Positions 1-64,000 of a DNA stretch of 64,000 nucleotides are shown here, piece after piece. The stretch spans positions 7-64,006 of the forward strand of contig JAMPHX010000001.1 in NCBI GenBank assembly GCA_023663205.1, written 5' to 3'. A model generated the notes under the pieces. The model was not told the DNA's origin. It made no database searches and saw only the letters and a list, made by a program, of their open reading frames with translations. The first letter of the stretch is position 1. Each line of letters starts with the position of its first letter. The position numbers were made by a program, and so were the translations under genes. The DNA is from Corallococcus sp. GTDB taxonomy: Bacteria; Bacillota; Clostridia; Christensenellales; CAG-314.

Positions 1-1
1 G

Positions 2-157
2 AAAGGTTTGGATACACATGGTCAGCATGGTGAAATTAAAATCGCTGTCAAGGGTAAAAAGGAGCATAACGGAGAGTTATTTTTATGCCATACAGGATGT
101 ATATTCTATCCATTCGGAAAAATAAAAGTCGTAAGTCCATTGATATTGGAGGATTGA
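2..157 (+). CDS. 3' end of an unidentified protein-coding gene (5' part outside window)
   Basis: This frame is open from the window edge to TGA at 155-157 (...GELFLCHTGCIFYPFGKIKVVSPLILED*). Its last codons carry the GGAGG Shine-Dalgarno of the next gene, which starts 4 nt downstream. No family recognised. Confidence 0.4.
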   Translation, partial: KGLDTHGQHGEIKIAVKGKKEHNGELFLCHTGCIFYPFGKIKVVSPLILED

Positions 158-161
158 AATT

Positions 162-493
162 ATGAAATATTTAGACGGAGTAAGGCTTATTGTAGATAAG
201 CCGGAATATGCAAAGCGCGGATTAAAAAAGGGGGGGCTTGCGGAGCCATTGTGTTGCCCGAAATAAGAAATAATACTTTTGAGGTTGAATTTTTTGATTT
301 GAAAGACGATTTTGCCATAGAAGCATTTGTGGGAGACTTAGAGGTTACGCAAGAGGCGCCCGTTACAGACGAGGAAATATTGGAAGATTTGCCCAAACAC
401 GACCCGCGCTGGTGGTGTAAGGTGGAAAACGGCTACATACTCAACCTAAAAGGCGAACGCAAAAACAAAATACCCTACGACTACAATTCGTAA
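162..493 (+). pseudogene. DUF4926-like small protein, reading frame split at an A6G7 tract
   Basis: ATG at 162 has GGAGG 9 nt upstream and gives MKYLDGVRLIVDKPEYAKRGLKKGG..., stopping at 264-266. The listed ORF 251..493 is in another frame that is open from 200. One extra G in the run at 230-236 fuses them to ...GLKKGGACGAIVLPEIRNNTFEVEFFD.... From memory this resembles the DUF4926 pattern (L..PE.GLKKGD.GTIV...YEVEF). Confidence 0.5.
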
Positions 494-526
494 GTTTTGT
501 TTCAGCCTGTTACTTCTCCGCGGAAT

Positions 527-570
527 AAAGACCGCTAAAAACGATGATTTTTATCGGTCTTTAATTTTAT
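527..570 (+). terminator. Rho-independent terminator after the DUF4926-like gene
   Basis: AAAGACCG (527-534) pairs with CGGTCTTT (555-562), with an inner TAAAAA/TTTTTA stem, followed by AATTTTA. Confidence 0.6.
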
Positions 571-633
571 AATATAACACACAATACAATAAATACAAAT
601 TAAATATTTGTTTGCGTGATGTATTGTATAATG

Positions 634-670
634 GTAGTTAGCAGTAGTTAAGTGCAGTTAAACGTACTTG
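634..670. repeat. Iteron-like array 1: GTAGTTA-type heptamers at exact 10-bp spacing
   Basis: GTAGTTA at 634, GTAGTTA at 644, GCAGTTA at 654 and a degenerate GTACTTG at 664. TTGCGTGAT lies upstream at 612-620. Confidence 0.65.
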
Positions 671-756
671 GATTTGGTTGTGTATTTTATAATAACGTAC
701 ACGAATATAATTTTTCAAAAACACTTAGTTTATTGCGTGATACGATGTAATAGCGA

Positions 757-803
757 GCAGTTAACAGTAATTAAACGTAGTTAAATTTAGTCAATTGTAG
801 TTA
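757..803. repeat. Iteron-like array 2: five heptamers at exact 10-bp spacing
   Basis: GCAGTTA at 757, GTAATTA at 767, GTAGTTA at 777, TTAGTCA at 787 and GTAGTTA at 797. A second TTGCGTGAT lies upstream at 733-741. Together with array 1 this forms an imperfect direct repeat offset by about 122 bp. Confidence 0.65.
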
Positions 804-877
804 CGTATGCTATAATACTTGATATTTTCTCCAATTATTATAATTAACTGTACACATTGCTAAATGAGGGAATTATA

Positions 878-1635
878 ATGTTTGTTCAAATAATTAAACT
901 GAAAAAGTTAAATGACAAAAATGAAATTAACGAAGACCGTTGAAAAATAACGGGCAGATTTTATCCGAACCAATTACTGTAAAGAACAAACGGATTTACG
1001 AAATATATGTTGCTGTGCCCAAATGCGATTCATTGGCTTCTTGCTATGACAGCGTTTATGTAAAATGCGATAGAGATTTACTCGAAAAATATTTTGAGAT
1101 AAATGTACGTCAGATAGGCATAAATGCAGACAGTCAAGAGTATTGTTCTTGCAAAAAAAGAACCGCTATGGAAATGCAAACTTTTGCTAACGATATCGAC
1201 AGCGTTTTTACGTGCTGCCATTGCGGGAAGCCCGTAGCGTTGTATGAATTGCCGCACCTTGACAAGCAAGAAGACCATTGGGCTATAGTAAATTGGCAAA
1301 ACACTTACGGCGCGACGGATACGTTATGGCTTGATAGTTTAAGCGATAGATTTACGGGTAATCAACTCGTGAATATAAGTTCCACATTAAATTAATTGGG
1401 TAGGGAGATTGCAAAAGAAATCGGTCATAGAGCAAATCTTAAATGCTACTATAATGTATTTGACGACCTAACGCATAAAATAAAATTTACAAAAATCAAA
1501 GACAAGACAGTAAGAATTTGCCCCTCTTGCGGGAATGCAATGCAATATATAAAATTTTGCGATGGGTATGAAAGATATATTTGCAGCGATTGTATGCTTT
1601 CAAGCGATTTACCCAAAGAAGATTCGCTTAAATAG
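878..1635 (+). pseudogene. Zn-ribbon protein gene interrupted by an in-frame TAA (possibly DUF2310-like; family recalled from memory)
   Basis: ORFs 940..1395 and 1396..1635 are in the same frame, separated only by TAA at 1393-1395. Cys clusters are present in both halves (CSC, CCHC; CPSC...C...CSDC). ATG 878 has a GAGGG SD and encodes a 21-codon ORF whose TGA (941-943) overlaps the TTG at 940, which implies either a frameshift or TTGA coupling. Confidence 0.5.
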
Positions 1636-1839
1636 GTGCTTATGGCGCACATTGTCGCCCGTCAAACGACATATAATGGCACTATCAAAGCGCCTTATTG
1701 CATGACTCGTACTCGGGCATGTACGTCTATGTACACTCCCGTCGCGCTTGCGCTTAAAAGTGCACAATCTGCTGCCCTTCTCAGCCGTTTGTCTATCATG
1801 CAGAAATTGGTTTTAGGTTATAATTTCTCCGCTATGCAG

Positions 1840-1876
1840 AAAGAACCATAATTTATAGTGGTTCTTTTGCTATTTG
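1840..1876 (+). terminator. Rho-independent terminator
   Basis: AAAGAACCA (1840-1848) pairs with TGGTTCTTT (1859-1867), followed by TGCTATTT. Confidence 0.5.
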
Positions 1877-1989
1877 TAACACTATATATTTACGGCTGAA
1901 ATTCGTACACAAATTGGGTACAAATAATTAAATTATGGCTATTTTTCGGAATTTATTCTGTCTGATAATTATGTTGAATAAAAATAATT

Positions 1990-2712
1990 TCAATTGCAAA
2001 TTTCGTTTATGTTTAACGTAAGCAGTTTTATTTTTTTTGCCGTTGCGGCTATCGAAAGGCAATATTTGTCATTTCTGTTATCGGAAATAAAAGCGGTGGC
2101 ACATTTGCCGCAATTCGTTTCGATATTGCGCGCCGCAAAAACGCCTTTGCCGTTTTGCTTGAACAAACTTTCCTTTGCAGTCCACTTTGCAATTACAAAT
2201 TTTTCTCGGTCAATCGGGTTGAGTAAAAGGTATTCGTGCGCTTCCGTTTGTGTCAATATTCTTTCCGCAAGTCTTTTACCGAAGCGGGCGGCAACAAACT
2301 TTTCGGTGTCGACGCCTACTGGGGCATACGCAACGGCTGCCGCAGCGGCATTTTCGGTATGCGACAGTGAAACAAAAAGTTCGCTGTGCCGCCAAACTCC
2401 GTCGGCAGATTTGCTCAAATCGTCGGCAGATACATCGGCAGATATAAGTTTCAGGGCATATTCCAATGCTTTCCACGCGGCAAATTTTTGCATACGCGTC
2501 TTTGCGTCGGTGCAGCAATCTATATCGCGTTGTCGCATTGCATTGCTTACTTTTGGTGTTGTGCAGTCGCCGCCGTCAAAAGAGCAAAAAACGCATATGC
2601 AGACATCGCGTTCCTGCGGCGAGCATCCTAATATATCGGCATTGCACAAAATTTCAAAGTCGTTTCGGTAAACGGTTATATTTTGATTGGTGTTGCATTC
2701 GGTTACTGTCAT
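1990..2712 (-). CDS. Sfp-type 4'-phosphopantetheinyl transferase
   Basis: 240 aa with PPTase motifs: VGVDTE (the G-x-D-x-E metal site) and KWTAKESLFK (W..KE...K). The N-terminal third is unusually Cys-rich. Confidence 0.7.
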   Translation of the reverse strand: MTVTECNTNQNITVYRNDFEILCNADILGCSPQERDVCICVFCSFDGGDCTTPKVSNAMRQRDIDCCTDAKTRMQKFAAWKALEYALKLISADVSADDLSKSADGVWRHSELFVSLSHTENAAAAAVAYAPVGVDTEKFVAARFGKRLAERILTQTEAHEYLLLNPIDREKFVIAKWTAKESLFKQNGKGVFAARNIETNCGKCATAFISDNRNDKYCLSIAATAKKIKLLTLNINEICN

Positions 2713-3085
2713 TATATTTATTATAACAGAAATTTTGCGTTTTTGTCAGCATATTTAAACTTATATTGTAAACCGGCAAACAACATAATGCGGCATTGCA
2801 GTTTGCTTGCACAAGAACTTGCAATATCAAACGGCAATATACCCAATTTCTTTTCTTGCGGCAGTTAAATAATATTTCGATGTAATGCAGAGCAATGCAA
2901 ACGAATAAATTTGCCCTATTTATTGTACATTTTGGGCGCATTTGGTACAGATAATCAACATTCAATAGTGAATTGTCGATTATTTTTCTATTTTCGGTTC
3001 AAATGCTTGTTATTTAATCATATATATGTTAAAATGTACGGTACTAAAATGAATTTTCTGTCGGTAAACCGATATAGAGGAATAT

Positions 3086-6000
3086 ATGAAACTGAAAATA
3101 TTGTGCGGCTTGCTTGCTGTAATACTAAGTTCTGCCTGCGTTGTATTTGTTATGGATAACGACGACGGCGGTACGGTGGTTCCGCCTCCTGTCGGCGCAA
3201 ATTTGATAAGCACCAAATACGACCGTCCTTCCGACGGCAACCCCTCGGCATATTCCGCAAAAGAAAACCTCTATATAGCGCACGGCGAATTACTGCGCAG
3301 CGGCGGATTTTCCGCAAAATCGTACGGCACAACCACAACTCTCGGCGTTTCGCAGCCGATATCTGCGGACAGAGTTGTATTGGACGGGGCGGTATTTAAG
3401 CAATCTGTAAGTTATTCCAGTTTGGTCAAGATGGCTGAACAACGTTACACAAACGGCAGCGATTACATTTTACGCGAAAGTCTGTCGGTAAATGCGCTTG
3501 ACAATGTACAATGGAAAGATACGGCAATGCCCCTTTCCCAAAAAGCGTATATGGACAGATACGGGCATACAAGCAGCGAACTTACAGGTTATATACTAAA
3601 CGACGAAACAATAGTGCAAGACGAACTTGTGTCGGTTGATGACGGCGTATACACTTTCAGATACGTTTTGGACGAAACGGTTGCTCCGTACTATATGCTG
3701 TACGAAATGCGCACTTCGGCGGGCGTCAGCAAACTTCCCGTATTTTACAGCGCGGAATTGACGCTCAAAATGGACAGCAACTGGACGGTAATAAGTCTTG
3801 ATACAAAGGCATCGTACAAAGTAGCGCTGATAGGGGGAGTCACGTGCAACGAACAGATGACGGAAACTTTCCACGATATAGGCAAAGTAACCCAACTTCC
3901 CGAAACGGAATTTTTCAGTCAATACTTCGGCGCCGCAACGGTAGACCCTCTGCCTCAGGAAGTAAATGCAACAACGGTATTGATGAATATTTTCCAACCT
4001 TACCTGTCTGCCGACGCCAAACCGCTTGACGTTGCGTTGACTATCGGCAGTTCCGATAGTTGGAAACCTATTGCAAGCGGCTATATCAGTGCGGAAATAG
4101 ATATGCAAAATCTTGCAAACACCCGCGCGGCGGCATCAATTGCCGGTATCGATTTGGTATACGACGGCGGCAAGGTCAATTTGAGTTACAACGACTTCAA
4201 AGCAAGCGTATCGGTAAACGATGCGGTGCAAAAGATTGGCGGCTTGCTTGCCCAATTCGGCACGGACGCTTTGTTGGAGTTGGATACCGACAAACTGCTT
4301 GCGTCCATAACATTTGACCTGACGGACGATTACTGTCAGGTAGACATTCCCCTTTCAATCGGCGGTGTGGATTTGTATGCGCAGATTACCGCGGACATAA
4401 ACGACGGTGTTTATACGTTTACGGGGGCTACGGCGCGGATAGGAAAGTATACGCTAACGCTCACTCCCGTGCAAAATTGGGATGTTCCGCAACTTGACGG
4501 CGAGTACCCCGACGCGCTGGGATTGCTCGGTATTTTGGACGGTACGGCGATTGCCTTTACGGGAGACGTCAACGGTACTCAACTGCTTGCGCAGTACGAT
4601 TTGCTGCGCGGCGCGATGGATTTGCACCTCGGCGAACTGTCCGCCTACTGCCGCGACGGCGTAATTTACGCAAATTACGGCAATGCGGCGGTAAAACTCG
4701 GAATAGAAGATATCCCGCGTTTGATTGAAAAACTGACTCCGCTATTGGGCGAAACTCAGTTGCCGCAAATCAATACAAATTCGATACTCGGCAATCTGTC
4801 GTTCGAATCTGACCAAAACGACGCGAATTTGCAGGTTGAAATCGCGGGTTTTGCGGTAAGGGCAGACTTTACCGTTATGGACGGAAGTTGGATACTTTCA
4901 AAAATAAGTTGCAATTACGACGGAATCGAGGCAGAACTTTTGCCGCAGTTCGCTTTGCAATTTGAAGACATAGATACGTCATCCTATACGGACGTTGCAG
5001 AAGTTGCGGATGAGTTTTGGGAACCGGTAATGCAGATTGTACAATCTCAAAACCGCAGTGTAAAGATAGGCGCCGCTTTTGAAACGGACGGCGACGTTTA
5101 TTACCTTGACGGGCAGGTTTTGGCGGACGGCAATAACAACGTAAACGCCTTGCTCGATTTGTATCACGACGGTTCGCTTCTTTTGAAGGGCAACATCTGC
5201 AAATACGGCAACACGCTGTATCTCGATATCAACGGCGTAAAAACCTGTTTGACGCTTGAACCGAGCAGCCGAAGCAATTTGACGTTTGCAAACACATTGA
5301 GCGGATTGTACGGATATCATCCCTGTTTGGACTTGGTACTCGATGCGGTAGTTGAGGTTATCGGAGCGTTTGAGGGGGATATAAATTACATCGGTTTGCT
5401 CAAATCGCTGACTTTCAGATACGGAGAGATTGGCGTAGAAGTAAACGGAGAGCAACTCAATTTGCCAGATTTTTCCGTAGGAGTTTCTACTCGGGAAGAA
5501 GCGTTGCTGCTTACGCTCGGCAAATTTACGTTGGGCAAGTTTACCTTGACGGAACTGACGGCGGAAGTAGTGTCTGTCGACCAAACGGTAACGGTTCCCG
5601 CGGACGGCTACACGCTCGGACTGCGCGTGGAAATCGATAAGGAAAACATACTTCACGCAAGCATAGACATAATAAACAACGTGTACCGTTTCCGTATGGG
5701 AGAGTTGTTTGCCGAGTATTCTTCCGATACGCTGTACATCAAATACGGCGATACGTTTATACGCGGCGACATCAACAAAATAAAGGAAATAATAGCGGAA
5801 ATCAAAAATCTTGCGGACAACAACACGCTGTTTGCTTCCTCTGCCGAAAGCGACGGCGGATTGCTTGACAATCTGCTCAAAGGCAGTTTTGACGTCAAAA
5901 CAATTACGCAATCGATTACGCTTAGTTACGACGATGCGCTAAGTCGCGCGTACTTAAAGGCAAACGTATTGGGATTGAATGTCACAGCCGCGGTTATTAC

Positions 6001-7693
6001 GGGCGACAATCCGCAAATAGAAGTTACGGTTCCCGTTACGTTTATCGACCGCACGCTCAAAGTCACTGCCGAGCAGGTCGACGACGACTTTTACGCGTTT
6101 GCGCCGTCGGAAAACTACATTTCGATAGAAACCGTCTTTGACGAATACTTCCCCGTACTGGAAAAAGCCGTCACCACAAACAGTTGGCACTTCGATTTGT
6201 CCGCGGATATTATTACGCAAGACGTTTCGTACAAATTGAAAAATTCTTCGGTAGAACTCATTTACCGTTCAAGCGGAGACTTTGAACTTGCCGCAAACAT
6301 TACGGTTATGCAAAAGACCGACAAACAAACCGAGTATTCGCAGATGATGAGTTTGGCGGTAAGTTACGTGGACGGCAGAGTATTTGTAGATTACAACGGA
6401 CTCAAACTGTCGGTTGCGTGGTCCGCAATAGAAAACTGCGTCGGCTTGGTGCCCGATTTATTCCGAGCCGTTCCGCAAATAAAAGACGCTTACGACGCGT
6501 ACGTTGCCGCAAGAGAAACAATCAAAGGCAACACGCAAAGCGTCGATTACTCTACGATAATAGAAAAGATGACATATATAAACGGCGTAGTCAACCTTGT
6601 GCTAAACGGCAACCTGTTCCTTTCGGAGTTGGGGTCAATAGACCTTACAATAGGCAAAACGTCTGATACGCTGTCGCTGAACGTCAAAGATTTTGTTTAT
6701 ACTTCAACCGACGACGACGGCAACAAAAACTCCCTAAAAGTAAACTTTGACGTAAGCGTGCTGCCGCAAACTCAGCAGGCAGGCAAAGCAGCGATAGGCT
6801 CTCCCGACAAGGCGGATTATATCGACCTCGATAGCATTTATCAATTGCTGTCGGCGTTTATTGCCACCGCCGACGACGGAACGTATTTGCTCAAAGGTAC
6901 GGTTCCCGTGCATTTGGTTGCGATAGGGTTTATCGAGATAGATTTGACTCTCGGTGTAGAAGTGCGCGTCGACGTGGAAAAGATTGACGGCAAAGACGTG
7001 CCTTTTGTAACATTCAAACTGTCAAGAGGCAAACTCGACGGTATAAAGAAAGCGGCATTTGCCGACGTCGGCGGCGACGGATATATATATTACAACGGTC
7101 TTGACAAAACTGTTACATTTACCCGAAACTCGTACCGAGAGTATACTTGGTGTACCAAAAACAATACCTATGATTGCAGTGAAAAGTATCACTTGTTCAA
7201 TCACAACACAACATTCTGTCACGAAAAGCACACTAAACTTAACACGGAAGTTTGGGGCGTTCCCGAGTATTCCGAAACTGTCGCTGCGGCGGATTTCGGC
7301 GGCAAAGCAATGGACGGCATATTCAAACTTATCAATTTCAGCGACTTTATCGACGGTAAGATAAAGGAAGCCATTGCAAACAGCAAACACGATTTCGGCG
7401 TGGAGGAATTGATAAAAGATTACCGCTACGTCGATTGCGCAAACCTTAACGACCCGAAACGCACGGGAGAGTTTTTCGTTGGATTGACGCTGGCTCCCGT
7501 CGACAAAGTGTTGGGCGATGCAAACGTCAACATTGTGCACAACAAGGATTTTACTTTGCAAAAACTGTACGGCGACGTGGTATTGCTCGATGTAACGGGC
7601 GTCAACTGCAAAGGCACATTCGACATAGCGCTCATAGCAAAGCCGCAGGCGGGCTTGGCAAAGAGCAACGTAACGCAACTTGCCGTATGGTAA
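3086..7693 (+). CDS. Giant (1,535 aa) secreted or membrane-anchored protein of unknown function
   Basis: Uninterrupted 4.6-kb ORF with an AGAGGA SD before the ATG. N-terminal hydrophobic signal or anchor MKLKILCGLLAVILSSACVVFV. No catalytic or carrier motif recognised. Cys/His cluster near the C-terminus (WCTKNNTYDCSEKYHLFNHNTTFCHEKH). Confidence 0.85.
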   Translation: MKLKILCGLLAVILSSACVVFVMDNDDGGTVVPPPVGANLISTKYDRPSDGNPSAYSAKENLYIAHGELLRSGGFSAKSYGTTTTLGVSQPISADRVVLDGAVFKQSVSYSSLVKMAEQRYTNGSDYILRESLSVNALDNVQWKDTAMPLSQKAYMDRYGHTSSELTGYILNDETIVQDELVSVDDGVYTFRYVLDETVAPYYMLYEMRTSAGVSKLPVFYSAELTLKMDSNWTVISLDTKASYKVALIGGVTCNEQMTETFHDIGKVTQLPETEFFSQYFGAATVDPLPQEVNATTVLMNIFQPYLSADAKPLDVALTIGSSDSWKPIASGYISAEIDMQNLANTRAAASIAGIDLVYDGGKVNLSYNDFKASVSVNDAVQKIGGLLAQFGTDALLELDTDKLLASITFDLTDDYCQVDIPLSIGGVDLYAQITADINDGVYTFTGATARIGKYTLTLTPVQNWDVPQLDGEYPDALGLLGILDGTAIAFTGDVNGTQLLAQYDLLRGAMDLHLGELSAYCRDGVIYANYGNAAVKLGIEDIPRLIEKLTPLLGETQLPQINTNSILGNLSFESDQNDANLQVEIAGFAVRADFTVMDGSWILSKISCNYDGIEAELLPQFALQFEDIDTSSYTDVAEVADEFWEPVMQIVQSQNRSVKIGAAFETDGDVYYLDGQVLADGNNNVNALLDLYHDGSLLLKGNICKYGNTLYLDINGVKTCLTLEPSSRSNLTFANTLSGLYGYHPCLDLVLDAVVEVIGAFEGDINYIGLLKSLTFRYGEIGVEVNGEQLNLPDFSVGVSTREEALLLTLGKFTLGKFTLTELTAEVVSVDQTVTVPADGYTLGLRVEIDKENILHASIDIINNVYRFRMGELFAEYSSDTLYIKYGDTFIRGDINKIKEIIAEIKNLADNNTLFASSAESDGGLLDNLLKGSFDVKTITQSITLSYDDALSRAYLKANVLGLNVTAAVITGDNPQIEVTVPVTFIDRTLKVTAEQVDDDFYAFAPSENYISIETVFDEYFPVLEKAVTTNSWHFDLSADIITQDVSYKLKNSSVELIYRSSGDFELAANITVMQKTDKQTEYSQMMSLAVSYVDGRVFVDYNGLKLSVAWSAIENCVGLVPDLFRAVPQIKDAYDAYVAARETIKGNTQSVDYSTIIEKMTYINGVVNLVLNGNLFLSELGSIDLTIGKTSDTLSLNVKDFVYTSTDDDGNKNSLKVNFDVSVLPQTQQAGKAAIGSPDKADYIDLDSIYQLLSAFIATADDGTYLLKGTVPVHLVAIGFIEIDLTLGVEVRVDVEKIDGKDVPFVTFKLSRGKLDGIKKAAFADVGGDGYIYYNGLDKTVTFTRNSYREYTWCTKNNTYDCSEKYHLFNHNTTFCHEKHTKLNTEVWGVPEYSETVAAADFGGKAMDGIFKLINFSDFIDGKIKEAIANSKHDFGVEELIKDYRYVDCANLNDPKRTGEFFVGLTLAPVDKVLGDANVNIVHNKDFTLQKLYGDVVLLDVTGVNCKGTFDIALIAKPQAGLAKSNVTQLAVW

Positions 7694-7827
7694 AGGCAAC
7701 TATCGGTCGGCGATGCGTATAACGCAAACGGTATTTGCCGTTTGTACGGTTCGGCAAAGCGGTTGTTCCGTGCGCGCCGCTAAGGCAAAATACGAAACTG
7801 TGCGCTCTGCTTTAAAATTCAAAACTG

Positions 7828-7863
7828 CGGCTTGATACTGCTTGGTATCAAGCCGTTTTGTTT
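7828..7863 (+). terminator. Rho-independent terminator of the giant gene
   Basis: CGGCTTGATAC (7828-7838) pairs with GTATCAAGCCG (7845-7855), followed by TTTTGTTT. Confidence 0.75.
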
Positions 7864-7890
7864 GACAACGGCGCGCCTATGTATTAAAAT
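7862..7890 (+). promoter_or_regulatory. Sigma-70-type promoter of leuS
   Basis: TTGACA (7862-7867), 17-nt spacer, TAAAAT (7885-7890). An AGAGAGGA SD and ATG 7918 follow. Confidence 0.6.
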
Positions 7891-7917
7891 TATGTGTATA
7901 AGAGAGGACGATTTTGT

Positions 7918-10344
7918 ATGGATAAAATTGCGGCAGAACAAAAGTGGAATAAGATTTGGGAAGAAAGCAAAGTGTACAGTTTCGATAAAAACGACGTTGC
8001 AAACAAGCATTACGTGCTTGAGATGTTTTCTTACCCAAGCGGAGCAAAGTTGCACGTCGGTCACTGGTACAATTACGGATTAAGCGACAGTTATGCACGC
8101 TACAAAATAATGAAGGGCGCAAACGTGTTTCAGCCTATGGGTTTTGACGCATTCGGTTTGCCTGCGGAAAACTTTGCAATCAGAAGCGGTATACATCCCG
8201 AGGATAGCACTCTCAAAAATATCGCGATAATGGAAACACAACTCAAAAATATCGGCGCCATGTTCGATTGGGATGCGGAAATAAAAACTTGTATGCCCGA
8301 TTACTACAAGTGGACGCAATGGATATTCTGCCAACTGTACAAACACGGCTTGGCATACAGAAAAAAAGCCCCCGTCAATTGGTGTCCGAGTTGTAACACG
8401 GTTCTTGCAAACGAGCAGGTTGTTGACGGCGCGTGCGAACGCTGCGGACATACGGTAGTGCGCAAGGATTTGACTCAGTGGTTCTTCAAAATCACCGATT
8501 ACGCAGAGGAATTGCTTACGGGTTTGGATAATCTCGATTGGCCGGAAAAAACCAAAGCAATGCAGCGCAATTGGATAGGCAAGTCGCAGGGCGGGGAAAT
8601 ACAATTCGATTTGGCGGACGGCAAAGGCTCGTTCCGAGTGTTTACCACGCGCGCCGACACGCTGTTTGGCTGCACATACGTTGTGCTTGCCCCCGAACAC
8701 GCGCTTGTAGACCAAATAACCACTGCCGCGCAAAAGGCTGCGGTTGAGGAATACAAAGTTGCCGCATCCAAAATTACGGAAATAGACAGACTTTCCACCA
8801 ATAAGGAAAAGACGGGCGTGTTTACAGGCGCTTACGCGCTCAATCCGCTTAGCGGAACAAAGGTGGAAATTTGGATTGGCGATTATGTGCTTGCAAGTTA
8901 CGGCACGGGCGCGGTAATGGGCGTCCCCGCACACGACGCAAGGGATTGGAAGTTTGCGCAAAAGCACGGCATAGCCTGTAAGCGCGCAGTGTGCTCATCT
9001 GCGGGCGTCCAAGACGACTTGCCTTACTGCGAATACGGATATATGTGCAACAGCGGCGAGTTTGACGGAATGTCAACCGAGGAAGGACGCGTCGCGGTAG
9101 TAAACAAATTGGCGCAAATAGGCAAAGGCGAACTCAAAACAAACTACCGTCTGCGCGATTGGCTGGTTTCGCGTCAGCGTTATTGGGGCGCGCCGATACC
9201 TATTATTTACTGTCCGCATTGCGGCGAGGTGTTGGACGAAAACCTGCCCGTACAGTTACCCTACGACGTCGATTTCCGTCCCGACGGCACAAGTCCGCTT
9301 GCAAGACACGACAAATTCGTTCACGACGTCAAGTGCCCGAAGTGCGGAAGCGCGGCAACGAGGGAAGTAGATACATTGGACACTTTTGTGTGCAGCAGTT
9401 GGTATTATCTGCGTTATCCCGACAGTAAAAATTCCGACAAACCATTTGATACCGAGTGGATTGACAAAATGCTCCCCGTAGACAAATACGTCGGCGGCGC
9501 AGAACACGCGTGTATGCATTTGTTATATGCGCGCTTTATTACAAAGGCGCTCCGCGATATGGGTTATTTGCACTTTGACGAACCATTCAAGTCGCTTGTT
9601 CATCAGGGCGTAATTTTGGGACCAGACGGCAACCGTATGAGCAAATCGCACGGCAACGTGGTGAGTCCCGACGATTACGTGGGGGAATACGGCGCGGACG
9701 TGTTCCGTTGTTACTTGGCGTTCGGTTTCCGCTACATAGAGGGCGGACCGTGGTCGGACGACGGTATCAAGGCAATCAACAAGTGGCTCGACCGTGTGGA
9801 AAAATATGTTTTATCTGCTTTCGGCAATTACAAAACAAGCGACAGTTTCGGCGCGGAGGAACGCCGATTGGATATGGTGCGCAACAATACGATAAAGTGC
9901 GTCGATAACGATTACAACGAGTTTTCCTTCAACACAGCAGTTGCGCGTATGATGGAATTGGTCAATGCTATGGTACGTTACGACGCTTTGCCCGTCAAGA
10001 ACGCCAAACTGTACCAAGATACAGCCAAAGATTTGCTCAAACTGCTTGCGCCTCTTGCGCCGCATATATGCGAAGAATTGTGGCAGCAGATAGGTTGCGA
10101 GTATTCGGTAGTGCGTCAAAGTTTCCCCGTATACAACGAATCTGCGCTCAAACCCGCCGATGTGGAAATGCTTGTTCAGATAAACAGCAAACCGTGCGTA
10201 AGACTTACGCTCGATAGCGACCTTTCGGAAGATATGATAAAACAAGCGGCGCTTGCCGACAAAACGGTACAAAGCAAACTTAACGGCGCTGAAGCAAAAA
10301 AGATAATAGTTATCAAAGGCAGACTTGTAAATATCATTATTTGA
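7918..10344 (+). CDS. leuS: Leucyl-tRNA synthetase
   Basis: HIGH-type motif (HVGHWYNY), KMSKS-type motif (RMSKSHGN) and a CP1/Zn region (CPSC...CERC). Start placed at [14 protein letters not shown], because the ORF-track start at 7894 lies inside the promoter/SD region. Confidence 0.95.
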
Positions 10345-10380
10345 TATTGTACAAATATTTTAATATCGGTTGCATATACA

Positions 10381-10416
10381 AGCGGCGCGTTTTACCCTGC
10401 GGTAAAACGCGCCGCT
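10381..10416 (+). terminator. Strong hairpin downstream of leuS (no U-tract)
   Basis: AGCGGCGCGTTTTA (10381-10394) pairs perfectly with TAAAACGCGCCGCT (10403-10416). It is followed by ATTGAC and an A-run rather than a T-run. Confidence 0.4.
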
Positions 10417-10886
10417 ATTGACAAAAAAAAAGAAAGTAAAATCCGCTGCAACACCTGAAAAATTTGCAAAAAGGCGTCAAGAGCAGCAGCGCAGCAGATA
10501 TTACAATCACTCGCCCCGCCTTCTTGTTTGTGTGTAACTTCCGAGGTAAATCGGGTGCGCGCAGACGTCGCCAATGACAGGTAAACTTTGGTTATTTTAA
10601 GCAATCGGCGATTATTTAACAAACTTCCTTTTCGGCGCGCTTGTCAACATAAAAACCGAAAACGCTGCCGTTATTTTCCGTCGCGCGCTTGTGTAACAAA
10701 GGTCCCAAAGCGTGCCGCAGTGAGGCGAAGCCCAAACAGTTCGCTTCACTGACGTCCTTTTGCGGAAGTGGTTGACGTGACGTTGTTTTTTTTATATGTT
10801 TTACTATTATATGTTTGGTTGTATTTGCAAGAAATTTTTGTTGCGGCACAACTAATATTGAGCAACAAATCGAAATATATTGAAAG

Positions 10887-11090
10887 TCAATTGTCGTCGC
10901 GCAAGCCTAATATATAATCGGTGGAAACGGAATAGATTTTGGACAAAGAAATCAAAAATTCTATCGGCAAATCACGTACGCCGTTTTCGTATTGAGAGTA
11001 TGTGTTTTGCTTAACCATAAGTAACTCGGCAATTTTCTTTTGACTGTAACCGAATTCCACGCGCAATTCTCGTAATCTTTCTATTTTCAA
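10887..11090 (-). CDS. XRE-family helix-turn-helix transcriptional regulator
   Basis: 67 aa. YSQKKIAELLMVKQNTYSQYENGVRDLPIEFLISLSKIYSVSTDYILG is a typical HTH_3/Cro-C1 fold pattern. Confidence 0.8.
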   Translation of the reverse strand: MKIERLRELRVEFGYSQKKIAELLMVKQNTYSQYENGVRDLPIEFLISLSKIYSVSTDYILGLRDDN

Positions 11091-11144
11091 CGCTATTCAC
11101 CTGCAAAAAGTTTTATTTTATTATAAATATCGCATATTGAGAAG

Positions 11145-11173
11145 TTGACTTGTATCTCATTTTGTGATATCAT
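11145..11173 (+). promoter_or_regulatory. Candidate promoter divergent from the XRE gene
   Basis: TTGACT (11145-11150), 17-nt spacer, TATCAT (11168-11173). Confidence 0.45.
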
Positions 11174-11351
11174 TGCATAGTAATAAGCGGATTATGCATT
11201 CATTCGCTGTAAAAATCGAATAAAAACTGATATTTTTTGTTAAATAATCAAATCAAAGCAAAAGAGTATTTGGCATTATCGGTTAAACCCGACAGTCAGA
11301 CAAAACTTTTGAGGGAACATTTATTGCAATACTTTCCGTTTGAATCTAAGC

Positions 11352-11360
11352 GGGGGGGGG
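11352..11360. repeat. G9 homopolymer in the leader of the membrane-protein gene
   Basis: Nine consecutive G read directly (cGGGGGGGGGt). Confidence 0.9.
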
Positions 11361-11540
11361 TGATACGAGTAAACAGAGTACCTCTTTGTCAAAATGCAAA
11401 TTTCAATAAAACGATTGATATTTATGTATTTCATTCGAAGTTCTGCTCGGCAATTGAATTATCATACAAGTAATATTCGGTAAAACTGAAATTGCGCTTT
11501 TGCAGACTGCAAAAGTCAATATAAACATTGGAGGTAACTT

Positions 11541-12101
11541 ATGAACACAACACTTGACAAAAAGACGCTTATCTTGACTATTGTAAAATTTGCAATAGCG
11601 ATACTTATGACTATACTGTTTGTGTTTCTTCCCATTGGGGAAGGAGCCAGTTTCGGTCTTTACATCTACTTATATATTGCTGCTTTATTTGAAGGTTCAA
11701 TCGAAGTTTTGATGTTTCTTCCGACTATGATAGCATTTTTGGTATTCGTTGTATTTTCGTTGGTAAAAAGCATTATGATATTTGTCGATATGCTAAAAGT
11801 AAACAGCGGCAAAATAAAGTCGGAAGACGTAAATTGGAAAAAGAAGTTTAAGTTGGCATCCGCTTTGCTTTATTTTATTTTCTTTATGGTATCATTTCTG
11901 ATGCTGTTTAGACAATATACATTCTCTTGCCCGCTTACATACATAGCGATAGTATTCTTTGCAGGCGATATGGTTGTTACTACCCTGCTCAAAAAGCAAC
12001 TGGGTATTTCCAAGAAGCAAAAAGGCGGCAAAGGCGCGCAACAAGCAACTGCTCCCGCAGCAACGCAAAGTGCGGAAAATACCGATTCCGAACAAAAATA
12101 A
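11541..12101 (+). CDS. Small polytopic membrane protein, unknown function
   Basis: GGAGG SD 7 nt upstream. About four hydrophobic helices and a charged, low-complexity C-terminal tail (KKQKGGKGAQQATAPAATQSAENTDSEQK). Confidence 0.7.
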   Translation: MNTTLDKKTLILTIVKFAIAILMTILFVFLPIGEGASFGLYIYLYIAALFEGSIEVLMFLPTMIAFLVFVVFSLVKSIMIFVDMLKVNSGKIKSEDVNWKKKFKLASALLYFIFFMVSFLMLFRQYTFSCPLTYIAIVFFAGDMVVTTLLKKQLGISKKQKGGKGAQQATAPAATQSAENTDSEQK

Positions 12102-12195
12102 TTACGGCATAAGCCTCTTTTACGAAAATGCAGCGTCGGCATAACCGACAAAGCAAAACTCCACCGTATTTATCAAGACAAAAAGAGGTTTACCA

Positions 12196-12240
12196 AAAAG
12201 TATTCCGTCAGGACAACCGTCCCGTCGGAATACTTTTTAT
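12196..12240 (+). terminator. Rho-independent terminator
   Basis: AAAAGTATTCCG (12196-12207) pairs with CGGAATACTTTT (12226-12237), with an inner GGAC/GTCC stem, followed by a T-rich tail. Confidence 0.7.
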
Positions 12241-12719
12241 TTGCACTAAAAATTATATCTTGTTTGTAAGTTGCTTTTGTATTCAGGAATATGCGGTACG
12301 TGCTGCGGTTTTGCGTGTGATTGCATTGCCGTAGATACAAAAGCCGCCGACTGTTTGCACGCGGTAAAGGCAAAGGCGCTTCGGATATTTGCCACGGTAT
12401 GCAAACTTTGTCTTGCGTTATGTCAAGTGACAATTGCTTTGGCAAAGTTACGATAACGCCGACCTACACGCAGCAACGGCAAATAAAGAAACGTCTTTAT
12501 ACAAAGTTTGTTTTGCATTGCATAGGGAAATAACGGTGCTTTAATAGTTTCGGTAATCTATCCCTTTTCCTCCCCCCCCTACAAAAAAATTGTCTTTGCG
12601 GTAACAAATCATTACCGAATAATCGGCAAAAGGTTACGGTGTTTCCTTGTATTGCATATATATGTTATTGTTTTGGGAGAATTGTTACGTACAAATACAC
12701 ACAATCCGATTGGGACATA

Positions 12720-13595
12720 ATGAGTTATTTGCATATCGGCAATACGCCTATGGCGCGATACCGCGCAGAGAGCGCGCCTTCTGCGCGGATTTTTGTCAAG
12801 CAGGAGCAGTTTAACGGCAGCGGCAGTGTAAAAGACCGACCCGCCTACCGAATGATAGCATCCGCGCTCGACGGCGGCACGTTGCAAAAGGGCGGTTTGA
12901 TAGTTGAAGCAACCAGCGGCAATATGGGTATTTCGTTGGCATATGTAGCAAAGCACTTCGGAATAAAAACAATTTTTACAATGCCGAGTTGTATGTCATC
13001 GGGACGCAGGCGGCTGCTTGAACGCTACGGCGCGCAGTTGGTATTGACGGACGACGGCGGTATGGAAGAAGCCGTCAAAACAGCGGAGCGAATCGCCATA
13101 CAGCGGAACGGCTTGTATATGCGTCAGTTTTGCAATAGTGACAATATGCTTGCCCATTACTTTACTACGGCGGAGGAAATATTGACGCAGTGTCCCGACA
13201 TAGACGTTTTTGTTGCGGGTGTCGGCACGGGCGGTACTTTGTGCGGTACGGCAAAGCGGCTTAAAGAATACAATCCCGCCATCGAAATAATTGCCGTCGA
13301 ACCGTCGGAAAGCGCGGTGATAAGCGGAGGTAAAGCAGGTAAACACGTAATAGAAGGCATAGGCGCAAACTTTGTGCCGCAATTGCTCGATATGAAACTT
13401 GTAGATAGGGTAGTGCAAGTAAGCGGCGGTGAAGCAATAGCAGAGGCGCGTCGCTTAAATGAGGAAGGGTTTTGCGTAGGTTATTCTTCGGGGGCGAACA
13501 TTGCCGCGGCAAAAGCCGTTGCGACAGACGGTAGTCGCCGCGGTGCAAACATAGTTACGCTTTTTGCCGATTCGGGCGATAGATACTCTTGGTAA
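12720..13595 (+). CDS. cysK: Cysteine synthase A (O-acetylserine sulfhydrylase)
   Basis: IGNTPM, the PLP-lysine motif GSVKDR, a GTGGT loop (VGTGGTLCG) and an SSGAN motif. Start taken at MSYLHIGNTP. Confidence 0.9.
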   Translation: MSYLHIGNTPMARYRAESAPSARIFVKQEQFNGSGSVKDRPAYRMIASALDGGTLQKGGLIVEATSGNMGISLAYVAKHFGIKTIFTMPSCMSSGRRRLLERYGAQLVLTDDGGMEEAVKTAERIAIQRNGLYMRQFCNSDNMLAHYFTTAEEILTQCPDIDVFVAGVGTGGTLCGTAKRLKEYNPAIEIIAVEPSESAVISGGKAGKHVIEGIGANFVPQLLDMKLVDRVVQVSGGEAIAEARRLNEEGFCVGYSSGANIAAAKAVATDGSRRGANIVTLFADSGDRYSW

Positions 13596-13657
13596 CAGAG
13601 TTGTTTAAAAATTTTCCGCTTTTGTCATTTCAAATATAGCGAAAATATATATTTTCT

Positions 13658-13786
13658 CGTCATTGCGAATTGGACTTCGTTTCTAACGCCGTTGCGAGGA
13701 GCGATAGCGACGAAGCAATCCATAGAAATCGTAACCTAACAATTGCGCAATAGTCCGTATTGCTTCGCCTACGGCTCGCAATGACG
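13658..13786. repeat. 129-bp nested-palindrome (REP/MITE-like) intergenic element
   Basis: Terminal 11-bp inverted repeat: CGTCATTGCGA (13658-13668) and TCGCAATGACG (13776-13786). Inner complementary pair GAAGCAAT / ATTGCTTC. Confidence 0.5.
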
Positions 13787-13981
13787 TTGATTTGTATGTG
13801 TCGGGCAGGGACGTTAACTTGCCGTCAAACTGTTAATTTCGGTTGCAGTGCGCCGCTGAAAATAAAATAGCGAATTTGTTTTCATTTATGTCGAAATGTA
13901 CTGACAACGGTTCTTGTTTGTGATACACTTAATGCAAACAAGCGCAAAACTTGTTTATATTTAACTATGAGGTGAAATAAT

Positions 13982-14476
13982 ATGGCAAAGAAAAAACAAA
14001 AAATCGACATTGGTCTTATCATGATAGGCGTTGCCGCTATTTTGGGATTGGCTGCGGTTTGCATGATGTTTCTGCCTTCGTACATCGGCACGGGAAAGGT
14101 GTTGGGTTCGCAAACTTCCTTTACGGGTTTGCAATCGGCATTCGGCTACACCGAATCTTCATCGGGCAGCGTCAGCGTATCTTCCAAGATATTGGACGTC
14201 AACATTCTTGCTACTTTGGGATTTCTTCTTCCCGTTGCGGGCGTAATTATTGCGGCGATTTTCAGAAGCGGCAAAATGTTTACTTTTATTGCGGCAGGCG
14301 TATTTATTGCTTCGGGCATTATGGTGCTTTTGTCGGGTACGACTTTCCCCGCTACCGTTATGGGCAGTGAAATACAGTTGTACAATTGGTCGTTAGGCGT
14401 AGGCGCAATTTTGTCGGGAGTATTTTCGTTGCTTGCCGGATTGACGCTTCTTGCAAAGGTATTTTTGAAAAAATAG
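13982..14476 (+). CDS. Small polytopic membrane protein, unknown function
   Basis: GAGGTG SD. Starts MAKKKQKID, followed by about four or five hydrophobic helices. No motif recognised. Confidence 0.7.
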   Translation: MAKKKQKIDIGLIMIGVAAILGLAAVCMMFLPSYIGTGKVLGSQTSFTGLQSAFGYTESSSGSVSVSSKILDVNILATLGFLLPVAGVIIAAIFRSGKMFTFIAAGVFIASGIMVLLSGTTFPATVMGSEIQLYNWSLGVGAILSGVFSLLAGLTLLAKVFLKK

Positions 14477-14514
14477 AATTGGCGTAAACCGTATTTAAAT
14501 ACAAACAGATATTC

Positions 14515-14545
14515 AAAAACGCTCCTTGGATAAAGGAGCGTTTTT
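14515..14545. terminator. Bidirectional rho-independent terminator
   Basis: AAAAACGCTCCTT (14515-14527) pairs perfectly with AAGGAGCGTTTTT (14533-14545). An A-run on one side and a T-run on the other sit between convergent genes. Confidence 0.75.
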
Positions 14546-14717
14546 GATGTATTATTGCAAGCAGTTTACAATGCAATAGAATAAAAATCAACTAATGATT
14601 TGTTTAATTAGCGCACGGCAGCGGTACAATTATTTTGAAAATCATTATAAAAACATATATCAATCGTAAATAAGTAAAACACAGTCGTACTTAGTATTGT
14701 ACGATTGCGTTTGAATA

Positions 14718-14927
14718 TTAACTTAGACCCACCAATTCGTCTATTGTAATTTTAAAGAATTTAGAAAGCAATATGAGGGAATACATACTCGGTTCCCGTA
14801 ATCCGTTTTCCCACAAACTAATAACTCCTTTGCTGACGCCGAGTATTTTTGCCAATTCAACTTGTCCCAGTCCTTTTTCCAATCGCAATTCTTTTAATAT
14901 ATCTTTAAACTTGTTAACATACGCCAT
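14718..14927 (-). CDS. XRE-family helix-turn-helix transcriptional regulator
   Basis: 69 aa. LRLEKGLGQVELAKILGVSKGVISLWENGLREPSMYSLILLSKFFKITIDELVG. Confidence 0.8.
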   Translation of the reverse strand: MAYVNKFKDILKELRLEKGLGQVELAKILGVSKGVISLWENGLREPSMYSLILLSKFFKITIDELVGLS

Positions 14928-14941
14928 AATAATATTATTTT

Positions 14942-14992
14942 CTTACAAATGTAAGAAAAACGCTTGACATCTTACATCTGTAAGAATATTAT
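14942..14992 (+). promoter_or_regulatory. Promoter with two palindromic operator sites
   Basis: CTTACAAATGTAAG (14942-14955) and CTTACATCTGTAAG (14971-14984). The second lies within the 17-nt spacer of TTGACA (14964-14969) ... TATTAT (14987-14992). Confidence 0.6.
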
Positions 14993-15028
14993 AAAAATCA
15001 TCAATATATTGACAAAGGAGAAGCAGTT

Positions 15029-15355
15029 ATGGCTTATTGCTCGAAATGCGGAAAAGAAGTTAATGATGAGGCTGAGATATGCGTGCACTGCGGTTGCAGA
15101 ATAAAAAACGAACCTATAATAGGAACTAACGACGGTAAAAACGCTATCAGATTTTGTCTGACGTTTTTTTTAGGTTTTATAGGAAGTTTTATTATTAATA
15201 ACACGAATTTAAAACCGAACGGCTGGAAATCGAGAACGTGTGCGTATTTTTTTCTCAGTTTGGTAACTTTCGGAATTTACGGTTTGGTAGCATCGGTTTG
15301 TAATTTTACATTTAACGAAAATCAGGCGTCCAATATAGGTTATCTAAAAGAATAA
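15029..15355 (+). CDS. Zinc-ribbon domain membrane protein
   Basis: AAGGAG SD. N-terminal CSKCG...CVHCG zinc ribbon followed by two hydrophobic helices. Confidence 0.7.
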   Translation: MAYCSKCGKEVNDEAEICVHCGCRIKNEPIIGTNDGKNAIRFCLTFFLGFIGSFIINNTNLKPNGWKSRTCAYFFLSLVTFGIYGLVASVCNFTFNENQASNIGYLKE

Positions 15356-15530
15356 ATGATTGATATAATATAAAAAATCGATGATGGATGCAATTTTAAT
15401 AGTTATACCGGTATTCGAATATGCTGTCTAAACGACAAAATAAAGACAGAGCGGTTTTGCAAATATACATACTGCTCTGTTTTTTAGTTTACAGCAAATG
15501 CGTTTTTGTGCTACGCAGATTTACGGACGA

Positions 15531-16424
15531 TTACAAACCATTCAAATCTGTCTGTATCATTCGCTGCAACTCGCGCGAGGCGGAAGACTGCGTGTGGCGC
15601 GGGTCGGATATCATACACACAAACCGCGGAGGCAATTTCTCCGCAAAGTTCATTTCAAATACTTCGCCGCGCTTAAGCGCTTCGGCAACTATTCCTTCGG
15701 GGACAAGCGACAGTCCGCGGTTGTGCTTTACCATAGGAACAATCAAGTCCACGCCGTCTACTTCCACGTCGGGGGTAATATCCGCATTGTGCGCGGCAAA
15801 TATATCGTCTACAAACTGCCTCAGTTGCATTCCTTTGGCAAGACTGACAAACGGGTAGTTGGAAAGGTCGTCAAAGTGCAGACGTTTGTTTTGCAGTTGC
15901 GTATAGTTGCTGCCTGCAATAAGCACGTCTTTGAATTCGCGTATTTTTGTGACGTGCAGCGGTTTGGGCGCGTTGTAAGGCGTGGTAACGAACGCCAAGT
16001 CGACGGTGCCGTTTTTGAGGTATTCTATGGTATTGTCGGATGAGTTTGTGCGTATCTTAAACCGCACATTTGGGTACTTGCTGCGGAAACCGTCCAAAAA
16101 ATCAAACAAAAAACAGTGCAGTGCGGTAACGGTTGCACCTATGTATACAATGCCGCCGTCAAGGCTGACCGCCTGCGTCAATTCTTCTTCCGCCTTGCGG
16201 AACTGCTCGCACGCTACGGATACGTATGCAAACAGTATTTGTCCTTCGTGTGTAAATTCCACGCCCTTTTTGTTGCGGATAAACAGTCTGCACCCCAGTT
16301 CCGTTTCCATATTTTGTATTACGCGCGTAACGGCAGGTTGACTGGAATACAGTTCGTCTGCTGCGCGCGTTATGTTTTTGTGCTTGCCTACACAGTAAAA
16401 TATTTTGTAGTATTCGTAATTCAT
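15531..16424 (-). CDS. LysR-family transcriptional regulator
   Basis: N-terminal HTH (NITRAADELYSSQPAVTRVIQNMETELGCRLFIR) plus a LysR substrate-binding domain of about 200 aa. Confidence 0.9.
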   Translation of the reverse strand: MNYEYYKIFYCVGKHKNITRAADELYSSQPAVTRVIQNMETELGCRLFIRNKKGVEFTHEGQILFAYVSVACEQFRKAEEELTQAVSLDGGIVYIGATVTALHCFLFDFLDGFRSKYPNVRFKIRTNSSDNTIEYLKNGTVDLAFVTTPYNAPKPLHVTKIREFKDVLIAGSNYTQLQNKRLHFDDLSNYPFVSLAKGMQLRQFVDDIFAAHNADITPDVEVDGVDLIVPMVKHNRGLSLVPEGIVAEALKRGEVFEMNFAEKLPPRFVCMISDPRHTQSSASRELQRMIQTDLNGL

Positions 16425-16503
16425 AGGTTCTCCGCTGTTCTTATTTTTTGATAAAAACGCCTTGTCATAGCAAATTGTTATTTTTACTATGTTATATTAT
16501 TAT

Positions 16504-16537
16504 TTTACATTATAATACTCCCGTTATAAAATGTAAA
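16504..16537. promoter_or_regulatory. Candidate LysR-type binding site in the divergent intergenic region
   Basis: Inverted repeat TTTACATT (16504-16511) / AATGTAAA (16530-16537) enclosing two TTATAA half-sites. Confidence 0.35.
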
Positions 16538-16597
16538 TAGGGATAGCATAATCTTTGGGAATTTGCGTCCATTTTTATCTAAAAGGAGAAAAAATCT

Positions 16598-17779
16598 ATG
16601 AATGTTAAAGAATTATCCTTGCAGAAACACGCCGAATGGAAGGGCAAAATAGAAACGGTTTGCCGTGTAGACGTCGGTAGCCGTGAAGCGCTTTCGCTGG
16701 CTTACACTCCGGGTGTTGCAGAGCCTTGTATGGCAATCAACGCCGATACGGAAAAGAGTTTTGAACTTACACGCCGTTGGAATACTATTCCCGTAATCAC
16801 CGACGGTACGGCTGTATTGGGACTGGGAGATATAGGTCCGGAAGCCGGTATGCCCGTTATGGAAGGCAAGTGCGCCCTGTTCAAGGCTTTCGGAGATGTG
16901 GACGCATACCCCATTTGTCTGAAAACAAAAGACGTAGACGAAATAATAAATACCGTAAAAGTTATGTCGGGTAGTTTCGGGGGTATCAATTTGGAAGATA
17001 TTTCCGCACCGAGATGTTTTGAAATAGAAACGCGCCTCAAAGAGGAATTGGATATACCCGTATTCCACGACGACCAACACGGGACGGCAATAGTAACTAC
17101 ATCTGCGCTTATCAACGCGCTTAAACTTGTAGACAAAAAAATTGACGAAATAAAGGTAGTAATAAACGGCGCGGGTGCGGCGGGTATTTCTATATGCAAA
17201 TTTTTGATATCGTTCGGCGTCAGGGACGTTACGATGTGCGATAGGTTCGGCATTATATGCGAGGGCGACCCGACGCTAAACAAGCCGCATACGGAAATTT
17301 CCAAAATAACCAACCGAAAAAAGATGACGGGACTGCTGTCCGACGCAATGAAGGGAGCGGACGTATTTGTGGGAGTATCCGCGCCCAACTGCGTCACCAA
17401 AGATATGGTAAGAAGCATGGCGGATAAGGCAATAGTATTTACCTGTGCCAATCCAGTGCCCGAAATACCCTACGAGGACGCATTGGAAGCAGGCGCAGCG
17501 GTAGTAGGTACGGGTTCCAGCGAACACCCCAACCAAATAAACAACGTGCTTGTATTCCCCGGATTGTTCCGCGGCGCGCTCGACGCCCGTGCAAGTACCG
17601 TAAACGAGGAAATGATGAAGGCGGCGGCGCTGGGCATTGCGTCCTGTGTTTCGGCGGAGGAACTCAGACCCGATTACATCCTTCCCTACGCTTACGACAA
17701 ACGCGCGCATAAAATGGTTGCCGAAAATGTCAAGCAGGCGGCAATAGAGTCGGGCGTATCCAAGTTGTATTCCAAGTAG
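16598..17779 (+). CDS. NAD(P)-dependent malic enzyme (short form, no PTA domain)
   Basis: AAGGAG SD. Motifs YTPGVA, VITDGTAVLGLGDIG, VFHDDQHGTA and the NAD-binding GAGAAG. Confidence 0.9.
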   Translation: MNVKELSLQKHAEWKGKIETVCRVDVGSREALSLAYTPGVAEPCMAINADTEKSFELTRRWNTIPVITDGTAVLGLGDIGPEAGMPVMEGKCALFKAFGDVDAYPICLKTKDVDEIINTVKVMSGSFGGINLEDISAPRCFEIETRLKEELDIPVFHDDQHGTAIVTTSALINALKLVDKKIDEIKVVINGAGAAGISICKFLISFGVRDVTMCDRFGIICEGDPTLNKPHTEISKITNRKKMTGLLSDAMKGADVFVGVSAPNCVTKDMVRSMADKAIVFTCANPVPEIPYEDALEAGAAVVGTGSSEHPNQINNVLVFPGLFRGALDARASTVNEEMMKAAALGIASCVSAEELRPDYILPYAYDKRAHKMVAENVKQAAIESGVSKLYSK

Positions 17780-18158
17780 TTTTGGGTATTGTCCGAGTTT
17801 TATCTTTCGGCGCAAACCGCATGCGTACAAAGGGATTGCGGATTTGCACGTACGTTGAAGCGGTACTTCGGTGAACTCCGTCGGAAAATAAGCGCAAAAC
17901 CTTTGCGGTGCGCCAAATATCGCCATATTACGATTTGCCGTATACATATGCGGCGAGAAGTACGGATTAGAACTCTGTAAGCCCGCATAGCGTATAGCAG
18001 ACGGTCTCGCCTAATTGTGCATTTTAAAAGTATGTACACCGAGCGGAGTTTAACGAGGCACAAAGCGCAGCGGCGAGTGTACGCGCACAGATAACATCAA
18101 ACAAAATTCAAACCGTTGCGGCATTTATGCGTAAACGGTAAAAAATCAGGAGGCAAAA

Positions 18159-21100
18159 ATGACAAAACGCAAAATATGTATACTCTTTGCCGTGCTGGTG
18201 TTGGCAGTCAGTCTTGTTGCCGTTACGGCGTGTCAAGACCCGCAGCCGACAGACAACTATTGGACGGTGACGTTCTACGTCAGCGGCAGTAAGTACGGCG
18301 AAGAAGTAAAGGTGTTGAAAGGCCGCCGTATAACTGCGGCAAGCATACCTGCCGACCCGACTTTCGGCGACGGAAGTGTATTTATCGGTTGGTACACAAG
18401 CGCTACGGAGTTTTCCGACGCTAACAAATGGGACTTTGAAAAGGGCAAGGTAACCCAAAATCTCGATTTATATGCGGGTTATCGTGTAATTTCCGCAGAA
18501 CCTACCGATTTGCAGATGGCGCAAGAAGCCTGCACAAGCAAATTGGTGTGGACTCAACGCGTAATGGGCACAGATTACACGGTTTCTCTCGGGGGGGGGC
18601 GTAACGCTTGAAGGCACAACTTCGTTTGATGCGGCAAACTTTACGGTAACCTTCACTCCGACTGATGCTCCCAAAGGCGGACTGTACGACGTAACGGTAA
18701 CCGACGCGGCGTACACAGACAAAAGCGCAAGCGCAAGCGGTTTGCTGTTCTGCGGCGACGGCACGCTAAACAATCCGTATTTGATTGCCACGGCATTGGA
18801 TTTTACTGCAATAAGCCAAAACAGTGTTGAACAGAACACTTATTACAAACTGTACAAAAATTTGACTGTATCTACCGATTACGACGCGCAGTCGGGCAAA
18901 GTGTTTGACGGTATTCTCGACGGCGACGGCAGAACGGTAACCATCGATAACGGTAATGCCGGATTGCTTGCGGAAGTGGGCGAACACGGCAGAGTTACCA
19001 CAGTAAATATAGCCGGCTCTGTATCTGCGCTCAAAGACAGCGTTGGCGCGTTGGCAAACGTAAACAGAGGGCGCGTTGAAAAAATAAACGTCACGGCAAA
19101 CGTAACTTCCACCGCAGGAACTGTCGGTACAAACGGACTTGACGATTTGCTTACGAAAGGCAAAGGCATTGCCGGCGGCGTTGTAGGCACAAACGAGACC
19201 ACCGGTGTTGTTTACAATTGCAAAATTGTTACACAAAGTTCTTCTGACGGAGTAGTCAAAGCCTCTATTGGCGGAGGCTGCATTGTAGGTTTCAACAAAG
19301 GCACGGTTGAAAGTTGCGTAAGCGAAGGCGCATTCGGCGCTTGGAACTCAACCGAATCGGGCGGCAAAACTTTATCCGCATATTCGTACGCCGGCGGAGT
19401 AGTAGGCATAAATGCCGGAACCGTCAAGGAATGTTCGTTGACAGGCTCGGGTAAAATGCTTGCGCAGCGTTACACCGACGCTTCGGCAGTAATAGAGGGA
19501 ACCAACCACATTGCATTGGGCGGAATAGTCGGATACAATATGGAAGGCGCAATTGTGGAAAAATGCGAGTACTCCGGTATACGCGTTCACGGCGACGAAG
19601 CAATAGGCGGTATTGTCGGCATAAACGACGGCACTGTCAAAAATTGTATGTCCGAAGGCGTGTTCAAAGGCGATACGGGCGAAAGTTACGTAGGCGGACG
19701 TACGGACGTCGGCGGTATTGCGGGACGTATGGAAGCCAACGGTATAGTCGAAAATTGCATAAATACGGCAAATGTATTCTGCTATACGGAAGGTACTGCA
19801 TACAGCATTGCAAGCAAGTCAAATAACAGCGTTTACATCAGCGTAAATTCCAACAGAAACAGTCTTGCTGCCAATCCCGAGGCGGTGACTCTTACCGCGC
19901 CGCAAGGTACGGGCAACGTAAATGTTGAAGAAACATTCGACGGGAAGACGGACGTTAAACTTGCGGAAAAGTACCTTGCAACGGTAAATGCGGAAAGCGC
20001 ATTTGCATTTGACTCCGCGGCAAATACAATCAAGATAGTAACTACGCAAATACCCGAGTTGTCATTGACGGTAACGGTACACGCCGACGGCAAAACCGAG
20101 GAACAAACGGTATACGAAACACCGTCTACAATTTCCGCGCCGAGCAAATTCGGCTACGTGTTCAAGGGCTGGTCGCTTGCGGAGGATGGGGAAATAGTCT
20201 TTGCCAAGGGAATGCAGATTTCTTACTACGACCTCAAAGATTTGCGCGGAGAGGGCGGCAAGGTAGACCTCTACGCCAAATACGAACAGCGCACAATAGA
20301 TAACAATGTTTTGAACGTGTCCATTTGGAACAACTCCAAGGGTGCGTGGATTACCGAAACGCAAATCGACAAAATCAAAACCGACTTTGCAGCATATCTT
20401 ACGGAAAAAGGCATTGACGTTGCGGACAAGGAAATCTATTGGATTGTGGAAAAGGATGTTTCGTCGGTTGCCAACTTAGGCGCATCGGTAAATGCCGCCG
20501 AAAACATAGATATAGTAGTAGCATGCGGTACAAATATAACTTCTACCGGCAAGGTAGAGGTGCTTACCCGCAAGGAAATTGTCTCCGAGGATTATGCGTC
20601 TTCCGGCAGACTTGCCGCGTTGCTTACCGAAAACGAACTTGCAATGCACTTGTTCAGTATGCTGACGGGCGCGGAAAACGGCAAGGCGGAAGTTACTCTT
20701 GTGGGAGATACAACCGTCACCGAAACGCTTGACGGCATATTTGCCAATGCGGCAACGGCTCCCGCCGTCACGCCGGCGGACGGCTTCAAATTTATCGGTT
20801 GGGCAACAACGCAGGACGCAACGGAAGCGCAGGTTACCGGCACAATAAATTACACCGCGGTAAAGGATTATCTTGAACAAGGCAAAGTTACTTTGTACCC
20901 AGTATTTGAAAAGTTGCCCGAAACCGACGACAATTCGTTGGTAGTAGTGTTTTACGCAAAGTTTTTCGATGAAGATAAGGTGGAACCGTTAAAGGCGGCT
21001 TTCCAAACTTACTGCACGGAAAACGGTATCGAAGCGGGTCCTCTTACATTCCTTTGCGAAGTTACAGGCAACAACGCCGCTTTCAACACCTATCTTGTAG

Positions 21101-21339
21101 GGTTGGAGAGTGGATTTGACGTTGCCGTAGGCGGTAAAGCAACATCCAAGGCTCCGATAGAATGCTTCGAGCAGAAAGCGGACGAAATAAACATCACGTA
21201 TGTTTACGGTATGAACGCCGCTTCGGAAAGACCCGCGGTGTTTATGAACACGCGCGATATTGTCACGGCATTCAAAGCATTCCTTCAAACGGAAAGCGCG
21301 TCGGCTGTTTTGAACCCCGCGCAAACCGCACAAATTTAA
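18159..21339 (+). pseudogene. Surface lipoprotein with InlB-B/Flg_new-type repeats and six GLUG motifs, frame broken at a G9 tract
   Basis: Lipobox signal MTKRKICILFAVLVLAVSLVAVTAC. ORF 18159..18611 and the 865-aa ORF overlap in different frames across G9 (18591-18599), and G8 would give one 1,059-codon ORF. GLUG-like repeats are present (GGVVGTN...NC, GGIVGYN...KC, GGIVGIN...NC, GGIAGRM...NC), as are Listeria-Bacteroides repeat patterns (FIGWYT, FKGWSL, FIGWAT). Confidence 0.7.
18591..18599. repeat. G9 homopolymer inside the lipoprotein gene
   Basis: Read directly. The ORF-track translations on both strands (LGGGRNA; TPPPERN) confirm nine G/C. Confidence 0.9.
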
Positions 21340-21424
21340 TATAACCGCTAAAAGCGCGTCGGTTTGTCCTAAACTTGAAAAAGTTTCGGTACATCTGCCG
21401 CGCTTTTGAATACGAGGAATTACA

Positions 21425-23662
21425 ATGACAAAATTCAAAAGTTTTTTTATAAAAATCGGAAATGCGATAGGCGGTTGGTTTAAAAAGAACACCAAATGGA
21501 AAATTATTTTGTGCGTTGCCGTTGCCGTTGTGCTTTTGGGCGGTTTTTTGGCAAGCATGATTCAGACGGACTTTTTCAAGGTAAAAGTCTATTCGCAAAC
21601 AATCGAAACGGAACCCGTAACAAGCAAAGGGGAAGCGCTTTATGAGCAGACGGGCGTAAAAAGTTGGGTTACGGCAGATATTTACAGACCCAAAGCCGCT
21701 TCGGCGGAAAACCCCGTGCCGTTGGTGTTTGTCGTGCCCGGTATTCAGCGTACCAAGGAAACTCAGGCGTCTTTTTGCATAGAGTTATCTCGCCGCGGTT
21801 ATGCAGTAATATGTATCGACCCGTACAATCAGGGCGAAAGTTCTTCCTCGTACGAATCGCAGTCGGCGACGCAGGAGGGCTACGGGCTGTTTGCATGGAT
21901 GGATTATTTGTTTGAGGACGACCAATACACTCTCAAAGAGGAGTTTTCGTGGATTGACCCTGCGCGAATAGGCGCGTGCGGTCACAGCGCAGGCGGTAAC
22001 GCCTGCCAAAAGTTTGCCGAAAGAGAAGGTAAACTTGCCGTCAACAACAAGAAACCTTGCAGAATAAACGGCATTTACATAACCGGTTACATCAGAGATT
22101 TTACGTGGACAAACACAATTTGCAATGTGGGAATAAGTTATTCGCAAAACGATGAGGGGGCATTTCAAAACAAGACCGCTCAACGCAAAAATGCCATTAG
22201 GGAAAAACTTGCAAAGGGTGAAACTCTTACAGAAACGGAAGAATGGTATCTTACGGTAGGTAATGCCGACCTAAGGTATGCCGACGAATCGATTGCGCTT
22301 GTAAATTATCAGTTAAAGCGTATTCCGGTTGCCAACGGACAACAGAAAATTTCTTTGGACAATTACGACTACGGCGATGAGGACGCAGACGGCTACGTTC
22401 GTATAGGTTACGGCTACGGCAATCAATATGACGGCACTTACGTAATTATAAACAACGAAACTACTTTGCACGCGCTTCAACCTTACGACGGTGCTACCCT
22501 TACCAATCTTTGCGCGTTTTTTGAAATATCTTTTGACGGAGAAAACGCCCTTGTGCCCTCCGCACACGCTTGGTTGTGGAAAGAAATAGGCTCGGGTATG
22601 ACGCTGTTCGGCGGATTTGCGTTTATTTGCGCGCTGTTTGTTTTGCTGCTCGATACCAAGTTTTTTGCTTCGCTCAAAAAACCCGTTCCCAAACGTACGC
22701 CTAATCAAGGGGTAAAGGGAAGAGTGAGTTTTTGGCTGTCGTTTGCGGTATCGGCCGTTGTCGCGTGCGTGCTGTATATGTCCTGCGTTCACCTGAGCGT
22801 CAAATGGTTCCCCGACGCCGCGGGAAGTATTCAAACTTGGGTATTTCCGCAGCGGTTTACCAATGCCGTAATGCTGTGGGCGGTGTTTAACGGACTTATC
22901 GGCGTGGCTATCTTCTTTATCACTTGGGGAATAGAGTTTGCAATCGATTACTTCAAGGCAAAAAAAGCGCCCGCAAGTACGATAGCCGATAACGGTGCGG
23001 AATGCGAAATAGTATGCGAAACGGAATCTGCTGCTTGCTGCGGCGTACAACCGTCGGATGACGACGGTGCTGTTTCCGCTGTCAAGAAGGATTACCTTTC
23101 GCGCTTCGAGCCGCTTAAACTCGGCGGTATCGATATACTCAAAACATTGCTTATGGCTGCAATACTCGTAGCGTCCTTCTTTGCATTGGATTACGCAATA
23201 TACGGGATTTTCCACGTGGATATGCGTTTCTTCTTTGTATCCGCACGGGTTTCTTTCAGTTGGCGCGCTGTACTGTCAATGCTAATGTATGTGCCGATAT
23301 TCTTTGTGTTTTACTTTTCCAATTCATTTCGCGTCAATTGCTGTATGCGCCCCGAAAATTGGAAAGAATGGCTCAGCCAACTTATTGCCGTTTTGGGCAA
23401 TACATTGGGACTTGTGGCAATACTGTTTGTTCAGTACATACCGATGATAAGCGGCGGACAGATAGGCTATCTTTCCACCGAAGGTCCCGAATGGTTGTTT
23501 GTAAACTTGCTGTTCAGCATAATCCCCATGATGATTGCGCTACCGCTGTTCAACAGATTCTTCTTCAACAAGACGGGACGCGCTTGGCTTGGACCCATAG
23601 TAACGTGTTTTATATTCATTATTATGACGGGCGGCGCTACGACAATGTATTTTGCATTGTAA
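21425..23662 (+). CDS. Alpha/beta-hydrolase domain fused to a polytopic membrane domain
   Basis: N-terminal TM anchor, then a hydrolase fold with nucleophile elbow GHSAGG. The C-terminal ~350 aa contain about eight hydrophobic helices, interrupted by an acidic/Cys insert (ECEIVCETESAACCGVQPSDDDG). Confidence 0.75.
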   Translation: MTKFKSFFIKIGNAIGGWFKKNTKWKIILCVAVAVVLLGGFLASMIQTDFFKVKVYSQTIETEPVTSKGEALYEQTGVKSWVTADIYRPKAASAENPVPLVFVVPGIQRTKETQASFCIELSRRGYAVICIDPYNQGESSSSYESQSATQEGYGLFAWMDYLFEDDQYTLKEEFSWIDPARIGACGHSAGGNACQKFAEREGKLAVNNKKPCRINGIYITGYIRDFTWTNTICNVGISYSQNDEGAFQNKTAQRKNAIREKLAKGETLTETEEWYLTVGNADLRYADESIALVNYQLKRIPVANGQQKISLDNYDYGDEDADGYVRIGYGYGNQYDGTYVIINNETTLHALQPYDGATLTNLCAFFEISFDGENALVPSAHAWLWKEIGSGMTLFGGFAFICALFVLLLDTKFFASLKKPVPKRTPNQGVKGRVSFWLSFAVSAVVACVLYMSCVHLSVKWFPDAAGSIQTWVFPQRFTNAVMLWAVFNGLIGVAIFFITWGIEFAIDYFKAKKAPASTIADNGAECEIVCETESAACCGVQPSDDDGAVSAVKKDYLSRFEPLKLGGIDILKTLLMAAILVASFFALDYAIYGIFHVDMRFFFVSARVSFSWRAVLSMLMYVPIFFVFYFSNSFRVNCCMRPENWKEWLSQLIAVLGNTLGLVAILFVQYIPMISGGQIGYLSTEGPEWLFVNLLFSIIPMMIALPLFNRFFFNKTGRAWLGPIVTCFIFIIMTGGATTMYFAL

Positions 23663-23705
23663 GCGCATAGTTGCTCTGAGGAACAAGCAATTGCAAGTGA
23701 GGTTA

Positions 23706-24962
23706 ATGTATATGAAGTTTTTAAAAAAAATTGCGCTGTACGTTGCATTGATTGCCGTACTTTGTATGTCGTTTGCTTTGGCGGGTTGTTTTGCTCCGCG
23801 AGGTATCGAAGGCGCAACCGACAAAAAGGTAATCGAAGGCGACGACCTTGTTGCGGAAAAACCCATTGTAAAGTGGGAAGGACGATACGAGTACAAAGAC
23901 CGACACGTATATTTGTATCACACGGCAACGGGATTTACCGTGGAGTTTTACGGAACCGGTTTGCTTGTAAAGTTCAACGCTGACGTTGCCGACGGCGGTG
24001 CAAAATCGCGTCAGCCCTACTACAATTACGCCGTTGACGGCGAAGTGCTTCCCAACGCCGACGAGGGCAGGACATTCTGCTTGGAACAGGGCGAACAAAC
24101 CGTGGTTTTGGCGGAAGGTCTTAAAGAGGGTAAACATACCGTCAAGTGTCTGAAAATGAGCGAACCGTACGACGCGGTCACTTCGGTCATTTCTATGGAA
24201 ACCGACGGACAGTTTATTTACCGTGACAAAGATGACGACGACGGAGCCTACCGCTTCATGGTTGTGTGCGCTTCAGGCGGTTCGGGACACGGCGCATTAG
24301 GGTATTCCGAACAGAACAAATGGTGCGCGCGCACAACAGCCAACAGCAGCAGTTTGCACGCTTTCAACTATCTTACGGCAAGAATGTTCGATGCCGACGT
24401 GCAGTTTGTGGCGACAAGCGGCTGGGGTGTAGGTTGGAAGAAAAACTGCGGCAAATCCATTGCGGAAATATTGGATTACACGGGCAATCTGCCCGCCGAT
24501 AACGTCACTGCCGCCAAACAAACAGCAAAGTGGGATTATTCCGAGTGGGTTCCCGACGTAATACTGTTTAATATAGGCGGCAACGATACCACCAAGAGCG
24601 ATTTTGACTTGCAGTATTATCAGGCAAAAGCGGTGGCTATGGTAAAAGCACTGCACGAAACTTACCCTAATGCCGATATGATTTGGACGCATACCGGCAG
24701 TAAGGCGGGCACTTACGCCGTTTCCGCGCTTACCGATGCCGGAATAATGAAGGAGGGGTATTTGAAGGTGTTATCTTCCATGCCCAACGTCGGCGAGGGA
24801 GTAAGCGGAGCAGGAACGTACGGAGCAAACGGACACAGCAGCATAAAGACGCATATAGACATTGCCGATTTACTTGCGGAAATGCTTACGGAAGCGGGTT
24901 ACGGCAAGGAACGCGAAAATATTGCGTTTGCGGATTACGAAAGTATTCTCAAAAAGTTTTGA
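23706..24962 (+). CDS. Lipoprotein, SGNH/CE2-like esterase architecture with divergent catalytic motifs
   Basis: Lipobox MYMKFLKKIALYVALIAVLCMSFALAGC. N-terminal beta-sandwich-like region (WEGRYEY...GFTVEFYGTGLLVKF), then a GxND block (FNIGGNDT). The canonical GDS and DxxH blocks are not obvious. Confidence 0.55.
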   Translation: MYMKFLKKIALYVALIAVLCMSFALAGCFAPRGIEGATDKKVIEGDDLVAEKPIVKWEGRYEYKDRHVYLYHTATGFTVEFYGTGLLVKFNADVADGGAKSRQPYYNYAVDGEVLPNADEGRTFCLEQGEQTVVLAEGLKEGKHTVKCLKMSEPYDAVTSVISMETDGQFIYRDKDDDDGAYRFMVVCASGGSGHGALGYSEQNKWCARTTANSSSLHAFNYLTARMFDADVQFVATSGWGVGWKKNCGKSIAEILDYTGNLPADNVTAAKQTAKWDYSEWVPDVILFNIGGNDTTKSDFDLQYYQAKAVAMVKALHETYPNADMIWTHTGSKAGTYAVSALTDAGIMKEGYLKVLSSMPNVGEGVSGAGTYGANGHSSIKTHIDIADLLAEMLTEAGYGKERENIAFADYESILKKF

Positions 24963-25362
24963 TTTTTGCTATGTCGATTTCAAAGCGGCAAAGGCGGCAG
25001 ACGGATTTGAGAGAGTATTGCTGTAAAACTTGATTTTTCAAAATTAAGTAAAAGCAAAAACATTGCTAAGACAAATAAGCGGGTTCATATCGAAGTGAAA
25101 TGCGCCTCCAAAGTTGTCATACTTTTGGGGTACGCCACAAAGTATGAGTCCGTTTTTTTGCTTGTAATAAAACTGTAATCAATGCGGATTACGCTGCCGT
25201 CAAAAGTAAAATATAAACATTATTTTTTCGATATTCCACATTTTGAACAGCGATGTGTTATACTGTATAAAGACGCGCGGCGCAAGATTTTGTCAGTGGC
25301 AAGTCAAATGTAAAACGGCATATATTCGTGCCGTTCGTGCGCGCGTAAGAGGGGGGAAATTT

Positions 25363-27258
25363 ATGTCGGAAAAAGCGTTGAAAACGCAATTGTCGGCGGA
25401 GGACAGGCAGTTTAACAAAAACAAATGGCTGTTTAGCATAAGCGGAATAGGCAGAGATATGTCCTATCAACTTATATCGTCCTTTTTGCTGATATACATA
25501 CAGTTCGGCGTTACGCTGAATGTTGCCGAGTTTACGACGATAAGTATGATTATCGGTATCGGCGGAAGAATTTGGGATGCCATTAACGACCCGATGATGG
25601 GCGCTATTATCGAAGGCACTCATATGAAATTCGGCAAGTTTAAACCGTGGATTTTGATAGGCGCGGTAACGTGCGGCTCGGTAATAATAGCGATGTTCAA
25701 CATTCAGGGGCTTGCGCATTGGAACTTTGTTGTATTTATGTCGGTAATGTATTTGCTGTGGGAAACTACCTTTACAATGAACGATATAGGTTATTGGTCG
25801 ATGCTTGCAAGTTTATCCAGCAAGAAGGAACAGCGCAACAGCGTAACAATGTTGACGGTTGTATTTGCAGGCATAGGCGCGTTTGTGGCGCAAGGCGGGA
25901 TATCCTTCCTTTACCCCGGTAACGTCCGCGACGCATTCAGATGGATTTCCGTGGGAGTTGTCGCCGTATTTGTGGTAATGCAGGTAATATGTGCGGTATT
26001 TGTCAAGGAACGTCCGCGCACGCAAATGGAACAAAGCGAAAAAGTTTCGCTCAAACGTATGTGGAACACAATCAAGAAAAACGACCAAGTGTTGTGGATG
26101 ACCTTGTCAATGTTATTCTACAACATAGGCAGTTCGCTGCTTGTCGGTCTTGCGTACAACCTTTATTACATCGAAATCGGTTACAATGGTGAAACAATAG
26201 TGTTTATTGCAATTTTCGGTATAGTAAACGTGGCTACGCAGGCACTGTATCCTATGCTTTCGCGCAAACTCGGCAGACGCAAGTTGCAGTTAATCAGCAT
26301 AATTGCGGCGTGCGTAGGTTACGTAGGCATTGCCCTTTTGGGTTGGGGCGGAGTAATACCGTTTAACCTTATTACGCTTTCGGTATTCGGAATATTGGTA
26401 TTTGCGGGACAGGCGCTGTATTACATGACCTGCATAATCAATATGACCAACTGCGTGGAGTACAACGAGTACAAATACGGCGAACGCAACGAAGCGGTGG
26501 TTTCCACACTGCGTCCGTTTATGGCAAAGTTTGCCGACGCAATCAAGATGGGTATAGTAACGCTTGTATTGGTTGTATCGGGGGTTTTCCTGCTTAGTAA
26601 CAACATATCTACGATTGAAGCGCAGAGAGATTACTTTGCAAAGAATATGGACGGCGCAGCCCGCGTAGAATACGTTACGAGTTTGCAGGATTATCTCAAA
26701 CGCCTTCCCGATAAGGACGCGGCAAACTACGACGAATTGATGAATCGACTTAACGAAGATTTGCAAAAAGACCAAACGCTTGCGCAATATCAAATAGAAG
26801 TCAACTATCTGGAAGCGGTAAGTCAATTGCGCGTGTTGGACGCGGAAGGCAATATTGTAGGTACGATAGCGGATGTCAATGCCGCTATGTTCGGCAGCGG
26901 CAATTACAGCCTTTCCATTTCAGGCGACGGATACAATGTGGCGGATGACAACTTTTTGAGCAAAGGCAATACGTCAATGCGGTTGTGGCTGCGTGCAAGC
27001 GTGACGGTTGTGCCCATAATAATGATTGCAATTTCGTTGATTATTCAACGCAAAAAGTTTATCATAGACGAAAACAAGTATGACGAAATGCTCGAAGAAA
27101 TAGAGCGCAAAAAACTTCTCGCGGCAGAATCTCCCGAACAAACGGTAGTTTACACGGAAAGTTCTGCCGATAGGGCGTCGGAAGATACCGCGCAGACGGA
27201 ACAAACGGTTAACCGTGACGGCTCGGATGCAAAGCAGGATGAAAACGGAGAACCGTAA
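25363..27258 (+). CDS. GPH/MFS-family glycoside-pentoside-hexuronide:cation symporter with a large C-terminal insertion
   Basis: SD AGAGGGGGG. N-terminus FSISGIGRDMSYQL and DAINDPMMG (the GPH signature D-x-x-x-D-P), followed by 11-12 helices. About 125 soluble residues are inserted before the last helix, and the tail is acidic. Confidence 0.8.
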   Translation: MSEKALKTQLSAEDRQFNKNKWLFSISGIGRDMSYQLISSFLLIYIQFGVTLNVAEFTTISMIIGIGGRIWDAINDPMMGAIIEGTHMKFGKFKPWILIGAVTCGSVIIAMFNIQGLAHWNFVVFMSVMYLLWETTFTMNDIGYWSMLASLSSKKEQRNSVTMLTVVFAGIGAFVAQGGISFLYPGNVRDAFRWISVGVVAVFVVMQVICAVFVKERPRTQMEQSEKVSLKRMWNTIKKNDQVLWMTLSMLFYNIGSSLLVGLAYNLYYIEIGYNGETIVFIAIFGIVNVATQALYPMLSRKLGRRKLQLISIIAACVGYVGIALLGWGGVIPFNLITLSVFGILVFAGQALYYMTCIINMTNCVEYNEYKYGERNEAVVSTLRPFMAKFADAIKMGIVTLVLVVSGVFLLSNNISTIEAQRDYFAKNMDGAARVEYVTSLQDYLKRLPDKDAANYDELMNRLNEDLQKDQTLAQYQIEVNYLEAVSQLRVLDAEGNIVGTIADVNAAMFGSGNYSLSISGDGYNVADDNFLSKGNTSMRLWLRASVTVVPIIMIAISLIIQRKKFIIDENKYDEMLEEIERKKLLAAESPEQTVVYTESSADRASEDTAQTEQTVNRDGSDAKQDENGEP

Positions 27259-27803
27259 TACGGGCGGATTGGGAGTTTTGCCGATTTAATACCGTGCGGA
27301 AATACTGTCTGTTCGGCATAAGCGTTTGATATAGCGGTTTAAGTTGTATGCACCGTATAAATAAACGGCATATTGCGGGTGAGCCTTACCGCAACAGGCT
27401 AAAAGGCAAATACCGAGGCAAAACGCATACCGCCAAAGGTAATTACGTCTGCGCGGCAAGCGGCAAAGATAATCGAACGCAAAACGCATATCGCAAGCGG
27501 TGCTACTGCCTTAAAGACATACAAAAGGACATTGAAAATGTTTGTTTTCAATGCCCTTTAATAATTTTTGACAATATCGGTATTATATGTGTCCGCAACG
27601 CGTTTAATGCGTAATACCTTTACGTTACGGCATATTTTGACATTCGGAGGACAGTTTTGTTGCCGTGTAAGGATTTATTCATCTGCCGCAGGGAATAAAT
27701 AACCGTTGGCAAAAGCGCGTTTTGCGGCGACGCGGCAAATAGCGGAAACCGTCGGCGCAAATAGTTGTTCTATGGAAGCGCAACTTGCGTTTGCTAAGTG
27801 CGG

Positions 27804-28997
27804 TTAGGCGATAAACACAAATTTTTGCGGGTTGAAGCCGTTATCTTGCGGCGTTAGCGATGAATATATACTTCCGTCGCGGGTGATTTTTACAAGCGAG
27901 CCTCCGCGTTGAGCGGTTTTGTATTTTATAAACGGAAACGCAATGTAATCAATCGACATTCCGTAACCTAACACTACGCCGTTATATCTTACCGACGCGT
28001 TGTTTGTGTGGTCGTGTCCGCAGAATACGGCTTTGGTGCAGCCCTTTTCCGTAATGGCTTCAAACAGTTTGCCCTCGCCGCCTTTTTCCGATGCGGGAGA
28101 TTTGGCATATGTGCCGTACAGCGGCGTTACGTTTGACGAAGCGTCAAGGGTAAGTTTGTAAGCCTCGCGGTACTCGTACAGCGGAATATGCATATATGCA
28201 ACGGACTTTACCTGTCTGCCAGCGTCGGCGTTTATTTTGTCGGTTTGTCTCTTGTACCACTCAACCTGACTGTCTTTTACAAAGTCGTACTTCCACAATC
28301 CGCCGTTGTAGGAGTGGCTGTCAAACATAAACAGCGCCGTGTTCAACGAACCGTCGTTGTTTTTGACTTCCACAACATAGTTGCCCTGTCCGTCAACCGT
28401 CTCGTCGCCCGCCGTAAACAGGCAGTGCGGTAAACTTTCGTAATATGCCGATTGTTCGTCTTTGTGCATAAGCGAAATATTTTCGGCGTCGTGGTTGCCG
28501 TATACAACGCACCAAGGTATTTCCAATGCTTCGAACATTCTTCCAATGGCATTTACGGCAAGGCGGTTGTTTATGCTTCCAAGCAGTATCAGCGGATATA
28601 CCAAGTCGCCCGTCAGCACGATAAAATCGGGTTTGTTTGCATTTACCAATTTGTATACGGACTGTACCGCGCTTTTGTCCGTGCCTACGGTAAATATACT
28701 GCACACTATGTGAATGTCCGATATTTGAAGTATTTTTACATCGCTGCCGTCGGTTTTTTGAATATATGCGTTGCTGCCGCTGTCGACTTTGGCAAAAATT
28801 ACGTTTTCCGTGCCGATAGGATTCAGTTTGTCTATTTCGGCAAATATTGCGTCGCATCCGATAAGCGATATTACCGTCAAAACGGCAAATATCCACAGCA
28901 GAGCGGCAAATACGGAAATTACCGCAACCGCGGCTTTGTTCCTCTTTTTCAATGTTGTTCCCCGTCTTTTTATTGTTGTGTATTTAGTATACCACAT
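27804..28997 (-). CDS. Membrane-anchored calcineurin-like metallophosphoesterase
   Basis: Motifs ISDIH, GDLV, GNHD and GHDH, plus an N-terminal TM helix. An alternative TTG start at 28952 has a better SD. Confidence 0.8.
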   Translation of the reverse strand: MWYTKYTTIKRRGTTLKKRNKAAVAVISVFAALLWIFAVLTVISLIGCDAIFAEIDKLNPIGTENVIFAKVDSGSNAYIQKTDGSDVKILQISDIHIVCSIFTVGTDKSAVQSVYKLVNANKPDFIVLTGDLVYPLILLGSINNRLAVNAIGRMFEALEIPWCVVYGNHDAENISLMHKDEQSAYYESLPHCLFTAGDETVDGQGNYVVEVKNNDGSLNTALFMFDSHSYNGGLWKYDFVKDSQVEWYKRQTDKINADAGRQVKSVAYMHIPLYEYREAYKLTLDASSNVTPLYGTYAKSPASEKGGEGKLFEAITEKGCTKAVFCGHDHTNNASVRYNGVVLGYGMSIDYIAFPFIKYKTAQRGGSLVKITRDGSIYSSLTPQDNGFNPQKFVFIA

Positions 28998-29182
28998 TTG
29001 ACGGATTTTTGTCCGACAAAATTGTTTTTTTTCAGGCGCGTAACTTATCGGAGTTTTTCGCTATATCAACCGTTTTGCAGGTAATTTTCAATACGGTTTA
29101 AATTCTGCCGTAACCGCCGTTCCTTTGCGGGCGTCAAATTATACATACGAACAATTTGTCGTAAAAACTCCTATCTATTATC

Positions 29183-29211
29183 TTGACATATGTACTTGTT
29201 AGTGGTACAAT
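29183..29211 (+). promoter_or_regulatory. Sigma-70-type promoter of the metK leader
   Basis: TTGACA (29183-29188), 17-nt spacer, TACAAT (29206-29211). Confidence 0.65.
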
Positions 29212-29222
29212 CTACCTACAAT

Positions 29223-29316
29223 CCTATCAAGAGTGTCGGAGAGACGGACTCGGTGAAGACACAGCAACCTTTTAGATTAGGTGCTAAATTCCGCAAAGGT
29301 AAACTTTGGAAGATGG
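29223..29316 (+). promoter_or_regulatory. SAM-I (S-box) riboswitch
   Basis: Conserved S-box strings CTATCAAGAG, GGAGAGAC, CGGTGAAG, CAGCAACC, GGTGCTAAATTCC and GAAGATGGG (P1 closing). Located upstream of metK, as expected. Confidence 0.85.
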
Positions 29317-29341
29317 GCGACAATTTAAACGTAAGTGTGTC

Positions 29342-29369
29342 GTCCCGTCTTATTGACGGGACTGTTTTT
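29342..29369 (+). terminator. Riboswitch expression-platform terminator
   Basis: GTCCCGTC (29342-29349) pairs with GACGGGAC (29355-29362), followed by TGTTTTT. SD ACGGAGG and ATG 29386 follow. Confidence 0.75.
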
Positions 29370-29385
29370 ATACGGAGGCAGAATT

Positions 29386-30567
29386 ATGAAAGAAAACAAA
29401 CGCAGATTTTTTACTTCGGAAAGCGTAACCGAAGGGCATCCCGACAAAATGTGCGACCAAATAAGCGACGCAATACTCGACGCACTAATCGCTCAGGACC
29501 CAGACGCGCGCGTGGCGTGCGAAACGGTTGTCTGCACGGGCACTGTATTTGTTATGGGGCAAATCAGCACGACGGCAACTGTCGATATACCGGCAATAGT
29601 TCGCAAAACCGTTCGTGACATCGGTTATACGCGCGCCAAGTTCGGATTTGACGCCGACAGTTGCGGAGTGATAATTTCACTTGACAAGCAATCACCCGAT
29701 ATTGCTCTGGGCGTTGACAAATCCGACGAGTACAAAACACGCGGCGAAGTGTTGGACATTTACGGAGCGGGCGACCAAGGCATGATGTTCGGCTATGCCT
29801 GCAACGAAACGCCCGAATATATGCCTATGGCAATTACATTGGCGCAAAAAATTGCCCGACGTCTTGCGTATGTGCGTAAGCAGGGCTTATTGGATTATTT
29901 GCGTCCCGACGGCAAATGCCAAGTTACGGTGGAGTACGACGGCGACAAACCCGTACGCGTAGACACGATTGTACTGTCCACGCAGCACGGAAGCGACGTA
30001 AGCAGCGACGTGATAGCGCGCGATATGATAAATTTTGTCATACGCGAGGCTGTGCCGCTGTCGCTGTTGGACGAGTGCACCAAATACTACATAAATCCCA
30101 CCGGCAGATTTGAAATAGGCGGTCCCGCGGCAGACAGCGGGCTTACGGGAAGAAAAATAATAGTCGATACGTACGGCGGTTACTGCGCGCACGGCGGCGG
30201 CGCGTTTTCGGGCAAGGACCCTACAAAGGTGGACAGAAGCGCAACGTATTTTGCGCGTTACATCTGCAAAAACTTGGTTGCGGCAGGGTTGTGCGACAAG
30301 GTTCAACTGCAAGTTTCCTATGCCATAGGCAGGTCAAAACCGGTATCGGCGGACGTAAATTCTTTTGGAACGGGCAAGTTGTCCGACAAGGTTCTTTCCG
30401 ACATCGTAACGCAGGAATTCGATATGCGTCCGCGTGCAATAATAGAGCAATTGGATTTGCAAAAGCCCATTTACTTGCAGACGGCAAGTTACGGACATTT
30501 CGGCAGGGAAGGCTTTTCTTGGGAAAAGTTGGATAAGGTCGACGCTCTCAAAAAGTATTTGTCGTAA
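29386..30567 (+). CDS. metK: S-adenosylmethionine synthetase
   Basis: [25 protein letters not shown] and [16 protein letters not shown]. Start taken at MKENKRRFF downstream of the riboswitch. Confidence 0.95.
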
Positions 30568-30691
30568 TGGAATCGCCGTTATTACGGCAATCCGCGCTGA
30601 AACTAATTGAGTATTTTTGCGGGGCAACGGTTGACTGAAAAATAAATAAAATGTACAATAGTTACGCTGACTTTTGTCAGCGTAATTTTGA

Positions 30692-32980
30692 TTGACGGGG
30701 ATTTGCTTGCAAATGGAAGTTACGGTAGTAGGCGCCGTGTCCGCAATAGTTTTTTACAATGCGGAAAACGGTTATACGGTATTGCAACTGGATACAACCG
30801 ACGGAGACAACGTAGTCTGCGTCGGCAATTTGCCGTCGCTTTCCGTAGGAGAAGTGCTTACCGTCAAGGGACACACCGTGTGCCACCAACGCTACGGCGA
30901 GCAAATAGTGATAGAGGAATACAAAATAGATAACCCAACAACGCAGGCAGGCATAGTCAAGTATCTTGCCAGCGGATTGATAAAGGGCGTCGGCGAAGCC
31001 ACTGCAAGGAATATCTACAAGGCGTTCGGCGACGATACGATGGGCGTAATCGAAAACAATCCCGCGCTGCTTTCCAAGGTAAAAGGCATTTCCGCAAAAA
31101 AGGCAATGGACATTGCCAACAGCGTTGCCGAACTCAAAAAAATGCAAGCGCAGATAATGTTTTTGCAGCAATACGCCATCACCACCAATTTGGCGCTCAA
31201 AATTTACAATGTTTACAAGGACAGTACCAAAGCAGTAGTTTCGCAAAACCCCTACAAACTTATAGACGACGTGGACGGCGTGGGGTTTGCCACCGCAGAC
31301 AAAATTGCCGTCAGTATGGGACACGCTCCCGACGGCGAGTTCCGCATACGCGCATCGATTGTTTACTGTTTGAAGGAAACGGCGGAAAAACAGGGCAACA
31401 CGTATCTTCCGCTTGCGGAGTTGCTTGCTCGCTGCGAAAAGTTGCTTGCGTTGGATTTTTCCGAGTACGGTCAACTTGTTGACGAAGTGCTTACCAAATT
31501 GGTGCTCGAACCCACCGTCAAGGTATTTGAGTTGGACGGCGAAAAGTGTATTGCCCTTGTAAGATACTACGCATTGGAACACGCGATAGCGGCGGCTTTG
31601 CTCAAAATCAACGCCGACGCCAAAAGAATAATGTTGGACGCCGATGCGCTTATCAAACAGTTTGAAGAAGTAAACAAAATCAAATTTCACGAATCGCAAC
31701 TGTCCGCCGTGCGTTCCGCAGTGGTAAACGGCGTCACCGTCATTACGGGAGGTCCGGGTACGGGCAAGACCACGATAATAAAGTGTATCGGAGATATATT
31801 TGCCAATGCGGGGCTTCGTGTAGAGTTTTGCGCGCCTACGGGCAGGGCGGCAAAACGTCTTGCTCAAAGTACTGGCAGAGATGCCAAAACCATTCACAGG
31901 ACATTGGGGTTCGAGTTCCGCGACGGCAAAATGAATTTCAAATACAATACAAACAACACTTTGCCGTGCGACGCAATTGTGATAGACGAACTTTCGATGG
32001 TGGATGTCAACATAATGTACAGTTTGCTGCGCGCGGTTGAAAGCGGAACGCGGCTTATACTCGTAGGGGACAAAGACCAATTGCCCAGCGTCGGCGCAGG
32101 CAATGTGCTTGCCGATATAATACGCAGCAAAATTATCGACGTCAGATATCTTACATATATATACAGGCAGTCGGAAGACAGTTTGATTGTCACCAACGCG
32201 CACCTTGTCAACCAATGCAAAATGCCGCTTATCGACAACAAAAACAAGGATTTTTTTGTAATGCCGATAGACGACCTCGAAACGGTAGCCTCGACGGTAG
32301 TGCAACTTGTAACTACGCGGCTTCCCAAGTTTACAGGCGAACAGCCGCGCGACATACAGGTTTTGGGGGCTCTCAAAAGCGGCGTTGCGGGCGTGGAAAA
32401 CTTGAACGCGCGTCTGCAAAACGCATTGAACCCATCTTCGTTTACAAAAGGCGAAACGTCCTTCGGGCGAAGTGTGTTCAGGGTGGGCGACAGAGTAATG
32501 CAAATAGTAAACGATTACGAAATCACCTACACGCGCACACGCGCGGACGGCACGGCGGAAACGGGCGAAGGGGTGTTTAACGGCGACATCGGGTTCATTA
32601 CAAAGATAGACCGCCTAAACGACGTTTGTCAAGTGCTGTTCGACGACAACCGCTTGGTCGATTACACTCACCAAGATTTGGTCAATCTGCAACTTGCGTA
32701 TGCAGTTACCATTCACAAAAGCCAAGGCAGCGAATTTGACGTGGTGGTAGTGCCGCTGGTTAACGGTCCGCCGACAATTATAAACAAAAATTTGCTGTAT
32801 ACGGCAATAACCCGTGCCAAAAAAGTTGTAGTATTGGTGGGCAGCAAACGCGTGCTTTCCATGATGGTGCGCAACAACTACATTGCCGCGCGTACTACGC
32901 TGCTCGAACGGTTTTTGAAGGACGAAAAGATACGGTATGACCGCTTTTTCGGCAGCGGCGACAATTCAAACGACGCATAG
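30692..32980 (+). CDS. recD2: RecD2-type SF1B ATP-dependent DNA helicase
   Basis: Walker A GGPGTGKTT, VIDELSMVD, LVGDKDQLPSVG and AVTIHKSQGSEF. The start is either TTG 30692 or ATG 30713. Confidence 0.9.
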   Translation: MTGICLQMEVTVVGAVSAIVFYNAENGYTVLQLDTTDGDNVVCVGNLPSLSVGEVLTVKGHTVCHQRYGEQIVIEEYKIDNPTTQAGIVKYLASGLIKGVGEATARNIYKAFGDDTMGVIENNPALLSKVKGISAKKAMDIANSVAELKKMQAQIMFLQQYAITTNLALKIYNVYKDSTKAVVSQNPYKLIDDVDGVGFATADKIAVSMGHAPDGEFRIRASIVYCLKETAEKQGNTYLPLAELLARCEKLLALDFSEYGQLVDEVLTKLVLEPTVKVFELDGEKCIALVRYYALEHAIAAALLKINADAKRIMLDADALIKQFEEVNKIKFHESQLSAVRSAVVNGVTVITGGPGTGKTTIIKCIGDIFANAGLRVEFCAPTGRAAKRLAQSTGRDAKTIHRTLGFEFRDGKMNFKYNTNNTLPCDAIVIDELSMVDVNIMYSLLRAVESGTRLILVGDKDQLPSVGAGNVLADIIRSKIIDVRYLTYIYRQSEDSLIVTNAHLVNQCKMPLIDNKNKDFFVMPIDDLETVASTVVQLVTTRLPKFTGEQPRDIQVLGALKSGVAGVENLNARLQNALNPSSFTKGETSFGRSVFRVGDRVMQIVNDYEITYTRTRADGTAETGEGVFNGDIGFITKIDRLNDVCQVLFDDNRLVDYTHQDLVNLQLAYAVTIHKSQGSEFDVVVVPLVNGPPTIINKNLLYTAITRAKKVVVLVGSKRVLSMMVRNNYIAARTTLLERFLKDEKIRYDRFFGSGDNSNDA

Positions 32981-33223
32981 CGAATAAAACCCGCAATATT
33001 TGCCGATAGTTTTGTCTGAGGGTGGCTGTTGACATCTAAGTTTGTCGCAGTTGCTCCAAGAACGGTTTTGTGATATAATTTTGCGGTAGTCAAATGCGTA
33101 AGTTACTTTGCGCTTTTTCAAAACAACAATAACGTCCCGATATCGATTGAAAGGTTAATATTCTCGGGCTTTGAATATGCTAAGGTTTGTATTTGCAAAC
33201 AAACCTTATTACAAGGAGTAAAT

Positions 33224-35959
33224 ATGAAAGACAAATACGGCAGAACAAATGCCAAAGCGGTAAAGAAACTGAGCAAAATCGCAGATAAAGTCGAGTTGCT
33301 GTCGCCGCGTTTCGAACAAATGACAAACGCTCAACTTGCGGCAATGACGGAGGAATTCAAAAAGCGCTATTCGGATGGCGAAACTCTGGACGAATTGCTT
33401 CCCGAAGCGTACGCGGTATGCCGCGAGGCGGCTTGGCGCGTATTGCGGCTAAGACATTACTATGTACAGATTTTGGGCGGTATAGCCTTGCATCAGGGAC
33501 GCATATGCCAAATGGAAACGGGTGAAGGCAAAACTCTTACCGAAACATTACCGGCATATCTCAACGCGATAAGCGGCAAGGGCGTGCATATCGTAACGGT
33601 AAACGAGTATCTGGCTTCCCGCGACGCGGAATGGATGGGCAAAGTATACAAATTTTTGGGATTGACGGTAGGGGTTACTCTCAACAATATGACGCCGTCC
33701 GCCAAGCGCGCGGCTTATGCCTGCGATATAACTTACGGAACAAACAACGAATTCGGCTTTGACTATCTGCGCGACAATATGGCGGTTGACAAACGTCAGC
33801 GCGTCCAGCGCGAGTTGAGTTTTGTAATCGTGGACGAAGTGGACAGCATACTTATAGACGAAGCGCGTACGCCCCTTATTATTTCGGGCGAATCCAACAA
33901 ATCCAGTCAAATGTACATCAGCGCCGACAGGTTTGTTTGTACGCTCAAAAATTCGACTAACGTGGACGCGGAAGGCAAAACGGCAAATCCGCAGGAAAAT
34001 CCCGACGGAGATTACGTAATAGACCAAAAGGAAAAATCCGCAACGCTTACCGATACGGGCATAGCAAAGGCGGAAAGATATTTTAAGGTGGAAAACCTTG
34101 CTTCTCCCGAAAACATAGACCTTAATCATTATATAAACAACGCGCTCAAAGCACACGCCGTCATGCACCGCAATTCCGACTACATTGTGGAAAAGGGCGA
34201 AGTGGTAATCGTCGACGAATTTACGGGACGCAAAATGGAAGGCAGACGGTACAACGGCGGACTTCACCAAGCAATAGAGGCAAAAGAACACGTAGTAGTA
34301 CGCCGCGAAAGCGTCACGCTTGCAACCATAACATTCCAAAACTACTTCCGTCTGTACAAAAAACTGAGCGGAATGACCGGTACGGCAAAAACCGAGGAAG
34401 AAGAATTCAATACAATTTACAACATAGACGTTGTCGCTATACCCACAAATATGCCGGTAATAAGGGAGGACCACCCCGACATAATTTATTCCACAAGGGA
34501 AGCCAAACTCAAAGGTATAGTGGAACTTATCAAACAGGTACATTCAAGCGGACAACCCATATTGATAGGTACCGTCACTGTGGAAAAGAGCGAAGAACTT
34601 TCAAAGTTGCTGGACGCCGCGGTAATCAAACACAACGTGCTAAATGCCAAAAACCACCAACGCGAAGCGGAAATAGTTGCGCAGGCAGGCAGACTCAATG
34701 CCGTTACCATTGCCACCAATATGGCGGGACGCGGAACGGATATTATGCTCGGAGGCAATCCGGAGTTTCTTGCCAAACGCGAAATGGCAAAAGAAGGCTA
34801 CACCGACGAGCAGATAGAAGCCGCAACGGGTTTTGCCGAAGGCAATGAGGAAATCGAAAAGTTGCAGCAAACCTACAACGAAATTTACCAAAAGTTCAAA
34901 TCGGTAACCGACGAGGAAAAAAAGCAGGTAATAGAGTGCGGCGGACTGTTTATTTTGGGTACGGAAAAACACGACAGCAGGCGCATAGACAACCAGTTGC
35001 GCGGGCGTTCGGGACGTCAGGGCGAACCGGGCGAAAGCGTATTTTGCGTATCTATCGAGGACGATTTGTTCCGCATTTACGGCAACCGTATGCAAGGGTT
35101 CTTCGGCAATTTGTGGCATGACGACGCACCGATACAATTGAAGTTGATTAGCAAGCGTATCGAGGCGGCACAACGCACAATCGAGGGCAGGCACTTTGGG
35201 GCAAGAAAGTATATTTTGCAATACGACGACGTCAACAATCTGCAACGTAAGGTAATATACAAAGAACGTAACAAAGTTTTGGACGGAGAGGACGTCCATG
35301 AGGACATTCTCAAAATGGCAGATACCTACGCGCGTAAGGCTTTGGAACACGCTTGCGGAGGTAACGAGGACGTTTCGGAGTGGAATTTGGAAGATGTAAA
35401 CGCACGTCTTACCCGTTACGTACCCTCGGACGACGGCGAGTATCTCAAACAGGGCGAGTTCAAATCCGCGCGTCAGGCGCACGCGATTTTGAGCGAATAT
35501 ATCCAAAAACTTCTGCAAGATATGTATGATGCGGAACCCGACGAACCGGACGACGCGCCTTTTGCCGAAGCGGAAAAATACGTCTTGCTTTCCGTAACGG
35601 ACAAACTGTGGATGGAACACATCGAGGACTTGGAACAACTGAAACAAGGCGTGGGCTTGCAGGCTATCGGTCAACATGACCCCGTAATTGTATACAAAAA
35701 GGAAGCCTACGAGATGTTTGAACGACTAAACGAAAACATCGAAATAAATACCGTAGGAATGTTGCTTCACCAAAAAATCAAGGTGAGAAGCCGTTCGGCA
35801 GATACTTCAAACAGCGATTTAAACCCCAACAAATCGCTTAACAGACCCTGTCCGTGCGGAAGCGGAAAGAAGTACAAGGATTGCTGTTTTGCCAAGGATA
35901 ACCCCGAGGAAGCCGCTAAACGGTTGGCTGAAAGAAATAAACGCAAAGGCAAAAAGTAA
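33224..35959 (+). CDS. secA: Preprotein translocase ATPase SecA
   Basis: MQTGEGKT-type Walker A (METGEGKT), DEVDSILIDEARTPLIISG, MAGRGTDI and a C-terminal zinc motif CPCGSGKKYKDCC. Confidence 0.95.
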   Translation: MKDKYGRTNAKAVKKLSKIADKVELLSPRFEQMTNAQLAAMTEEFKKRYSDGETLDELLPEAYAVCREAAWRVLRLRHYYVQILGGIALHQGRICQMETGEGKTLTETLPAYLNAISGKGVHIVTVNEYLASRDAEWMGKVYKFLGLTVGVTLNNMTPSAKRAAYACDITYGTNNEFGFDYLRDNMAVDKRQRVQRELSFVIVDEVDSILIDEARTPLIISGESNKSSQMYISADRFVCTLKNSTNVDAEGKTANPQENPDGDYVIDQKEKSATLTDTGIAKAERYFKVENLASPENIDLNHYINNALKAHAVMHRNSDYIVEKGEVVIVDEFTGRKMEGRRYNGGLHQAIEAKEHVVVRRESVTLATITFQNYFRLYKKLSGMTGTAKTEEEEFNTIYNIDVVAIPTNMPVIREDHPDIIYSTREAKLKGIVELIKQVHSSGQPILIGTVTVEKSEELSKLLDAAVIKHNVLNAKNHQREAEIVAQAGRLNAVTIATNMAGRGTDIMLGGNPEFLAKREMAKEGYTDEQIEAATGFAEGNEEIEKLQQTYNEIYQKFKSVTDEEKKQVIECGGLFILGTEKHDSRRIDNQLRGRSGRQGEPGESVFCVSIEDDLFRIYGNRMQGFFGNLWHDDAPIQLKLISKRIEAAQRTIEGRHFGARKYILQYDDVNNLQRKVIYKERNKVLDGEDVHEDILKMADTYARKALEHACGGNEDVSEWNLEDVNARLTRYVPSDDGEYLKQGEFKSARQAHAILSEYIQKLLQDMYDAEPDEPDDAPFAEAEKYVLLSVTDKLWMEHIEDLEQLKQGVGLQAIGQHDPVIVYKKEAYEMFERLNENIEINTVGMLLHQKIKVRSRSADTSNSDLNPNKSLNRPCPCGSGKKYKDCCFAKDNPEEAAKRLAERNKRKGKK

Positions 35960-35976
35960 TTTGACGGAGAATAAAA

Positions 35977-37071
35977 GTGATTGTAACGGAAGACATTGTA
36001 AAAGATTTAAAAGATATGCGTCAAAAGTTAAACGGCATAGGCGAATCTCTCGATTTGCCCAAGTTGTCGCAGGAACTTGCCGCGCTTACGGAAGAACAGC
36101 ACAAACCGAACTTTTGGGATGACGTAAAAACGGCACAATCCGTAAGTCAGCGCGCCAAAAACATCGAGGACAAAATAAGCGGTTACAATTTGCTTGTCAA
36201 AAAACTTGCCGATTGCTCCGATTTAATAGAGATGTTCGGCGACGACCAAGCCATGTTGGAAGAAGCGGCGGCGGAAACGGAAAAGTTAAAGTCGGAAGTT
36301 ACCGAACTGCACATCTCCACGTTGCTCTCGGGAAAATACGACTCAAACAACGCCATACTTACATTGCACGCGGGCGCGGGCGGCACTGAGGCTCAGGATT
36401 GGGCTCAAATGCTGTACCGTATGTATACGCGCTATTGCGAACGCCGCGGATACAAAGTGGAACTCATAGATATGTTAGACGGCGAAGAAGCGGGAATCAA
36501 AAGCGTTACGTTTTCGGTAAACGGCGTAAACGCGTACGGATATTTGAAGGCGGAAAAGGGCGTTCACCGTTTGGTTCGCATATCGCCCTTCGATTCCAAC
36601 AAGCGCAGACACACAAGTTTTGCGTCGCTGGAAGTAATGCCGGAAATCGTCGCCGATTCCGACGTGGTAATTGACGACAAAGACCTCAAAGTAGATACCT
36701 ACCGCAGCAGCGGCGCGGGCGGACAGCACGTCAACAAGACGGAAAGCGCAATACGCATTACGCACATACCGACGGGAATAGTGGTGTCTTGCCAAACACA
36801 GCGCAGTCAAATACAAAACCGCGAACAGGCAATGCTTATGCTCAAATCACGTCTTGCGGAACTCAAAGAACGTCAGCAGATGGAGGAGGCAATGTCGATA
36901 AAGGGCGAAATAAAAAAGATTGAGTGGGGCAGTCAGATACGCTCGTACGTATTTTGTCCGTACACTCTCGTCAAAGACCACCGCACGGGGTTTGAAAACT
37001 CCAACATAACGGATGTTATGGACGGTAATTTACAGCCGTTTATCGAGGACTATTTGCAAAAGGCTCTGTAA
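35977..37071 (+). CDS. prfB: Peptide chain release factor 2 (no programmed frameshift)
   Basis: SPF tripeptide (RISPFDS) and GGQ motif (SGAGGQHVNKTESAIRITH). GTG start with a GGAG SD. The frame is continuous through the region where many prfB genes carry CTT TGA. Confidence 0.9.
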   Translation: MIVTEDIVKDLKDMRQKLNGIGESLDLPKLSQELAALTEEQHKPNFWDDVKTAQSVSQRAKNIEDKISGYNLLVKKLADCSDLIEMFGDDQAMLEEAAAETEKLKSEVTELHISTLLSGKYDSNNAILTLHAGAGGTEAQDWAQMLYRMYTRYCERRGYKVELIDMLDGEEAGIKSVTFSVNGVNAYGYLKAEKGVHRLVRISPFDSNKRRHTSFASLEVMPEIVADSDVVIDDKDLKVDTYRSSGAGGQHVNKTESAIRITHIPTGIVVSCQTQRSQIQNREQAMLMLKSRLAELKERQQMEEAMSIKGEIKKIEWGSQIRSYVFCPYTLVKDHRTGFENSNITDVMDGNLQPFIEDYLQKAL

Positions 37072-37128
37072 TTACAGCCGAATTGTTAATTTAAAGGAAA
37101 GTATTTAAAACTTGTATATTTATATGTA

Positions 37129-37160
37129 CGGCGGACAGATTTGTCCGCCGCTGTTATTTC
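37129..37160 (+). terminator. Rho-independent terminator of secA-prfB
   Basis: CGGCGGACA (37129-37137) pairs with TGTCCGCCG (37142-37150), followed by CTGTTATTT. Confidence 0.7.
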
Positions 37161-37595
37161 CTTGATGAAAATCTTTTGAGTGTTGTAAGTAAGATGTGAG
37201 TTTGTCAGAAAACGTGCGGCTAAAATCCGCAGACGTCACCGTTATTTTGTAAAACAAGAAATATTTATTGAACTATCAGTGTTGCATTTCGTAAAGGCTA
37301 ATATTTCCGTATTTTCGATATGTTTGAGAGCAACGGTGCCGTGCGCTATACAAACTGTGTAAAAACCGTATGTTGTTCCGAGTATAATAGTGCGGCGCGT
37401 AGGCTAAGAGCCTACGCGCCGTTGAAAACGTAATACAAATAAAGTGCAACGAAATTGCAATCGTCTGCAATACTCATTAAACCGCCAATACGGCGGTTTA
37501 AAGACGGTAATATAAGCAATATGTTTTGCACGCTTTACGGTTTGCCGAAATTGTAATTGACAAGCAAGATTTTGGTACGGCAGCCGATATGCCGT

Positions 37596-39002
37596 TCAAT
37601 CGGCATTTGCCGAAGTTTGGCGCGGTTCTGTTTTGCGCCGTTTCAAAAAGTGCGCAAGAGTAAGTGCAAGCGAAACCGCCGCGCCTATGCCGTCGGCAAT
37701 GGGAGCCGCCCAAAGCAAGCCGACAACTCCGCTTCCCGCTTGATTGCTTTCAAATACAGCCGGCATAATAAACATCAACGGTACAAAACAAATCAAATCT
37801 CTTGTCAATGAAGAAACCGCCGATTTCACAGGACAGTTTACCGCTTGGAAAAACACGGAAGTCGTTTTGATAAAACAAGTAAGTATCATAGTGCTCAAAA
37901 ACACTCTGAAAGTTATTTCGGCGTATTGGTGATACAAATCGTCGCCTTTGCCGAAAATGCCTATTATCGCCTGCGGCCAAATCTCAATTACGGCGGTGGC
38001 AATTACGCCGATTGTAAGGGCGGTAATCATCATTGTAAGGTAAGTGCGTTTGACGCGTCCGTCCAGATTTCTGCCCAAGTTGTAGCCCAGTATCGGCTGT
38101 CCGCCCAATGCCACGCCCATCACTACGTTTATAATCAATGTAAATACCTGAGTTTCGGTAGCCATCGCGTTTATTGGAATGTCTGTGCCGTACTGTGAAA
38201 TTGCGCCGTATCTGCTTAGCATCATGTACGAGACAAGCGAAATTACCGCAATGGAAGTTTGGGTAATCATGGAAGAAAGCCCCAGTTTGACGGTTTGCGC
38301 CAACTCGGCAAAGTCGGGAACAAAACTTTTTAAGTTGAGTTTAAATGTTTTGGAGCGCAGCAGATAGGCGGCGCTTATTGCAAAGGAAGCGGTTTGTCCT
38401 ATAACCGTTGCCCATGCCGCGCCGGCAATGCCCAAGTTGAATGCAAATATAAACAGCGCGTCCAAAGCGACGTTTATTGCTGCGCCTACCGCCATTGAAA
38501 TCATTGCATACGCAGGACTTCCGTCGGCGCGTATTATGGCGCTGAGCGTGTTCATAAGCATAAACGCGGGGAAAAACCAAATCATTACGGAAAAATATTG
38601 CATCGACATTTCTATTGTGTTGTCAGACGCTCCGAACAGACGCAAAAGGGGTTCGCGCAGAAACCATGCCGTAAGAGTCAGCACGATACTTACCGCAAAG
38701 GTAATTGTAATGGACGTGCCTACGCAGTTGTGGGACTTTGAGGTGTTTTTGCTGCCGTTATTTATGCTGAGTCGTGCCGCACACCCGTCGCCGAACCACA
38801 GAGCAAATGCTTGCGGAATAAGTATTATAGGAAATACTACCCCTGCCGCGGTTTTTGCAAGTTGGGATATGCTGTTTCCTATGTACAGTTGGTCAACCAA
38901 GTTGTACGTCGAAGATATTATCAGCGACAATATGCAAGGCAAAGAAAACTTAATTAGAAGTTTGTAAATTTTTTCTTCGCCCAAATACTTTTCGTTTGTC
39001 AT
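37596..39002 (-). CDS. MATE-family efflux transporter
   Basis: 468 aa, 12 helices. N-terminus KLLIKFSLPCILSLIISSTYNLVDQLYIG is typical of MATE/NorM-like proteins. Confidence 0.85.
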   Translation of the reverse strand: MTNEKYLGEEKIYKLLIKFSLPCILSLIISSTYNLVDQLYIGNSISQLAKTAAGVVFPIILIPQAFALWFGDGCAARLSINNGSKNTSKSHNCVGTSITITFAVSIVLTLTAWFLREPLLRLFGASDNTIEMSMQYFSVMIWFFPAFMLMNTLSAIIRADGSPAYAMISMAVGAAINVALDALFIFAFNLGIAGAAWATVIGQTASFAISAAYLLRSKTFKLNLKSFVPDFAELAQTVKLGLSSMITQTSIAVISLVSYMMLSRYGAISQYGTDIPINAMATETQVFTLIINVVMGVALGGQPILGYNLGRNLDGRVKRTYLTMMITALTIGVIATAVIEIWPQAIIGIFGKGDDLYHQYAEITFRVFLSTMILTCFIKTTSVFFQAVNCPVKSAVSSLTRDLICFVPLMFIMPAVFESNQAGSGVVGLLWAAPIADGIGAAVSLALTLAHFLKRRKTEPRQTSANAD

Positions 39003-39184
39003 TTTTTTATCCTTGTTATGCGATAATTTTGAAGCACTGCGCGTTGTACGGAATATGCTTGCGCGGCGCGTCCGCTAAATCCGCATTTGCGGCAAAGCAG
39101 TATATTGCCGCAACTTTGCCCAATTCGTAATATCGGCGTAGAATTTTAACAATTCTACGCCTAATAATTTGTTCGGCATATATA

Positions 39185-39213
39185 ATTATACCCCCGCAAA
39201 GAGCGGTAGTCAA
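39185..39213 (-). promoter_or_regulatory. Sigma-70-type promoter upstream of the MATE gene
   Basis: On the minus strand: TTGACT (complement of 39208-39213), 17-nt spacer, TATAAT (complement of 39185-39190). A hairpin-rich leader of about 180 nt follows. Confidence 0.5.
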
Positions 39214-39262
39214 TAGGCAAAATAAATTAAATTTACTTTGCGGCAAATACGTCAGGCGACAA

Positions 39263-40789
39263 TTACAGCAACGGAGTCAACGCCATTGCAACCATACAAA
39301 AAAAACGCCAAAATTTGTTGAGTTTGCACTTGGTTTGCAGTTCGCAGTGATTCATAAGCAAATCCAAGTCGGCTTTGAGCGTTTTGAGAGCGTTTGTTTT
39401 GTACATCCACACTCCGCATTCGTAGTGGTGTATCAAACTGCGATAGTCCATGTTCATTGTGCCTACTATTCCCACGTTGTCATCTGCTATTATGCTTTTG
39501 GCGTGTACAAACCCTTCGGTAAATTCGTATACTTTTACGCCCGCTTCCATAAGAGCGATGTAATTGTACCGCGTAATTTTAAACACCAACTTTTTGTCGG
39601 GAATTTGCGGAGTGATTATCCGTACGTCTACTCCGCGCCTTGCCGCGCGTATTATTGCCGAACGCAGCAGGTCGTCTATTATCAGATACGGCGTTGTAAT
39701 GTACAGGTATCTTTGCGATTGGTTTATTATGTTAAGTATCGCTTCTTCGGCAATGGGGTCGTTGTATATCGGGCGCGGTCCGTCGCCGAAAGGATGTACG
39801 TAACCTTCGTCGGGGTATACGTCAAATGTATCGGGAATATACGGCGCAAAGTCCTCTAACTTGTGCGTTTGCATTGCAAACGATTGCAAAAACATCACCG
39901 TAAAACTTTTTACCGCTTCGCCTTGGAGTTTTACAGCCGAGTCCTTCCAATAGCCGAAGGGGTGTGTTTCGTTTATATATTCGTCGGCAAGGTTCATTCC
40001 GCCTATGTATGCGGTCTTGCCGTCTATTACGGTAACTTTGCGGTGATTGCGGTTGTTATGTACCGCTGTTGCAAGGGGCGTAAACTTGTTGAAACGTACG
40101 CAGTTTATGCCTGCTTTGTTCAATTGCTTGTAGTAGTTGGACGGTATTTTGGGCAGGCAGCCTATATCGTCGTACATTACGCGCACTTCTACGCCTTCCG
40201 AAACCTTGCGTTTGAGAATTTCCAAAACGGAATCCCACATTTTGCCCTGTTCTATTATGAAATATTCAACAAATATAAACTTTTCCGCGCGTTTCAGTTC
40301 GGCAAGCAAATCTTTCCAAAATGTTTCGCCGCTTGGGAAATAATCCGTCTTTGTATCGGTAAACAGCGGAAAATACGACGTGTCAAACAGATATCTGCTT
40401 TGTCCTTTGTATTCGGCAAGCCTGCTTTCCAATGTAACCTGAGATTTTTCGTTTTCTTTGAGTATACGGTGGCTTTCGATAAACAGTTGGGCAAAAAACT
40501 TGTACTGCTTCTTTTTTACTTTGTTTTGCGAAAACAATACGTAAAGCATCGTTCCCGTCATAGGAAACAACAAAATAAGAATCATCCAAGGCGTTTTGCC
40601 GTTTGGCGTCATGTCGCGGTTGATAAGGTGAACCAACGCAACTAATGACAGTATTCTGAAAATAATGTTTACTATTTTTCCGAAATATTCCAATACCGTC
40701 ATAGTCAGCAAAATGAATACCAATTGCAGCAATATAAGCAGTACGAAAATGGTAGTTCGTCCGAATAGCATTTTAAAAAACTTTTTCAT
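39263..40789 (-). CDS. cls: Cardiolipin synthase (PLD superfamily)
   Basis: Two HKD motifs (HRKVTVIDGKTAYIGGMN and HAKSIIADDNVGIVGTMN) and two N-terminal TM helices. Confidence 0.9.
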   Translation of the reverse strand: MKKFFKMLFGRTTIFVLLILLQLVFILLTMTVLEYFGKIVNIIFRILSLVALVHLINRDMTPNGKTPWMILILLFPMTGTMLYVLFSQNKVKKKQYKFFAQLFIESHRILKENEKSQVTLESRLAEYKGQSRYLFDTSYFPLFTDTKTDYFPSGETFWKDLLAELKRAEKFIFVEYFIIEQGKMWDSVLEILKRKVSEGVEVRVMYDDIGCLPKIPSNYYKQLNKAGINCVRFNKFTPLATAVHNNRNHRKVTVIDGKTAYIGGMNLADEYINETHPFGYWKDSAVKLQGEAVKSFTVMFLQSFAMQTHKLEDFAPYIPDTFDVYPDEGYVHPFGDGPRPIYNDPIAEEAILNIINQSQRYLYITTPYLIIDDLLRSAIIRAARRGVDVRIITPQIPDKKLVFKITRYNYIALMEAGVKVYEFTEGFVHAKSIIADDNVGIVGTMNMDYRSLIHHYECGVWMYKTNALKTLKADLDLLMNHCELQTKCKLNKFWRFFCMVAMALTPLL

Positions 40790-41207
40790 CTTTCACCGTA
40801 TGTTTACATTATATAACACGCACGTATACGCTGATTTTAAATTATACATTTATTAGCGTGACGAGTTTCATAAAAGTAGTTAGCAATAGATAGCCGTTGT
40901 TGAACGTACTAATCTTGTGTATTTAATTATAGCATACACGCCCTGTCTTGTCGCGCAAATAATCGATTTTTTGCGTAATACGATGTAATAACAGGCAATG
41001 GGCAGTTATTTGTTTCGATTGCTTGTTGTGATTATTATAACACAGGCACAACGGTTTTACACTTGTTTTGGATGCAATTTCAATTGAAATCGCCGAGTTT
41101 TGCGTGTCGGGAAGGCAAAATGTCGGCAATTTATTAAAATATAATATTTATTACAATTAAACCGCTGAAACATTGACAAAAAAACGTACAACATTTATCA
41201 TTAAAGA

Positions 41208-42236
41208 ATGAACAAAAACGGAGAAATCTTGATATTGGGCGTGGAGAGTTCCTGCGACGAAACGGCGTGTGCGGTAGTTACCGACGGCAGAAAAGTTTTG
41301 TCCGATGTTGTACTGTCGCAAATAGACATTCACGCGCTGTACGGCGGCGTCGTTCCCGAAATAGCGGGACGCAACCACGTCGAAGCAATTTCCGCAGTTG
41401 CAAGTAAGGCGCTTGCCGACGCAAACGTAACTCTTTCGCAAATAGACGCCGTGGCGGTAACCTACGGCGCGGGGCTTGTGGGCGCGCTTCTTGTAGGCGT
41501 TTCCTTTGCCAAGGGGCTTTGCCAAGCAAGCGGATTGCCGCTTATTGCGGTAAATCACATTGAGGGACACATCTGCGCAAACTATCTTACGCACGCCGAT
41601 TTGCAGCCGCCGTATGTTTGCCTTCTTACCAGCGGCGGAAATACCGCGATAGTGCGAGTCGATTCCTACGACAGTTACAAAGTGCTTGCGGCAACCGTCG
41701 ACGACGCCGCGGGCGAAGCCTTCGATAAGATTGCGCGCGTACTCGGTTTGCCGTATCCGGGCGGACCTCGCGTCGATATGCTTGCGCAAAAGGGCAATGC
41801 CGTATATCCGTTTCATACCGTCAAACTCGCAAACGGCAATTTCAGTTACAGCGGGCTCAAAACGGCGGTAATCAATCTTGTACACAACGCTGCCCAGCGC
41901 GGCGAAACAATTTGCAAAGAGGACGTCTGCGCAAGTTTTACGCGAGCGGCAATTGACGGTCTTGTGGACAGGGCGGCGGAAGAACTCAAAAAAAGCGGAC
42001 TTTCTTCGCTTGCAATAGCGGGCGGAGTTGCCGCCAACAGTTACCTTCGCAGTCGTGTGGAACAACTGAGGCAGCATGGAGTAAAGGTATATATGCCGCA
42101 ATTGAAACTTTGCGGCGATAACGCGGCAATGATTGCTTCGCGCGGATACTTTCAATATCTAAACGGCGATTTTGCCGATTTGAGTCTAAATGCAGAGCCG
42201 TCGCTCAAACTGCGCGGAGATAAGCCGCACAGATAG
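41208..42236 (+). CDS. tsaD: tRNA N6-adenosine threonylcarbamoyltransferase
   Basis: GVESSCDETA, NHIEGH and GGVAAN motifs of the Kae1/TsaD family. Confidence 0.9.
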   Translation: MNKNGEILILGVESSCDETACAVVTDGRKVLSDVVLSQIDIHALYGGVVPEIAGRNHVEAISAVASKALADANVTLSQIDAVAVTYGAGLVGALLVGVSFAKGLCQASGLPLIAVNHIEGHICANYLTHADLQPPYVCLLTSGGNTAIVRVDSYDSYKVLAATVDDAAGEAFDKIARVLGLPYPGGPRVDMLAQKGNAVYPFHTVKLANGNFSYSGLKTAVINLVHNAAQRGETICKEDVCASFTRAAIDGLVDRAAEELKKSGLSSLAIAGGVAANSYLRSRVEQLRQHGVKVYMPQLKLCGDNAAMIASRGYFQYLNGDFADLSLNAEPSLKLRGDKPHR

Positions 42237-42339
42237 CGGCAACAAAACATACGCCTGTCGAAATAAAATGCGCGTTCCAAAGGTTATTTTACTTTGGGGC
42301 ATAGTTCCAAAGGCATTTCGACAGAGGGGGGGAGGGAAA

Positions 42340-44778
42340 ATGAAAAAAGAAAAAACGCCTGTCGAGCGCATCGAAACATCCAAAGGCGGATTGACGTCCG
42401 CGCAGGTTGCCGAACGCACGGCGGCAGGTCATACCAACTACGTCAAAAAGGTTGTTGGCAAATCGTATCTGTCGATATTTGTTTCCAATATTTGTACCTT
42501 TTTCAATTTGCTGGGTATACTGATATTCATTTTGATGCTGTTTTGCGGAAGCGTGGAAAATATGATGTTTTTCGTTATAATCTGCGCAAATACCGCAATA
42601 GGAATTTTTCAGGAAATCCGCTCCAAAAGAGCGGTGGAAAAACTTTCGCTTGTGCAGGAACCGTCGCTGACGGTTGTGCGCGACGGAGTAGAAGCGGAAA
42701 TTAAATCGCGCGATTTGGTAATAGACGACGTAGTGTTATACCAAACGGGCAAGCAAATATGCGCCGACTCAATAGTAATAGAGGGCGAAGCGGAAGTTAA
42801 CGAAGCCCTTTTGACGGGGGAAAGCGATTCCGTCAAAAAGAAGGCGGGCGACAAATTGTTTTCCGGTTCGTACGTCGTTTCGGGCAGTTGCTATGCGCGC
42901 TGCGACAAGGTGGGCGAAGATAACTACGTCGAACAACTTTCGGCAAAAGTCAAAAAGTTCAAAAAACCCAACTCTCAACTTATGAAAGGCATTACGTCGA
43001 TAATAAGAGTAATAAGTTGGATTATATTTCCCTTGGGGCTTGCTACGTTTTTGACGGGAGGCGCGCTTGCAGACGGCAAGTTTGCTCCGATAGAGCAGGT
43101 TCAGGGCGCGCTCAAAGTCGCGGCGGGCTCCATGATAGGTATGGTTCCCAGCGGAATGGTACTTTTGACAAGCGTCGCTCTTGCCGTTTCGGTAATACGT
43201 CTTGTCAAAAAACACGTCCTCGTGCGCGAGTTGTACTGCATAGAAATGCTTTCGCGCGTGGACACGCTGTGTCTTGACAAAACAGGCACCATCACCGACG
43301 GCACAATGACCGTAGAAGAAGTTATACCTCTCAAAGATAATTTGAATATAGCGCAATTGATATCTTCAACAATTGCCGCAACTAAGGACGACAATATGAC
43401 GGCGGTTGCGCTCAAAAACAAATTCGGAGAGGACGATGTAATACCGGCAATTGTGGCGCTGCCATTCTCGTCCAAACGCAAGTTTTCCGCGGCAACGCTT
43501 ACGGGCGGCAAAACCGTCGCGATAGGCGCGGCGGAATTTATGACCAAAAATATTCCAGCGGCGTATTCCCAAAAGGCGGACGCGCTTTTGCGGAAGGGGC
43601 TCAGAGTTCTCGCCGTTGCGCTTTCCGACAAACCGATAGAAAACGACGCAGTGGAAAACCTCGAAATAGTCGCCATTGTCGCGCTTTCCGATACCGTCAG
43701 AAGCGACGCGGCGGAAATAATCGGTTGGTTCAAAAACAACAACGTCGCAGTAAAGGTTATTTCGGGCGACAATCCGCTTTCCGTTTCGGTAATAGCGGCA
43801 AAGGTCGGCGTGGAAAATGCCGACAAATACATTTCGCTTGACGGACTTACCGACGAGGAAGTGGAAAAGGCAGCCGCCGAGTACACGGTATTCGGCAGGG
43901 TTTCGCCCGAGCAAAAGGCGCTTCTCGTCAGGTCTATGAAGGCGGCGGGTATGACGGTTGCAATGACGGGCGACGGCGTCAACGATATACTTGCCATGAA
44001 GGAAAGCGACTGCGCAATTACAGTCGGCTGCGGAAGCGACGCGGCAAAGAGCGTTGCGCAACTTGTGCTTACCGACAACCAATTCGGTTCCATGCCAAAG
44101 GTAGTGGCGGAAGGCAGACGGGTTGTCAACAACATACAAAACAGCAGTTCGCTGTTCTTGATGAAAACGTCCATGACGGTGTTTACAACGCTGCTTGTGC
44201 TATGTATTCCGGGGTATGCGTATCCCTTCCAGCCGCAGCACCTGTATGCAATGGAGTTTTTTGTAATAGGCATAGCCTCCTTCCTGCTTGCATTGAAGCC
44301 CAACACAAACCTTATCAAAGGAAACTTTGTGACCAATACTCTCAAAAGCACGCTTCCGAGCGGAATAGCGATGTTTTTGTCGGTGGCAATGACGTACGCA
44401 TTTATGAACGTACTCGGCATACAAAATAATCCCGATGAGATAAGCACCGTGGCAATGTTCTCAATGACGGCAACGGGCGTTTTGGCGCTGTTGATACTGC
44501 TGTTTCCCTACGACAAGATAAATGCCGCAATTGGCGCGCTGTCGGTAGTTGGTACGGTTGCCTGCTACTTTGTGTTCCCGTGGGCGCTGGGGTTGCTAAA
44601 CCAAATACTCGGCAAGGGCGAACCCGACCCGATGTTTGTAGCAATACCTGATAATTGCATATGGTTTATTGCAATCAACGCATTGGTAATGGCTGCAATA
44701 ATAATCTGCGGCAAGTTGGTAATGAGGTACATCGAAAAGAAAAAGGAAGCAAAAACAATTGCGGAGGAAACAAAATGA
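42340..44778 (+). CDS. Cation-translocating P-type ATPase
   Basis: TGES, the phosphorylation site DKTGTIT, and TGDGVNDILAMK. About 10 TM helices. Start at MKKEKTPVE, preceded by a GGGGGGGAGGG SD. Confidence 0.9.
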   Translation: MKKEKTPVERIETSKGGLTSAQVAERTAAGHTNYVKKVVGKSYLSIFVSNICTFFNLLGILIFILMLFCGSVENMMFFVIICANTAIGIFQEIRSKRAVEKLSLVQEPSLTVVRDGVEAEIKSRDLVIDDVVLYQTGKQICADSIVIEGEAEVNEALLTGESDSVKKKAGDKLFSGSYVVSGSCYARCDKVGEDNYVEQLSAKVKKFKKPNSQLMKGITSIIRVISWIIFPLGLATFLTGGALADGKFAPIEQVQGALKVAAGSMIGMVPSGMVLLTSVALAVSVIRLVKKHVLVRELYCIEMLSRVDTLCLDKTGTITDGTMTVEEVIPLKDNLNIAQLISSTIAATKDDNMTAVALKNKFGEDDVIPAIVALPFSSKRKFSAATLTGGKTVAIGAAEFMTKNIPAAYSQKADALLRKGLRVLAVALSDKPIENDAVENLEIVAIVALSDTVRSDAAEIIGWFKNNNVAVKVISGDNPLSVSVIAAKVGVENADKYISLDGLTDEEVEKAAAEYTVFGRVSPEQKALLVRSMKAAGMTVAMTGDGVNDILAMKESDCAITVGCGSDAAKSVAQLVLTDNQFGSMPKVVAEGRRVVNNIQNSSSLFLMKTSMTVFTTLLVLCIPGYAYPFQPQHLYAMEFFVIGIASFLLALKPNTNLIKGNFVTNTLKSTLPSGIAMFLSVAMTYAFMNVLGIQNNPDEISTVAMFSMTATGVLALLILLFPYDKINAAIGALSVVGTVACYFVFPWALGLLNQILGKGEPDPMFVAIPDNCIWFIAINALVMAAIIICGKLVMRYIEKKKEAKTIAEETK

Positions 44779-46283
44779 CGCTAAGCAAAGCACTGGAAAT
44801 ATACAAGGCACAACGCAAAAAACTTATTGCTATGAATTACGTCGGGTTTTTGACGGAGTGGGATATGCAGACGGAAATGACTGCCGGCAGTGTGGAAAAC
44901 GCCGCCGCACAGCAAGCCGTGCTTGCCGAAATGACGTATGAACTCAACGTCGACGGCAACTTTACCGAAGCGGTAAACTACCTTTACGGACACAAAAACC
45001 AACTTGACGAAGCGCTTGCGCACGAAATAGAAATTTTGAAAAAGGACGTGGAAAATACCGCCAAAATTCCGCGCGAAGAGTATGCCGCGTTTCAGCAACT
45101 TACGGCAGAGGGATATCCGCTGTACGTCGAGGCAAAGAAAACCGGCAACTTCAAAATATTTGAAGATACTCTTACAAAAGTCGTGGAGTACAACCGCAAA
45201 CTGACAAAGTGGCTGCAAACCGACGAACTTCAAGGTTACGACGTTTTGTTGGATATGTACGAACCGTCCTTCAAGCAAAGCGATTACGACAGATTTTTCG
45301 ATGCGTTGAAAACGCGTCTTGTGCCTTTTGTCAAAAAGGTCACAAGCAAAAAACTGCAATTTAACGACGCTTTTACGCGTAAACTTTACCCTGCCGATAA
45401 GCAAAAGGAGTTTTGCGATTACATTCGCGACGTAATGTGTTTCGATAAGTCGCGCGGCTCTATGAAGGAGAGCGAACACCCCTTTACAAGCGGATTCGGT
45501 ACTGACGACGTACGTATAACGGTGCATTACTACGAGGACAATTTAGTTTCGGCAATATTTTCCGCCATTCACGAAACGGGACACGCGCTTTACGAACAGC
45601 AGGTTGACAGAAGTTTAAACGGTACTTTCTGCGATGGCGGCGCAAGTCTCGGACTGCACGAAAGTCAATCACGGTTTTACGAAAATATCATCGGGCGCAG
45701 TCGCGCGTTTTGGCAGGCGCACTTTCCCAAACTCGTCGAAACTTTCCCCGAGCAACTTCAAGGCGTGACGCTCGACGACTTTGTAAAGTACATAAATACC
45801 GCGCAGGTAAGTTTTGTAAGGACGGAAGCCGACGAGTTGACGTATCCGCTTCACGTAATGCTTAGGTACGAAATGGAAAAGAAGTTTGTCGGCGGAAAAC
45901 TCGAAGTAAAGGATTTCCCCGAGTATTGGAACAAGACTTTTGAGGAATACTTCGGCATTACTCCGCCTAACGACACTTTGGGCGTGCTTCAAGACGTCCA
46001 TTGGGCATACGGCAACATAGGTTACTTCCCCACGTACGCTCTTGGTTCTGCAATTTCCGCTCAGTTGTATGCCGCAATGCAAAAGGATTTTGACGTGGAA
46101 GCGTCGCTTGAAATCGGCAACACCGCACAGATAAACGCGTGGCTCAAAGAACACGTACACAAATACGGTTCGAGCAAGTACCCAAAAGAAATTTTGAAAG
46201 CGGCAACGGGCGAGGATTTCAATCCCGATTACTACATAGACTATTTGACGGACAAATACGGCAAACTGTACGGAATCGATTAA
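44775..46283 (+). CDS. M32 (Taq-type) metallocarboxypeptidase
   Basis: HETGHALYE (HExxH), HESQSRFYEN, DVHW and GYFPTYALG. The ATG overlaps the ATPase stop codon (ATGA). Confidence 0.85.
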   Translation: MTLSKALEIYKAQRKKLIAMNYVGFLTEWDMQTEMTAGSVENAAAQQAVLAEMTYELNVDGNFTEAVNYLYGHKNQLDEALAHEIEILKKDVENTAKIPREEYAAFQQLTAEGYPLYVEAKKTGNFKIFEDTLTKVVEYNRKLTKWLQTDELQGYDVLLDMYEPSFKQSDYDRFFDALKTRLVPFVKKVTSKKLQFNDAFTRKLYPADKQKEFCDYIRDVMCFDKSRGSMKESEHPFTSGFGTDDVRITVHYYEDNLVSAIFSAIHETGHALYEQQVDRSLNGTFCDGGASLGLHESQSRFYENIIGRSRAFWQAHFPKLVETFPEQLQGVTLDDFVKYINTAQVSFVRTEADELTYPLHVMLRYEMEKKFVGGKLEVKDFPEYWNKTFEEYFGITPPNDTLGVLQDVHWAYGNIGYFPTYALGSAISAQLYAAMQKDFDVEASLEIGNTAQINAWLKEHVHKYGSSKYPKEILKAATGEDFNPDYYIDYLTDKYGKLYGID

Positions 46284-46398
46284 CGACGGCTGTCGTCTGA
46301 ATAAACGGAAAGTATCCGTTGTTACTGCAACAGGCAAAACGCGGTGTTTTGCGTTGTACTGAGATTACGTTTTGCATACAAAAATATGCGGAGGCTTT

Positions 46399-48102
46399 AT
46401 GGATTTAAGAAACTTTGTGTTGACGCTGAAATACGTTTACGGCGGCAAAAAACATAGTATAAAACTAAACAAAACGGTACTTACGGCAGGATACAAAAAC
46501 GCTCATTTATCTGCAATGTCGACGAGCGGCGAGGATAAACTGTCTGTGCGGCTGTCTGCTCCGCGAACGGTCAAAATGATATCCGCAGAGGCGGCTTTCG
46601 ATTACGAATACCAAGCGGATGAAAAGTTTTTTTCCAACGGATATCAATCTTGGACGACTTCGCGCGAATACGGACGCGGCGACAGACAGTACGGACTGCG
46701 CGGCGTCGGCAAAGTACCCTTCGGCAAAAAGAGAATAAGCGCGTGCGGCGATTATCACTTTACCAAATACGCGCGCAAGTTGTATCACGGATTTACCTAC
46801 GCATATTTGCGTCGCGGAAGAAACTTGACTTTGTTGGGTTCGCTTGACGAACACAGCGGTTTTACGGTATTTTATGCAGATATGAAACGCGGCAAACTTA
46901 CCGTTTCCAAAGACGTCGAAGGTTTGGAATTGGTCGGCGATTACAATTTGTTTGACGTAGCAATCTATTGCGGCGGGTACGATGAAGTTTTTGACAAATA
47001 TTTTGAAGAGTTTCCTCTTAAACATACGGGCAGGGTAGATAGACTTACAGGTTATACTTCGTGGTACAATTATTTTCAAAACATAGACGAAAATATTATT
47101 CTGCGCGATTTGGACGGACTCGATGCTGTTTCGGGAATGACAAATATTTTCCAAATTGACGACGGTTACGAAACGTATATAGGCGATTGGGACGTCGACC
47201 CGGTCAAATTCCCCAACGGGCTCAAAGGCATTGTAGACAAAGTTCACGGCAAAGGTATGCTTGCGGGTTTGTGGGCGGCGCCGTTTTCCGCGCAGTTCAA
47301 GTCAAACGTGGCGGCAAATCACCGCGATTGGCTCATTCGCAAGAAGCGCGGCGGTTTACTGTACGCAGGTATGGCGTGGGGAGGGTTTTACGCGCTCGAT
47401 TTGGAAAAGACGGAAGTAAAAGATTATCTCAAAGCCTTTTTCGACAGAGTTTTTGACGAATGGGGATTCGATATGGTCAAGTTGGATTTTCTGTATTCCG
47501 CCTGTATTATTCCGCGTAACGGCAAAACGCGCGGACAACTTATGTGCGAAGCAATGGAGTTTTTGCGCGAGTGCTGCCGCGACAAAATAATTTTGGGCTG
47601 CGGAGTTCCGCTGGGACCTTCTTTCGGCATTGTGGACGCCTGCCGTGTAAGTTGCGATGCGGAAGTAAGTTTCAAAGACAAATTTTACGTGGATTACACC
47701 AATCAAGAGGTTGTTTCGACGCGCAACGCAATGACAAGCAATATTTTCCGCAGACACCTTGACGGGCGCATTATGGCAAACGACCCCGACGTGTTCTTTT
47801 TGCGCGACGGCGGAATGACTCCCGCAAACTACACATTGCAGCAAAAGCAACTGCTTTCTACAATCAACAAAATGTGCGGCTCGGTGCTGTTTGTTTCCGA
47901 TAATGTCGGCGAGTACGACCAAACCAAACTCAATCTGCTCAAATCGGCATACACGCCGTTTGACGGAAAGGTTACATTTGCGGAATTTGCCGACAAACAT
48001 ACCGTTGCGGTGGAATATCAAACCGACGGCAAAACTTTCCGCTTGACATACGACGTATACAGCGGCGACTACAAAGTGGAAGGCGCAGTGCAGGCGGATT
48101 AA
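46399..48102 (+). CDS. Alpha-galactosidase-like glycoside hydrolase (GH36-type)
   Basis: FQIDDGY...GDW...KFPNGL...GLWAAPF, KLDF and NDPD motifs characteristic of the GH27/36 clan. GGAGG SD before MDLRNF. Confidence 0.65.
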   Translation: MDLRNFVLTLKYVYGGKKHSIKLNKTVLTAGYKNAHLSAMSTSGEDKLSVRLSAPRTVKMISAEAAFDYEYQADEKFFSNGYQSWTTSREYGRGDRQYGLRGVGKVPFGKKRISACGDYHFTKYARKLYHGFTYAYLRRGRNLTLLGSLDEHSGFTVFYADMKRGKLTVSKDVEGLELVGDYNLFDVAIYCGGYDEVFDKYFEEFPLKHTGRVDRLTGYTSWYNYFQNIDENIILRDLDGLDAVSGMTNIFQIDDGYETYIGDWDVDPVKFPNGLKGIVDKVHGKGMLAGLWAAPFSAQFKSNVAANHRDWLIRKKRGGLLYAGMAWGGFYALDLEKTEVKDYLKAFFDRVFDEWGFDMVKLDFLYSACIIPRNGKTRGQLMCEAMEFLRECCRDKIILGCGVPLGPSFGIVDACRVSCDAEVSFKDKFYVDYTNQEVVSTRNAMTSNIFRRHLDGRIMANDPDVFFLRDGGMTPANYTLQQKQLLSTINKMCGSVLFVSDNVGEYDQTKLNLLKSAYTPFDGKVTFAEFADKHTVAVEYQTDGKTFRLTYDVYSGDYKVEGAVQAD

Positions 48103-48169
48103 ATACAAATGCAATGTGCGTTATTGCCGTACCGACGCAAAACTTTGTAAAACACTTTTGAGGAAATAT

Positions 48170-49297
48170 ATGGATTTGCTGATTCCCGCCGCTTTCGGAT
48201 TGGAAGCGGTTGTCAAAAGACAACTTGACAAACTGGGCTACGCCGACGCCAAAGCGCGCAACGGACGCGTGCGCGTATGCAATTGCACTTGGCGCGACGT
48301 TGCTTTGATAAATATGTTTATCCGCAGCGGCGAGCGCGTTTTGATAAATGCCGCCGAATTTGAAGCGGATACCTTTGACAAACTGTACGAAGGCATACGA
48401 AGCGTGGAATGGCGGCACTATCTTGTGCCCGACTCCAAGGTGAAGGTAGTCACCAAGACGGTGCGCAGCAAACTGTTTGCGCACAACGCTGTGCAGAGCA
48501 TCGGCAAAAAGGCGATAGTAGACGCTATGTACTCCGCATTCAAAGTGTCTGCCGACGAAACGGGCGCGGAAACCGTCGTGGAAATAGATTTGACGGACGA
48601 CGTAGCCTCAATCAATCTGGACACGTCCGGCACGGGATTGCACAAACGCGGCTACCGCGACCTTGCCTATTCCGCTCCTCTCAAAGAAACTACCGCCGCC
48701 GCGCTTATCGATTTGTCGTATTACCGCGCGGATAAGCAATTTGCCGATTTGTTTTGCGGAAGCGGCACTTTGCCGATAGAGTGCGCTTTGCGCGAATTAA
48801 ATATCGCCGCGGGAATCAACAGAACTTTTGCTTACGTCAATTGGAAGTGTACTCCCAAAGGAATATACAACGAAGTAATTGAGCAAGCCAAAGACTCTGT
48901 AATTAAACAACCTCTTGAAATACTCGGGAGCGATATTTCGGAAAACGCCGTTTCCATAGCAAAGCACCACGCAAAGCGCGCGGGAGTGGACAAGTACGTA
49001 AAGTTCAGAGTTGCTGCCGCCGAAGATTTTAGGTCGGAATCTTCCTTCGGCGTGGTAATAAGCAATCCGCCCTACGGCGAAAGGCTGGGGGATGACAAAC
49101 AGGCGGTTGAAATTGCCAAAAGTATGGGCAAACTGTACAAAACCCTCGACGAGTGGAATTTTTATTTTATCTCTCCGCTTGACGGATTCGAGCGGTGTTT
49201 CGGCAGACGCGCCGACAAAAAACGTAGGATATTCAATGCGGGTATCGAGTGTACATACTTTTCCTTTTGCGGAAAGCCGCCCAAAGATTTTGACTGA
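48170..49297 (+). CDS. THUMP-domain class I SAM-dependent RNA methyltransferase
   Basis: N-terminal THUMP-like region, SAM motif I (FCGSGTLPIE) and catalytic NPPYGERL. Confidence 0.8.
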   Translation: MDLLIPAAFGLEAVVKRQLDKLGYADAKARNGRVRVCNCTWRDVALINMFIRSGERVLINAAEFEADTFDKLYEGIRSVEWRHYLVPDSKVKVVTKTVRSKLFAHNAVQSIGKKAIVDAMYSAFKVSADETGAETVVEIDLTDDVASINLDTSGTGLHKRGYRDLAYSAPLKETTAAALIDLSYYRADKQFADLFCGSGTLPIECALRELNIAAGINRTFAYVNWKCTPKGIYNEVIEQAKDSVIKQPLEILGSDISENAVSIAKHHAKRAGVDKYVKFRVAAAEDFRSESSFGVVISNPPYGERLGDDKQAVEIAKSMGKLYKTLDEWNFYFISPLDGFERCFGRRADKKRRIFNAGIECTYFSFCGKPPKDFD

Positions 49298-49759
49298 CGG
49301 TGTAAATGAGCCTTTTATAAGTATTAATCGCATTATGCCTGTGCGTATCGGTATTACATAGGTTGGTCGAAAGCGATGACTTAGGTGCAGTACGCGCCAA
49401 ACCGATTGGCTACGGTTCGTTCGGAGTTTCGCCTCGCCTAATAGCGTTTTTTTTGAAATCATCCGTTATTGCAGGCAGAGCAATAGGCATATTTTGCGAT
49501 AAACTACGCATATACACCGAGGCAATCAGACAAGTTTATGCAAACGGCATTGCCGTAAAAACAGTTTTACAAAGCGCACATTTGCGCTTTTTTATTGACA
49601 AAAAAATATTATCTTACAACGGAATTTTTGCGCCGCCGACAAAAGGTCGGTTATTTGGCTTATTACGGCAAAACGGCGCGAGGCGCGTCGGTGTAAATCT
49701 TATCCTTCGATAAATAGTTTATTTTGTGCAAAATGCCGCTTTGCGGCATATATTACTGT

Positions 49760-51115
49760 ATGAAATCACTCAGCAACGGACAAAGCGTTCACTTTATCGG
49801 AATCGGCGGAATAGGTATGAGCAGTCTTGCGCTTCATCTAAGCGCGCACGGAGTGCGCGTTACGGGCAGCGACAGATGCCGCTCGGAAATTACCGACAAA
49901 CTTTCAGATAGCGGAGTAAAAGTTTTTATAGGGCACAATGCCGACAATATAGCGGATGATTGCGCGTTTGTCGTTTATACGGAAGCGGTGGATAAAGACA
50001 ACCCCGAACTTCAAAAGGCGCAAATAAGGCAAATACCCGTCGTTTCCCGCGAAAAACTTTTGGGAGAGGTATTCGACGGCTTTGACAAGCGCGTAGCGGT
50101 GTGCGGCGTGCACGGCAAAACAACGGTAAGCGCAATGATTGACTACCTTCTGCAAAAAACCGATATTTCGCACGCAGCGTTTGTCGGCGGAATTTCCGTC
50201 GAAACGCAAAGCAATTACACAAAGGGCAGCGGGATTGCGGTTGCGGAAGCGTGCGAGTTTAAACGCAGTTTTTTGTGTTTGCACCCCGACGTTATCGTCG
50301 CGCTCAACGTGGAATTAGACCACCCCGATTGTTACGGCAGTTATGAGGAAATTGTTTCGGCTTTCGGCGAATTTTTCGGCAATCTTTCGGCAGAGGGCGT
50401 AATTGTCGCCAACGGAGATTGCGTTCCGCACGGCATACTCAAAGGCAAACGCAGTCTGTTGTTCGGCTGCGGCGTCAATTACGATTACGGCGCGGAAAAT
50501 TTGTCTTGCACGGACGGAAAGTATTCGTTTGATTTATATAAAAACGGCAAATTCGTTTTGCGCGTACACGTTCCGATGTGCGGCAAACACAATATTTACA
50601 ACTCTTTGGCTGCGCTTGCGGCGGTTGACGTATGCGGTGTCGATTTGACAAAGGCGGCTCGGGCTTTGGAAGATTTTGCGGGAGTAAAACGGCGTTGGAT
50701 GAGCATCGACTGCGGTTTGTGCAACGTGGTGGAAGATTACGCACACCATCCTACTGAAATAGCATCTGTCGTAAGTACGGCAAAGGATGTTGCCAAAGGC
50801 AAAATATACGCATTTTTTCAGCCGCACACGTATACGCGCACCAAGGCGCTGTGGCAGGAGTTTTGCCAATGTTTTTCGGGTTGCGACTTTGTGGGGCTGC
50901 TGCCGATATATGCCGCGCGCGAACAGTCGATAGATGGCGTAACAAGCGAAGAACTTGCCAAATCTATCGAAAACGTGCGCCACGTTGCCTACTTCGCCGA
51001 CGAAATGCAGGCGGCGGACTTTATTGCAAACACCGTCAGACCTATTGACACCGTGCTTGTAATAGGCGCGGGCGATATATTTAAACTTAGCGCGCTGCTC
51101 AAATCCCGCAGGTAA
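49760..51115 (+). CDS. murC: UDP-N-acetylmuramate--L-alanine ligase
   Basis: HFIGIGGIGMSSLA, GVHGKTT and Mur-ligase C-terminal motifs. Start at MKSLSNGQSVHF. Confidence 0.9.
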   Translation: MKSLSNGQSVHFIGIGGIGMSSLALHLSAHGVRVTGSDRCRSEITDKLSDSGVKVFIGHNADNIADDCAFVVYTEAVDKDNPELQKAQIRQIPVVSREKLLGEVFDGFDKRVAVCGVHGKTTVSAMIDYLLQKTDISHAAFVGGISVETQSNYTKGSGIAVAEACEFKRSFLCLHPDVIVALNVELDHPDCYGSYEEIVSAFGEFFGNLSAEGVIVANGDCVPHGILKGKRSLLFGCGVNYDYGAENLSCTDGKYSFDLYKNGKFVLRVHVPMCGKHNIYNSLAALAAVDVCGVDLTKAARALEDFAGVKRRWMSIDCGLCNVVEDYAHHPTEIASVVSTAKDVAKGKIYAFFQPHTYTRTKALWQEFCQCFSGCDFVGLLPIYAAREQSIDGVTSEELAKSIENVRHVAYFADEMQAADFIANTVRPIDTVLVIGAGDIFKLSALLKSRR

Positions 51116-51173
51116 AAATGCGCGCAAATATACTTGTTAACCGGTGCTTTTAAGTATAATTTACATATCAAAA

Positions 51174-51205
51174 GGGAGCGAGGATATTGCAAAATCCTCG
51201 CTCCC
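51174..51205. terminator. Bidirectional terminator between murC and pyk
   Basis: GGGAGCGAGGAT (51174-51185) pairs perfectly with ATCCTCGCTCCC (51194-51205), with an A-run upstream and a T-rich tail downstream. Confidence 0.8.
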
Positions 51206-51244
51206 TATTTGTTATTTGAGATGTAATTTGTTTTGTTTGCCGTT

Positions 51245-52681
51245 TTATTTAAGTTGGTCGGCGTTGCGTTCTATGCGTTCTACTTTTATCAAGTTGGTGC
51301 CGACGTTTTTGCCGAGAGGCACGCCTGCGGTAATTACTATATTGTCGCCGTTTTGTGCAACGCCCAGTTTTACAACGGTATCTTCGGCGTGTAGGAACAT
51401 CACGTCCGTGTTGTAAAATACGCAGCAGTGCTGGGGTATTACGCCCCAACTTGTTGCAAGTTGGTGGTACACGCGTTTGTTGCTTGTAAGCGCAAGTATG
51501 GGGGAAATGGGGCGGAAACGCGAAATCATCCGCGCAGAAACTCCGCTTGCCGTGTAAACAACAATTGCTTTGGCGTTTATGTCAAAAGAGGTGTTTACCG
51601 TTGCGTGCGAAATTGCGTCGTTGTTATCCAACAGTTGTACTTTGCTTGCACGGTAGCCGTCGGCATAATCTATGTTGTTTTCCGCTTCGTTGGCGATTTT
51701 TGCCATGGTGGCAATGGTGTTGGGAGGGTTTATTCCCACTGCGCTTTCCGCCGAAAGCATTACGCAACTGGAACCGTCGTAAACGGCGTTTGCAACGTCG
51801 ACTATTTCCGCGCGCGTCGGGCGCAGTTTTGTAATCATCGATTCTAACATTTCCGTTGCGGTAATTACAAACTTACCTTTCATTCTGCTGCGGGTAATAA
51901 GCAGTTTTTGCAATGCCGGCAGTCGTTCGTAGGGTACTTCTACTCCCAAGTCACCGCGTGCAACCATTATTCCGTCGGATTTTTCTATTATAGCGTCAAT
52001 GTTGTTTATACCCTGCTGACTTTCTATCTTGGCAACAAGTACCATGTCTTTGGAGCCTTTTTCGGCAAGGTAGTCGCGTATTTCCTGCATACAGTCGCCG
52101 TCCTGCACAAAACTTGCCGCAACTATTTCGGCATTTATCGATACGGCAAAGTCCAAGTCTTTTTTGTCTGCGTCGGAGAGGAAGGGTATATTAAGTTTTC
52201 TTCCGGGGACAAACAATCCCTTGCGGTTGGAGAGTGTGCCGCTGTTTTGCGAAACTGCGTATATATCGCCGTCTTTGATATCCGTAATAACAAATACAAG
52301 CAATCCGTCGTTGAGTAGCAGGGTATCGCCCTTTTTGACGTCTTTGTACAGTTGCTTGTAGGTGACGGAAACTTTTGTTTGGTCGCCCACAATATCTTTG
52401 TTTGTAAATACAAAGGGCATATTTTCGGTTACTTCTATTTTGCCGTCCGCAAATGTGCCGATACGCACTTCCGGTCCCTTCAAGTCTACCATGATGGGCA
52501 GCGGAATTTCGAGGTCGTCCCTTACGCGCTTTACGTTGTTGACGCGTTCCAGATGTTCTTCGTACAGTCCGTGGCTCATATTTATGCGTGCCACGTTCAT
52601 TCCCGCTTCCGCCATTTTCTTTATTTGCTCGTAAGTGGTGCTGGCAGGTCCGAGCGTGCAAACTATTTTTGTTTTTCTCAC
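51245..52681 (-). CDS. pyk: Pyruvate kinase
   Basis: KIVCTLGPA, MVARGDLGVE and ATEMLESM. GTG start with an AAGGAGG SD. Confidence 0.95.
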   Translation of the reverse strand: MRKTKIVCTLGPASTTYEQIKKMAEAGMNVARINMSHGLYEEHLERVNNVKRVRDDLEIPLPIMVDLKGPEVRIGTFADGKIEVTENMPFVFTNKDIVGDQTKVSVTYKQLYKDVKKGDTLLLNDGLLVFVITDIKDGDIYAVSQNSGTLSNRKGLFVPGRKLNIPFLSDADKKDLDFAVSINAEIVAASFVQDGDCMQEIRDYLAEKGSKDMVLVAKIESQQGINNIDAIIEKSDGIMVARGDLGVEVPYERLPALQKLLITRSRMKGKFVITATEMLESMITKLRPTRAEIVDVANAVYDGSSCVMLSAESAVGINPPNTIATMAKIANEAENNIDYADGYRASKVQLLDNNDAISHATVNTSFDINAKAIVVYTASGVSARMISRFRPISPILALTSNKRVYHQLATSWGVIPQHCCVFYNTDVMFLHAEDTVVKLGVAQNGDNIVITAGVPLGKNVGTNLIKVERIERNADQLK

Positions 52682-53272
52682 GGCATTTTCCTCCTTGAAT
52701 ATCGGTTTTTACCCGATAGAGCAACAATAATTTGTCCAAATAACAACATATTACTCATTATAATGTAATATACACCAAAACCGCGCTTTTGTAAAATATT
52801 TGTAAAGCGTTTTTGCGTTCGGTATGAAAAAAATATTTCAGGCGGTTTGAACCTGCGCCTAAGTTGCGGACAAGGTTTCCCGTACATTATATGCGGCAGA
52901 TTGATTTTGCTTACAATTGTCCGACAAGGCAGTATACTATACTTAATCAAAGTCTGTGCTGTATTGCAACAAACCGTATTGCAGTAAATGTCGGTGTTGC
53001 TTCCGTCAAACGGCACGCGCCGCGCTTTGTACTGCGGCAAAGCAGTGTTGCAAAGGGCGCAAACGTCAAATATTTAGCGGGTAGTTGTGCGCGGCTGCAT
53101 TTGCAGCAAAACTCAATTTTGCCATTGATAGTGATTTTTTCATTTGTTTTTCTACTTTGAGTAAGGTTGCCGCCCGTTATAAATAAAAATTGTATAGAAC
53201 CCTCTTGTTTTAGGTTCAATACTGTAATACAATACGTCAGCATACGTTTTGTTATATTGCGTTTTGTTAGTG

Positions 53273-53301
53273 TTGACTTGCGGCGTATTTTACTGTATAA
53301 T
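53273..53301 (+). promoter_or_regulatory. Sigma-70-type promoter of psuG
   Basis: TTGACT (53273-53278), 17-nt spacer ending in TG, TATAAT (53296-53301). Confidence 0.65.
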
Positions 53302-53368
53302 AAATCATCACGGTCAGGTTGCGTATGAGGTCGCGTAACAGTATGGAATAATAAGGGAGATAGTAGTT

Positions 53369-54283
53369 ATGAATCAATATTTATCGGTATCGCCTCGCGT
53401 ACAAAAGGCGCTCAAAGAAAACAAGCCCGTAGTTGCTCTTGAATCTACGATAATTTCTCACGGTATGCCGTATCCGCAAAATGTGGAAACCGCGCTGAAT
53501 GTCGAAAAAATAATAGAAGATTGCGGTGCGGTTCCCGCTACTATCGCAATAATAAACGGCAAACTTACCGTAGGTTGCACAAAGGAACAGATAGACCTTT
53601 TGGGCAAAAAGGGTCTTGACGTCATCAAAACTTCGCGCCGCGACATACCGTTTGTCATTGCAAAAGGCGAGGACGGAGCAACAACCGTTGCCGCAACAAT
53701 GTTTATTGCATCGCTTGCCGGCATAAAAGTGTTTGCTACGGGCGGCATAGGCGGCGTGCACCGCGGTGCGGAAACAACAATGGATATTTCCGCCGACCTC
53801 GAAGAATTGCAGCAAACGTCGGTAATGGTGGTGTGCGCGGGAGCAAAATCCATATTGGATTTGGGACTTACGTTGGAGTGTTTGGAAACGCGCGGAGTTG
53901 CCGTTGTCGGTTACCGTACGGAGGAGTTGCCTGCATTTTACACGCAGAAAAGCGGTTTCAAAGTGGATTACCGTTTGGATACGCCCGCGGAAATCGCGCT
54001 TGCTTTCTACTGTCAGCAGCACTCGGGACTCAAAGGCGGAATGCTTGTTACCAACCCAATACCCGACGAATATGCAATGGACAGCGATTACATCAATACC
54101 AACATCGACGCAGCCGTCAAGGAAGCGGAAAGTCTTGGAATACACGGCAAAGAGTCCACGCCGTTTTTGCTGGATAAGATACAGCGTTTGACGTCGGGCA
54201 AGAGCCTTGCGGCAAATATTCAACTTGTGTACAACAACGCGCGTTTGGCAAGCGAGATTGCCAAAGAACTTGCAAAACTGTAA
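53369..54283 (+). CDS. psuG: Pseudouridine-5'-phosphate glycosidase
   Basis: IndA-family pattern VALESTIISHGMPYPQN, plus GGIGGVHRG. Confidence 0.9.
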   Translation: MNQYLSVSPRVQKALKENKPVVALESTIISHGMPYPQNVETALNVEKIIEDCGAVPATIAIINGKLTVGCTKEQIDLLGKKGLDVIKTSRRDIPFVIAKGEDGATTVAATMFIASLAGIKVFATGGIGGVHRGAETTMDISADLEELQQTSVMVVCAGAKSILDLGLTLECLETRGVAVVGYRTEELPAFYTQKSGFKVDYRLDTPAEIALAFYCQQHSGLKGGMLVTNPIPDEYAMDSDYINTNIDAAVKEAESLGIHGKESTPFLLDKIQRLTSGKSLAANIQLVYNNARLASEIAKELAKL

Positions 54284-54301
54284 TTTGACGGTTTGACTTA
54301 G

Positions 54302-54745
54302 ATGGATTGGTTCAACTACATAGGACTTGCAATAATAGTTGTAATAATGGTTCCCAATATCGTATATGCTGTCAAATGCAAAGAGGGGTTTTCAAGCGTC
54401 TACAAAAACAAAGCGGCGGAAGTATTTGAACAAATAGGCAGATACGGCTGTTTTGTACTGATGATTTTCAATATTCCGTACACATACTTGGGTTTTTGGT
54501 TTGACGGGGCGTTGTATGTTTATATAACCGTCAATGCGTGTTTGTGCGCCGCATACGTAATAATTTGGGCGGTGTTTCGGAACAAGACGCATTTGGCAAG
54601 GGCGGTAACGCTTTCGGTTTTGCCGTCATTAGTATTTTTGTTTAGCGCAATAGTGCTTGCAAATATTCCCCTTGCGGTATTTGCCGCCGTATTCGCGCCT
54701 TGCCACATTTTGATTAGTTGCAAAAACGCGCAGAGAGAAATTTGA
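54302..54745 (+). CDS. Small membrane protein, unknown function
   Basis: 147 aa with about four hydrophobic helices, 18 nt downstream of psuG. Confidence 0.65.
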   Translation: MDWFNYIGLAIIVVIMVPNIVYAVKCKEGFSSVYKNKAAEVFEQIGRYGCFVLMIFNIPYTYLGFWFDGALYVYITVNACLCAAYVIIWAVFRNKTHLARAVTLSVLPSLVFLFSAIVLANIPLAVFAAVFAPCHILISCKNAQREI

Positions 54746-54823
54746 CTCTCTGCGCGTTTTGTATTTGTTTATTTAAGCGTCTTTTGCAAATAACAGTTGC
54801 AAACTTGCCGAGTTTAGGCAAAA

Positions 54824-55846
54824 TCAATCGACGACTATTATTTTGCTGCGAATTTCCAAATCTTCGACATTGATTTTTTCCAATTCTTCGTTAAGCGTTT
54901 CAAACGGTATTTTAGAGCCAATCATACCGTCTACGTTTACCTTGCCTGTCACAAGCAGGTTTATTGCGCTGGAAAAGTTTCCGCAGCCGGTGTACACTCC
55001 GAAAATCGACAGATGCTTGTTGGCAATCTGCGATACCGAAAGTTTGCTTTCCTTGTTGCCGTAGCCGGAAATACAAATATTGGCATTGAATGCCGCAATG
55101 TTGTAGATATCGCGTACGTTAAAACTGCTGTTTGTAAAGTATACGATTTCCTTGCACATTCTTCCGCCGGTAATGATTTGAATCTTCTTTTCCACATCGT
55201 ATTCCGATTCGGTATTGAATGTGTAGAATATTCCTTGGCTCTTTGCCAAATCGAGTAGTTCTTGATTGTCGCTTATCAGTATGGGCAATGCTTGATAGTA
55301 TGCAAGCAGTTGCGCTACGATTATGCCTACTTTTGTGGATGCAAATATCGCAATGTGTCTGCCCGCTTCCACGTCAAGCGAATCCACAATATTGAGTCCC
55401 AGCGCCACATAAGAAGTAAACAGCGCGCGTTCGTTGGATAACGCGTCGGGCAGTTTGTGCAGTATTGCCGCAGGTAAATCGATGAAATTTTGCATAAATC
55501 CGTTGGAATTTTCGCCCAATTCCTTCATATTTTCGCAGCGCTCGTAATTGCCGTCCTCGCAGAACGCGCAATTGTTGCAGGGTATGTAGGGTTCAATTAC
55601 GACGCGGTCCATCTTGGTGAGCATTACTTTGTCGCCTTGACGCACTTCGGAAACCACGCCGACGGCATTTCTTCCCGGCACAAACGGGTATTTTTTCTTG
55701 TCGGTGCCGTCGTAGACGTTGTAATCGGACATCGAAAACAATACTTGTTCGATTTTTACCTTGACGTTGTTTTCTTCCGTAAGCACGGTTGGGTCGTCGT
55801 TGATTTTAAACAGTTGTTTGGGACTCGCAAGAGACCATGATTTCAT
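54824..55846 (-). CDS. Zinc-dependent alcohol/polyol dehydrogenase (MDR family)
   Basis: Structural-zinc loop CNNCAFCEDGNYERC and a GroES-like N-terminus. Start at MKSWSLASPK, because the longer track start lacks support. Confidence 0.8.
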   Translation of the reverse strand: MKSWSLASPKQLFKINDDPTVLTEENNVKVKIEQVLFSMSDYNVYDGTDKKKYPFVPGRNAVGVVSEVRQGDKVMLTKMDRVVIEPYIPCNNCAFCEDGNYERCENMKELGENSNGFMQNFIDLPAAILHKLPDALSNERALFTSYVALGLNIVDSLDVEAGRHIAIFASTKVGIIVAQLLAYYQALPILISDNQELLDLAKSQGIFYTFNTESEYDVEKKIQIITGGRMCKEIVYFTNSSFNVRDIYNIAAFNANICISGYGNKESKLSVSQIANKHLSIFGVYTGCGNFSSAINLLVTGKVNVDGMIGSKIPFETLNEELEKINVEDLEIRSKIIVVD

Positions 55847-56153
55847 ATAGTATTTTCTCCCCGTCAGCCGATTGTGCGGCTGCGTATGTAAATGCAAATT
55901 CTACTTTGAATATTTACGTACCTATTATATCAAATATTTTTAGAAAAATCTACCTTTTCCGTGTCGACTAAAAGTAGAGAGACTTTGACACCGCCAAATT
56001 TGCCCAAACCTATTGACATTTTTTCTGCATTTGTTATACTTCAATTTGACGGTTCTGCGGGAGGAAAATAGGGCATATTTTTACTCCTGTTTGAAGTGAA
56101 GCAGGGCGGAACAATGCGCAAATTTTCTTGAACGACGGCAAATCGGAGGCAAT

Positions 56154-56801
56154 ATGAAAATACAGTATCTCGGACATTCGGCTTTCAGACTCATAAGCGA
56201 AATGGGTACCTCTGTGGTATGCGACCCTTATTCGCCGCAACTTGTGGGGTACGGTATGCCGCGTGTTTCCGCCGACGTCGTTACGGTTAGCCACAGACAC
56301 TCCGACCACGATTACGAGGAGGGTGTGGGCGGCGACCCGTCGGTAATAGACGTCCCCGTCGCACTGGCTGCCGATGACGTGGCAATAGAAGCAATCGAGT
56401 GTTTTCACGACGACTGCCAAGGCGCAAAACGCGGCAAAAATATTGTTTTTGTATTCAGTATAGACGGCATACGCGTAGCGCACCTCGGCGATATAGGCGA
56501 AAAGAATGTGGAAGTTGCGGCAAAACTTATCGGCTGCGACGTTTTGCTTGTGCCGGTAGGCGGCAACTATACAATAGACTGTAACACCGCAAAGTGGTAT
56601 GTCGGCATAGCAAAACCGTCCATCGTAATTCCGATGCATTACGCGCAGGGCGGAACGATAGATATCGACGGCGCGGAAAAGTTTACGGAGTTGTTTGACA
56701 AATCGCAAACCGAATACGTCGGAGATACGCTTGTAATAGACGATATCCCCGAAAACTACTTCAAAGTAAAGGTTATGACGCGCTTATCTGCGGATTTTTG
56801 A
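56154..56801 (+). CDS. MBL-fold metallo-hydrolase
   Basis: Starts MKIQYLGHSAF. Contains the H-x-H-x-D-H motif (SHRHSDHD). Confidence 0.8.
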   Translation: MKIQYLGHSAFRLISEMGTSVVCDPYSPQLVGYGMPRVSADVVTVSHRHSDHDYEEGVGGDPSVIDVPVALAADDVAIEAIECFHDDCQGAKRGKNIVFVFSIDGIRVAHLGDIGEKNVEVAAKLIGCDVLLVPVGGNYTIDCNTAKWYVGIAKPSIVIPMHYAQGGTIDIDGAEKFTELFDKSQTEYVGDTLVIDDIPENYFKVKVMTRLSADF

Positions 56802-57163
56802 CGGTATTACGTAAATTTCGGCGGGCGTAAACTGGAACTTTTATTCGCAGACAATCAACGTAAAAGCAATAAGTATCGTAAGCGGCAAATTTTTACATAA
56901 ACTCAAATGTGCTCGATTGCGACAGAATAGCAAAAATATCTTCCGCAGTATTGCGAGTTCGGGTTAACAAAGCGTTACGGCGCGGACGCAGTTAAAACCT
57001 TACGGGTTTAAATCCGTAGTGCCTAACAGAACGCAAAGTTGTTTGACGGAAAAATACGTCCATCCGTAATTTTGTCGGTAAAACATTTCAAAACGCTTTT
57101 CAAATTTTATTTTTGTGATATACTGTATGTGTCCGCAGATAATGCGGATTTACGGAGGTTATT

Positions 57164-57673
57164 ATGGACAAAAAAGTATTCAAATTGATGAACGAACAAA
57201 TCAACAAAGAGTTGTATTCCGCCTATTTGTATTTGGATTTTTCCAATTACTATTCCGAGCAGGGCTTGGACGGATTTGCCAATTGGTATATGGTTCAAGC
57301 GCAAGAGGAACGCGACCATGCAATGCTGTTTGTAAAATATCTTCAAAACAACGGCGAAAAGGTAACTTACGAAGCAATTGCCAAACCCGATAAAGTTTTG
57401 GATTCGCTCAAAGCGCCGCTTGTCGCCGGACTCGAACACGAAAAGTACGTTACAAGCCTTATACATACCATTTACGACGCGGCGTTCGGAGCAAAAGATT
57501 TCCGCGCAATGCAGTTTTTGGATTGGTTTGTAAAGGAACAGGGCGAAGAAGAAACCAACGCCGAAGATATGATAAAGAAGTTTGACTTGTTCGGCGGAGA
57601 TTCCAAGGGACTGTATATGCTCGACAACGAACTTAAAGCGCGCGTATATACCGCGCCGTCGCTTGTTCTGTAA
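57164..57673 (+). CDS. Non-heme ferritin
   Basis: LNEQINKELYSAYLYL and QAQEERDHA ferroxidase-centre residues. GGAGG SD. Confidence 0.9.
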   Translation: MDKKVFKLMNEQINKELYSAYLYLDFSNYYSEQGLDGFANWYMVQAQEERDHAMLFVKYLQNNGEKVTYEAIAKPDKVLDSLKAPLVAGLEHEKYVTSLIHTIYDAAFGAKDFRAMQFLDWFVKEQGEEETNAEDMIKKFDLFGGDSKGLYMLDNELKARVYTAPSLVL

Positions 57674-57786
57674 TTTTGCTGCATATAATTTGCGTTGCAA
57701 ACTGTAAATAAATTTTGCAGATAGCGGTTGTCTTATTGCAGTACGGCATTGCGTTTTGTATGTGAGGCTCAATAAAATATAATTAC

Positions 57787-57826
57787 GATTGCTGCCGTAT
57801 TTTATTAGACACGGCAGCAATTTTAT
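57787..57826 (+). terminator. Rho-independent terminator of the ferritin gene
   Basis: GATTGCTGCCGT (57787-57798) pairs with ACGGCAGCAAT (57811-57821), followed by TTTTA. Confidence 0.7.
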
Positions 57827-58147
57827 CGGGTATTGACAAACACATTTTATTTGTGAACATCGGGTTTTGAGTCAAGATTGTTAAGTTCCGCGTCTTTCGG
57901 CGCGACGGTTTCGGTACAGTCATTGGCTTATTTTTTACGATTAGGCAGACTGGGTAAGGAACAATGTTTCTTTTGTTACATAGATAAAGTCTTTGCAAAG
58001 TTTAATGTATAACGACATTGTGCCGAGAACAGACGGCGAAGCAATCCGAAGAAATGCAATTTGGGCATATTATAAATAGTATAATTTACAACAAATAGTA
58101 TGTTACGTAATAAACAGTATGGCGTACAGCAAGTAGTGTGGTGCACA

Positions 58148-58186
58148 ACCAAAACCGCAACCGATGTTTTCGGTTGCGGTTTTGGT
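58148..58186 (-). terminator. Hairpin directly after the stop of the flavodoxin/ferredoxin gene
   Basis: ACCAAAACCGCAACCGA (58148-58164) pairs perfectly with TCGGTTGCGGTTTTGGT (58170-58186). The U-tract is weak. Confidence 0.5.
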
Positions 58187-58187
58187 A

Positions 58188-58940
58188 TTATTCAAAGTTT
58201 TTGCCTATTTCGTTATCGTCGACATTAGGGTTTACGTACCGCTTTTTGTTGTCTTTGCCTTGGTAAATAATAGCCTTTTGAGGACAGCGGTGGAAGCACC
58301 CTATACAGGCAATGCAGTTGCCGCCGAATGTTATCTGTCCGTTTTCAAGACGAATATTGTGCGCAGGACAAATTTTAATGCATTTGCCGCACCGTACGCA
58401 TTTGTCCGTAACGGAAAATCTTTCGCCGATAAGATGCCAATTTTCCTTATTTTTAAGATAAGTTTGTTCCTTGGTGCGCTTCTTGTTAGGTAAACGGCAT
58501 TTGCCGCTCTCGATTTCGTTTATTACGGCGTCTATGCGTTTATTTGCGGAATTCAATATACTGCGCAAGTAAAATTTCGGCGGCGACATAACAAGCGTAA
58601 AGTTTTCGGGCATTTTCAGAGTGTATACGCTTTTGACGGTAAGTCGGCTGTTTTTTGCATATTGGCACAGCAGTCTGTCGGCGCCGCCGACCATTCCGCC
58701 GTAGTTTTGAATTGCAATTATCTCCAATCCGTCTTTCAATTGGTCAAACAATTTCAAAATGGGCACAGGCATACCGAATGAGTATATAGGCGTAACAATA
58801 ATTACGCCGTCAAATTCGCTTCCGTCCGCCGTGTATGACGGAGCGTACAAAACTTTTCCGCCCAGTTTTTGTTGGATTCTTTTGGCTATGTACAAACTGT
58901 TGCCCGTCGAACTGAAATACAGTATTCCCAAGTTGTTCAT
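58188..58940 (-). CDS. Flavodoxin-like domain fused to a 2x[4Fe-4S] ferredoxin domain
   Basis: ILYFSSTGNS flavodoxin-like N-terminus. CVRCGKCIKICP and CIACIGCFHRCP cluster motifs. Start at MNNLGILYF. Confidence 0.75.
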   Translation of the reverse strand: MNNLGILYFSSTGNSLYIAKRIQQKLGGKVLYAPSYTADGSEFDGVIIVTPIYSFGMPVPILKLFDQLKDGLEIIAIQNYGGMVGGADRLLCQYAKNSRLTVKSVYTLKMPENFTLVMSPPKFYLRSILNSANKRIDAVINEIESGKCRLPNKKRTKEQTYLKNKENWHLIGERFSVTDKCVRCGKCIKICPAHNIRLENGQITFGGNCIACIGCFHRCPQKAIIYQGKDNKKRYVNPNVDDNEIGKNFE

Positions 58941-59366
58941 AATTTTTCCTGCCCGTGTCGTTTGTTTTTGTGCAAATACCGCCGGCAGACACCCTGCGCC
59001 GTATTTGCACACTGCATATTTTATTTCACATAGTGTGCCGTATTTGTAATCTATATATATTATACCACATCTTTACTCGATAGCAACAAATATATTACCC
59101 GATTTTGTCGTTTGCGGTTTCATTGGATTATACCGCATATTCGCTCGGTTGCAGCAAGTATATCCGTCTACGCAGATTGTTTACTCTGCGCTTTTTATTG
59201 AATTCCAAAACATTGTCGGTGCGGCTATATTATCCGTAAAGTGAATAAAAATATCCCTCGGTGGTATGTATTTGTCAAAACACGAATGTTACAATATAAA
59301 TGTTCGCACTTATATATTTTACTTTTGTAAAGCGCAAATTGAAAAATAAAATCAATGGAGGAAAAG

Positions 59367-61985
59367 ATGAAAAAACGCAAAGTCATTTTATCCGTATTGT
59401 TGACGTTTGTGTTGCTGCTGACGATTTCCGTAGCCGCGGCTTGCAATCCCGACGACGGTCCCGTAGAGTCGCCCTTCGATTCTTGGGCGCTGCAAAGCAT
59501 AAGCGTAGGCGGCAACTACAGGAAGGAATACAACCTTAACGAGGCGTTCTCCGCAGAGGGGCTTACCGTTTCCGCGCGTATGAAAAACGTGGAATCGGGC
59601 GATACCCGCACGGATGACGTAACGGCAAATGCCCAAATAGACAGCGGCAAATTTAATTCCGCAATGGTAGGAACTTATGCAATAACGGTAAGTTACACCC
59701 ACAGCGGAGTGACGCGTTACGCGCAGTTTGACGTAAGAGTAAAGCCTTACGAACCGCAAGTCAACGGCATATCTATTGCCAAGGTCAAATATGATTACGA
59801 TATTCCGCAAGGCGCGTCTTATGTCAAAATAGACGTCGATGATATTACCGTCAAAGCAGTAAACGCCCAAGGCGAGGAAGAAGCAACCGCGCTTGACAAA
59901 TCGGCGTATACCCTTACGTATTACCGCGGGGGAGAAAAGTTGGCAAACCTCGACACTGCAACCAAAGGCGCGTATACCATTCAGGCGGAAAGAAAGTCCG
60001 ACGGACAAAAAGCGTTTGCGGTGATATACGTTCTCGACCCCGTACAAAGCATAGAGTTTAGGTCGGGTACGCTTACGCAGGAACAGGCTTTGACCGACAG
60101 TATGACGGGCAATTGGATGTTTACCGTAACTAACCGCAGCGGAACAACGCACGATGTAACATCCGACAAGGTCGAACTGGGAAGTATCAACTCGCTTATC
60201 CCCGGCAGTTACAAAGCAAACGTCGTTTACAGCGAATACGACGCCAAGGGCAATTCTTCAACTGCCGAAACCGCGGTGGATTACACCGTAACAAAAGTTG
60301 CGGGAATGGTTAACCAATCCTATGCCGTCAATATTTCGGGCGTAGGCGGAGACGGAAAATTTGAAATCAAACCCGCAAACGAAGCAACCGACGGCGTTTT
60401 GAATGCCGAGGGAGGAATTTCGCTTATTACGGGTACAGACAGTTCGGGTAAGGAAATGGTAATAACTATCGAAGGCAACACTGCCGCGTGCGGTTCCAAA
60501 TCCTTTACAAAACGTATGAAATTCGGCGGAAAGAGCCAAAGCGGTACAAGACAAATCAAGTTGGAAGTAAAGGGCGCTTCGCTCATTACCGTTTACGCAA
60601 AGAGCGGTAGTAGCAGTACTCTGCGCGGATTAGGCTTGTACAGCGACGCAACCGTTTCCGCTGCAAAAAGATTGGATACCACCGAACAAATGCTTGGTAC
60701 CGTCGTCCCGCTTACATACCTTGTAGATAAGGCAGGCACGTATTACTTGGCTGCGCCCGACGGCGACGTAAATATTTACTACATCCAAATAGACACCGTT
60801 TTGACCGGCGAAGCGGCAAACGGACAGCAAAGTATCGAACTTCCTACGGAAACGCAAGTTGCGGGTATCACGCTCGATACGTCTAACTTAGTCAAAAAGG
60901 AGTTTACCAAAGGCGACGCGTTTACATACGAAGGGCTTGTAGTTAACCAAAAGATTTACAATCCGGTAACGGCGGACACTCGTTTTGAAGCGGTTACGGA
61001 CTATACGGCTACAATTACCAAAGGCAGTATGGACGAACAGGGCGAAATTACAGTAACGGTAGAGTATCAAGGCAAGACTGCAACGTATATCGCCAAAGTC
61101 AACTCGCTTGTTGACGGCGTCAACGGTATAAAGGTAAGCGCAACCGCACCTACCGTAGAGTTGGAAAGCGCTGACGACAAACACACTGTGGAACAAAGCG
61201 ACTTTGTCGTCACAACCGATAGCGGCGCTGCGATAACCGAAGGTCCTAATGCGGGAGAGTGTTTCAATATTCTGTACGACCTGTACCGTGTAACGGACGG
61301 AACGGAAGAGTATCTGGGTACCAATTGGACGGTCGGCGCAGGCACATATAAGGTAAAAGTTGCCGCACAGTACAACAACTCTTATGTTGAAGGCACAACA
61401 TCTTTTGAAGCAGAGTGTACGTTTACGGTAAAAGTCAAGGCAGCAGAAGGCGAAGTAACTACGGAATCTTTTGCGCTTGACGTACTTGCAGACCAAGCGT
61501 CGTTCAGCGAAACAGCATATGCGCCAAACAGTAATATTGCCGACAACTCGTTGTTTACGCTGACAAATACCGTCGCAATGAAGACCTCTTTCGGCGGAAC
61601 ATTCGGCAACTTGCAAAACGGCAGCAATGCGGTTACTTATACGACAATGGACGGCAAAGCCGCCAATCCCAACCAAGGCATTAAGGTGTCAAGCAATATT
61701 GCCCTCGGCACAACGGCGGATTCGCTGTTTACGGTTACTGCAAAAGACAAAATAACGCTGTACTTATACGTAACTTACGCAAACGACAGTTTCAATTCCA
61801 ATAAGGAAGGGATAGTATTTTACAGCGTCAACGGCGGAGAAAAGACTTCGCAGACAATTGCCGCTCGCAAATCCGTATGGACGATAAGCGTAACTTTGGA
61901 ACAAGGTCAAGTGTTGACGCTCGGCGCAACCGCAACGGTCGAAGGCAAACTATGGCTGTTCGGCGCCGAAGCGGTATCGCAGTAA
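59367..61985 (+). CDS. Cell-surface lipoprotein with bacterial Ig-like repeats
   Basis: GGAGGA SD. Lipobox LLLTISVAAAC. Repeated pattern Y..G..F..EGL.V......V.DYT...GTY.ITV.Y (for example GEITVTVEYQGKTATYIAKV). Confidence 0.75.
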   Translation: MKKRKVILSVLLTFVLLLTISVAAACNPDDGPVESPFDSWALQSISVGGNYRKEYNLNEAFSAEGLTVSARMKNVESGDTRTDDVTANAQIDSGKFNSAMVGTYAITVSYTHSGVTRYAQFDVRVKPYEPQVNGISIAKVKYDYDIPQGASYVKIDVDDITVKAVNAQGEEEATALDKSAYTLTYYRGGEKLANLDTATKGAYTIQAERKSDGQKAFAVIYVLDPVQSIEFRSGTLTQEQALTDSMTGNWMFTVTNRSGTTHDVTSDKVELGSINSLIPGSYKANVVYSEYDAKGNSSTAETAVDYTVTKVAGMVNQSYAVNISGVGGDGKFEIKPANEATDGVLNAEGGISLITGTDSSGKEMVITIEGNTAACGSKSFTKRMKFGGKSQSGTRQIKLEVKGASLITVYAKSGSSSTLRGLGLYSDATVSAAKRLDTTEQMLGTVVPLTYLVDKAGTYYLAAPDGDVNIYYIQIDTVLTGEAANGQQSIELPTETQVAGITLDTSNLVKKEFTKGDAFTYEGLVVNQKIYNPVTADTRFEAVTDYTATITKGSMDEQGEITVTVEYQGKTATYIAKVNSLVDGVNGIKVSATAPTVELESADDKHTVEQSDFVVTTDSGAAITEGPNAGECFNILYDLYRVTDGTEEYLGTNWTVGAGTYKVKVAAQYNNSYVEGTTSFEAECTFTVKVKAAEGEVTTESFALDVLADQASFSETAYAPNSNIADNSLFTLTNTVAMKTSFGGTFGNLQNGSNAVTYTTMDGKAANPNQGIKVSSNIALGTTADSLFTVTAKDKITLYLYVTYANDSFNSNKEGIVFYSVNGGEKTSQTIAARKSVWTISVTLEQGQVLTLGATATVEGKLWLFGAEAVSQ

Positions 61986-62003
61986 GGCGGGGAGGATTAA
62001 ACA

Positions 62004-64000
62004 ATGAAAAAGAGTAAATTTACAAAACTGTTTTCCGTACTTATCGTTTTCGCTTTGATGTTTACGGTAGTGCTGGGAACGCTTGCGGCGTGTACGGAAC
62101 CGCACGCTTGCGAACATATCTGTCCGTACTGCAAGCAGTGCAAGGATAGCGAGTGTACCGAACTTGTATGCGAAAATAAGTGCAACTGCGGTTCGGCGCC
62201 CGTAGCACAGGGCAAAACCTACCATGTTACCGCCGACGCTCCGACAACGGGCGCGGACGGTTCCAAGGAAAAACCCTACAATATTTACACGTTGCTAAAC
62301 GATTTCAATTCGGTGGGCAACAGGAAACTGAGCGCGGGCGACACCGTATACGTACAGCCCGGCATATACAAACTTAGCGAAAGGATTATCATTTCGGCAA
62401 GCGGTTTGTACAACAACAGTATCAAGATAGTAAATGCGGCGTATGACGCAAACAGCGGATATACGGGCGCGGACAAACGCGTTGTGCTGGATTTCAGCGA
62501 TATGGAATTCAACAATCAGGCGCGCGGAGTTTCGCTTTACGGCGACTATATTTACTGGTACGGAATCGACGTCTGCGGAGCGGGCGACAACGGAATGTAC
62601 ATTGCAGGCAGTTACAACACGGTTGAGTATTGCGAGTTCTACAATAACCGCGATACCGGTCTGCAAATAGGCAGAGAAGCCTCCGAGCAATTGTTTGTTA
62701 AGGAGTGGCCCAGTTACAACCTTATCAAAAACTGCACTTCGCACAACAACTACGATAACGAAACTTACGGCGAAAACGCCGACGGTTTTGCGGCAAAACT
62801 TACAGTCGGTTACGGCAACGTATTTGACGGATGTATTGCATACCGCAACTCCGACGACGGTTGGGATTTGTATGCCAAATCCGATTCCGGCAATATCGGC
62901 GCGGTAATTATTTACAACTGCGTGGCATTTGAAAACGGATTTTTGGAATACACCCAACAGCAATTCAACAAATTGTTCCCCAAGTGGAATAAAGAATACA
63001 GCGAGTCGCAGGAAAACACCTTGGGTCTTGCCTCATACACGACGCGCGACGGCGACGGCAACGGCTTCAAATTGGGCGGTTCCATCATGGAAGGCGACGT
63101 TATTATGTACAACTGCCTTTCCTACGGCAATAGAATGCACGGCGTAACCGATAACTCCAACCCCGGCGTAATAAGCCTTATGGGTGTTACAAGTTACAAT
63201 AACAGTGCGGAAATCGACCAAAACGGCAAAATAAGCGGTATTCAAAAGGAAGATAAACACGGCAACATTGACCTTTCTCGTCAAACTTACAGTTACAACA
63301 CCCTTGACAGAGTGCTGTCGGTAAAGGACGAATTTGCCCTTGCTCTCGACGCCGATGCGTACAGAGGTTCTGTGACAAACAGTATTTTGGGCAACGGTTC
63401 GGGTTCTTCAAAGTGGAATGTGATACAGGGAAGTATCGATGCCGATACCAAGAACGGCGGAAAAACTTACACTTCGCAAATCAGCAATCTTGTTTCTTCC
63501 GAAATTTTTGCCAAGTTGCCAATTGAAAAGAAAGCGGAAGGCAACACTTATAACCTTGACGGCTGCGGCGATTTGGGTACGTACGATGCGGAAGGCAACC
63601 TTACGCTCAATGCGGACAGAGTGCACCTCAAATACCGCAATGACGACGGTTCGGTGAATATGGGAGATATACTTGCCGTCAAGGATTATTCCAAACTTCT
63701 GGGAAGCGACACAAAGATAGGTTCTGTATTGAACCTCAACAGTTACGACGCGTATACGCACTTTGTCGACGAAAAACTCCTCGGCAATGCGGAACACGAA
63801 ATAGCGTCTGTTCTTTTAAAGAGCAAGGAAGCGCTTACGATAGGAGTGGAAACTTCGGCGTGCTACCAAGATTTTGACGTGCTTACCAAAATGCTCGATT
63901 GCTACATTTCTTGGAAGTCGTCCGACGAAAAATTGATAAAACTCAACGGACAACTTGACGTTTCGCTTTCTCAAACGGAATATGCAAGGGCACAAGTTAC
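62004..64000 (+). CDS. Lipoprotein with a right-handed beta-helix, PL9-like pectate-lyase fold (3' end outside window)
   Basis: Absent from the ORF track because there is no stop in the window. GGGGAGG SD, ATG 62004, lipobox GTLAAC, open to 64000. Motifs NADGFAAK, NSDDGWDLY and GNGFKLGG are typical of PL9/beta-helix lyases, as recalled from memory. Confidence 0.65.
   Translation, partial: MKKSKFTKLFSVLIVFALMFTVVLGTLAACTEPHACEHICPYCKQCKDSECTELVCENKCNCGSAPVAQGKTYHVTADAPTTGADGSKEKPYNIYTLLNDFNSVGNRKLSAGDTVYVQPGIYKLSERIIISASGLYNNSIKIVNAAYDANSGYTGADKRVVLDFSDMEFNNQARGVSLYGDYIYWYGIDVCGAGDNGMYIAGSYNTVEYCEFYNNRDTGLQIGREASEQLFVKEWPSYNLIKNCTSHNNYDNETYGENADGFAAKLTVGYGNVFDGCIAYRNSDDGWDLYAKSDSGNIGAVIIYNCVAFENGFLEYTQQQFNKLFPKWNKEYSESQENTLGLASYTTRDGDGNGFKLGGSIMEGDVIMYNCLSYGNRMHGVTDNSNPGVISLMGVTSYNNSAEIDQNGKISGIQKEDKHGNIDLSRQTYSYNTLDRVLSVKDEFALALDADAYRGSVTNSILGNGSGSSKWNVIQGSIDADTKNGGKTYTSQISNLVSSEIFAKLPIEKKAEGNTYNLDGCGDLGTYDAEGNLTLNADRVHLKYRNDDGSVNMGDILAVKDYSKLLGSDTKIGSVLNLNSYDAYTHFVDEKLLGNAEHEIASVLLKSKEALTIGVETSACYQDFDVLTKMLDCYISWKSSDEKLIKLNGQLDVSLSQTEYARAQV

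Follow-up and report, generated by a model that had tools for sequence, protein, structure and literature searches.

A short AT-rich stretch of non-coding DNA near one end of a contig from an uncultured member of the Clostridia carries two blocks of heptamers repeated at every turn of the helix, and the question it raises is whether these blocks belong to a plasmid-like replicon, to the control of a chromosomal promoter, or to repetitive DNA in decay. The window analyzed here, a stretch of 64,000 nucleotides, is nearly the entire 64,030-bp MAG contig, so there is nothing to its left. The non-coding region measures 384 bp (494-877) and has a GC content of 26-28%, compared with ~46% for the contig, in agreement with the ~400 bp given in a first-pass annotation of this DNA. 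Array 1 (634-680, plus strand) consists of GTAGTTA, GTAGTTA, and GCAGTTA at 634, 644, and 654, followed by degenerate registers at 664 (GTACTTG) and 674 (TTGGTTG). Array 2 (747-803, plus strand) opens with a degenerate GTAATAG at 747 and continues with GCAGTTA, GTAATTA, GTAGTTA, TTAGTCA, and GTAGTTA at 757, 767, 777, 787, and 797. The consensus of both is GTAGTTA plus three variable bases, at a spacing of exactly 10 bp. Apart from the registers at 674 and 747, these are the positions previously listed, and regular-expression matching and reading find the motif at each of those listed except 664, where GTACTTG lies outside the degenerate motif on which that listing was based and is a 5/7 relic only. 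Each array is preceded, as had been described, by an identical nonamer, TTGCGTGAT, at 612-620 and 733-741 (plus strand), with start-to-start distances of 22 and 24 bp, respectively, and these are the sole two copies in the 64 kb. Most probably the arrays serve, or once served, as regulatory sites for a protein rather than as a plasmid origin or centromere. More specifically, we tentatively favor a phased operator or activator array for a putative direct-repeat-binding protein, situated within duplicated promoter modules.

The phasing and the number of repeats are far beyond chance. Lag-10 autocorrelation averages 0.251 (sd 0.064) over the window but reaches 0.61 in one array and 0.63 in the other, and positions 741-766 give the top lag-10 signal of the whole window. 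A chain of six phased copies with at most one mismatch was reached in none of 200 dinucleotide shuffles of the region, the shuffle maximum being five copies (9/200), and six of the eight AGTTA-N5-AGTTA matches in the window (at most one mismatch) fall within this region. A scan of the window with a position weight matrix found no further tandem array except a paralogous relic at 40876. The arrays could still be a decaying minisatellite, that is, a 10-bp repeat generated by replication slippage in an AT-rich spacer without sequence-specific function, the spacer having been duplicated under relaxed selection, first as a 121-bp tandem copy and later at a second locus. We regard this as the main rival of the operator reading, possible if somewhat doubtful. 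Tandem Repeats Finder calls array 2 a plain period-10 tandem repeat (759-803, 4.5 copies), and the hierarchy of repeats at this locus (10 bp, 121 bp, and dispersed) is that of satellite-like DNA. However, the heptamer cores are far better kept than the 3-bp spacers, with mismatches at 5/56 and 11/24 positions, respectively (Fisher p = 4e-4, or p = 4e-3 once corrected for the choice of register). This is expected for recognition sites and not for uniform decay or recent slippage, which would copy the spacers too. The G's at heptamer positions 1 and 4 are likewise kept within DNA of 26% GC.

The arrays are parts of a larger repeated unit. An imperfect direct repeat offset by ~122 bp had been noted before, correctly, and it can be extended, with TATAAT boxes marking where one unit gives way to the next. 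Such a box follows each array at a distance of 54 bp, in a register common to both arrays, so that 564-818 (copy A, plus strand) represents 2.1 tandem copies of a ~121-123-bp unit composed, in order, of a palindromic -10-like box, the nonamer, and four to six heptamers. In support of this layout, 684-817 matches 564-694 at 66% over 134 bp, and an HMM of the single unit matches 565-696 and 684-818; the two units were also aligned globally. Box b1 (567-587) reads TTATAATATAACACACAA, with TATAAT at 568-573, and finds its inverted repeat partner at 678-695. Box b2 (678-706) is a palindrome, TGTGTA-N-TACACG, around TATAAT (688-693, plus strand) or TATTAT (694-689, minus strand). On the left, the element is limited by a hairpin 3' of a DUF4926-like gene (527-563, plus strand; 16-nt arms, 94% complementary, 6-nt loop), which is followed by AATTTTAT and is a probable terminator.

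Two promoter-like sites within copy A bear directly on the function of the arrays, with all promoters named here being consensus matches only. A leftward sigma-70-like promoter (689-718, minus strand; TTGAAA-18-TATTAT) would start near 682, placing array 1 at approximately +3 to +49. The best promoter-like site of the region is rightward (788-816, plus strand), TAGTCA-17-TGCTATAAT, with an extended -10 (TGCTATAAT, 808-816) in box b3; it faces the DUF2310 gene, and array 2 spans approximately -76 to -20 relative to it, overlapping its -35 region. Repeats spaced by about one helical turn that overlap the -35/-10 elements or the transcription start, with a conserved core and free spacers (5/56 versus 11/24), are what phased direct-repeat operators would predict. 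It is also conceivable that only DNA structure matters here, in that phased AGTTAAA units would form curved DNA which, needing no protein of its own, would enhance the neighboring promoter in the manner of an UP element. Array 2, directly upstream of the extended -10 site, is indeed within the top 0.1-0.4% of the window for predicted intrinsic curvature (99.6-99.9th percentile under two wedge models), a feature that also speaks for the operator reading. Array 1, however, is not predicted to be curved (71st-87th percentile only), and curvature requires no conserved G's at positions 1 and 4, so we consider a purely structural role quite unlikely.

The genes around the element place it on a chromosome. 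The contig is an ordinary chromosome segment, with leuS, cysK, metK, recD2, secA, prfB, cls, and tsaD, and the two genes upstream of the element are a conserved chromosomal pair in many Clostridia. The nearer of these, the DUF4926-like gene (162-493, plus strand), is frameshifted in a G7 run (230-237), and its intact homologues, widespread in Clostridia, encode 108-111 aa. Downstream lies a DUF2310 Zn-ribbon pseudogene (878-1635, plus strand), in which the N-terminal ~29 codons (878-940) have slipped into another frame and an in-frame TAA interrupts the sequence at 1393-1395; orthologues elsewhere are 256-257 aa long. That the gene downstream of array 2 is a pseudogene counts against an operator, and the disruption of both neighboring genes fits a minisatellite under relaxed selection.

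The first-pass annotation had likened the arrays to plasmid or phage iterons or to type II/III partition centromeres, and on this reading they would serve as replication origin or parC/tubC-like centromere to a plasmid, phage, or island integrated here, its own genes lying beyond the contig end. There are grounds for the comparison: two phased blocks ~75 bp apart lie in AT-rich DNA with promoter-like boxes between them, array 2 is predicted to be curved, the GC content of the region is below that of the contig, and the blocks overlap promoter-like boxes (688-693 and 788-816) as centromere repeats do. The parC site of plasmid R1 has 2 x 5 iterons of 11 bp around a 39-bp promoter core, is strongly curved, and has repeats that double as operators, so that it shares with the present locus a pair of blocks, each of about five direct repeats spaced by one helical turn, along with a promoter and curved DNA (PMC2241845). 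The tubC sites upstream of tubR, on pBtoxis and the Clostridium botulinum prophage c-st, are similarly split, their short direct repeats standing in blocks inside a repeat-rich, AT-rich spacer 130-350 bp long, which also spans a promoter (PMC6009700). The differences are nevertheless substantial. In parC, the 11-bp units flank a single promoter core directly upstream of parM-parR on a plasmid, whereas the units here are 10 bp, each block is upstream of its own -10 box, the blocks recur 122 bp apart, and the locus is chromosomal and without par genes. The tubC sites are always upstream of tubR-tubZ on a plasmid or prophage and have the motifs TTGAC and A/TGAA. The 64 kb contain no gene for Rep, Par, TubR/TubZ, integrase, or transposase; the lack of Rep, Par, and integrase genes had been noted before and stands for the whole window. 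What follows the arrays is a DUF2310 pseudogene rather than parR or tubR, and its orthologues elsewhere lack arrays. BLAST of the region against 72,556 plasmids and 50,697 phages returned only AT-rich chance matches (E at least 0.03).

Typical iterons are 17-22 bp long and are found next to a rep gene, where an AT-rich unwinding element and, in most cases, a DnaA box also occur. The 10-bp units here are shorter, no rep gene is present in the 64 kb, and reading finds no DnaA box, although the contig ends 564 bp to the left and a rep gene might lie beyond that end. With a conserved chromosomal gene pair upstream and a second copy of the element elsewhere on the same contig, we consider an origin or centromere very unlikely.

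That second copy, copy B (40804-41010, plus strand), lies between cls (39263-40789, minus strand) and tsaD and has 68% identity to 569-772 (E 1e-15 to 1e-22). A search for further copies had been suggested in the first-pass annotation; it yielded this one paralogue and none in the related loci that were fetched, as HMMs of the element and of the single unit matched no further copy in the window or in any fetched locus. Copy B contains box b1, TTAGCGTGAC, a relic of array 1, box b2 with its palindromic arms kept, and TTGCGTAATACGATGTAATA, and its homology to copy A fades to background after ~41010. The relic, from 40876, reads GTAGTTA, ATAGATA, GTTGTTG, GTACTAA; array 1 has thus decayed, array 2 is absent, and a 5-bp deletion shifts the phase. 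Whatever keeps copy B therefore does not depend on the arrays, which, as a minisatellite would predict, can evidently decay or be missing. The similarity between units is 0.65 for the copy A pair, 0.48 for the copy B pair, and 0.54-0.56 for cross pairs, so that the array consensus has been maintained in copy A and has decayed in copy B. Against a minisatellite, both units of copy A preserve the consensus even though they are only 65% identical overall. Non-coding DNA of approximately 200 bp persists at two loci with ~30% divergence; this speaks against mere junk and, given the deletion bias of bacteria, would be unexpected for a minisatellite. Upstream of cls, the only leftward candidate promoter is a site in box b2 of copy B (40926-40954, minus strand; GCGACA-17-TGCTATAAT), which aligns with the leftward promoter-like site of copy A. 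This retention, together with the location of array 1 just downstream of that site in copy A, supports the operator reading.

Two copies at unrelated intergenic sites and in the same orientation would also fit a dispersed intergenic repeat. Membership in a known repeat family or ncRNA had been named as a finding that would undo the initial interpretation, and it applies in part: the element does belong to a repeat family, but the family is unannotated, with two known copies and no match in Rfam. It might accordingly be a non-autonomous mobile or dispersed intergenic repeat of ~200-250 bp (MITE-, BOX-, or Correia-like), with the heptamers serving as transposase or recombinase sites or as arm- or Xis-type sites. 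The cls-tsaD spacer is 418 bp here compared with 125-195 bp in four of five related loci (L039-L042), an excess that would fit an insertion of ~200-250 bp; in the fifth (L038), the spacer is ~1.08 kb and includes an extra 146-aa gene. All five keep the cls-tsaD arrangement and lack the element. Synteny with the closest relative of the left-flank gene (L031, 81% identity) stops exactly at the stop codon of the DUF4926-like gene, just before copy A, with unrelated DNA downstream and the element absent. Copy A is also near the contig end, and assemblies often break at repeats. On the other side, no terminal inverted repeats or target-site duplication could be defined: the inverted repeat 567-584/678-695 is internal to the tandem structure, the similarity of the ends reflects that structure, and the element has no sharp boundaries. 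The two arrays have one orientation, as transposon ends do not, and the 64 kb contain no transposase or integrase. With only two copies that are 68% identical, any such element would be old and not recently active. The BOX, Correia, and RUP families are short, AT-rich, non-coding repeats that recur in several intergenic regions and have tandem modules and promoter-like boxes inside them, and the present element differs in its two known copies and in having no terminal inverted repeats or target duplications that we could find. Internal heptamers at a 10-bp phase are not known from these families. On balance, we think a mobile repeat unlikely.

An effect at the level of RNA was also considered, in which a leader or small RNA would titrate an RNA-binding protein through its UAGUUA or UAACUAC motifs. 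In one version, the conserved promoter would give rise to a leftward RNA that serves as the cls 5' UTR in copy B and that, in copy A, is ~155 nt long and ends at the 527-563 hairpin. The alignment of the leftward promoter-like sites of the two copies and the presence of a hairpin that could terminate such a transcript are consistent with this. An RNA structure signal, however, is absent in the element, and Rfam gives no match. The plus strand of the copy A region folds with a z-score of +0.56 and the copy B leader with one of -0.81, and folding the two copies to a consensus gives only weak structures (-4 to -17 kcal/mol). The minus-strand z-score of -2.57 is due to the terminator hairpin and one local inverted repeat. 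As the motif repeats are also not kept in copy B, a role in RNA seems highly improbable.

Beyond this contig, the comparisons reach relatives with only 54-81% protein identity, and the element was found in none of them. Four DUF2310 loci from GTDB (L001-L004, 64-71% identity) have short upstream regions without arrays, so that, taken with L031 and L038-L042, no array sites are conserved at orthologous genes, which weighs against an operator and is what a minisatellite would lead one to expect. The nonamer plus array pattern had a single match in JGI metagenomes, within a cysD coding sequence, which we attribute to chance. A search of IMG/VR for three phased heptamers gave 25 matches, nearly all of them perfect 10-mer microsatellites with constant spacers and hence not homologues. 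Perfect 10-mer arrays with the same heptamer are common in viral contigs, at approximately the rate expected for any 10-bp unit, which again is in keeping with a minisatellite. A conserved 20-mer of the element, TTGCGTRATACGATGTAATA, had no match in IMG/VR.

A search for a cognate regulator compared ORFs of response-regulator size with Pfam and found no such domain, and the absence of any other tandem motif site in the 64 kb gives no sign of a regulon. DnaA, Spo0A, and PerR/Fur boxes, cre, Rex/CRP sites, and the VirR box were considered and fail on sequence or spacing. The LytTR/AgrA 9-mer has 7/9 similarity and was rejected on spacing; LytTR/AgrA sites are known as pairs ~21 bp apart.

Cooperative operator arrays had been mentioned earlier as an alternative to iterons, and this is the reading that the evidence favors, though it is unproven. 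The arrays would act as platforms on one face of the helix for a putative DNA-binding protein that recognizes direct repeats and oligomerizes head to tail, along the lines of winged-helix response regulators or CtsR-like or BldC/Xis-like proteins. The arrays lie inside promoter modules that are themselves tandemly duplicated, and a cooperative protein coat on them could recruit or block RNA polymerase at the rightward promoter and form a roadblock for the leftward one. Promoter DNA, probably that of cls, may have been duplicated to give the element, which may then have been copied to the second locus and may be partly a relic today because the gene it faces is a pseudogene.

Several known systems resemble parts of this arrangement. 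CtsR, the class III heat-shock repressor of Firmicutes, binds heptad-NAN-heptad sites, that is, heptanucleotides separated by 3 bp at a 10-bp period, overlapping core promoter elements (PMC12634643). Its sequence, A/GGTCAAA, is matched at only 5/7 positions by the best register here (AGTTAAA, AGTCAAT), and CtsR sites usually comprise two heptads upstream of clp genes, compared with four to six heptads and no clp gene nearby in the present case; a CtsR operator as such was rejected on these grounds. Sites of the OmpR/PhoB family, such as the SaeR site GTTAAN6GTTAA, are direct repeats about one helical turn apart that replace or overlap the -35 element in promoters with a good -10 (PMC5083920), and GTTAA occurs within most units of the arrays. 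They have a period of 11 bp rather than 10 and two units rather than five to six, and the window contains neither a regulator gene nor a second target. BldC, one of the small winged-helix proteins that include Xis-like proteins, assembles head to tail on AT-rich direct repeats that vary in number and bends the DNA (PMC5859096). In that case, the repeat is AATTXXXX(C) and the protein actinobacterial, and no homologue was identified here.

As true binding sites, the arrays would represent a new recognition motif (GTAGTTA with a 10-bp period and up to six copies) together with a promoter architecture in a barely sampled lineage of gut Clostridia. A bolder proposal, to which we assign little probability, is that the element is one copy of a new family of chromosomal intergenic modules in uncultured Clostridia whose GTAGTTA arrays are loading sites for a putative head-to-tail DNA-polymerizing protein, a chromosomal counterpart of plasmid centromere-operators that would couple promoter control (cls, DUF2310) to DNA bending or organization. 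Should the arrays instead be a decaying minisatellite, the locus cautions against identifying iterons or centromeres by helical phasing and two-block symmetry alone, with no check of genomic context and paralogues. In either case, the practical value is modest, with an uncultured organism, a downstream pseudogene, and a partner protein that is putative only. For true binding sites, the two diverged copies would amount to a natural experiment in which the array was maintained in one and lost in the other. The block best conserved between them (733-756, 83% identity) opens with the second nonamer.

The two arrays of 10-bp-phased GTAGTTA-type heptamers lie where the first-pass annotation had placed them, as a direct reading of 494-877 bears out. 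In a 10-bp register from 634, array 1 reads GTAGTTAGCA / GTAGTTAAGT / GCAGTTAAAC / GTACTTGGAT / TTGGTTGTGT, and array 2, at the same 10-bp spacing from 747, reads GTAATAGCGA / GCAGTTAACA / GTAATTAAAC / GTAGTTAAAT / TTAGTCAATT / GTAGTTACGT; the copy listed at 664 falls outside the degenerate motif that had been proposed for the arrays and is a 5/7 relic. The nonamer preceding each array, TTGCGTGAT, occurs in the whole window only at 612 and 733. The two arrays have lag-10 autocorrelations of 0.61 and 0.63, where the window averages 0.251 (sd 0.064); this is the top lag-10 signal of all 64 kb. A six-copy phased chain was attained in none of 200 dinucleotide shuffles of the region. Six of the eight window matches to AGTTA-N5-AGTTA fall in the arrays region, and Tandem Repeats Finder reports 759-803 as a period 10 repeat. 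AT-richness does not account for the phasing. Mismatches are concentrated in the spacers, with 11/24 at the three spacer positions versus 5/56 at the seven core positions (Fisher p = 4e-4; 4e-3 once register choice is allowed for), and the predicted curvature of array 2, calculated under two wedge models, is strong, at the 99.6-99.9th percentile of the window. The phased repeats are a genuine and statistically robust feature, whose limits are newly defined here.

The arrays are part of a larger element, copy A, which spans 564-818 and in which a ~121-123-bp unit is repeated 2.1 times in tandem, as found by global alignment of 612-693 with 733-816 and by BLAST self-hits (684-817 versus 564-694, 66%). 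The unit comprises a near-palindromic box (TGTGTA..TATAAT..TACAC), the nonamer, and a heptamer array. TATAAT is found 54 bp downstream of each array start (634 to 688 and 757 to 811), with one more such box at 568. A consensus scan places a rightward promoter-like site with an extended -10 at 788-816 on the plus strand (TAGTCA-17-TGCTATAAT), so that array 2 covers about -76 to -20 relative to it, and a leftward one at 718-689 on the minus strand (TTGAAA-18-TATTAT), so that array 1 would fall at about +3 to +49 of a transcript running leftward. At 527-563, a hairpin closes off the upstream gene.

A paralogue, copy B, lies in the same orientation at 40804-41010 and is 68% identical to 569-772 (nhmmer E = 1.3e-15, blastn E = 1e-22); it occupies the divergent spacer (40790-41207) between cls (39263-40789, minus strand) and tsaD (41208-42236). 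In copy A coordinates, identity between the copies is 0.72 over the left segment with the first TATAAT-containing box, b1 (566-611), 0.73 over array 1 (634-683), 0.74 over the second box, b2 (684-706), and 0.83 over the second nonamer and spacer (733-756). Over array 2 (757-806) it is 0.49, which is at the background level set by an unrelated flank used as a comparison segment (819-877, 0.44) and indicates that copy B has no array 2. Its array 1 has decayed (GTAGTTA, ATAGATA, GTTGTTG, GTACTAA), with 5 bp deleted. At the aligned position, copy B retains the leftward promoter-like site (GCGACA-17-TGCTATAAT, 40954-40926), which is the sole leftward candidate upstream of cls; the promoter-like TTGACA-17-TATCAT of tsaD is located outside the element. 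Units are more alike within copy A (0.65) than within copy B (0.48) or in cross pairs (0.54-0.56), so copy A alone has maintained or homogenised the array consensus. A nested imperfect palindrome at 584-629 (ATACAAT..ACAAAT-TAAAT-ATTTGT..ATTGTAT) overlaps the first nonamer, and its inner stem alone is conserved (ACAAAT/ATTTGT in A, TAAAT/ATTTA in B), with one compensatory change. Profile and motif searches across the window and every fetched locus turned up no copies beyond this one paralogue.

Upstream regions at four DUF2310 loci (64-71% identity) are short and without arrays, and the left gene's nearest relative (81% aa, 75% nt) shows no similarity past exactly the stop codon of that gene. 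In relatives whose Cls is 54-55% identical, cls and tsaD keep their divergent arrangement, and a P-type ATPase follows. The cls-tsaD spacer is 418 bp here versus 125-195 bp in four of the five fetched loci (L039-L042), an excess that matches copy B; the fifth (L038) has a spacer of ~1.08 kb that includes an extra 146-aa gene, and none of the five carries any trace of the element. On this comparison, both copies appear to be gains of ~200-250 bp specific to the lineage. Searches of metagenomes, viruses, plasmids, and phages returned only chance or microsatellite matches. Three related phage contigs (L017, 3228-3275; L026, 8113-8160; L007, ~9046-9113) carry 4-5 phased GCAGTTAGAA/GTAGTTA units within a ~600-bp non-coding region that is crowded with other, AAAGTGGGCA-type repeats and adjoins ORFs of 185, 108, and 252 aa. 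The region has the look of a replication origin or a regulatory site, and it is not homologous to the element, since the array alone matches the element profile (E ~ 0.006). Four viral contigs (L021, 1-170; L022, 1-190; L019, ~8060-8120; L030, 390-455) have perfect GTAGTTA-containing 10-bp microsatellites of 6 to >15 identical units, some at contig ends.

The first-pass annotation likened the arrays to iterons or a partition centromere, and the resemblance in layout is real, but membership in these families is unsupported because the neighborhood is missing. An iteron origin is defined by a rep neighborhood on a plasmid or prophage, and parC and tubC by parR-parM and tubR-tubZ in such settings (PMC2241845, PMC6009700); neither is found here. 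The earlier observation that no Rep, Par, or integrase gene is visible holds across the 64-kb window, where the gene content is chromosomal (leuS, cysK, a LysR regulator, malic enzyme, metK, recD2, secA, prfB, a MATE pump, cls, tsaD, and a P-type ATPase, among others). The PPTase, Cls, and first-gene products each match a single NCBI MAG protein on a 64,030-bp contig, so the window makes up nearly all of that contig and leaves no sequence to its left to be read. Nor is the element a known or evidently structured RNA, as it has no Rfam match, its plus-strand fold z is +0.56, and the A/B consensus folds are weak; the minus-strand fold signal is attributable to the terminator hairpin. The element does belong to a repeat family, but a small and unannotated one.

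The element is best placed among the operator arrays of phased direct repeats known from promoter DNA. The heptad plus 3 bp of the arrays is also the architecture of CtsR sites (PMC12634643), and comparable logic is known for OmpR-family regulators such as SaeR (GTTAAN6GTTAA; PMC5083920), and in direct-repeat binding by BldC (PMC5859096) and by ParR at parC (PMC2241845). The arrays may provide a platform on one helix face for a protein that would bind direct repeats, oligomerize along them, and act on the neighboring promoters. We hold this reading tentatively, as the likeliest of several but at well under an even chance. It fits a heptamer core that is conserved position by position, a 10-bp phase kept strictly, the register fixed relative to the -10 boxes, and the consensus held in both copy A units; against it, no candidate binding protein was found, there is no visible regulon and no conservation outside the genome, the copy B arrays have decayed, and the gene downstream is a pseudogene. 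That DUF2310 Zn-ribbon gene is broken by an in-frame stop at 1393, with its first ~29 codons out of frame, and orthologues of 256-257 aa align over residues 29 to 256, across the stop. The main rival is a functionless minisatellite eroding within a duplicated spacer, which we consider only slightly less likely and against which the conserved cores of copy A count. The rest of the probability is split among an element that is dispersed or mobile, an effect of curvature alone, iterons or a centromere, and RNA.

The upstream DUF4926-like gene (162-493) has a frameshift in a G7 run at 230-237, for which sequencing error, pseudogene status, and a slippery run are all candidate explanations. Intact homologues (108-111 aa) of the repaired 110-aa product number in the hundreds, in chromosomal settings in Clostridia. 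Another long G run lies in non-coding DNA at ~11353-11361. It falls within 10345-11540, a 1.2-kb stretch after leuS with 38% GC and no ORF of at least 150 aa, where reading of the minus strand at ~10915-11100 suggests a gene for a short HTH protein of the Xre type. The sole Rfam family at gathering score in the window is an ordinary SAM-I riboswitch (RF00162, 73 bits; 29221-29319, plus strand) upstream of metK (29335-30567). The window's strongest lag-13 periodicity and top predicted-curvature peak both fall in the AT-rich divergent spacer at 16440-16597, between a LysR-type regulator (15531-16424, minus strand) and malic enzyme (16598-17779). A 1535-aa protein encoded at 3086-7693 has an apparent N-terminal signal-peptide sequence and zero Pfam matches, and an exact-copy look-up gave none on record. 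The NCBI label on the proteins of this MAG, "Corallococcus sp." (Myxococcota), is probably wrong, given a GC content of ~46% and the Clostridia/Christensenellales-like nearest relatives of several proteins.

Follow-up and report, generated by a model that had tools for sequence, protein, structure and literature searches.

A nine-G tract interrupts a surface lipoprotein gene of uncultured gut Clostridia and may act as a slipped-strand ON/OFF switch

We analysed a 64,000-nucleotide stretch of DNA (hereafter the window) from an uncultured, spore-forming gut Clostridia lineage with 46% GC, in which two open reading frames (ORFs) listed as separate genes are the two parts of one lipoprotein gene, broken inside a run of nine G (Table 1). 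In our view, the break is best explained as a real and reversible slippage switch that lies in a hypermutable tract and was caught in the OFF state, a reading to which we give a probability of about 0.6.

Table 1. Positions in the window of the interrupted lipoprotein gene, its neighbours and the other G/C tracts considered
Feature	Position	Strand	Remarks
DUF4926-like gene, ~109 aa, the second gene frameshifted at a G run	162..493	+	A6G7 run at 224-236
Intergenic G9	11352..11360	+	Between an XRE-type HTH gene (10887-11090, minus) and the gene of a 186-aa membrane protein (11541-12101)
Intergenic C8	12572..12579	+	Upstream of a cysteine-synthase-like (PALP) gene
Lipoprotein gene, 5′ fragment, 150 aa as assembled	18159..18611	+	Signal peptide, lipobox, Flg_new, first half of an Ig-like beta-sandwich
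Lipoprotein gene, 3′ part	18565..21339 (listed ORF 18742-21339, 865 aa)	+	Rest of the Ig-like domain onward
G9 homopolymer, site of the frame change	18591..18599	+	C on either flank
Downstream cassette gene, 745-aa protein	21425..23662	+	N-terminal membrane anchor, weak alpha/beta-hydrolase (esterase-like) matches
CE2-family carbohydrate esterase, third cassette gene	23706..24962	+	Lipoprotein (MKFLKKIALYVALIAVLCMSFALAGC)
MFS_2 (glycoside-pentoside-hexuronide type) sugar transporter	25243..27258	+	Adjoins the cassette

The 5′ fragment begins with 'MTKRKICILFAVLVLAVSLVAVTAC...' and has a VTAC lipobox, the Cys25 of which (codon 18231-18233) is invariant across an alignment of 33 homologues, followed at residues 36-106 by a Pfam Flg_new domain (Listeria-Bacteroides, or InlB B-repeat; E 3.6e-13, 49.9 bits against a cut-off of 27). 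The 3′ part contains the remainder of the Ig-like domain, a GLUG beta-helix (31.1 bits against a cut-off of 20.5), a second B-repeat and two alpha/beta C-terminal modules. With both Pfam domains above their cut-offs and an invariant lipobox Cys, these results bear out the first-pass annotation, which had described a GLUG/InlB-repeat surface lipoprotein and had assigned to the first ORF a lipoprotein signal and one Listeria-Bacteroides repeat. The gene product is therefore predicted to be a cell-surface lipoprotein of ~1,059 aa, belonging to the Flg_new/GLUG family of Clostridia. A structure model gave an IgA1 protease and an InlB B-repeat as the best PDB fold matches. The beta-helix of the Streptococcus pneumoniae IgA1 protease (PDB 6xjb) is among these, and the window protein has both Flg_new and GLUG above cut-off, but it has no M26 protease domain, is anchored through a lipobox, and ends in alpha/beta modules without a clear solved relative. 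A search of Rfam found no RNA families near the locus.

All of about 70 homologues are single proteins of 1,000-1,350 aa with a lipoprotein signal, covering 86-100% of the fused sequence (E = 0 to 1e-200). Among full-length relatives the closest is P0003 (65% identity, 1,053 aa), which is present on 25 contigs, with the same gene order as the window: LysR, malic enzyme, the lipoprotein gene, a ~740-aa protein and CE2. Some homologues are shorter (870-1,007 aa), and we considered whether they might be parallel frameshifts; this was rejected, as all of them retain a lipoprotein N-terminus, the differences being confined to the C-terminal repeats. Since homologues and syntenic orthologues are single ORFs without a tract, the two ORFs of the window, which NCBI lists as separate proteins (MCM1042599.1 for the 5′ fragment and MCM1042600.1 for the 3′ part), are one gene, broken precisely in a lineage-specific tract. 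Their union into one gene of ~1,059 codons had been proposed in the first-pass annotation, and the arrangement it had set against the proposal, orthologues encoded as two genes without a tract, is not what the related genomes contain.

The gene also lies in a conserved neighbourhood, typical of the family, where it is followed by genes for a ~700-765-aa protein and for a CE2 esterase. The 745-aa gene has a counterpart at the same position in the related loci L003, L009, L015, L016 and L018, and the complete three-gene cassette occurs again in the last four of these. The CE2 esterase, whose orthologues have 400-418 aa, carries an A8 run in its signal peptide (23723-23730), which is in frame.

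If read in frame, the G9 tract gives Gly-Gly-Gly (GGG GGG GGC, residues 145-147), and the first ORF ends at the TGA at 18609-18611, which starts 10 nt past the final G, three codons beyond the tract. The downstream frame (+1) is already open at 18565, has 912 open codons and reads '...FLSGGGVTLEGTTSFDAANFTVTFTPTDAPKGG...', and the TTG at 18742, the listed start of the 865-aa ORF, is a mechanical assignment only. Orthologues follow the upstream frame up to '...YTVSL' (ending at 18590) and the downstream frame starting at 'VTLEG' (18601); therefore, the frame switch is confined to the tract, and the 5′ fragment ends at the TGA because of the frameshift alone. When the tract length was varied in silico, G5, G8 and G11 gave products of 1,058, 1,059 and 1,060 aa, respectively, whereas G6, G7, G9, G10 and G12 gave only 147-151 aa, the two OFF frames meeting a stop codon 1-3 codons past the tract. 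A change in tract length is thus predicted to toggle between a full-length and a cut-off product. The main claims made earlier from the letters of this region agree with these results: the nine G, the stop 10 nt after them, a frame open from 18565 that looks like real protein upstream of 18742 (where orthologues align from 18601), and the fusion of both halves upon loss of one G or gain of two.

In the structure model (mean pLDDT 84) the tract residues form the turn of a beta-hairpin between strands 140-144 and 148-150, and in the alignment the site is a loop of varying length among homologues. Because of this confidently modelled turn and the variable loop, insertions and deletions are probably tolerated at the tract site. 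Downstream of the tract, none of the 912 codons carries a further lesion, and the family-invariant columns (33 homologues) are all kept, which suggests a recent or reversible lesion in an otherwise intact gene. These observations are also relevant to the view that the gene is a plain recent pseudogene, a dispensable gene killed by chance slippage, with the tract as a by-product of decay (for example through weak mismatch repair of G runs) and no useful switching. Such decay would agree with the lineage specificity of the tract, and with tract lengths two and four G above the ancestral-length G5, as though drifting after inactivation. Other disrupted genes are found in the same 64 kb, the DUF4926 gene by a frameshift and a DUF2310 gene by an in-frame TAA, the latter indicating that ordinary pseudogenes do occur in the window. 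(An additional N-terminal frameshift of DUF2310, near 931-943, was considered and set aside as unproven, since adding the upstream ORF lifts the Pfam score merely from 88.2 to 90.8 bits.) However, the lipoprotein gene has no second lesion, its family-invariant residues are retained and its downstream cassette partners are intact. Moreover, a G9 tract by its nature reverts at a high rate, so that for as long as it remains a permanent loss is physically unlikely, and the tracts placed in perfect lipoprotein promoters of a sister genome (see below) suggest use and not decay. We consider simple decay to be quite improbable.

Long G/C runs are in excess in the window. Under a first-order Markov model, runs of at least 8 nt occur three times (0.45 expected) and runs of at least 9 nt twice (0.10 expected), with runs of 5-6 nt being depleted (18 against ~40 expected); the G/C 8-mer count is 5, compared with 0.8 in dinucleotide shuffles, 4 of 100 of which reach 5. 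The codon choice at the tract is atypical: GGG accounts for 6.9% of Gly codons, synonymous recoding with the codon usage of the window produced a G run of at least 8 in 1.3% of 3,000 trials, and none of the 11 other GG/GGG peptides of the lipoprotein gene is encoded by a run. In addition, with G8 the gene exceeds each of its two closest orthologues by one codon, whereas G5 would equal their length. Given the rarity of GGG, the outcome of the recoding and this extra codon, the tract was probably made by slippage and not by codon choice.

No G run is present at the tract position in the orthologue and homologue DNA of L003-L009, L015 and L016, where the junction DNA compared was that of P0003 (6 contigs), P0002 and the homologues L015 and L016, and no G/C run of at least 6 nt exists anywhere within the L018 gene. 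The tract thus appears to be young and is not a conserved feature, or 'design', of the gene family, being absent in every orthologue examined. A DNA pattern search of metagenome contigs for conspecific DNA with a variable G run gave 0 matches, protein-guided scans of genome and metagenome contigs returned distant relatives or nothing, with no conspecific sequence, and when the 865-aa product was looked up by exact match, no contig was recorded for it. Both fragments are single-member clusters in a collection of 15 billion proteins.

The absence of the tract in orthologues also weighs on a recoding mechanism, in which the full-length protein would be made at a low constitutive level, either by +1 ribosomal frameshifting on GGG GGG GGG or by slippage of RNA polymerase that drops one G. 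The required shift is indeed +1 and the 0-frame stop lies merely three codons downstream; identical Gly codons in a row permit +1 re-pairing of the tRNA, and long homopolymers permit transcriptional slippage. Nevertheless, programmed recoding sites are normally conserved, whereas this tract is found in no orthologue examined, and no stimulatory element was identified. We judge recoding to be very improbable, and it would in any case be compatible with switching at the DNA level, not exclusive of it.

A more serious alternative, which the first-pass annotation had placed beside a phase-variable locus without deciding between the two, is an assembly or base-calling error, according to which the true tract is G8, the gene is intact and expressed, and one G was miscounted both here and at the A6G7 run of the DUF4926-like gene. 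Length miscalls classically occur at long G runs, and the breaks in the two genes, each at a G run, deviate from G8 in opposite senses (G9 = +1, G7 = -1), like random length noise. The downstream frames of both genes are perfectly intact, and the source is a MAG of imperfect curation, labelled Corallococcus yet a Clostridia genome. Against an error, the ten A/T runs of 7-8 nt within supported genes are all in frame and the frame breaks at runs in the window involve G runs only, so that the error must be G-specific and win the consensus even at G7. We also scanned the window for ORF pairs whose frames would be joined if a run of at least 6 nt gained or lost one nucleotide; the G9 site was the sole credible case, the remaining matches falling on the opposite strand or in other frames of supported genes, and a general homopolymer-error signature was therefore rejected. 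Furthermore, the extra Gly codon would still be real in both genes, as it is absent in the ~13 DUF4926 homologues aligned and in both close lipoprotein orthologues, and thus the tracts must have grown by real slippage even if the lengths were miscalled. In GCA_023667435.1, a further MAG from this submission batch, the 37 kb sampled are free of G/C runs of at least 6 nt, which again speaks against an error.

The tracts of the sister MAG GCA_023665205.1 (42.8 kb sampled) would likewise be left unexplained by an error. Both of its G9 tracts are in promoter spacers of lipoprotein genes, one within TTGACA-N18-TATAAT (12/12 matches), at a distance of 60 nt from the start of a 1,293-aa LRR_5 lipoprotein gene downstream, and the other within TTGACA-N19-TATAAT, upstream of a 181-aa lipoprotein. 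The two tracts are found on contigs JAMPEJ010000004.1 and JAMPEJ010000005.1 (L011 183-191 and L012 12268-12276). G tracts are thus associated with lipoprotein genes in this related genome, and an artefact would not land in such positions, which suggests that they are real features in this group. All the G9 tracts found come from two MAGs of a single submission batch. The tracts of the window are distributed differently, with one in the lipoprotein gene, one in the DUF4926 gene and two between genes. Near these last two, G9 and C8, a search revealed no consensus promoter, the best candidate (8/12, 19-nt spacer) being on the minus strand, and a promoter-spacer role for them was rejected. The DUF4926 gene, whose tail NCBI lists as a separate hypothetical protein, encodes a small, highly conserved and apparently cytoplasmic product. 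It would be an atypical contingency gene, which agrees with undirected instability of G runs, or with error, no less than with design. Taken together, the break of DUF4926 at a G run, the lack of breaks at A/T runs and the promoter G9 of the sister MAG move the balance to real hypermutable poly-G tracts, which we favour over an assembly error, an explanation that we find unlikely.

In the slippage switch that we propose, an ancestral short G run in a loop-coding stretch would have grown through replication slippage into a hypermutable poly-G. The assembled allele, G9, is out of frame and probably represents the true majority length; its translation would end at 150 aa, giving a lipoprotein stub and leaving the 2.7 kb past it untranslated, with the gene OFF. 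In a G8-G9 tract, gain or loss of a G would be much more frequent than ordinary mutation, and consequently ON cells with G8 or G11, which differ by one Gly in the hairpin turn, would continuously arise and revert. The locus would then behave as a slipped-strand ON/OFF switch. We infer that switching really takes place, and that it may be selected and not incidental. The lipoprotein gene is the first of a cassette that also encodes a membrane-anchored hydrolase and a CE2 esterase lipoprotein, and its OFF state is likely to be polar on the downstream esterase genes.

The proposed switch resembles the poly-G/C contingency loci of Campylobacter jejuni, Helicobacter, Neisseria and Haemophilus, where slipped-strand mispairing acts on homopolymers in genes for surface structures. 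As in these, 8-9 G stand near the beginning of a gene for a surface protein, with one third of the tract lengths in frame, OFF frames that stop immediately and an excess of long G runs. It differs from them in its host, an uncultured spore-forming gut Clostridia of 46% GC, in not being conserved in orthologues, and in being part of a carbohydrate-esterase cassette instead of capsule, LOS or flagellar modification, and here the switching is a prediction from the sequence. Accordingly, the description of the locus in the first-pass annotation as a classic switch design stands as regards the early G9 in a surface gene and the effect of its length on the product, but does not extend to the orthologues.

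In Listeria monocytogenes inlA, poly(A) frameshifts truncate the protein and revert at ~1,000-fold the frequency of point mutations, so that a frameshifting 5′ homopolymer serves as a reversible inactivation switch (Orsi, Bowen & Wiedmann 2010, PMC2831843). As in the present case, inlA codes for a Firmicute surface protein and has a homopolymer near its 5′ end, and the InlB-type B-repeat fold is common to the window protein; in contrast, the window run is poly(G) and located at codon 145 (codon 8 in inlA), its protein is lipid-anchored and not LPXTG-anchored, and reversion is experimental for inlA only. More generally, the N-terminal enrichment of simple sequence repeats has been interpreted as phase-variation tuning (PMC3315296). 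The sister-MAG tracts, between the -35 and -10 elements with spacers of 18 and 19 nt, have the architecture of spacer-length switches and are reminiscent of the promoters of Mycoplasma Vlp/Vsa-type variable lipoproteins, in which a homopolymer in the spacer exerts control, whereas the window tract is inside a coding sequence; the lipoproteins are unrelated, the tracts are poly-G and not poly-A, and the present ones are known as sequence features.

Phase variation in Clostridia has to date been known mainly through invertible DNA. We tentatively suggest a poly-G 'phasome' in some uncultured spore-forming gut Clostridia (MAGs mislabelled as 'Corallococcus sp.'), in which G9-class tracts, in the -35/-10 spacers of consensus promoters or early in coding sequences, might stochastically switch several surface lipoproteins. 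With the lead gene of the surface carbohydrate-esterase cassette among those switched, glycan-foraging hardware would be phase-variable through slipped-strand mispairing. For annotation, the two 'InlB B-repeat-containing proteins' of NCBI are one frameshifted gene, and likewise the DUF4926 pair, and poly-G tracts in MAGs of this group merit inspection at the read level and not automatic 'correction'. The mechanism is known and the lineage is new: if the tract truly switches, commensal gut Clostridia would be using a pathogen-style homopolymer mechanism on surface lipoproteins, operon polarity would extend the variation to a surface glycan-esterase system, and such variation could aid phage or antibody evasion, or substrate hedging.

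The first-pass annotation had reported nine consecutive G at 18591-18599, and both the run and the reading frames described around it were confirmed. The ORF 18159-18611 (150 aa) opens with a lipoprotein signal (…LVAVTAC, lipobox VTAC), after which comes one Listeria-Bacteroides / InlB B-repeat (Pfam Flg_new, residues 36-106, E 3.6e-13), and ends at a TGA that starts 10 nt past the tract. The reading frame that carries the 865-aa ORF, listed from 18742, is indeed open already from 18565, and the translation across the tract reads …FLSGGGVTLEGTTSFDAANFTVTFTP…. As had been proposed, removal of one G yields a protein of 1,059 aa, and G11 is likewise in frame; in silico, G5, G8 and G11 keep the frame open, and the remaining lengths within G6-G12 terminate at 147-151 aa. 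NCBI annotates the two halves as consecutive proteins, MCM1042599.1 and MCM1042600.1, on the 64,030-nt MAG contig. We estimate at roughly 60% the probability that the frameshift is real and arose by strand slippage in a young poly-G tract specific to this lineage, where the majority allele, G9, would keep the surface-lipoprotein gene OFF and a slipped-strand length change would restore the frame and turn it ON again. Rescue by recoding, which would be compatible with the other readings, seems very improbable.

Judged by sequence comparison, the two halves are one gene. The fused protein, used as query, retrieved about 70 homologues (1,000-1,350 aa, coverage 86-100%), all with a lipoprotein N-terminus and all crossing the junction without interruption, so that the orthologues are single uninterrupted genes and not, as had been envisaged as an alternative, two separate genes lacking a tract. 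The closest full-length relative, P0003 (1,053 aa, 65% identity, 25 contigs), shares the gene order of the window, namely a LysR regulator, malic enzyme, the lipoprotein gene, a ~740-aa protein and a CE2 esterase, and the cassette formed by the last three genes is also present in four further genomes. The upstream frame matches the orthologues up to YTVSL (ending at 18590), and from VTLEG (starting at 18601) onwards the match is in the downstream frame, which restricts the frame switch to the tract and bears out the suggestion that the stretch preceding the 18742 start is real protein.

Comparison of the tract with related genomes found the run in none of the orthologues and homologues examined. 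The orthologue DNA reads TTA GAC GGC GCA CCC TTG and ATC GAC GGT GCG GAA GTT at the site where the window has CTC GGG GGG GGC GTA ACG CTT, and two more distant homologues likewise have no G run there. GGG is the least used Gly codon of the window (6.9%), the other GG/GGG peptides of the lipoprotein gene are all encoded without runs (11 of 11), and recoding of the protein with the codon usage of the window produced a G run of at least 8 in 1.3% of trials. The G8 form exceeds both close orthologues by one residue and G5 equals them in length, suggesting that the run grew by slippage. In the AlphaFold model, residues 145-147 lie in a hairpin turn, within a loop of family-variable length, so an extra Gly should be tolerated.

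Poly-G tracts also occur in the sister MAG GCA_023665205.1 (42.8 kb), where the G/C runs above 5 nt number just two, both of them G9. The first lies in the spacer of TTGACA-N18-TATAAT (locus L011, 168-197; 12/12 matches), 60 nt upstream of a gene for a 1,293-aa LRR_5 lipoprotein (lipobox LVAC), and the second is inside TTGACA-N19-TATAAT (locus L012, ~12261-12291), upstream of a 181-aa lipoprotein gene. A tract in a length-critical promoter spacer upstream of a lipoprotein gene is the textbook layout of a transcriptional phase switch. Both promoters, perfect in their two boxes, are candidates for phase variation, and the positions of the tracts, hard to ascribe to artefact, raise the prior for the window G9 as a real, functional hypermutable tract and argue against a ±1 consensus error at the G run, an explanation that we regard as unlikely. 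Runs of at least 8 were absent from 162 kb of nine other relatives' genomes (11 loci), which contain one run of 7. The LRR_5 lipoprotein has seven glycines (PGGGGGGGQ) directly past its lipobox (L011, 258-380); their codons contain no long G run, as G runs of 6-8 nt are absent from L011.

A second gene is also broken at a G run, a finding that can be read in two ways. The DUF4926-like gene at 162-493 (ORF 162-266 plus a frame open to 493) is split at an A6G7 run (224-236), and Pfam DUF4926 covers the junction with 32.3 bits after a G5 repair and 25.7 bits with G8. Of 310 homologues, the best 120 (107-128 aa, mostly ~109) cover the whole query, the exceptions being an outlier of 138 aa and the 79-aa fragment of the window itself; the NCBI annotation comprises this 79-aa tail only (NC350_00005). 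All 13 aligned homologues carry a single Gly at the site, so that G7 represents the ancestral-length G5 plus 2, and the closest among the matches listed reads AAA AAA GGC GCG CGC GGA versus AAA AAG GGG G[GG]CT TGC GGA in the window. This break extends the instability of G runs, be it in the genome or in the assembly, beyond the "adhesin" gene. Even a consensus error would leave the two genes with a genuine additional Gly codon that is present in no relative. None of the ten A/T runs of 7-8 nt within supported genes breaks the frame. Runs of at least 6 were scanned for ORF pairs which an indel would fuse, and the G9 site was the one credible case; 37 kb of GCA_023667435.1, from the same submission batch, has no G/C run of at least 6. 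Indirectly, these observations speak against error as a general process.

The window has fewer G/C runs of 5-6 nt than expected (18 versus ~40), whereas three of at least 8 were observed versus 0.45 expected (Markov-1 model); G/C 8-mers number five, versus 0.8 in shuffles, 4/100 of which reach 5. No convincing promoter and no Rfam family were recognised around the intergenic G9 and C8 runs (see table). A G7 run within 42326-42340 contributes to the ribosome-binding region of a P-type ATPase gene (GGGGGGGAGGGAAA-ATG). This region, unusually rich in G, places the start at 42341 and not at the listed 42190.

Features of the window and occurrence of the cassette in related loci
Feature	Position	Context	Score
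Intergenic G9	11352-11360	between divergent XRE-HTH gene and 186-aa membrane protein gene	
Intergenic C8, then TAC + A7	12572-12579	~540-nt non-coding stretch upstream of cysteine-synthase-like gene	
Three-gene cassette	18159-24962; relatives' loci L003, L009, L015, L016, L018	Flg_new/GLUG lipoprotein, ~700-765-aa membrane-anchored protein (weak esterase-like), CE2 esterase lipoprotein	
SAM riboswitch RF00162	29221-29319	upstream of 410-aa ORF 29335-30567	73 bits

Ordinary pseudogenes occur in the window too, as an in-frame TAA (1393-1395) cuts the DUF2310 zinc-ribbon gene (940-1635). The joined product of this gene covers Pfam positions 31-251 of 255 with 88 bits, compared with 60 bits when the first part is taken by itself, and the gene may also be frameshifted near 931-943, which would connect it to an ATG further upstream (878, good RBS). 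Such a gene lends some weight to the view that the lipoprotein gene is a non-adaptive recent pseudogene, which we consider rather improbable, less so than recoding.

The AlphaFold model of the fused protein (alignment of 33 homologues, mean pLDDT 84) comprises a signal helix, a B-repeat, an Ig-like sandwich (~116-197), a long beta-helix bearing the GLUG motifs, a second B-repeat and two alpha/beta modules; together with the Flg_new match and the lipobox, these features uphold the earlier identification as a GLUG/InlB-repeat surface lipoprotein. By fold, the closest PDB entries are the IgA1 protease of S. pneumoniae, another carrier of the GLUG motif, and the InlB B-repeat; by sequence, the PDB matches are the InlB B-repeat and the N-domain of a Treponema sialidase. 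The 745-aa protein encoded downstream is membrane-anchored at its N-terminus and gives weak matches of esterase type, the CE2 esterase is a lipoprotein too, and an MFS_2 sugar transporter gene follows. From this gene context, the lipoprotein is likely a surface binding or scaffold part of a glycan-deacetylating system, and the cassette, often adjoined by a malic enzyme gene, looks like an uncharacterised Gram-positive surface glycan-deacetylation module. The CE2 esterase gene has an A8 run at 23723-23730 within its signal-peptide codons (MKFLKKI), a further 5' homopolymer in a surface-protein gene, now in the ON frame.

By its LeuRS (best matches at 78-79% identity), the contig falls within uncultured Clostridia, variously called Clostridiales or Clostridia bacterium, Candidatus Limihabitans or, for several other MAGs, 'Corallococcus sp.'. 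Given these matches, a GC content of 46% in the window and sporulation genes (SpoIIE, YtfJ) in sister MAGs of the same label, the Myxococcota name 'Corallococcus sp.' on this contig and several sister MAGs is evidently a mislabel of the public record. The slipped-strand mechanism is already well known (PMC2831843; PMC3315296); the novelty lies in the host lineage and in the hint that poly-G tracts may form a phasome centred on lipoproteins.
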